Sequence record: MZ375235.1
Reading direction: 5' to 3' (one strand)
DNA: 38,457 nt
Source of the DNA: Escherichia phage T7
A program made the position numbers and the translations under genes. Below the pieces are notes generated by a model. The model ran no database searches, was not told the origin of the DNA, and saw only the letters and a list, made by a program, of their open reading frames with translations. Shown here piece after piece: positions 1-38,457 of this stretch; position 1 is the stretch's first letter, and each line of letters starts with the position of its first letter.

Positions 1-8376: not shown

Positions 8377-8796
8377 GTGGAACTGCGGGAGAAAATCCTT
8401 GAGCGAATCAAGGTGACTTCCTCTGGGTGTTGGGAGTGGCAGGGCGCTACGAACAATAAAGGGTACGGGCAGGTGTGGTGCAGCAATACCGGAAAGGTTG
8501 TCTACTGTCATCGCGTAATGTCTAATGCTCCGAAAGGTTCTACCGTCCTGCACTCCTGTGATAATCCATTATGTTGTAACCCTGAACACCTATCCATAGG
8601 AACTCCAAAAGAGAACTCCACTGACATGGTAAATAAGGGTCGCTCACACAAGGGGTATAAACTTTCAGACGAAGACGTAATGGCAATCATGGAGTCCAGC
8701 GAGTCCAATGTATCCTTAGCTCGCACCTATGGTGTCTCCCAACAGACTATTTGTGATATACGCAAAGGGAGGCGACATGGCAGGTTACGGCGCTAA
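8377..8796 (+). CDS. 2.8: gp2.8, HNH-endonuclease-like protein
   Basis: ORF track 139 aa with GTG start; contains HxxxH...CDNPLCCNPEHL motif; paralogous to gp7.7. Confidence 0.85.
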   Translation: MELREKILERIKVTSSGCWEWQGATNNKGYGQVWCSNTGKVVYCHRVMSNAPKGSTVLHSCDNPLCCNPEHLSIGTPKENSTDMVNKGRSHKGYKLSDEDVMAIMESSESNVSLARTYGVSQQTICDIRKGRRHGRLRR

Positions 8797-9226
8797 AGGA
8801 ATCCGAAAGGTTGGAGCGTTTCGCTCTGGCCTAGAGGACAAGGTTTCAAAGCAGTTGGAATCAAAAGGTATTAAATTCGAGTATGAAGAGTGGAAAGTGC
8901 CTTATGTAATTCCGGCGAGCAATCACACTTACACTCCAGACTTCTTACTTCCAAACGGTATATTCGTTGAGACAAAGGGTCTGTGGGAAAGCGATGATAG
9001 AAAGAAGCACTTATTAATTAGGGAGCAGCACCCCGAGCTAGACATCCGTATTGTCTTCTCAAGCTCACGTACTAAGTTATACAAAGGTTCTCCAACGTCT
9101 TATGGAGAGTTCTGCGAAAAGCATGGTATTAAGTTCGCTGATAAACTGATACCTGCTGAGTGGATAAAGGAACCCAAGAAGGAGGTCCCCTTTGATAGAT
9201 TAAAAAGGAAAGGAGGAAAGAAATAA
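8777..9226 (+). CDS. 3: Endonuclease I (Holliday junction resolvase)
   Basis: In ORF track frame 8729..9226; start MAGYGAKGIRK at 8777; 149 aa. Confidence 0.95.
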   Translation: MAGYGAKGIRKVGAFRSGLEDKVSKQLESKGIKFEYEEWKVPYVIPASNHTYTPDFLLPNGIFVETKGLWESDDRKKHLLIREQHPELDIRIVFSSSRTKLYKGSPTSYGEFCEKHGIKFADKLIPAEWIKEPKKEVPFDRLKRKGGKK

Positions 9227-9681
9227 TGGCTCGTGTACAGTTTAAACAACGTGAATCTACTGACGCAATCTTTGTTCACTGCTCGGCTACCAAGCCAAGT
9301 CAGAATGTTGGTGTCCGTGAGATTCGCCAGTGGCACAAAGAGCAGGGTTGGCTCGATGTGGGATACCACTTTATCATCAAGCGAGACGGTACTGTGGAGG
9401 CAGGACGAGATGAGATGGCTGTAGGCTCTCACGCTAAGGGTTACAACCACAACTCTATCGGCGTCTGCCTTGTTGGTGGTATCGACGATAAAGGTAAGTT
9501 CGACGCTAACTTTACGCCAGCCCAAATGCAATCCCTTCGCTCACTGCTTGTCACACTGCTGGCTAAGTACGAAGGCGCTGTGCTTCGCGCCCATCATGAG
9601 GTGGCGCCGAAGGCTTGCCCTTCGTTCGACCTTAAGCGTTGGTGGGAGAAGAACGAACTGGTCACTTCTGACCGTGGATAA
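9226..9681 (+). CDS. 3.5: T7 lysozyme (N-acetylmuramoyl-L-alanine amidase; inhibitor of T7 RNAP)
   Basis: ORF track 151 aa MARVQFKQRESTDAIFVHCSATKPSQNVGVREIRQWH... Confidence 0.97.
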   Translation: MARVQFKQRESTDAIFVHCSATKPSQNVGVREIRQWHKEQGWLDVGYHFIIKRDGTVEAGRDEMAVGSHAKGYNHNSIGVCLVGGIDDKGKFDANFTPAQMQSLRSLLVTLLAKYEGAVLRAHHEVAPKACPSFDLKRWWEKNELVTSDRG

Positions 9682-9682
9682 T

Positions 9683-9705
9683 TAATTGAACTCACTAAAG
9701 GGAGA
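9683..9705 (+). promoter_or_regulatory. T7 RNAP promoter phi3.8
   Basis: taattaattgaactcactaaagggagacc; +1 at 9700. Confidence 0.85.
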
Positions 9706-9740
9706 CCACAGCGGTTTCCCTTTGTTCGCATTGGAGGTCA
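9702..9740 (+). promoter_or_regulatory. RNase III processing site R3.8 (approximate)
   Basis: Reference 11203 minus 1480; gagaccacagcggtttccctttgttcgc between phi3.8 and gene 3.8. Confidence 0.4.
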
Positions 9741-9744
9741 AATA

Positions 9745-11843
<2,099 letters not shown>

Positions 11844-11846
<3 letters not shown>

Positions 11847-11866
11847 TACGACTCACTAAAGGAGAC
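11844..11866 (+). promoter_or_regulatory. T7 RNAP promoter phi4.3
   Basis: ctaatacgactcactaaaggagac; +1 at 11861. Confidence 0.9.
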
Positions 11867-11871
11867 ACACC

Positions 11872-12084
11872 ATGTTCAAACTGATTAAGAAGTTAGGCCA
11901 ACTGCTGGTTCGTATGTACAACGTGGAAGCCAAGCGACTGAACGATGAGGCTCGTAAAGAGGCCACACAGTCACGCGCTCTGGCGATTCGCTCCAACGAA
12001 CTGGCTGACAGTGCATCCACTAAAGTTACCGAGGCTGCCCGTGTGGCAAACCAAGCTCAACAGCTTTCCAAATTCTTTGAGTAA
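11872..12084 (+). CDS. 4.3: gp4.3, unknown function
   Basis: ORF track 70 aa. Confidence 0.88.
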   Translation: MFKLIKKLGQLLVRMYNVEAKRLNDEARKEATQSRALAIRSNELADSASTKVTEAARVANQAQQLSKFFE

Positions 12085-12103
12085 TCAAACAGGAGAAACC
12101 ATT

Positions 12104-12373
12104 ATGTCTAACGTAGCTGAAACTATCCGTCTATCCGATACAGCTGACCAGTGGAACCGTCGAGTCCACATCAACGTTCGCAACGGTAAGGCGACTATGG
12201 TTTACCGCTGGAAGGACTCTAAGTCCTCTAAGAATCACACTCAGCGTATGACGTTGACAGATGAGCAAGCACTGCGTCTGGTCAATGCGCTTACCAAAGC
12301 TGCCGTGACAGCAATTCATGAAGCTGGTCGCGTCAATGAAGCTATGGCTATCCTCGACAAGATTGATAACTAA
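12104..12373 (+). CDS. 4.5: gp4.5, unknown function
   Basis: In ORF track frame 11945..12373; start MSNVAETIRLSD at 12104 preceded by RBS aggaga; 89 aa. Confidence 0.88.
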   Translation: MSNVAETIRLSDTADQWNRRVHINVRNGKATMVYRWKDSKSSKNHTQRMTLTDEQALRLVNALTKAAVTAIHEAGRVNEAMAILDKIDN

Positions 12374-12374
12374 G

Positions 12375-12420
12375 AGTGGTATCCTCAAGGTCGCCAAAGT
12401 GGTGGCCTTCATGAATACTA
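12375..12420 (+). promoter_or_regulatory. RNase III processing site R4.7 (approximate)
   Basis: Reference 13892 minus 1480; gagtggtatcctcaaggtcgccaaagtggtggccttcatg has inverted-repeat character. Confidence 0.45.
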
Positions 12421-12440
12421 TTCGACTCACTATAGGAGAT
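12418..12440 (+). promoter_or_regulatory. T7 RNAP promoter phi4.7
   Basis: ctattcgactcactataggagat; +1 at 12435. Confidence 0.9.
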
Positions 12441-12446
12441 ATTACC

Positions 12447-12854
12447 ATGCGTGACCCTAAAGTTATCCAAGCAGAAATCGCTAAACTGGAAGCTGAACTG
12501 GAGGACGTTAAGTACCATGAAGCTAAGACTCGCTCCGCTGTTCACATCTTGAAGAACTTAGGCTGGACTTGGACAAGACAGACTGGCTGGAAGAAACCAG
12601 AAGTTACCAAGCTGAGTCATAAGGTGTTCGATAAGGACACTATGACCCACATCAAGGCTGGTGATTGGGTTAAGGTTGACATGGGAGTTGTTGGTGGATA
12701 CGGCTACGTCCGCTCAGTTAGTGGCAAATATGCACAAGTGTCATACATCACAGGTGTTACTCCACGCGGTGCAATCGTTGCCGATAAGACCAACATGATT
12801 CACACAGGTTTCTTGACAGTTGTTTCATATGAAGAGATTGTTAAGTCACGATAA
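12447..12854 (+). CDS. 4.7: gp4.7, unknown function
   Basis: In ORF track frame 12318..12854; start MRDPKVIQAEI at 12447; 135 aa. Confidence 0.88.
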   Translation: MRDPKVIQAEIAKLEAELEDVKYHEAKTRSAVHILKNLGWTWTRQTGWKKPEVTKLSHKVFDKDTMTHIKAGDWVKVDMGVVGGYGYVRSVSGKYAQVSYITGVTPRGAIVADKTNMIHTGFLTVVSYEEIVKSR

Positions 12855-12872
12855 TCAATAGGAGAAATCAAT

Positions 12873-14987
12873 ATGATCGTTTCTGACATCGAAGCTAACG
12901 CCCTCTTAGAGAGCGTCACTAAGTTCCACTGCGGGGTTATCTACGACTACTCCACCGCTGAGTACGTAAGCTACCGTCCGAGTGACTTCGGTGCGTATCT
13001 GGATGCGCTGGAAGCCGAGGTTGCACGAGGCGGTCTTATTGTGTTCCACAACGGTCACAAGTATGACGTTCCTGCATTGACCAAACTGGCAAAGTTGCAA
13101 TTGAACCGAGAGTTCCACCTTCCTCGTGAGAACTGTATTGACACCCTTGTGTTGTCACGTTTGATTCATTCCAACCTCAAGGACACCGATATGGGTCTTC
13201 TGCGTTCCGGCAAGTTGCCCGGAAAACGCTTTGGGTCTCACGCTTTGGAGGCGTGGGGTTATCGCTTAGGCGAGATGAAGGGTGAATACAAAGACGACTT
13301 TAAGCGTATGCTTGAAGAGCAGGGTGAAGAATACGTTGACGGAATGGAGTGGTGGAACTTCAACGAAGAGATGATGGACTATAACGTTCAGGACGTTGTG
13401 GTAACTAAAGCTCTCCTTGAGAAGCTACTCTCTGACAAACATTACTTCCCTCCTGAGATTGACTTTACGGACGTAGGATACACTACGTTCTGGTCAGAAT
13501 CCCTTGAGGCCGTTGACATTGAACATCGTGCTGCATGGCTGCTCGCTAAACAAGAGCGCAACGGGTTCCCGTTTGACACAAAAGCAATCGAAGAGTTGTA
13601 CGTAGAGTTAGCTGCTCGCCGCTCTGAGTTGCTCCGTAAATTGACCGAAACGTTCGGCTCGTGGTATCAGCCTAAAGGTGGCACTGAGATGTTCTGCCAT
13701 CCGCGAACAGGTAAGCCACTACCTAAATACCCTCGCATTAAGACACCTAAAGTTGGTGGTATCTTTAAGAAGCCTAAGAACAAGGCACAGCGAGAAGGCC
13801 GTGAGCCTTGCGAACTTGATACCCGCGAGTACGTTGCTGGTGCTCCTTACACCCCAGTTGAACATGTTGTGTTTAACCCTTCGTCTCGTGACCACATTCA
13901 GAAGAAACTCCAAGAGGCTGGGTGGGTCCCGACCAAGTACACCGATAAGGGTGCTCCTGTGGTGGACGATGAGGTACTCGAAGGAGTACGTGTAGATGAC
14001 CCTGAGAAGCAAGCCGCTATCGACCTCATTAAAGAGTACTTGATGATTCAGAAGCGAATCGGACAGTCTGCTGAGGGAGACAAAGCATGGCTTCGTTATG
14101 TTGCTGAGGATGGTAAGATTCATGGTTCTGTTAACCCTAATGGAGCAGTTACGGGTCGTGCGACCCATGCGTTCCCAAACCTTGCGCAAATTCCGGGTGT
14201 ACGTTCTCCTTATGGAGAGCAGTGTCGCGCTGCTTTTGGCGCTGAGCACCATTTGGATGGGATAACTGGTAAGCCTTGGGTTCAGGCTGGCATCGACGCA
14301 TCCGGTCTTGAGCTACGCTGCTTGGCTCACTTCATGGCTCGCTTTGATAACGGCGAGTACGCTCACGAGATTCTTAACGGCGACATCCACACTAAGAACC
14401 AGATAGCTGCTGAACTACCTACCCGAGATAACGCTAAGACGTTCATCTATGGGTTCCTCTATGGTGCTGGTGATGAGAAGATTGGACAGATTGTTGGTGC
14501 TGGTAAAGAGCGCGGTAAGGAACTCAAGAAGAAATTCCTTGAGAACACCCCCGCGATTGCAGCACTCCGCGAGTCTATCCAACAGACACTTGTCGAGTCC
14601 TCTCAATGGGTAGCTGGTGAGCAACAAGTCAAGTGGAAACGCCGCTGGATTAAAGGTCTGGATGGTCGTAAGGTACACGTTCGTAGTCCTCACGCTGCCT
14701 TGAATACCCTACTGCAATCTGCTGGTGCTCTCATCTGCAAACTGTGGATTATCAAGACCGAAGAGATGCTCGTAGAGAAAGGCTTGAAGCATGGCTGGGA
14801 TGGGGACTTTGCGTACATGGCATGGGTACATGATGAAATCCAAGTAGGCTGCCGTACCGAAGAGATTGCTCAGGTGGTCATTGAGACCGCACAAGAAGCG
14901 ATGCGCTGGGTTGGAGACCACTGGAACTTCCGGTGTCTTCTGGATACCGAAGGTAAGATGGGTCCTAATTGGGCGATTTGCCACTGA
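12873..14987 (+). CDS. 5: T7 DNA polymerase (family A; 3'-5' exonuclease + polymerase, thioredoxin-binding)
   Basis: ORF track 704 aa [13 protein letters not shown]...; exonuclease motif DIEANAL at N-terminus. Confidence 0.99.
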
Positions 14988-15002
14988 TACAGGAGGCTAC
15001 TC

Positions 15003-15359
15003 ATGAACGAAAGACACTTAACAGGTGCTGCTTCTGAAATGCTAGTAGCCTACAAATTTACCAAAGCTGGGTACACTGTCTATTACCCTATGCTGACTCA
15101 GAGTAAAGAGGACTTGGTTGTATGTAAGGATGGTAAATTTAGTAAGGTTCAGGTTAAAACAGCCACAACGGTTCAAACCAACACAGGAGATGCCAAGCAG
15201 GTTAGGCTAGGTGGATGCGGTAGGTCCGAATATAAGGATGGAGACTTTGACATTCTTGCGGTTGTGGTTGACGAAGATGTGCTTATTTTCACATGGGACG
15301 AAGTAAAAGGTAAGACATCCATGTGTGTCGGCAAGAGAAACAAAGGCATAAAACTATAG
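15003..15359 (+). CDS. 5.3: gp5.3, unknown function (possible nuclease-like fold)
   Basis: ORF track 118 aa. Confidence 0.85.
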   Translation: MNERHLTGAASEMLVAYKFTKAGYTVYYPMLTQSKEDLVVCKDGKFSKVQVKTATTVQTNTGDAKQVRLGGCGRSEYKDGDFDILAVVVDEDVLIFTWDEVKGKTSMCVGKRNKGIKL

Positions 15360-15370
15360 GAGAAATTATT

Positions 15371-15670
15371 ATGGCTATGACAAAGAAATTTAAAGTGTCC
15401 TTCGACGTTACCGCAAAGATGTCGTCTGACGTTCAGGCAATCTTAGAGAAAGATATGCTGCATCTATGTAAGCAGGTCGGCTCAGGTGCGATTGTCCCCA
15501 ATGGTAAACAGAAGGAAATGATTGTCCAGTTCCTGACACACGGTATGGAAGGATTGATGACATTCGTAGTACGTACATCATTTCGTGAGGCCATTAAGGA
15601 CATGCACGAAGAGTATGCAGATAAGGACTCTTTCAAACAATCTCCTGCAACAGTACGGGAGGTGTTCTGA
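15371..15670 (+). CDS. 5.5: gp5.5 (binds host H-NS)
   Basis: In ORF track frame 15323..15670; start MAMTKKFKVSFDV at 15371; 99 aa. Confidence 0.88.
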   Translation: MAMTKKFKVSFDVTAKMSSDVQAILEKDMLHLCKQVGSGAIVPNGKQKEMIVQFLTHGMEGLMTFVVRTSFREAIKDMHEEYADKDSFKQSPATVREVF

Positions 15671-15879
15671 TGTCTGACTACCTGAAAGTGCTGCAAGCAA
15701 TCAAAAGTTGCCCTAAGACTTTCCAGTCCAACTATGTACGGAACAATGCGAGCCTCGTAGCGGAGGCCGCTTCCCGTGGTCACATCTCGTGCCTGACTAC
15801 TAGTGGACGTAACGGTGGCGCTTGGGAAATCACTGCTTCCGGTACTCGCTTTCTGAAACGAATGGGAGGATGTGTCTAA
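15670..15879 (+). CDS. 5.7: gp5.7 (reported inhibitor of host sigma-S RNA polymerase)
   Basis: ORF track 69 aa; start overlaps 5.5 stop. Confidence 0.88.
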   Translation: MSDYLKVLQAIKSCPKTFQSNYVRNNASLVAEAASRGHISCLTTSGRNGGAWEITASGTRFLKRMGGCV

Positions 15880-16037
15880 TGTCTCGTGACCTTGTGACTA
15901 TTCCACGCGATGTGTGGAACGATATACAGGGCTACATCGACTCTCTGGAACGTGAGAACGATAGCCTTAAGAATCAACTAATGGAAGCTGACGAATACGT
16001 AGCGGAACTAGAGGAGAAACTTAATGGCACTTCTTGA
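15879..16037 (+). CDS. 5.9: gp5.9, inhibitor of host RecBCD nuclease
   Basis: ATG at 15879 (MSRDLVTIPRDVWNDIQGYIDSLERENDSLKNQLMEADEYVAELEEKLNGTS); acidic 52 aa. Confidence 0.9.
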   Translation: MSRDLVTIPRDVWNDIQGYIDSLERENDSLKNQLMEADEYVAELEEKLNGTS

Positions 16038-16926
16038 CCTTAAACAATTCTATGAGTTACGTGAAGGCTGCGACGACAAGGGTATCCTTGTGATGGACGG
16101 CGACTGGCTGGTCTTCCAAGCTATGAGTGCTGCTGAGTTTGATGCCTCTTGGGAGGAAGAGATTTGGCACCGATGCTGTGACCACGCTAAGGCCCGTCAG
16201 ATTCTTGAGGATTCCATTAAGTCCTACGAGACCCGTAAGAAGGCTTGGGCAGGTGCTCCAATTGTCCTTGCGTTCACCGATAGTGTTAACTGGCGTAAAG
16301 AACTGGTTGACCCGAACTATAAGGCTAACCGTAAGGCCGTGAAGAAACCTGTAGGGTACTTTGAGTTCCTTGATGCTCTCTTTGAGCGCGAAGAGTTCTA
16401 TTGCATCCGTGAGCCTATGCTTGAGGGTGATGACGTTATGGGAGTTATTGCTTCCAATCCGTCTGCCTTCGGTGCTCGTAAGGCTGTAATCATCTCTTGC
16501 GATAAGGACTTTAAGACCATCCCTAACTGTGACTTCCTGTGGTGTACCACTGGTAACATCCTGACTCAGACCGAAGAGTCCGCTGACTGGTGGCACCTCT
16601 TCCAGACCATCAAGGGTGACATCACTGATGGTTACTCAGGGATTGCTGGATGGGGTGATACCGCCGAGGACTTCTTGAATAACCCGTTCATAACCGAGCC
16701 TAAAACGTCTGTGCTTAAGTCCGGTAAGAACAAAGGCCAAGAGGTTACTAAATGGGTTAAACGCGACCCTGAGCCTCATGAGACGCTTTGGGACTGCATT
16801 AAGTCCATTGGCGCGAAGGCTGGTATGACCGAAGAGGATATTATCAAGCAGGGCCAAATGGCTCGAATCCTACGGTTCAACGAGTACAACTTTATTGACA
16901 AGGAGATTTACCTGTGGAGACCGTAG
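16024..16926 (+). CDS. 6: 5'-3' exonuclease gp6
   Basis: ORF track 300 aa. Confidence 0.97.
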   Translation: MALLDLKQFYELREGCDDKGILVMDGDWLVFQAMSAAEFDASWEEEIWHRCCDHAKARQILEDSIKSYETRKKAWAGAPIVLAFTDSVNWRKELVDPNYKANRKAVKKPVGYFEFLDALFEREEFYCIREPMLEGDDVMGVIASNPSAFGARKAVIISCDKDFKTIPNCDFLWCTTGNILTQTEESADWWHLFQTIKGDITDGYSGIAGWGDTAEDFLNNPFITEPKTSVLKSGKNKGQEVTKWVKRDPEPHETLWDCIKSIGAKAGMTEEDIIKQGQMARILRFNEYNFIDKEIYLWRP

Positions 16927-17027
16927 CGTATATTGGTCTGGGTCTTTGTGTTCTCGGAGTGTGCCTCATTTCGTGGGGCCTTTGGGACTTAGCCAGAATA
17001 ATCAAGTCGTTACACGACACTAAGTGA
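16914..17027 (+). CDS. 6.3: gp6.3, small hydrophobic protein
   Basis: GTG start at 16914 (VETVAYIGLGLCVLGVCLISWGLWDLARIIKSLHDTK), 37 aa; reference 18394-18507 minus 1480. Confidence 0.7.
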   Translation: METVAYIGLGLCVLGVCLISWGLWDLARIIKSLHDTK

Positions 17028-17047
17028 TAAACTCAAGGTCCCTAAAT

Positions 17048-17070
17048 TAATACGACTCACTATAGGGAGA
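17048..17070 (+). promoter_or_regulatory. T7 RNAP class III promoter phi6.5
   Basis: Perfect consensus taatacgactcactatagggaga; +1 at 17065. Confidence 0.95.
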
Positions 17071-17105
17071 TAGGGGCCTTTACGATTATTACTTTAAGAT
17101 TTAAC
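17066..17105 (+). promoter_or_regulatory. RNase III processing site R6.5 (approximate)
   Basis: Reference 18563 minus 1480; gggagataggggcctttacgattattactttaag. Confidence 0.4.
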
Positions 17106-17124
17106 TCTAAGAGGAATCTTTATT

Positions 17125-17379
17125 ATGTTAACACCTATTAACCAATTACTTAAGAACCCTAACGATATTCCAGATGTACCTCGTGCAACCGCTGAGTATC
17201 TACAGGTTCGATTCAACTATGCGTACCTCGAAGCGTCTGGTCATATAGGACTTATGCGTGCTAATGGTTGTAGTGAGGCCCACATCTTGGGTTTCATTCA
17301 GGGCCTACAGTATGCCTCTAACGTCATTGACGAGATTGAGTTACGCAAGGAACAACTAAGAGATGATGGGGAGGATTGA
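17125..17379 (+). CDS. 6.5: gp6.5, unknown function
   Basis: ORF track 84 aa. Confidence 0.88.
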
Positions 17380-17383
17380 CACT

Positions 17384-17650
17384 ATGTGTTTCTCACCGAA
17401 AATTAAAACTCCGAAGATGGATACCAATCAGATTCGAGCCGTTGAGCCAGCGCCTCTGACCCAAGAAGTGTCAAGCGTGGAGTTCGGTGGGTCTTCTGAT
17501 GAGACGGATACCGAGGGCACCGAAGTGTCTGGACGCAAAGGCCTCAAGGTCGAACGTGATGATTCCGTAGCGAAGTCTAAAGCCAGCGGCAATGGCTCCG
17601 CTCGTATGAAATCTTCCATCCGTAAGTCCGCATTTGGAGGTAAGAAGTGA
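17384..17650 (+). CDS. 6.7: gp6.7, virion protein (head/ejected protein)
   Basis: In ORF track frame 17363..17650; start MCFSPKIKTPKMDTNQ at 17384; 88 aa. Confidence 0.88.
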   Translation: MCFSPKIKTPKMDTNQIRAVEPAPLTQEVSSVEFGGSSDETDTEGTEVSGRKGLKVERDDSVAKSKASGNGSARMKSSIRKSAFGGKK

Positions 17651-18051
17651 TGTCTGAGTTCACATGTGTGGAGGCTAAGAGTCGCTTCCGTGCAATCCGG
17701 TGGACTGTGGAACACCTTGGGTTGCCTAAAGGATTCGAAGGACACTTTGTGGGCTACAGCCTCTACGTAGACGAAGTGATGGACATGTCTGGTTGCCGTG
17801 AAGAGTACATTCTGGACTCTACCGGAAAACATGTAGCGTACTTCGCGTGGTGCGTAAGCTGTGACATTCACCACAAAGGAGACATTCTGGATGTAACGTC
17901 CGTTGTCATTAATCCTGAGGCAGACTCTAAGGGCTTACAGCGATTCCTAGCGAAACGCTTTAAGTACCTTGCGGAACTCCACGATTGCGATTGGGTGTCT
18001 CGTTGTAAGCATGAAGGCGAGACAATGCGTGTATACTTTAAGGAGGTATAA
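17650..18051 (+). CDS. 7: gp7, virion-associated protein (host-range related)
   Basis: In ORF track frame 17647..18051; second ATG at 17650; 133 aa. Confidence 0.85.
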   Translation: MSEFTCVEAKSRFRAIRWTVEHLGLPKGFEGHFVGYSLYVDEVMDMSGCREEYILDSTGKHVAYFAWCVSCDIHHKGDILDVTSVVINPEADSKGLQRFLAKRFKYLAELHDCDWVSRCKHEGETMRVYFKEV

Positions 18052-18054
18052 GTT

Positions 18055-18354
18055 ATGGGTAAGAAAGTTAAGAAGGCCGTGAAGAAAGTCACCAAGTCCG
18101 TTAAGAAAGTCGTTAAGGAAGGGGCTCGTCCGGTTAAACAGGTTGCTGGCGGTCTAGCTGGTCTGGCTGGTGGTACTGGTGAAGCACAGATGGTGGAAGT
18201 ACCACAAGCTGCCGCACAGATTGTTGACGTACCTGAGAAAGAGGTTTCCACTGAGGACGAAGCACAGACAGAAAGCGGACGCAAGAAAGCTCGTGCTGGC
18301 GGTAAGAAATCCTTGAGTGTAGCCCATAGCTCCGGTGGCGGTATCAACATTTAA
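18055..18354 (+). CDS. 7.3: gp7.3, Lys/Ala-rich tail-associated protein
   Basis: ORF track 99 aa MGKKVKKAVKKVTKSVKKVVKEGARPVKQ... Confidence 0.92.
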   Translation: MGKKVKKAVKKVTKSVKKVVKEGARPVKQVAGGLAGLAGGTGEAQMVEVPQAAAQIVDVPEKEVSTEDEAQTESGRKKARAGGKKSLSVAHSSGGGINI

Positions 18355-18367
18355 TCAGGAGGTTATC

Positions 18368-18760
18368 GTGGAAGACTGCATTGAATGGACCGGAGGTGTC
18401 AACTCTAAGGGTTATGGTCGTAAGTGGGTTAATGGTAAACTTGTGACTCCACATAGGCACATCTATGAGGAGACATATGGTCCAGTTCCAACAGGAATTG
18501 TGGTGATGCATATCTGCGATAACCCTAGGTGCTATAACATAAAGCACCTTACGCTTGGAACTCCAAAGGATAATTCCGAGGACATGGTTACCAAAGGTAG
18601 ACAGGCTAAAGGAGAGGAACTAAGCAAGAAACTTACAGAGTCAGACGTTCTCGCTATACGCTCTTCAACCTTAAGCCACCGCTCCTTAGGAGAACTGTAT
18701 GGAGTCAGTCAATCAACCATAACGCGAATACTACAGCGTAAGACATGGAGACACATTTAA
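18368..18760 (+). CDS. 7.7: gp7.7, HNH-endonuclease-like protein (paralog of gp2.8)
   Basis: In ORF track frame 18335..18760; GTG start at 18368; motif HICDNPRCYNIKHLTLGTPKDNSEDMVTKGR parallels gp2.8. Confidence 0.85.
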   Translation: MEDCIEWTGGVNSKGYGRKWVNGKLVTPHRHIYEETYGPVPTGIVVMHICDNPRCYNIKHLTLGTPKDNSEDMVTKGRQAKGEELSKKLTESDVLAIRSSTLSHRSLGELYGVSQSTITRILQRKTWRHI

Positions 18761-20370
18761 TGGCTGAGAAACGAACAGGACTTGCGGAGGATGGCGCAAA
18801 GTCTGTCTATGAGCGTTTAAAGAACGACCGTGCTCCCTATGAGACACGCGCTCAGAATTGCGCTCAATATACCATCCCATCATTGTTCCCTAAGGACTCC
18901 GATAACGCCTCTACAGATTATCAAACTCCGTGGCAAGCCGTGGGCGCTCGTGGTCTGAACAATCTAGCCTCTAAGCTCATGCTGGCTCTATTCCCTATGC
19001 AGACTTGGATGCGACTTACTATATCTGAATATGAAGCAAAGCAGTTACTGAGCGACCCCGATGGACTCGCTAAGGTCGATGAGGGCCTCTCGATGGTAGA
19101 GCGTATCATCATGAACTACATTGAGTCTAACAGTTACCGCGTGACTCTCTTTGAGGCTCTCAAACAGTTAGTCGTAGCTGGTAACGTCCTGCTGTACCTA
19201 CCGGAACCGGAAGGGTCAAACTATAATCCCATGAAGCTGTACCGATTGTCTTCTTATGTGGTCCAACGAGACGCATTCGGCAACGTTCTGCAAATGGTGA
19301 CTCGTGACCAGATAGCTTTTGGTGCTCTCCCTGAGGACATCCGTAAGGCTGTAGAAGGTCAAGGTGGTGAGAAGAAAGCTGATGAGACAATCGACGTGTA
19401 CACTCACATCTATCTGGATGAGGACTCAGGTGAATACCTCCGATACGAAGAGGTCGAGGGTATGGAAGTCCAAGGCTCCGATGGGACTTATCCTAAAGAG
19501 GCTTGCCCATACATCCCGATTCGGATGGTCAGACTAGATGGTGAATCCTACGGTCGTTCGTACATTGAGGAATACTTAGGTGACTTACGGTCCCTTGAAA
19601 ATCTCCAAGAGGCTATCGTCAAGATGTCCATGATTAGCTCTAAGGTTATCGGCTTAGTGAATCCTGCTGGTATCACCCAGCCACGCCGACTGACCAAAGC
19701 TCAGACTGGTGACTTCGTTACTGGTCGTCCAGAAGACATCTCGTTCCTCCAACTGGAGAAGCAAGCAGACTTTACTGTAGCTAAAGCCGTAAGTGACGCT
19801 ATCGAGGCTCGCCTTTCGTTTGCCTTTATGTTGAACTCTGCGGTTCAGCGTACAGGTGAACGTGTGACCGCCGAAGAGATTCGGTATGTAGCTTCTGAAC
19901 TTGAAGATACTTTAGGTGGTGTCTACTCTATCCTTTCTCAAGAATTACAATTGCCTCTGGTACGAGTGCTCTTGAAGCAACTACAAGCCACGCAACAGAT
20001 TCCTGAGTTACCTAAGGAAGCCGTAGAGCCAACCATTAGTACAGGTCTGGAAGCAATTGGTCGAGGACAAGACCTTGATAAGCTGGAGCGGTGTGTCACT
20101 GCGTGGGCTGCACTGGCACCTATGCGGGACGACCCTGATATTAACCTTGCGATGATTAAGTTACGTATTGCCAACGCTATCGGTATTGACACTTCTGGTA
20201 TTCTACTCACCGAAGAACAGAAGCAACAGAAGATGGCCCAACAGTCTATGCAAATGGGTATGGATAATGGTGCTGCTGCGCTGGCTCAAGGTATGGCTGC
20301 ACAAGCTACAGCTTCACCTGAGGCTATGGCTGCTGCCGCTGATTCCGTAGGTTTACAGCCGGGAATTTAA
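18760..20370 (+). CDS. 8: Head-to-tail connector (portal) protein gp8
   Basis: In ORF track frame 18745..20370; start MAEKRTGLAEDG at 18760; 536 aa. Confidence 0.97.
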   Translation: MAEKRTGLAEDGAKSVYERLKNDRAPYETRAQNCAQYTIPSLFPKDSDNASTDYQTPWQAVGARGLNNLASKLMLALFPMQTWMRLTISEYEAKQLLSDPDGLAKVDEGLSMVERIIMNYIESNSYRVTLFEALKQLVVAGNVLLYLPEPEGSNYNPMKLYRLSSYVVQRDAFGNVLQMVTRDQIAFGALPEDIRKAVEGQGGEKKADETIDVYTHIYLDEDSGEYLRYEEVEGMEVQGSDGTYPKEACPYIPIRMVRLDGESYGRSYIEEYLGDLRSLENLQEAIVKMSMISSKVIGLVNPAGITQPRRLTKAQTGDFVTGRPEDISFLQLEKQADFTVAKAVSDAIEARLSFAFMLNSAVQRTGERVTAEEIRYVASELEDTLGGVYSILSQELQLPLVRVLLKQLQATQQIPELPKEAVEPTISTGLEAIGRGQDLDKLERCVTAWAALAPMRDDPDINLAMIKLRIANAIGIDTSGILLTEEQKQQKMAQQSMQMGMDNGAAALAQGMAAQATASPEAMAAAADSVGLQPGI

Positions 20371-20390
20371 TACGACTCACTATAGGGAGA
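20368..20390 (+). promoter_or_regulatory. T7 RNAP class III promoter phi9
   Basis: Perfect consensus taatacgactcactatagggaga; +1 at 20385. Confidence 0.95.
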
Positions 20391-20469
20391 CCTCATCTTT
20401 GAAATGAGCGATGACAAGAGGTTGGAGTCCTCGGTCTTCCTGTAGTTCAACTTTAAGGAGACAATAATA

Positions 20470-21393
20470 ATGGCTGAATCTAATGCAGACGTATATGCAT
20501 CTTTTGGCGTGAACTCCGCTGTGATGTCTGGTGGTTCCGTTGAGGAACATGAGCAGAACATGCTGGCTCTTGATGTTGCTGCCCGTGATGGCGATGATGC
20601 AATCGAGTTAGCGTCAGACGAAGTGGAAACAGAACGTGACCTGTATGACAACTCTGACCCGTTCGGTCAAGAGGATGACGAAGGCCGCATTCAGGTTCGT
20701 ATCGGTGATGGCTCTGAGCCGACCGATGTGGACACTGGAGAAGAAGGCGTTGAGGGCACCGAAGGTTCCGAAGAGTTTACCCCACTGGGCGAGACTCCAG
20801 AAGAACTGGTAGCTGCCTCTGAGCAACTTGGTGAGCACGAAGAGGGCTTCCAAGAGATGATTAACATTGCTGCTGAGCGTGGCATGAGTGTCGAGACCAT
20901 TGAGGCTATCCAGCGTGAGTACGAGGAGAACGAAGAGTTGTCCGCCGAGTCCTACGCTAAGCTGGCTGAAATTGGCTACACGAAGGCTTTCATTGACTCG
21001 TATATCCGTGGTCAAGAAGCTCTGGTGGAGCAGTACGTAAACAGTGTCATTGAGTACGCTGGTGGTCGTGAACGTTTTGATGCACTGTATAACCACCTTG
21101 AGACGCACAACCCTGAGGCTGCACAGTCGCTGGATAATGCGTTGACCAATCGTGACTTAGCGACCGTTAAGGCTATCATCAACTTGGCTGGTGAGTCTCG
21201 CGCTAAGGCGTTCGGTCGTAAGCCAACTCGTAGTGTGACTAATCGTGCTATTCCGGCTAAACCTCAGGCTACCAAGCGTGAAGGCTTTGCGGACCGTAGC
21301 GAGATGATTAAAGCTATGAGTGACCCTCGGTATCGCACAGATGCCAACTATCGTCGTCAAGTCGAACAGAAAGTAATCGATTCGAACTTCTGA
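20470..21393 (+). CDS. 9: Capsid scaffolding (assembly) protein gp9
   Basis: ORF track 307 aa, highly acidic. Confidence 0.97.
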   Translation: MAESNADVYASFGVNSAVMSGGSVEEHEQNMLALDVAARDGDDAIELASDEVETERDLYDNSDPFGQEDDEGRIQVRIGDGSEPTDVDTGEEGVEGTEGSEEFTPLGETPEELVAASEQLGEHEEGFQEMINIAAERGMSVETIEAIQREYEENEELSAESYAKLAEIGYTKAFIDSYIRGQEALVEQYVNSVIEYAGGRERFDALYNHLETHNPEAAQSLDNALTNRDLATVKAIINLAGESRAKAFGRKPTRSVTNRAIPAKPQATKREGFADRSEMIKAMSDPRYRTDANYRRQVEQKVIDSNF

Positions 21394-21406
21394 TAGACTT
21401 CGAAAT

Positions 21407-21429
21407 TAATACGACTCACTATAGGGAGA
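21407..21429 (+). promoter_or_regulatory. T7 RNAP class III promoter phi10
   Basis: taatacgactcactatagggaga followed by the gene 10 leader and RBS aaggagatatacatATG; +1 at 21424. Confidence 0.97.
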
Positions 21430-21486
21430 CCACAACGGTTTCCCTCTAGAAATAATTTTGTTTAACTTTAAGAAGGAGATATACAT

Positions 21487-22524
21487 ATGGCTAGCATGAC
21501 TGGTGGACAGCAAATGGGTACTAACCAAGGTAAAGGTGTAGTTGCTGCTGGAGATAAACTGGCGTTGTTCTTGAAGGTATTTGGCGGTGAAGTCCTGACT
21601 GCGTTCGCTCGTACCTCCGTGACCACTTCTCGCCACATGGTACGTTCCATCTCCAGCGGTAAATCCGCTCAGTTCCCTGTTCTGGGTCGCACTCAGGCAG
21701 CGTATCTGGCTCCGGGCGAGAACCTCGACGATAAACGTAAGGACATCAAACACACCGAGAAGGTAATCACCATTGACGGTCTCCTGACGGCTGACGTTCT
21801 GATTTATGATATTGAGGACGCGATGAACCACTACGACGTTCGCTCTGAGTATACCTCTCAGTTGGGTGAATCTCTGGCGATGGCTGCGGATGGTGCGGTT
21901 CTGGCTGAGATTGCCGGTCTGTGTAACGTGGAAAGCAAATATAATGAGAACATCGAGGGCTTAGGTACTGCTACCGTAATTGAGACCACTCAGAACAAGG
22001 CCGCACTTACCGACCAAGTTGCGCTGGGTAAGGAGATTATTGCGGCTCTGACTAAGGCTCGTGCGGCTCTGACCAAGAACTATGTTCCGGCTGCTGACCG
22101 TGTGTTCTACTGTGACCCAGATAGCTACTCTGCGATTCTGGCAGCACTGATGCCGAACGCAGCAAACTACGCTGCTCTGATTGACCCTGAGAAGGGTTCT
22201 ATCCGCAACGTTATGGGCTTTGAGGTTGTAGAAGTTCCGCACCTCACCGCTGGTGGTGCTGGTACCGCTCGTGAGGGCACTACTGGTCAGAAGCACGTCT
22301 TCCCTGCCAATAAAGGTGAGGGTAATGTCAAGGTTGCTAAGGACAACGTTATCGGCCTGTTCATGCACCGCTCTGCGGTAGGTACTGTTAAGCTGCGTGA
22401 CTTGGCTCTGGAGCGCGCTCGCCGTGCTAACTTCCAAGCGGACCAGATTATCGCTAAGTACGCAATGGGCCACGGTGGTCTTCGCCCAGAAGCTGCTGGT
22501 GCAGTGGTTTTCAAAGTGGAGTAA
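21487..22524 (+). CDS. 10A: Major capsid protein gp10A
   Basis: ORF track 345 aa MASMTGGQQMGTNQGKGVVAAGDK... Confidence 0.99.
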   Translation: MASMTGGQQMGTNQGKGVVAAGDKLALFLKVFGGEVLTAFARTSVTTSRHMVRSISSGKSAQFPVLGRTQAAYLAPGENLDDKRKDIKHTEKVITIDGLLTADVLIYDIEDAMNHYDVRSEYTSQLGESLAMAADGAVLAEIAGLCNVESKYNENIEGLGTATVIETTQNKAALTDQVALGKEIIAALTKARAALTKNYVPAADRVFYCDPDSYSAILAALMPNAANYAALIDPEKGSIRNVMGFEVVEVPHLTAGGAGTAREGTTGQKHVFPANKGEGNVKVAKDNVIGLFMHRSAVGTVKLRDLALERARRANFQADQIIAKYAMGHGGLRPEAAGAVVFKVE

Positions 22525-22682
22525 TGCTGGGGGTGGCCTCAACGGTCGCTGCTAGTCCCGAAGAGGCGAGTGTTACTTCAACAGAAGAAACCTTAACGCC
22601 AGCACAGGAGGCCGCACGCACCCGCGCTGCTAACAAAGCCCGAAAGGAAGCTGAGTTGGCTGCTGCCACCGCTGAGCAATAA
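21487..22682 (+). CDS. 10B: Minor capsid protein gp10B, made by -1 ribosomal frameshift near the end of 10A
   Basis: Slippery ggttttc at 22506-22512; -1 frame stays open to taa at 22680-22682. Confidence 0.8.
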
Positions 22683-22685
22683 CTA

Positions 22686-22730
22686 GCATAACCCCTTGGG
22701 GCCTCTAAACGGGTCTTGAGGGGTTTTTTG
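22686..22730 (+). terminator. T7 RNAP terminator Tphi
   Basis: ctagcataaccccttggggcctctaaacgggtcttgaggggttttttg stem-loop plus U-run. Confidence 0.97.
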
Positions 22731-22747
22731 CTGAAAGGAGGAACTAT

Positions 22748-23338
22748 ATGCGCTCATACGATATGAACGTTGAGACTGCCGCTGAGTTATCAGCTGTGAA
22801 CGACATTCTGGCGTCTATCGGTGAACCTCCGGTATCAACGCTGGAAGGTGACGCTAACGCAGATGCAGCGAACGCTCGGCGTATTCTCAACAAGATTAAC
22901 CGACAGATTCAATCTCGTGGATGGACGTTCAACATTGAGGAAGGCATAACGCTACTACCTGATGTTTACTCCAACCTGATTGTATACAGTGACGACTATT
23001 TATCCCTAATGTCTACTTCCGGTCAATCCATCTACGTTAACCGAGGTGGCTATGTGTATGACCGAACGAGTCAATCAGACCGCTTTGACTCTGGTATTAC
23101 TGTGAACATTATTCGTCTCCGCGACTACGATGAGATGCCTGAGTGCTTCCGTTACTGGATTGTCACCAAGGCTTCCCGTCAGTTCAACAACCGATTCTTT
23201 GGGGAACCGGAAGTAGAGGGTGTACTCCAAGAAGAGGAAGATGAGGCTAGACGTCTCTGCATGGAGTATGAGATGGACTACGGTGGGTACAATATGCTGG
23301 ATGGAGATGCGTTCACTTCTGGTCTACTGACTCGCTAA
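22748..23338 (+). CDS. 11: Tail tubular protein A (gp11, gatekeeper/adaptor)
   Basis: ORF track 196 aa. Confidence 0.96.
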
Positions 23339-23361
23339 CATTAATAAATAAGGAGGCTCTA

Positions 23362-25746
23362 ATGGCACTCATTAGCCAATCAATCAAGAACTTGAAGGGT
23401 GGTATCAGCCAACAGCCTGACATCCTTCGTTATCCAGACCAAGGGTCACGCCAAGTTAACGGTTGGTCTTCGGAGACCGAGGGCCTCCAAAAGCGTCCAC
23501 CTCTTGTTTTCTTAAATACACTTGGAGACAACGGTGCGTTAGGTCAAGCTCCGTACATCCACCTGATTAACCGAGATGAGCACGAACAGTATTACGCTGT
23601 GTTCACTGGTAGCGGAATCCGAGTGTTCGACCTTTCTGGTAACGAGAAGCAAGTTAGGTATCCTAACGGTTCCAACTACATCAAGACCGCTAATCCACGT
23701 AACGACCTGCGAATGGTTACTGTAGCAGACTATACGTTCATCGTTAACCGTAACGTTGTTGCACAGAAGAACACAAAGTCTGTCAACTTACCGAATTACA
23801 ACCCTAATCAAGACGGATTGATTAACGTTCGTGGTGGTCAGTATGGTAGGGAACTAATTGTACACATTAACGGTAAAGACGTTGCGAAGTATAAGATACC
23901 AGATGGTAGTCAACCTGAACACGTAAACAATACGGATGCCCAATGGTTAGCTGAAGAGTTAGCCAAGCAGATGCGCACTAACTTGTCTGATTGGACTGTA
24001 AATGTAGGGCAAGGGTTCATCCATGTGACCGCACCTAGTGGTCAACAGATTGACTCCTTCACGACTAAAGATGGCTACGCAGACCAGTTGATTAACCCTG
24101 TGACCCACTACGCTCAGTCGTTCTCTAAGCTGCCACCTAATGCTCCTAACGGCTACATGGTGAAAATCGTAGGGGACGCCTCTAAGTCTGCCGACCAGTA
24201 TTACGTTCGGTATGACGCTGAGCGGAAAGTTTGGACTGAGACTTTAGGTTGGAACACTGAGGACCAAGTTCTATGGGAAACCATGCCACACGCTCTTGTG
24301 CGAGCCGCTGACGGTAATTTCGACTTCAAGTGGCTTGAGTGGTCTCCTAAGTCTTGTGGTGACGTTGACACCAACCCTTGGCCTTCTTTTGTTGGTTCAA
24401 GTATTAACGATGTGTTCTTCTTCCGTAACCGCTTAGGATTCCTTAGTGGGGAGAACATCATATTGAGTCGTACAGCCAAATACTTCAACTTCTACCCTGC
24501 GTCCATTGCGAACCTTAGTGATGACGACCCTATAGACGTAGCTGTGAGTACCAACCGAATAGCAATCCTTAAGTACGCCGTTCCGTTCTCAGAAGAGTTA
24601 CTCATCTGGTCCGATGAAGCACAATTCGTCCTGACTGCCTCGGGTACTCTCACATCTAAGTCGGTTGAGTTGAACCTAACGACCCAGTTTGACGTACAGG
24701 ACCGAGCGAGACCTTTTGGGATTGGGCGTAATGTCTACTTTGCTAGTCCGAGGTCCAGCTTCGCGTCCATCCACAGGTACTACGCTGTGCAGGATGTCAG
24801 TTCCGTTAAGAATGCTGAGGACATTACATCACACGTTCCTAACTACATCCCTAATGGTGTGTTCAGTATTTGCGGAAGTGGTACGGAAAACTTCTGTTCG
24901 GTACTATCTCACGGGGACCCTAGTAAAATCTTCATGTACAAATTCCTGTACCTGAACGAAGAGTTAAGGCAACAGTCGTGGTCTCATTGGGACTTTGGGG
25001 AAAACGTACAGGTTCTAGCTTGTCAGAGTATCAGCTCAGATATGTATGTGATTCTTCGCAATGAGTTCAATACGTTCCTAGCTAGAATCTCTTTCACTAA
25101 GAACGCCATTGACTTACAGGGAGAACCCTATCGTGCCTTTATGGACATGAAGATTCGATACACGATTCCTAGTGGAACATACAACGATGACACATTCACT
25201 ACCTCTATTCATATTCCAACAATTTATGGTGCAAACTTCGGGAGGGGCAAAATCACTGTATTGGAGCCTGATGGTAAGATAACCGTGTTTGAGCAACCTA
25301 CGGCTGGGTGGAATAGCGACCCTTGGCTGAGACTCAGCGGTAACTTGGAGGGACGCATGGTGTACATTGGGTTCAACATTAACTTCGTATATGAGTTCTC
25401 TAAGTTCCTCATCAAGCAGACTGCCGACGACGGGTCTACCTCCACGGAAGACATTGGGCGCTTACAGTTACGCCGAGCGTGGGTTAACTACGAGAACTCT
25501 GGTACGTTTGACATTTATGTTGAGAACCAATCGTCTAACTGGAAGTACACAATGGCTGGTGCCCGATTAGGCTCTAACACTCTGAGGGCTGGGAGACTGA
25601 ACTTAGGGACCGGACAATATCGATTCCCTGTGGTTGGTAACGCCAAGTTCAACACTGTATACATCTTGTCAGATGAGACTACCCCTCTGAACATCATTGG
25701 GTGTGGCTGGGAAGGTAACTACTTACGGAGAAGTTCCGGTATTTAA
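23362..25746 (+). CDS. 12: Tail tubular protein B (gp12, nozzle)
   Basis: ORF track 794 aa. Confidence 0.96.
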   Translation: MALISQSIKNLKGGISQQPDILRYPDQGSRQVNGWSSETEGLQKRPPLVFLNTLGDNGALGQAPYIHLINRDEHEQYYAVFTGSGIRVFDLSGNEKQVRYPNGSNYIKTANPRNDLRMVTVADYTFIVNRNVVAQKNTKSVNLPNYNPNQDGLINVRGGQYGRELIVHINGKDVAKYKIPDGSQPEHVNNTDAQWLAEELAKQMRTNLSDWTVNVGQGFIHVTAPSGQQIDSFTTKDGYADQLINPVTHYAQSFSKLPPNAPNGYMVKIVGDASKSADQYYVRYDAERKVWTETLGWNTEDQVLWETMPHALVRAADGNFDFKWLEWSPKSCGDVDTNPWPSFVGSSINDVFFFRNRLGFLSGENIILSRTAKYFNFYPASIANLSDDDPIDVAVSTNRIAILKYAVPFSEELLIWSDEAQFVLTASGTLTSKSVELNLTTQFDVQDRARPFGIGRNVYFASPRSSFASIHRYYAVQDVSSVKNAEDITSHVPNYIPNGVFSICGSGTENFCSVLSHGDPSKIFMYKFLYLNEELRQQSWSHWDFGENVQVLACQSISSDMYVILRNEFNTFLARISFTKNAIDLQGEPYRAFMDMKIRYTIPSGTYNDDTFTTSIHIPTIYGANFGRGKITVLEPDGKITVFEQPTAGWNSDPWLRLSGNLEGRMVYIGFNINFVYEFSKFLIKQTADDGSTSTEDIGRLQLRRAWVNYENSGTFDIYVENQSSNWKYTMAGARLGSNTLRAGRLNLGTGQYRFPVVGNAKFNTVYILSDETTPLNIIGCGWEGNYLRRSSGI

Positions 25747-25776
25747 TTAAATATTCTCCCTGTGGTGGCTCGAAAT

Positions 25777-25799
25777 TAATACGACTCACTATAGGGAGA
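25777..25799 (+). promoter_or_regulatory. T7 RNAP class III promoter phi13
   Basis: Perfect consensus taatacgactcactatagggaga; +1 at 25794. Confidence 0.95.
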
Positions 25800-25826
25800 A
25801 CAATACGACTACGGGAGGGTTTTCTT
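25795..25826 (+). promoter_or_regulatory. RNase III processing site R13 (approximate)
   Basis: Reference 27281 minus 1480. Confidence 0.35.
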
Positions 25827-26243
25827 ATGATGACTATAAGACCTACTAAAAGTACAGACTTTGAGGTATTCACTCCGGCTCACCATGACATTCTTGAAGC
25901 TAAGGCTGCTGGTATTGAGCCGAGTTTCCCTGATGCTTCCGAGTGTGTCACGTTGAGCCTCTATGGGTTCCCTCTAGCTATCGGTGGTAACTGCGGGGAC
26001 CAGTGCTGGTTCGTTACGAGCGACCAAGTGTGGCGACTTAGTGGAAAGGCTAAGCGAAAGTTCCGTAAGTTAATCATGGAGTATCGCGATAAGATGCTTG
26101 AGAAGTATGATACTCTTTGGAATTACGTATGGGTAGGCAATACGTCCCACATTCGTTTCCTCAAGACTATCGGTGCGGTATTCCATGAAGAGTACACACG
26201 AGATGGTCAATTTCAGTTATTTACAATCACGAAAGGAGGATAA
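25827..26243 (+). CDS. 13: gp13, internal virion / core-assembly protein
   Basis: ORF track 138 aa. Confidence 0.93.
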   Translation: MMTIRPTKSTDFEVFTPAHHDILEAKAAGIEPSFPDASECVTLSLYGFPLAIGGNCGDQCWFVTSDQVWRLSGKAKRKFRKLIMEYRDKMLEKYDTLWNYVWVGNTSHIRFLKTIGAVFHEEYTRDGQFQLFTITKGG

Positions 26244-26247
26244 CCAT

Positions 26248-26838
26248 ATGTGTTGGGCAGCCGCAATACCTATCGCTATATCTGGCGCTCAGGCTATCAG
26301 TGGTCAGAACGCTCAGGCCAAAATGATTGCCGCTCAGACCGCTGCTGGTCGTCGTCAAGCTATGGAAATCATGAGGCAGACGAACATCCAGAATGCTGAC
26401 CTATCGTTGCAAGCTCGAAGTAAACTTGAGGAAGCGTCCGCCGAGTTGACCTCACAGAACATGCAGAAGGTCCAAGCTATTGGGTCTATCCGAGCGGCTA
26501 TCGGAGAGAGTATGCTTGAAGGTTCCTCAATGGACCGCATTAAGCGAGTCACAGAAGGACAGTTCATTCGGGAAGCCAATATGGTAACTGAGAACTATCG
26601 CCGTGACTACCAAGCAATCTTCGCACAGCAACTTGGTGGTACTCAAAGTGCTGCAAGTCAGATTGACGAAATCTATAAGAGCGAACAGAAACAGAAGAGT
26701 AAGCTACAGATGGTTCTGGACCCACTGGCTATCATGGGGTCTTCCGCTGCGAGTGCTTACGCATCCGGTGCGTTCGACTCTAAGTCCACAACTAAGGCAC
26801 CTATTGTTGCCGCTAAAGGAACCAAGACGGGGAGGTAA
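26248..26838 (+). CDS. 14: Internal virion protein B (gp14)
   Basis: In ORF track frame 26173..26838; start MCWAAAIPIAISGAQ at 26248; 196 aa. Confidence 0.93.
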   Translation: MCWAAAIPIAISGAQAISGQNAQAKMIAAQTAAGRRQAMEIMRQTNIQNADLSLQARSKLEEASAELTSQNMQKVQAIGSIRAAIGESMLEGSSMDRIKRVTEGQFIREANMVTENYRRDYQAIFAQQLGGTQSAASQIDEIYKSEQKQKSKLQMVLDPLAIMGSSAASAYASGAFDSKSTTKAPIVAAKGTKTGR

Positions 26839-26844
26839 TGAGCT

Positions 26845-29088
26845 ATGAGTAAAATTGAATCTGCCCTTCAAGCGGCACAACCGGGACTCTCTCGGTTACG
26901 TGGTGGTGCTGGAGGTATGGGCTATCGTGCAGCAACCACTCAGGCCGAACAGCCAAGGTCAAGCCTATTGGACACCATTGGTCGGTTCGCTAAGGCTGGT
27001 GCCGATATGTATACCGCTAAGGAACAACGAGCACGAGACCTAGCTGATGAACGCTCTAACGAGATTATCCGTAAGCTGACCCCTGAGCAACGTCGAGAAG
27101 CTCTCAACAACGGGACCCTTCTGTATCAGGATGACCCATACGCTATGGAAGCACTCCGAGTCAAGACTGGTCGTAACGCTGCGTATCTTGTGGACGATGA
27201 CGTTATGCAGAAGATAAAAGAGGGTGTCTTCCGTACTCGCGAAGAGATGGAAGAGTATCGCCATAGTCGCCTTCAAGAGGGCGCTAAGGTATACGCTGAG
27301 CAGTTCGGCATCGACCCTGAGGACGTTGATTATCAGCGTGGTTTCAACGGGGACATTACCGAGCGTAACATCTCGCTGTATGGTGCGCATGATAACTTCT
27401 TGAGCCAGCAAGCTCAGAAGGGCGCTATCATGAACAGCCGAGTGGAACTCAACGGTGTCCTTCAAGACCCTGATATGCTGCGTCGTCCAGACTCTGCTGA
27501 CTTCTTTGAGAAGTATATCGACAACGGTCTGGTTACTGGCGCAATCCCATCTGATGCTCAAGCCACACAGCTTATAAGCCAAGCGTTCAGTGACGCTTCT
27601 AGCCGTGCTGGTGGTGCTGACTTCCTGATGCGAGTCGGTGACAAGAAGGTAACACTTAACGGAGCCACTACGACTTACCGAGAGTTGATTGGTGAGGAAC
27701 AGTGGAACGCTCTCATGGTCACAGCACAACGTTCTCAGTTTGAGACTGACGCGAAGCTGAACGAGCAGTATCGCTTGAAGATTAACTCTGCGCTGAACCA
27801 AGAGGACCCAAGGACAGCTTGGGAGATGCTTCAAGGTATCAAGGCTGAACTAGATAAGGTCCAACCTGATGAGCAGATGACACCACAACGTGAGTGGCTA
27901 ATCTCCGCACAGGAACAAGTTCAGAATCAGATGAACGCATGGACGAAAGCTCAGGCCAAGGCTCTGGACGATTCCATGAAGTCAATGAACAAACTTGACG
28001 TAATCGACAAGCAATTCCAGAAGCGAATCAACGGTGAGTGGGTCTCAACGGATTTTAAGGATATGCCAGTCAACGAGAACACTGGTGAGTTCAAGCATAG
28101 CGATATGGTTAACTACGCCAATAAGAAGCTCGCTGAGATTGACAGTATGGACATTCCAGACGGTGCCAAGGATGCTATGAAGTTGAAGTACCTTCAAGCG
28201 GACTCTAAGGACGGAGCATTCCGTACAGCCATCGGAACCATGGTCACTGACGCTGGTCAAGAGTGGTCTGCCGCTGTGATTAACGGTAAGTTACCAGAAC
28301 GAACCCCAGCTATGGATGCTCTGCGCAGAATCCGCAATGCTGACCCTCAGTTGATTGCTGCGCTATACCCAGACCAAGCTGAGCTATTCCTGACGATGGA
28401 CATGATGGACAAGCAGGGTATTGACCCTCAGGTTATTCTTGATGCCGACCGACTGACTGTTAAGCGGTCCAAAGAGCAACGCTTTGAGGATGATAAAGCA
28501 TTCGAGTCTGCACTGAATGCATCTAAGGCTCCTGAGATTGCCCGTATGCCAGCGTCACTGCGCGAATCTGCACGTAAGATTTATGACTCCGTTAAGTATC
28601 GCTCGGGGAACGAAAGCATGGCTATGGAGCAGATGACCAAGTTCCTTAAGGAATCTACCTACACGTTCACTGGTGATGATGTTGACGGTGATACCGTTGG
28701 TGTGATTCCTAAGAATATGATGCAGGTTAACTCTGACCCGAAATCATGGGAGCAAGGTCGGGATATTCTGGAGGAAGCACGTAAGGGAATCATTGCGAGC
28801 AACCCTTGGATAACCAATAAGCAACTGACCATGTATTCTCAAGGTGACTCCATTTACCTTATGGACACCACAGGTCAAGTCAGAGTCCGATACGACAAAG
28901 AGTTACTCTCGAAGGTCTGGAGTGAGAACCAGAAGAAACTCGAAGAGAAAGCTCGTGAGAAGGCTCTGGCTGATGTGAACAAGCGAGCACCTATAGTTGC
29001 CGCTACGAAGGCCCGTGAAGCTGCTGCTAAACGAGTCCGAGAGAAACGTAAACAGACTCCTAAGTTCATCTACGGACGTAAGGAGTAA
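26845..29088 (+). CDS. 15: Internal virion protein C (gp15)
   Basis: ORF track 747 aa. Confidence 0.96.
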   Translation: MSKIESALQAAQPGLSRLRGGAGGMGYRAATTQAEQPRSSLLDTIGRFAKAGADMYTAKEQRARDLADERSNEIIRKLTPEQRREALNNGTLLYQDDPYAMEALRVKTGRNAAYLVDDDVMQKIKEGVFRTREEMEEYRHSRLQEGAKVYAEQFGIDPEDVDYQRGFNGDITERNISLYGAHDNFLSQQAQKGAIMNSRVELNGVLQDPDMLRRPDSADFFEKYIDNGLVTGAIPSDAQATQLISQAFSDASSRAGGADFLMRVGDKKVTLNGATTTYRELIGEEQWNALMVTAQRSQFETDAKLNEQYRLKINSALNQEDPRTAWEMLQGIKAELDKVQPDEQMTPQREWLISAQEQVQNQMNAWTKAQAKALDDSMKSMNKLDVIDKQFQKRINGEWVSTDFKDMPVNENTGEFKHSDMVNYANKKLAEIDSMDIPDGAKDAMKLKYLQADSKDGAFRTAIGTMVTDAGQEWSAAVINGKLPERTPAMDALRRIRNADPQLIAALYPDQAELFLTMDMMDKQGIDPQVILDADRLTVKRSKEQRFEDDKAFESALNASKAPEIARMPASLRESARKIYDSVKYRSGNESMAMEQMTKFLKESTYTFTGDDVDGDTVGVIPKNMMQVNSDPKSWEQGRDILEEARKGIIASNPWITNKQLTMYSQGDSIYLMDTTGQVRVRYDKELLSKVWSENQKKLEEKAREKALADVNKRAPIVAATKAREAAAKRVREKRKQTPKFIYGRKE

Positions 29089-29114
29089 CTAAAGGCTACA
29101 TAAGGAGGCCCTAA

Positions 29115-32100
29115 ATGGATAAGTACGATAAGAACGTACCAAGTGATTATGATGGTCTGTTCCAAAAGGCTGCTGATGCCAACGGGGTCTCTTATGACCT
29201 TTTACGTAAAGTCGCTTGGACAGAATCACGATTTGTGCCTACAGCAAAATCTAAGACTGGACCATTAGGCATGATGCAATTTACCAAGGCAACCGCTAAG
29301 GCCCTCGGTCTGCGAGTTACCGATGGTCCAGACGACGACCGACTGAACCCTGAGTTAGCTATTAATGCTGCCGCTAAGCAACTTGCAGGTCTGGTAGGGA
29401 AGTTTGATGGCGATGAACTCAAAGCTGCCCTTGCGTACAACCAAGGCGAGGGACGCTTGGGTAATCCACAACTTGAGGCGTACTCTAAGGGAGACTTCGC
29501 ATCAATCTCTGAGGAGGGACGTAACTACATGCGTAACCTTCTGGATGTTGCTAAGTCACCTATGGCTGGACAGTTGGAAACTTTTGGTGGCATAACCCCA
29601 AAGGGTAAAGGCATTCCGGCTGAGGTAGGATTGGCTGGAATTGGTCACAAGCAGAAAGTAACACAGGAACTTCCTGAGTCCACAAGTTTTGACGTTAAGG
29701 GTATCGAACAGGAGGCTACGGCGAAACCATTCGCCAAGGACTTTTGGGAGACCCACGGAGAAACACTTGACGAGTACAACAGTCGTTCAACCTTCTTCGG
29801 ATTCAAAAATGCTGCCGAAGCTGAACTCTCCAACTCAGTCGCTGGGATGGCTTTCCGTGCTGGTCGTCTCGATAATGGTTTTGATGTGTTTAAAGACACC
29901 ATTACGCCGACTCGCTGGAACTCTCACATCTGGACTCCAGAGGAGTTAGAGAAGATTCGAACAGAGGTTAAGAACCCTGCGTACATCAACGTTGTAACTG
30001 GTGGTTCCCCTGAGAACCTCGATGACCTCATTAAATTGGCTAACGAGAACTTTGAGAATGACTCCCGCGCTGCCGAGGCTGGCCTAGGTGCCAAACTGAG
30101 TGCTGGTATTATTGGTGCTGGTGTGGACCCGCTTAGCTATGTTCCTATGGTCGGTGTCACTGGTAAGGGCTTTAAGTTAATCAATAAGGCTCTTGTAGTT
30201 GGTGCCGAAAGTGCTGCTCTGAACGTTGCATCCGAAGGTCTCCGTACCTCCGTAGCTGGTGGTGACGCAGACTATGCGGGTGCTGCCTTAGGTGGCTTTG
30301 TGTTTGGCGCAGGCATGTCTGCAATCAGTGACGCTGTAGCTGCTGGACTGAAACGCAGTAAACCAGAAGCTGAGTTCGACAATGAGTTCATCGGTCCTAT
30401 GATGCGATTGGAAGCCCGTGAGACAGCACGAAACGCCAACTCTGCGGACCTCTCTCGGATGAACACTGAGAACATGAAGTTTGAAGGTGAACATAATGGT
30501 GTCCCTTATGAGGACTTACCAACAGAGAGAGGTGCCGTGGTGTTACATGATGGCTCCGTTCTAAGTGCAAGCAACCCAATCAACCCTAAGACTCTAAAAG
30601 AGTTCTCCGAGGTTGACCCTGAGAAGGCTGCGCGAGGAATCAAACTGGCTGGGTTCACCGAGATTGGCTTGAAGACCTTGGGGTCTGACGATGCTGACAT
30701 CCGTAGAGTGGCTATCGACCTCGTTCGCTCTCCTACTGGTATGCAGTCTGGTGCCTCAGGTAAGTTCGGTGCAACAGCTTCTGACATCCATGAGAGACTT
30801 CATGGTACTGACCAGCGTACTTATAATGACTTGTACAAAGCAATGTCTGACGCTATGAAAGACCCTGAGTTCTCTACTGGCGGCGCTAAGATGTCCCGTG
30901 AAGAAACTCGATACACTATCTACCGTAGAGCGGCACTAGCTATTGAGCGTCCAGAACTACAGAAGGCACTCACTCCGTCTGAGAGAATCGTTATGGACAT
31001 CATTAAGCGTCACTTTGACACCAAGCGTGAACTTATGGAAAACCCAGCAATATTCGGTAACACAAAGGCTGTGAGTATCTTCCCTGAGAGTCGCCACAAA
31101 GGTACTTACGTTCCTCACGTATATGACCGTCATGCCAAGGCGCTGATGATTCAACGCTACGGTGCCGAAGGTTTGCAGGAAGGGATTGCCCGCTCATGGA
31201 TGAACAGCTACGTCTCCAGACCTGAGGTCAAGGCCAGAGTCGATGAGATGCTTAAGGAATTACACGGGGTGAAGGAAGTAACACCAGAGATGGTAGAGAA
31301 GTACGCTATGGATAAGGCTTATGGTATCTCCCACTCAGACCAGTTCACCAACAGTTCCATAATAGAAGAGAACATTGAGGGCTTAGTAGGTATCGAGAAT
31401 AACTCATTCCTTGAGGCACGTAACTTGTTTGATTCGGACCTATCCATCACTATGCCAGACGGACAGCAATTCTCAGTGAATGACCTAAGGGACTTCGATA
31501 TGTTCCGCATCATGCCAGCGTATGACCGCCGTGTCAATAGTGACATCGCCATCATGGGGTCTACTGGTAAAACCACTAAGGAACTTAAGGATGAGATTTT
31601 GGCTCTCAAAGCGAAAGCTGAGGGAGACGGTAAGAAGACTGGCGAGGTACATGCTTTAATGGATACCGTTAAGATTCTTACTGGTCGTGCTAGACGCAAT
31701 CAGGACACTGTGTGGGAAACCTCACTGCGTGCCATCAATGACCTAGGGTTCTTCGCTAAGAACGCCTACATGGGTGCTCAGAACATTACGGAGATTGCTG
31801 GGATGATTGTCACTGGTAACGTTCGTGCTCTAGGGCATGGTATCCCAATTCTGCGTGATACACTCTACAAGTCTAAACCAGTTTCAGCTAAGGAACTCAA
31901 GGAACTCCATGCGTCTCTGTTCGGGAAGGAGGTGGACCAGTTGATTCGGCCTAAACGTGCTGACATTGTGCAGCGCCTAAGGGAAGCAACTGATACCGGA
32001 CCTGCCGTGGCGAACATCGTAGGGACCTTGAAGTATTCAACACAGGAACTGGCTGCTCGCTCTCCGTGGACTAAGCTACTGAACGGAACCACTAACTACC

Positions 32101-33071
32101 TTCTGGATGCTGCGCGTCAAGGTATGCTTGGGGATGTTATTAGTGCCACCCTAACAGGTAAGACTACCCGCTGGGAGAAAGAAGGCTTCCTTCGTGGTGC
32201 CTCCGTAACTCCTGAGCAGATGGCTGGCATCAAGTCTCTCATCAAGGAACATATGGTACGCGGTGAGGACGGGAAGTTTACCGTTAAGGACAAGCAAGCG
32301 TTCTCTATGGACCCACGGGCTATGGACTTATGGAGACTGGCTGACAAGGTAGCTGATGAGGCAATGCTGCGTCCACATAAGGTGTCCTTACAGGATTCCC
32401 ATGCGTTCGGAGCACTAGGTAAGATGGTTATGCAGTTTAAGTCTTTCACTATCAAGTCCCTTAACTCTAAGTTCCTGCGAACCTTCTATGATGGATACAA
32501 GAACAACCGAGCGATTGACGCTGCGCTGAGCATCATCACCTCTATGGGTCTCGCTGGTGGTTTCTATGCTATGGCTGCACACGTCAAAGCATACGCTCTG
32601 CCTAAGGAGAAACGTAAGGAGTACTTGGAGCGTGCACTGGACCCAACCATGATTGCCCACGCTGCGTTATCTCGTAGTTCTCAATTGGGTGTTCCTTTGG
32701 CTATGGTTGACCTAGTTGGTGGTGTTTTAGGGTTCGAGTCCTCCAAGATGGCTCGCTCTACGATTCTACCTAAGGACACCGTGAAGGAACGTGACCCAAA
32801 CAAACCGTACACCTCTAGAGAGGTAATGGGCGCTATGGGTTCAAACCTTCTGGAACAGATGCCTTCGGCTGGCTTTGTGGCTAACGTAGGGGCTACCTTA
32901 ATGAATGCTGCTGGCGTGGTCAACTCACCTAATAAAGCAACCGAGCAGGACTTCATGACTGGTCTTATGAACTCCACAAAAGAGTTAGTACCGAACGACC
33001 CATTGACTCAACAGCTTGTGTTGAAGATTTATGAGGCGAACGGTGTTAACTTGAGGGAGCGTAGGAAATAA
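29115..33071 (+). CDS. 16: Internal virion protein D (gp16) with N-terminal lytic transglycosylase domain
   Basis: ORF track 1318 aa; N-terminal segment ...VAWTESRFVPTAKSKTGPLGMMQF... resembles SLT motif. Confidence 0.96.
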   Translation: MDKYDKNVPSDYDGLFQKAADANGVSYDLLRKVAWTESRFVPTAKSKTGPLGMMQFTKATAKALGLRVTDGPDDDRLNPELAINAAAKQLAGLVGKFDGDELKAALAYNQGEGRLGNPQLEAYSKGDFASISEEGRNYMRNLLDVAKSPMAGQLETFGGITPKGKGIPAEVGLAGIGHKQKVTQELPESTSFDVKGIEQEATAKPFAKDFWETHGETLDEYNSRSTFFGFKNAAEAELSNSVAGMAFRAGRLDNGFDVFKDTITPTRWNSHIWTPEELEKIRTEVKNPAYINVVTGGSPENLDDLIKLANENFENDSRAAEAGLGAKLSAGIIGAGVDPLSYVPMVGVTGKGFKLINKALVVGAESAALNVASEGLRTSVAGGDADYAGAALGGFVFGAGMSAISDAVAAGLKRSKPEAEFDNEFIGPMMRLEARETARNANSADLSRMNTENMKFEGEHNGVPYEDLPTERGAVVLHDGSVLSASNPINPKTLKEFSEVDPEKAARGIKLAGFTEIGLKTLGSDDADIRRVAIDLVRSPTGMQSGASGKFGATASDIHERLHGTDQRTYNDLYKAMSDAMKDPEFSTGGAKMSREETRYTIYRRAALAIERPELQKALTPSERIVMDIIKRHFDTKRELMENPAIFGNTKAVSIFPESRHKGTYVPHVYDRHAKALMIQRYGAEGLQEGIARSWMNSYVSRPEVKARVDEMLKELHGVKEVTPEMVEKYAMDKAYGISHSDQFTNSSIIEENIEGLVGIENNSFLEARNLFDSDLSITMPDGQQFSVNDLRDFDMFRIMPAYDRRVNSDIAIMGSTGKTTKELKDEILALKAKAEGDGKKTGEVHALMDTVKILTGRARRNQDTVWETSLRAINDLGFFAKNAYMGAQNITEIAGMIVTGNVRALGHGIPILRDTLYKSKPVSAKELKELHASLFGKEVDQLIRPKRADIVQRLREATDTGPAVANIVGTLKYSTQELAARSPWTKLLNGTTNYLLDAARQGMLGDVISATLTGKTTRWEKEGFLRGASVTPEQMAGIKSLIKEHMVRGEDGKFTVKDKQAFSMDPRAMDLWRLADKVADEAMLRPHKVSLQDSHAFGALGKMVMQFKSFTIKSLNSKFLRTFYDGYKNNRAIDAALSIITSMGLAGGFYAMAAHVKAYALPKEKRKEYLERALDPTMIAHAALSRSSQLGVPLAMVDLVGGVLGFESSKMARSTILPKDTVKERDPNKPYTSREVMGAMGSNLLEQMPSAGFVANVGATLMNAAGVVNSPNKATEQDFMTGLMNSTKELVPNDPLTQQLVLKIYEANGVNLRERRK

Positions 33072-33091
33072 TACGACTCACTATAGGGAGA
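33069..33091 (+). promoter_or_regulatory. T7 RNAP class III promoter phi17
   Basis: Perfect consensus taatacgactcactatagggaga; +1 at 33086. Confidence 0.95.
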
Positions 33092-33143
33092 GGCGAAATA
33101 ATCTTCTCCCTGTAGTCTCTTAGATTTACTTTAAGGAGGTCAA

Positions 33144-34805
33144 ATGGCTAACGTAATTAAAACCGTTTTGACTTACCAGTTAGATGGCTCCAATCGTGAT
33201 TTTAATATCCCGTTTGAGTATCTAGCCCGTAAGTTCGTAGTGGTAACTCTTATTGGTGTAGACCGAAAGGTCCTTACGATTAATACAGACTATCGCTTTG
33301 CTACACGTACTACTATCTCTCTGACAAAGGCTTGGGGTCCAGCCGATGGCTACACGACCATCGAGTTACGTCGAGTAACCTCCACTACCGACCGATTGGT
33401 TGACTTTACGGATGGTTCAATCCTCCGCGCGTATGACCTTAACGTCGCTCAGATTCAAACGATGCACGTAGCGGAAGAGGCCCGTGACCTCACTACGGAT
33501 ACTATCGGTGTCAATAACGATGGTCACTTGGATGCTCGTGGTCGTCGAATTGTGAACCTAGCGAACGCCGTGGATGACCGCGATGCTGTTCCGTTTGGTC
33601 AACTAAAGACCATGAACCAGAACTCATGGCAAGCACGTAATGAAGCCTTACAGTTCCGTAATGAGGCTGAGACTTTCAGAAACCAAGCGGAGGGCTTTAA
33701 GAACGAGTCCAGTACCAACGCTACGAACACAAAGCAGTGGCGCGATGAGACCAAGGGTTTCCGAGACGAAGCCAAGCGGTTCGAGAATACGGCTGGTCAA
33801 TACGCTACATCTGCTGGGAACTCTGCTTCCGCTGCGCATCAATCTGAGGTAAACGCTGAGAACTCTGCCACAGCATCCGCTAACTCTGCTCATTTGGCAG
33901 AACAGCAAGCAGACCGTGCGGAACGTGAGGCAGACAAGCTGGAAAATTACAATGGATTGGCTGGTGCAATTGATAAGGTAGATGGAACCAATGTGTACTG
34001 GAAAGGAAATATTCACGCTAACGGGCGCCTTTACATGACCACAAACGGTTTTGACTGTGGCCAGTATCAACAGTTCTTTGGTGGTGTCACTAATCGTTAC
34101 TCTGTCATGGAGTGGGGAGATGAGAACGGATGGCTGATGTATGTTCAACGTAGAGAGTGGACAACAGCGATAGGCGGTAACATCCAGTTAGTAGTAAACG
34201 GACAGATCATCACCCAAGGTGGAGCCATGACCGGTCAGCTAAAATTGCAGAATGGGCATGTTCTTCAATTAGAGTCCGCATCCGACAAGGCGCACTATAT
34301 TCTATCTAAAGATGGTAACAGGAATAACTGGTACATTGGTAGAGGGTCAGATAACAACAATGACTGTACCTTCCACTCCTATGTACATGGTACGACCTTA
34401 ACACTCAAGCAGGACTATGCAGTAGTTAACAAACACTTCCACGTAGGTCAGGCCGTTGTGGCCACTGATGGTAATATTCAAGGTACTAAGTGGGGAGGTA
34501 AATGGCTGGATGCTTACCTACGTGACAGCTTCGTTGCGAAGTCCAAGGCGTGGACTCAGGTGTGGTCTGGTAGTGCTGGCGGTGGGGTAAGTGTGACTGT
34601 TTCACAGGATCTCCGCTTCCGCAATATCTGGATTAAGTGTGCCAACAACTCTTGGAACTTCTTCCGTACTGGCCCCGATGGAATCTACTTCATAGCCTCT
34701 GATGGTGGATGGTTACGATTCCAAATACACTCCAACGGTCTCGGATTCAAGAATATTGCAGACAGTCGTTCAGTACCTAATGCAATCATGGTGGAGAACG
34801 AGTAA
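33144..34805 (+). CDS. 17: Tail fiber protein gp17
   Basis: ORF track 553 aa. Confidence 0.97.
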   Translation: MANVIKTVLTYQLDGSNRDFNIPFEYLARKFVVVTLIGVDRKVLTINTDYRFATRTTISLTKAWGPADGYTTIELRRVTSTTDRLVDFTDGSILRAYDLNVAQIQTMHVAEEARDLTTDTIGVNNDGHLDARGRRIVNLANAVDDRDAVPFGQLKTMNQNSWQARNEALQFRNEAETFRNQAEGFKNESSTNATNTKQWRDETKGFRDEAKRFENTAGQYATSAGNSASAAHQSEVNAENSATASANSAHLAEQQADRAEREADKLENYNGLAGAIDKVDGTNVYWKGNIHANGRLYMTTNGFDCGQYQQFFGGVTNRYSVMEWGDENGWLMYVQRREWTTAIGGNIQLVVNGQIITQGGAMTGQLKLQNGHVLQLESASDKAHYILSKDGNRNNWYIGRGSDNNNDCTFHSYVHGTTLTLKQDYAVVNKHFHVGQAVVATDGNIQGTKWGGKWLDAYLRDSFVAKSKAWTQVWSGSAGGGVSVTVSQDLRFRNIWIKCANNSWNFFRTGPDGIYFIASDGGWLRFQIHSNGLGFKNIADSRSVPNAIMVENE

Positions 34806-34863
34806 TTGGTAAATCACAAGGAAAGACGTGTAGTCCACGGATGGACTCTCAAGGAGGTACAAG

Positions 34864-35067
34864 GTGCTATCATTAGACTTTAACAACGAATTGATTAAGG
34901 CTGCTCCAATTGTTGGGACGGGTGTAGCAGATGTTAGTGCTCGACTGTTCTTTGGGTTAAGCCTTAACGAATGGTTCTACGTTGCTGCTATCGCCTACAC
35001 AGTGGTTCAGATTGGTGCCAAGGTAGTCGATAAGATGATTGACTGGAAGAAAGCCAATAAGGAGTGA
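34864..35067 (+). CDS. 17.5: Holin gp17.5
   Basis: ORF track 67 aa with GTG start; hydrophobic segment and charged C-terminus KKANKE. Confidence 0.9.
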   Translation: MLSLDFNNELIKAAPIVGTGVADVSARLFFGLSLNEWFYVAAIAYTVVQIGAKVVDKMIDWKKANKE

Positions 35068-35072
35068 TATGT

Positions 35073-35342
35073 ATGGAAAAGGATAAGAGCCTTATTACAT
35101 TCTTAGAGATGTTGGACACTGCGATGGCTCAGCGTATGCTTGCGGACCTTTCGGACCATGAGCGTCGCTCTCCGCAACTCTATAATGCTATTAACAAACT
35201 GTTAGACCGCCACAAGTTCCAGATTGGTAAGTTGCAGCCGGATGTTCACATCTTAGGTGGCCTTGCTGGTGCTCTTGAAGAGTACAAAGAGAAAGTCGGT
35301 GATAACGGTCTTACGGATGATGATATTTACACATTACAGTGA
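35073..35342 (+). CDS. 18: Terminase small subunit (DNA maturation protein A, gp18)
   Basis: In ORF track frame 35064..35342; start MEKDKSLITFLEML at 35073; 89 aa. Confidence 0.93.
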   Translation: MEKDKSLITFLEMLDTAMAQRMLADLSDHERRSPQLYNAINKLLDRHKFQIGKLQPDVHILGGLAGALEEYKEKVGDNGLTDDDIYTLQ

Positions 35343-35390
35343 TATACTCAAGGCCACTACAGATAGTGGTCTTTATGGATGTCATTGTCT
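35340..35390 (+). promoter_or_regulatory. RNase III processing site R18.5 (approximate)
   Basis: Reference 36856 minus 1480; tatactcaaggccactacagatagtggtctttatgg contains inverted repeat ggccactac/agtggtc. Confidence 0.45.
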
Positions 35391-35436
35391 ATACGAGATG
35401 CTCCTACGTGAAATCTGAAAGTTAACGGGAGGCATT

Positions 35437-35868
35437 ATGCTAGAATTTTTACGTAAGCTAATCCCTTGGGTTCTCGCTGGGATGCTATTCGGGTTAGGAT
35501 GGCATCTAGGGTCAGACTCAATGGACGCTAAATGGAAACAGGAGGTACACAATGAGTACGTTAAGAGAGTTGAGGCTGCGAAGAGCACTCAAAGAGCAAT
35601 CGATGCGGTATCTGCTAAGTATCAAGAAGACCTTGCCGCGCTGGAAGGGAGCACTGATAGGATTATTTCTGATTTGCGTAGCGACAATAAGCGGTTGCGC
35701 GTCAGAGTCAAAACTACCGGAACCTCCGATGGTCAGTGTGGATTCGAGCCTGATGGTCGAGCCGAACTTGACGACCGAGATGCTAAACGTATTCTCGCAG
35801 TGACCCAGAAGGGTGACGCATGGATTCGTGCGTTACAGGATACTATTCGTGAACTGCAACGTAAGTAG
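35437..35868 (+). CDS. 18.5: gp18.5, Rz-like inner-membrane spanin
   Basis: ORF track 143 aa; N-terminal hydrophobic helix LIPWVLAGMLFGLGW. Confidence 0.92.
   Translation: MLEFLRKLIPWVLAGMLFGLGWHLGSDSMDAKWKQEVHNEYVKRVEAAKSTQRAIDAVSAKYQEDLAALEGSTDRIISDLRSDNKRLRVRVKTTGTSDGQCGFEPDGRAELDDRDAKRILAVTQKGDAWIRALQDTIRELQRK
35552..35803 (+). CDS. 18.7: gp18.7, Rz1-like outer-membrane spanin embedded in gene 18.5 in another frame
   Basis: ORF track 83 aa; lipobox-like LICVATISGCAS and Pro-rich segment. Confidence 0.85.
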   Translation: MSTLRELRLRRALKEQSMRYLLSIKKTLPRWKGALIGLFLICVATISGCASESKLPEPPMVSVDSSLMVEPNLTTEMLNVFSQ

Positions 35869-35889
35869 GAAATCAAGTAAGGAGGCAAT

Positions 35890-37650
35890 GTGTCTACTCA
35901 ATCCAATCGTAATGCGCTCGTAGTGGCGCAACTGAAAGGAGACTTCGTGGCGTTCCTATTCGTCTTATGGAAGGCGCTAAACCTACCGGTGCCCACTAAG
36001 TGTCAGATTGACATGGCTAAGGTGCTGGCGAATGGAGACAACAAGAAGTTCATCTTACAGGCTTTCCGTGGTATCGGTAAGTCGTTCATCACATGTGCGT
36101 TCGTTGTGTGGTCCTTATGGAGAGACCCTCAGTTGAAGATACTTATCGTATCAGCCTCTAAGGAGCGTGCAGACGCTAACTCCATCTTTATTAAGAACAT
36201 CATTGACCTGCTGCCATTCCTATCTGAGTTAAAGCCAAGACCCGGACAGCGTGACTCGGTAATCAGCTTTGATGTAGGCCCAGCCAATCCTGACCACTCT
36301 CCTAGTGTGAAATCAGTAGGTATCACTGGTCAGTTAACTGGTAGCCGTGCTGACATTATCATTGCGGATGACGTTGAGATTCCGTCTAACAGCGCAACTA
36401 TGGGTGCCCGTGAGAAGCTATGGACTCTGGTTCAGGAGTTCGCTGCGTTACTTAAACCGCTGCCTTCCTCTCGCGTTATCTACCTTGGTACACCTCAGAC
36501 AGAGATGACTCTCTATAAGGAACTTGAGGATAACCGTGGGTACACAACCATTATCTGGCCTGCTCTGTACCCAAGGACACGTGAAGAGAACCTCTATTAC
36601 TCACAGCGTCTTGCTCCTATGTTACGCGCTGAGTACGATGAGAACCCTGAGGCACTTGCTGGGACTCCAACAGACCCAGTGCGCTTTGACCGTGATGACC
36701 TGCGCGAGCGTGAGTTGGAATACGGTAAGGCTGGCTTTACGCTACAGTTCATGCTTAACCCTAACCTTAGTGATGCCGAGAAGTACCCGCTGAGGCTTCG
36801 TGACGCTATCGTAGCGGCCTTAGACTTAGAGAAGGCCCCAATGCATTACCAGTGGCTTCCGAACCGTCAGAACATCATTGAGGACCTTCCTAACGTTGGC
36901 CTTAAGGGTGATGACCTGCATACGTACCACGATTGTTCCAACAACTCAGGTCAGTACCAACAGAAGATTCTGGTCATTGACCCTAGTGGTCGCGGTAAGG
37001 ACGAAACAGGTTACGCTGTGCTGTACACACTGAACGGTTACATCTACCTTATGGAAGCTGGAGGTTTCCGTGATGGCTACTCCGATAAGACCCTTGAGTT
37101 ACTCGCTAAGAAGGCAAAGCAATGGGGAGTCCAGACGGTTGTCTACGAGAGTAACTTCGGTGACGGTATGTTCGGTAAGGTATTCAGTCCTATCCTTCTT
37201 AAACACCACAACTGTGCGATGGAAGAGATTCGTGCCCGTGGTATGAAAGAGATGCGTATTTGCGATACCCTTGAGCCAGTCATGCAGACTCACCGCCTTG
37301 TAATTCGTGATGAGGTCATTAGGGCCGACTACCAGTCCGCTCGTGACGTAGACGGTAAGCATGACGTTAAGTACTCGTTGTTCTACCAGATGACCCGTAT
37401 CACTCGTGAGAAAGGCGCTCTGGCTCATGATGACCGATTGGATGCCCTTGCGTTAGGCATTGAGTATCTCCGTGAGTCCATGCAGTTGGATTCCGTTAAG
37501 GTCGAGGGTGAAGTACTTGCTGACTTCCTTGAGGAACACATGATGCGTCCTACGGTTGCTGCTACGCATATCATTGAGATGTCTGTGGGAGGAGTTGATG
37601 TGTACTCTGAGGACGATGAGGGTTACGGTACGTCTTTCATTGAGTGGTGA
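35890..37650 (+). CDS. 19: Terminase large subunit (DNA maturation protein B, gp19)
   Basis: ORF track 586 aa with GTG start. Confidence 0.97.
36536..36793 (+). CDS. 19.2: gp19.2, ORF embedded in gene 19 in alternate frame
   Basis: In ORF track frame 36524..36793; reference 38016-38273 minus 1480 gives GTG start at 36536. Confidence 0.5.
37073..37246 (+). CDS. 19.3: gp19.3, ORF embedded in gene 19 in alternate frame
   Basis: ATG at 37073; reference 38553-38726 minus 1480; 57 aa. Confidence 0.5.
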
Positions 37651-37731
37651 TTTATGCATTAGGACTGCATAGGGATGCACTATAGACCACGGATGGTCAG
37701 TTCTTTAAGTTACTGAAAAGACACGATAAAT

Positions 37732-37754
37732 TAATACGACTCACTATAGGGAGA
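37732..37754 (+). promoter_or_regulatory. T7 RNAP promoter phiOR (right-end replication promoter)
   Basis: Perfect consensus ttaatacgactcactatagggaga; +1 at 37749. Confidence 0.95.
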
Positions 37755-37908
37755 GGAGGGACGAAAGGTTACTATATAGATACTGAATGAATACTTATAG
37801 AGTGCATAAAGTATGCATAATGGTGTACCTAGAGTGACCTCTAAGAATGGTGATTATATTGTATTAGTATCACCTTAACTTAAGGACCAACATAAAGGGA
37901 GGAGACTC

Positions 37909-38058
37909 ATGTTCCGCTTATTGTTGAACCTACTGCGGCATAGAGTCACCTACCGATTTCTTGTGGTACTTTGTGCTGCCCTTGGGTACGCATCTCTTAC
38001 TGGAGACCTCAGTTCACTGGAGTCTGTCGTTTGCTCTATACTCACTTGTAGCGATTAG
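37909..38058 (+). CDS. 19.5: gp19.5, small hydrophobic protein of unknown function
   Basis: ATG at 37909 after RBS aagggaggag; MFRLLLNLLRHRVTYRFLVVLCAALGYASLTGDLSSLESVVCSILTCSD; tag at 38056-38058. Confidence 0.88.
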   Translation: MFRLLLNLLRHRVTYRFLVVLCAALGYASLTGDLSSLESVVCSILTCSD

Positions 38059-38099
38059 GGTCTTCCTGACCGACTGATGGCTCACCGAGGGATTCAGCG

Positions 38100-38297
38100 G
38101 TATGATTGCATCACACCACTTCATCCCTATAGAGTCAAGTCCTAAGGTATACCCATAAAGAGCCTCTAATGGTCTATCCTAAGGTCTATACCTAAAGATA
38201 GGCCATCCTATCAGTGTCACCTAAAGAGGGTCTTAGAGAGGGCCTATGGAGTTCCTATAGGGTCCTTTAAAATATACCATAAAAATCTGAGTGACTA
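38100..38297. repeat. Right-end short repeat region (cctaaag / cctaagg family) before the terminal repeat
   Basis: Repeated tcctaaggt, acctaaaga and cacctaaagag motifs at 38100-38297, mirroring the left-end array. Confidence 0.75.
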
Positions 38298-38457
38298 TCT
38301 CACAGTGTACGGACCTAAAGTTCCCCCATAGGGGGTACCTAAAGCCCAGCCAATCACCTAAAGTCAACCTTCGGTTGACCTTGAGGGTTCCCTAAGGGTT
38401 GGGGATGACCCTTGGGTTTGTCTTTGGGTGTTACCTTGAGTGTCTCTCTGTGTCCCT
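38298..38457. repeat. Right terminal direct repeat (160 bp)
   Basis: Identical to bases 1-160. Confidence 0.95.

What the first reader, a model, noticed from the sequence alone, without database searches (positions are those of the whole stretch)
8377..8796. gp2.8 and gp7.7 (18368-18760) are clear paralogs carrying an HNH-type nuclease motif
The two small ORFs share colinear motifs visible by eye: W.G..N.KGYG near the N-terminus, HR/H, a Cys/His cluster (2.8: HSCDNPLCCNPEHLSIGTPKENSTDMVNKGRSHKG; 7.7: HICDNPRCYNIKHLTLGTPKDNSEDMVTKGRQAKG) and a C-terminal YGVSQ.TI helix-turn-helix-like segment. This is the signature of HNH homing-endonuclease-like proteins duplicated in the genome, both with GTG starts.
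Basis: seen in the sequence. Interest (0 to 1): 0.35.

Follow-up and report, generated by a model that had tools for sequence, protein, structure and literature searches.

The report
T7 homing-endonuclease genes 2.8 and 7.7
The two small genes are real relatives of each other and are the already-annotated HNH "homing endonuclease" genes 2.8 and 7.7 of bacteriophage T7: optional, selfish DNA-cutting genes that sit between essential genes. This is an ordinary, known feature.

Summary
The window is a lab deletion mutant of phage T7, 4 nt different from MZ375236.1. ORFs 8377-8796 and 18368-18760 both start with GTG and are T7 genes 2.8 and 7.7. Their products share 49% identity over 128 aa (E 3e-36; shuffle z = 50).

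Both pass Pfam HNH_3 and fall in phrog_59. A family profile matches I-HmuI across the nuclease and C-terminal helix-turn-helix domains. It also matches the I-PpoI His-Cys motif. The catalytic His and Asn and the Cys/Cys/His zinc ligands are conserved.

I add four points:
- gp3.8 is a third, more distant HNH_3 protein.
- The two genes do not look like an in-genome duplication. Each group is monophyletic, but they were never exclusive sisters (0/100 bootstraps).
- Both genes are precise presence/absence insertions. Phages 13a and N30 lack 2.8, and N30, UFV01 and Bas104 lack 7.7.
- Occupancy of the 7.7 site tracks a distinct haplotype of the first ~300 nt of portal gene 8. This is the expected footprint of homing with co-conversion.

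RefSeq and a 2025 preprint already call these genes HNH/homing endonucleases, and 7.7 is known to be dispensable. Verdict: confirmed, already known, low interest.

The parts
8377..8796 (+). T7 gene 2.8, 139 aa, GTG start. HNH (His-Me finger) nuclease domain at about aa 17-92 and a C-terminal three-helix HTH-like domain at about aa 95-134. Predicted catalytic residues are H59 (8551-8553) and N80 (8614-8616). Predicted Zn ligands are C18, C61, C66 and H71.
18368..18760 (+). T7 gene 7.7, 130 aa, GTG start. HNH nuclease domain at about aa 3-82 and a C-terminal HTH at about aa 88-124. Predicted catalytic residues are H48 (18509-18511) and N69 (18572-18574). Predicted Zn ligands are C4, C50, C55 and H60.
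9745..10110 (+). T7 gene 3.8, a third and more distant HNH_3 protein (121 aa). It shares only the ~50-aa HNH core, lacks the Cys ligands, and has a different C-terminal domain.
   Evidence: Pfam HNH_3 56 bits; BLASTP to gp7.7 E 2e-10 and to gp2.8 E 1.5e-6; tblastn of the window finds only these three loci
18357..18362 (+). AGGAGG Shine-Dalgarno. It serves gene 7.7 in T7. In phages without 7.7 (N30) the same element serves gene 8 directly.
8365..8368 (+). GGAG Shine-Dalgarno inside the end of gene 2.5. It serves GTG-2.8 in T7. In 13a and N30 the same TAA-GTG junction starts gene 3.
18760..19053 (+). First ~294 nt of portal gene 8. This haplotype tract is linked to occupancy of the 7.7 site and is the candidate region for the 7.7 target and co-conversion tract.
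8777..9226 (+). Gene 3 (endonuclease I), immediately downstream of 2.8 and overlapping it by 20 nt. Its allele is only ~71% identical to those of 13a and N30, while the neighbouring genes 2.5 and 3.5 are 96% and 93% identical.

Best explanation
Genes 2.8 and 7.7 are two members of one family of free-standing HNH (His-Me finger) homing endonuclease genes. Each has lodged in T7 immediately upstream of a conserved gene: gene 3 for 2.8 and portal gene 8 for 7.7.

Each protein has two parts. The N-terminal part is a beta-beta-alpha-metal nuclease domain. Its general-base His is H59 in gp2.8 and H48 in gp7.7, and its metal-binding Asn is N80 and N69. The domain is stabilised by an I-PpoI-like Cys/Cys/His zinc site. 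The C-terminal part is a three-helix helix-turn-helix DNA-binding domain, giving the I-HmuI architecture.

The inferred mechanism is as follows. During mixed infection with a related phage that lacks the gene, the enzyme nicks or cuts the empty allele near the insertion point. Recombinational repair from the T7 copy then copies in the endonuclease gene plus adjacent sequence.

Both genes take over the ribosome-binding site of the displaced downstream gene. Each also carries a replacement Shine-Dalgarno sequence, or a coupled TAATG junction, in its own 3' end, so the essential neighbour stays expressed.

Shown here: homology, domain content, conserved catalytic residues, precise presence/absence polymorphism, linked flank haplotype, and dispensability. 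Inferred: actual cleavage, target sites, zinc binding, and present-day homing.
For: Paralogy:
- 49% identity, E 3e-36, shuffle z = 50.

Family:
- HNH_3 scores are above the cut-off.
- Both proteins hit phrog_59.
- The profile matches I-HmuI 1u3e at E 7.7e-6 over residues 33-163, and I-PpoI at E 0.006. In that alignment H48 = H75 = H98, N69 = N96 = N119, and C50/C55/H60 = I-PpoI C100/C105/H110.
- H48, C55 and N69 are invariant. C4, H29, C50, D51, N52, N57 and H60 are at least 90% conserved in 87 sequences.
- The AlphaFold model has pLDDT 93.5, with a beta-hairpin plus helix core and three C-terminal helices.
- The top Foldseek hits are I-HmuI and then I-PpoI.

Mobility:
- 13a and N30 have the 2.5 stop codon directly followed by the gene 3 start, with no 2.8.
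- N30, UFV01 and Bas104 have 7.3 followed by the SD and then gene 8, with no 7.7.
- The first 100 codons of gene 8 differ at 56 nt between T7 and N30 (43 synonymous codon changes, 6 amino-acid changes). T7 and YpP-R differ at 0 nt there. Beyond ~300 nt all genomes are 85-100% alike per 100 nt, regardless of occupancy.
- 7.7 is 99.7% identical between T7 and YpP-R, while the flanks further out are 86-99%.
- 2.8 is 91% identical between T7 and a metagenomic phage whose flanking genes are 81.5%, 68% and 79.6% identical.
- Divergent family members occupy the same pre-portal site in ESh2, C5, Katbat and fPS-53.
- The family occurs in about 1500 phage records at many genome positions.

Dispensability:
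- Lab mutant T7_280L has a 369-bp deletion of 7.7.
- Published deletions exist (PMC12153263, PMC9825161, bioRxiv 10.1101/2025.09.07.674715).
Against: - No nuclease assay, cleavage-site map or homing cross for gp2.8 or gp7.7 turned up in the searchable literature.
- gp2.8 passes HNH_3 by only 1.3 bits.
- Foldseek E-values are weak (0.011, TM 0.45).
- At the 2.8 site the flank signal is less clean. T7's gene 3 allele is not shared with other 2.8-carrying phages, and gene 3 is divergent in every comparison (68-75%).
- The haplotype link at gene 8 rests on seven genomes, which are not phylogenetically independent.
- Flank divergence could reflect ordinary mosaic recombination with boundaries at these genes rather than endonuclease-driven conversion.
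Confidence: 0.8

Rival explanations
1. The genes are retained mainly because they benefit the phage as anti-defence factors, independently of nuclease activity. They would attenuate a DNA-break-sensing host system such as GAPS4, rather than acting as selfish homing elements.
For: A T7 mutant lacking 2.8, 7.7 and 3.8 is viable but is outcompeted by wild type only when GAPS4 is active. Catalytically dead gp3.8 (H34A) alone relieves GAPS4 defence (bioRxiv 10.1101/2025.09.07.674715).
Against: The direct test was done only with gp3.8. The individual contributions of 2.8 and 7.7 were not separated. The catalytic His and Asn are invariant across the family, which argues for selection on nuclease activity. 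Close relatives do well without these genes. This role is compatible with homing rather than a replacement for it.
Confidence: 0.3
2. Gene 7.7 arose from gene 2.8, or the reverse, by duplication within the T7 lineage.
For: Of the three HNH proteins in T7, these two are each other's best match within the genome, and they share the full two-domain architecture.
Against: - Nucleotide identity is only 53%, and only 25 of 63 identical residues share the third codon base.
- Several proteins from other phages are as close or closer to each: up to 52% to gp7.7 and 52.7% to gp2.8, against 50.4% to each other on the same columns.
- The 2.8 and 7.7 groups are each well supported (98% and 96%) but never form an exclusive pair (0/100 and 0/200 NJ bootstraps).
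- Close relatives carry one gene without the other. For example, YpP-R and C5 have 7.7, and Berlinvirus phages have 2.8.
Confidence: 0.07
3. gp7.7, encoded right next to the portal gene, is a packaging-associated HNH protein of the HK97 gp74 type and assists terminase.
For: It sits immediately upstream of portal gene 8. Family members sit at the same place in Katbat and fPS-53.
Against: 7.7 is dispensable. It is absent from close relatives with the same packaging genes. It matches HNH_3 and I-HmuI with an HTH domain rather than the packaging-type HNH. Its paralogue sits among DNA-metabolism genes.
Confidence: 0.02
4. The proteins are decayed, catalytically dead relics that now only bind DNA or do nothing.
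For: Homing endonuclease genes that are fixed in a population often degenerate. gp2.8 only just passes HNH_3. Gene 2.8 is not even annotated in MZ375236.1.
Against: The ORFs are intact. All catalytic and zinc-ligand positions are conserved in both proteins and in their orthologues at 63-99% identity. The model is confident. 2.8 is better conserved than its flanks in one independent genome.
Confidence: 0.1

Closest known systems
I-HmuI (Bacillus phage SPO1 intron-encoded HNH homing endonuclease, PDB 1U3E)
   Same: It has the same two-part architecture: an N-terminal HNH nuclease followed by a C-terminal helix-turn-helix. The family profile aligns to residues 33-163 at E 7.7e-6, and the catalytic H75 and N96 match the invariant H48 and N69. 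It is the top Foldseek hit.
   Different: I-HmuI is intron-encoded, whereas 2.8 and 7.7 are free-standing between genes. I-HmuI lacks the Cys/Cys/His zinc site, with N87 where gp7.7 has H60. Sequence identity is about 18%. I-HmuI is a nickase; the activity of gp2.8 and gp7.7 has not been tested.
I-PpoI (His-Cys box homing endonuclease)
   Same: The motif H-x-C-(D/H)-N-x-R-C-x-N-P-x-H-L...D-N aligns residue for residue: H98, C100, C105, H110 and N119. Pfam zf-His_Me_endon gives a near-threshold hit of 26.2 bits against a cut-off of 27 for gp2.8. By established knowledge of I-PpoI, these residues are the general base, the first zinc site and the Mg ligand.
   Different: There is no second zinc site and no I-PpoI dimerisation or C-terminal region. 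DNA binding is by an HTH domain instead. The Pfam score is below the curated cut-off for both proteins.
T7 gp3.8 and other HNH_3 free-standing endonucleases of T7-like phages
   Same: They share the same Pfam family, the same genome, the same sporadic distribution and the same dispensability. They are grouped together as 'three homing endonucleases' in bioRxiv 10.1101/2025.09.07.674715.
   Different: gp3.8 shares only the ~50-aa core (34-41% identity), has no Cys ligands, has a different C-terminal domain, and falls in a different PHROG (phrog_4578 against phrog_59).
T4 free-standing homing endonucleases (Seg/Mob, e.g. SegG, MobE)
   Same: They are also intergenic, optional, absent from close relatives, and linked to co-converted flanking sequence next to conserved genes. 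This comparison draws on established knowledge; see also the reference list of PMC10448857.
   Different: Seg proteins use the GIY-YIG fold. For the T4 enzymes, homing and marker exclusion have been shown experimentally, which is not the case for T7 gp2.8 and gp7.7.

Membership tests
Pfam HNH_3 (PF13392) / His-Me finger nucleases | Score above the curated gathering threshold (24.8 bits) | tested here: met
   gp2.8 scores 26.1 bits (marginal) and gp7.7 scores 49.8 bits. Precomputed PF13392 is on most homologues.
Pfam HNH_3 (PF13392) / His-Me finger nucleases | General-base His and metal-binding Asn/His at the canonical positions | tested here: met
   H48 and N69 (gp7.7), equivalent to H59 and N80 (gp2.8), are invariant in 87 sequences. 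They align to I-HmuI H75 and N96 and to I-PpoI H98 and N119.
Pfam HNH_3 (PF13392) / His-Me finger nucleases | Beta-beta-alpha-metal fold | tested here: met
   The AlphaFold2 model of gp7.7 has pLDDT 93.5, with strands 45-48 and 61-64 followed by helix 66-75. The best Foldseek hits are I-HmuI and I-PpoI, but E-values are weak at 0.011-0.2. This is a prediction only.
Pfam HNH_3 (PF13392) / His-Me finger nucleases | Divalent-metal-dependent DNA cleavage | not testable with these tools
   No assay of gp2.8 or gp7.7 was found in the searchable literature.
Free-standing homing endonuclease gene | Optional gene, present or absent at a precise site among closely related genomes, and not inside an intron or intein | tested here: met
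   The 2.8 site is empty in 13a and N30. The 7.7 site is empty in N30, UFV01 and Bas104. Both insertions are intergenic.
Free-standing homing endonuclease gene | Nuclease domain joined to a separate DNA-binding domain | tested here: met
   Three C-terminal helices appear in the model. There are sub-threshold HTH Pfam hits. The profile aligns to the I-HmuI HTH and to Xre/HipB-type HTH proteins.
Free-standing homing endonuclease gene | Flanking sequence co-inherited with the gene (co-conversion footprint, resistant allele) | tested here: met
   For 7.7, the first ~294 nt of gene 8 form two haplotypes that track site occupancy in seven genomes. For 2.8, gene 3 diverges sharply from the empty-site phages, but that allele is not shared among carriers, so the result there is inconclusive.
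Free-standing homing endonuclease gene | Cleavage of the empty allele and super-Mendelian inheritance in mixed infection | not testable with these tools
   This requires enzyme assays and phage crosses.
His-Cys box endonucleases (I-PpoI; Pfam zf-His_Me_endon PF05551) | Score above the curated threshold (27 bits) and both zinc sites present | tested here: not met
   Scores are 26.2 bits (gp2.8) and 17.4 bits (gp7.7), below 27. Only the first zinc-site ligands align, C100, C105 and H110. The proteins work like this family in the core but are not filed as members.
Packaging-associated HNH proteins (HK97 gp74 type) | Required for terminase-dependent genome maturation | tested here: not met
   7.7 deletions are viable. 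The gene is absent from close relatives.

The most novel reading that the evidence does not exclude
gp7.7 is a currently active homing endonuclease whose target lies in the first ~300 nt of the portal gene of Teseptimaviruses that lack 7.7. gp2.8 likewise targets the 2.5/3 junction or gene 3. The pre-portal site would then be a contested landing pad where at least three divergent alleles replace one another while sharing one resistant portal haplotype: T7-type, C5-type (67% nt) and ESh2-type (52% nt). These enzymes would drive marker exclusion and shape recombination boundaries among T7-like phages. To my knowledge this has not been shown experimentally for T7.
Probability: 0.5. Interest if true: 0.35.

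Novelty: already known. Interest (0 to 1): 0.12.

Why it matters
It matters little for discovery. T7 genes 2.8 and 7.7 are already annotated as (HNH) endonucleases in RefSeq, and a 2025 preprint treats them as homing endonucleases.

The practical value is modest:
- The record behind this window leaves 2.8 unannotated and gives 7.7 an over-long start.
- The flank analysis gives concrete, testable target regions for two uncharacterised T7 enzymes.
- These loci are used as safe insertion sites in engineered T7.
- They may affect competition between co-infecting T7-like phages and interaction with break-sensing host defences.

Tried and rejected
- **Single-sequence PDB searches.** Neither protein gave a meaningful hit. 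Only the family profile reached I-HmuI and I-PpoI.
- **gp5.3 as a further paralogue.** I recalled it as HNH-like, but it is a PD-(D/E)XK_5 protein with no similarity to the others, so I dropped it.
- **In-genome duplication.** Tested by NJ bootstrap and rejected. The first run produced a NaN warning from the distance cap, so I repeated it with a safe cap and got the same result.
- **Packaging-HNH role for 7.7.** Rejected because the gene is dispensable.
- **Literature.** Searches for enzymology of gp2.8 and gp7.7 found none. PMC3428280 and PMC10448857 gave only general context. The accession prefix MZ375 does not occur in the main text of PMC9825161, so linking this record to that study is only a guess.
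- **Shared gene 3 haplotype among 2.8 carriers.** Looked for and not found.
- **Not run.** I did not run a second structure model (gp2.8), the BFVD fold search or the 1.84-billion-protein search, because the identification was already secure.

Full report
**Identity of the window.** A 13-kb stretch (7000-20000) is 100% identical to many phage T7 records, including MZ375236.1, 'Mutant Escherichia phage T7 clone T7_20S', which has the same length as the window, 38457 bp. The window differs from that record at only four positions (162, 3925, 24484, 33615), none in the genes of interest. Coordinates in this region are offset by +1480 from the reference genome NC_001604. The offset comes from an early-region deletion.

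**Observation.** ORF 8377-8796 (+, GTG, 139 aa) is T7 gene 2.8. ORF 18368-18760 (+, GTG, 130 aa) is T7 gene 7.7.
- The quoted motifs are all present.
- BLASTP gives 49% identity over 128 aa, E 3e-36.
- Against 2000 shuffles the local alignment score is 278 versus 28.8 +/- 4.9, z = 50.
- The segment before the catalytic His (z = 12) and the C-terminal segment (z = 15) are each significant alone, so homology spans the whole length.
- The GTG at 18368 follows AGGAGG by 5 nt. The upstream in-frame GTG at 18335, used in MZ375236.1, has no such site and overlaps the end of gene 7.3 by 20 nt (7.3 ends at 18354).
- The GTG at 8377 abuts the TAA of gene 2.5.

**What the proteins are.**
- Both exceed the Pfam HNH_3 gathering score: 26.1 bits (marginal) and 49.8 bits against 24.8.
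- Both also give near- or sub-threshold hits to zf-His_Me_endon, the I-PpoI zinc loop, and weak HTH hits in the C-terminal ~40 residues.
- Both fall in phrog_59, 'HNH endonuclease'.
- Single-sequence searches of the PDB found nothing.
- A profile of 87 family members (A1) matched I-HmuI (1u3e) at E 7.7e-6 across residues 33-163, covering the nuclease and the C-terminal helix-turn-helix. It matched I-PpoI at E 0.006 across the His-Cys motif.

**Residue mapping.** Counting residues in the alignments gives these equivalences.

| Role | gp7.7 | gp2.8 | I-HmuI | I-PpoI |
|---|---|---|---|---|
| General base | H48 | H59 | H75 | H98 |
| Metal ligand | N69 | N80 | N96 | N119 |
| Zinc site ligand | C50 | C61 | – | C100 |
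| Zinc site ligand | C55 | C66 | – | C105 |
| Zinc site ligand | H60 | H71 | N87 (no zinc) | H110 |

By established knowledge of I-PpoI, C100, C105 and H110 form its first zinc site together with C41. The conserved N-terminal Cys (C4 in gp7.7, C18 in gp2.8) is the natural fourth ligand; this is inference. H48, C55 and N69 are invariant, and C4, H29, R30, C50, D51, N52, N57 and H60 are at least 90% conserved.

**Predicted structure.** The AlphaFold2 model of gp7.7 is confident (pLDDT 93.5). It shows a beta-hairpin plus helix core and three C-terminal helices. Its best PDB matches are I-HmuI (probability 0.98, E 0.011) and then I-PpoI. HTH proteins match the tail.

**Other nucleases in the window.** A six-frame search of the window finds exactly three HNH_3 loci: 2.8, 7.7 and 3.8 (9745-10110). 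gp3.8 scores 56 bits on HNH_3. It shares only the ~50-aa core with the other two, lacks the Cys ligands, and belongs to another PHROG. gp5.3 is a PD-(D/E)XK protein and is unrelated.

**Duplication or two insertions?**
- The genes are 53% identical at the nucleotide level.
- Orthologue groups are clear: gp7.7-like at 71-98% identity and gp2.8-like at 63-99%.
- In NJ bootstrap trees the groups have 96% and 98% support, but they never form an exclusive pair (0/100, and 0/200 in an earlier run).
- Several proteins from other phages are as close to each as they are to one another, at ~50-53% identity.
- The data favour two independent arrivals of members of one family, not a duplication inside T7.
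- Caveats: the alignment is short, the method is NJ only, and homologue sampling was limited by the search tool.

**Mobility evidence at the 2.8 site.**
- In phages 13a and N30 the TAA of gene 2.5 is followed directly by the GTG of gene 3. In T7 the same TAA-GTG junction starts gene 2.8.
- Gene 3 then starts 400 nt later, at 8777, from an SD embedded in the end of 2.8.
- T7 versus 13a or N30 is 96% identical in gene 2.5, ~71% in gene 3 and 93-94% in gene 3.5.
- A metagenomic T7-like phage (L017) carries 2.8 at 91% nucleotide identity, while its flanking genes are 81.5%, 68% and 79.6% identical to T7. The endonuclease gene is thus better conserved than its surroundings, as expected after horizontal transfer.
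- However, T7's gene 3 allele is not shared by other carriers, and gene 3 is divergent in every comparison. A co-conversion reading at this site is only suggestive.

**Mobility evidence at the 7.7 site.**
- N30, UFV01 and Bas104 have 7.3, then TAA, then TCAGGAGGTGACA, then the ATG of gene 8. T7 has the same SD followed by GTG-7.7, and 7.7 ends in a TAATG overlap with gene 8.
- The first ~294 nt of gene 8 fall into two haplotypes that track occupancy. T7, YpP-R, C5 and ESh2 (occupied) are 91-100% alike. N30, UFV01 and Bas104 (empty) are 90-99% alike. Between the two groups identity is 77-87%.
- Beyond ~300 nt all seven genomes are 85-100% alike per 100 nt, regardless of occupancy.
- T7 and N30 differ at 56 nt in codons 1-100 (43 synonymous codon changes, 6 amino-acid changes) but at only 10 nt in codons 101-200. 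T7 and YpP-R differ at 0 nt in codons 1-100.
- 7.7 itself is 99.7% identical between T7 and YpP-R.
- The same site holds a 67%-identical allele in C5 and a 133-aa family member with 48% protein identity in ESh2.
- Related members also sit before the portal gene in Katbat and fPS-53.
- This is the footprint expected of a free-standing homing endonuclease that cuts empty alleles in the 5' part of the neighbouring gene and is copied in together with a resistant flank. It is indirect evidence from seven related genomes.

**Distribution and dispensability.**
- tblastn finds family members in 1463 (gp2.8) and 1620 (gp7.7) phage records, across many host genera and at many genome positions.
- The lab mutant T7_280L carries a 369-bp deletion of 7.7.
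- Published work lists gp7.7 as removable (PMC9825161) and uses its locus as a payload site (PMC12153263).
- A T7 strain lacking 2.8, 7.7 and 3.8, described as 'three homing endonucleases', is viable. It loses to wild type only in hosts carrying the break-sensing GAPS4 defence (bioRxiv 10.1101/2025.09.07.674715).
- In that study the direct, nuclease-independent anti-defence effect was shown for gp3.8 only.

**Comparison with the known, and verdict.**
- RefSeq annotates 2.8 as 'endonuclease' and 7.7 as 'HNH endonuclease'. The literature already treats them as homing endonucleases. The finding is correct but already known.
- The proteins work like I-HmuI in architecture and like I-PpoI in the zinc-stabilised core. 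They are members of HNH_3 and phrog_59, and I do not file them under the His-Cys box family, because the Pfam threshold and the second zinc site are not met.
- Still open are the actual cleavage activity, the target sites, zinc binding, and whether homing is ongoing.
- Interest is low.

Noticed in passing
window 1244-1256 (junction); corresponds to NC_001604 about 1257-2723: Relative to wild-type T7 the window lacks about 1.48 kb. The deletion removes the 3' end of gene 0.3, genes 0.4-0.6, and the 5' two-thirds of kinase gene 0.7. A 13-nt stretch is shared by both breakpoints. The result is a 0.3-0.7 fusion ORF (925-1620), annotated 'protein kinase' in MZ375236.1.
   Followed up: partly
window 8377-8796 and 18335-18760 as annotated in MZ375236.1: The GenBank record that matches the window does not annotate gene 2.8 at all. 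It gives gene 7.7 an 11-codon-longer start (18335) that lacks a Shine-Dalgarno site. It also starts gene 3 at 8729 instead of the SD-preceded ATG at 8777 that aligns with the gene 3 start in 13a.
   Followed up: yes
window 9745-10110 (gene 3.8); L003 3171-3653; L014 3110-3371: The gene 3.8 locus is also polymorphic. T7 has a 121-aa HNH_3 protein, 13a has a 160-aa gp3.8 in sequence that aligns poorly with T7 (37-44% identity), and N30 has only a ~260-bp gap between lysozyme and primase/helicase.
   Followed up: partly
window 15003-15359 (gene 5.3): gp5.3 is annotated 'hypothetical' but matches Pfam PDDEXK_5 (PD-(D/E)XK endonuclease) at 42 bits against a cut-off of 26.1. It may be a fourth small nuclease gene of a different fold next to the DNA polymerase gene.
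   Followed up: partly
L010 (Shigella phage ESh2) 1323-1724: In this 'UNVERIFIED' record, no feature is annotated in this stretch. An intact 133-aa HNH_3+HTH ORF, 48% identical to gp7.7, occupies the pre-portal site with a different upstream junction (ATGA overlap with 7.3). It has the same C-terminal KTWRHI and the T7-type gene 8 5' haplotype.
   Followed up: partly
window 18368-18736 versus L005 (MZ375287.1, T7_280L): The lab deletion of gene 7.7 runs from the start codon to 24 nt before the stop. It is flanked by the short similarity GAAGAC/TAAGAC and keeps the SD and the gene 8 junction intact.
   Followed up: no
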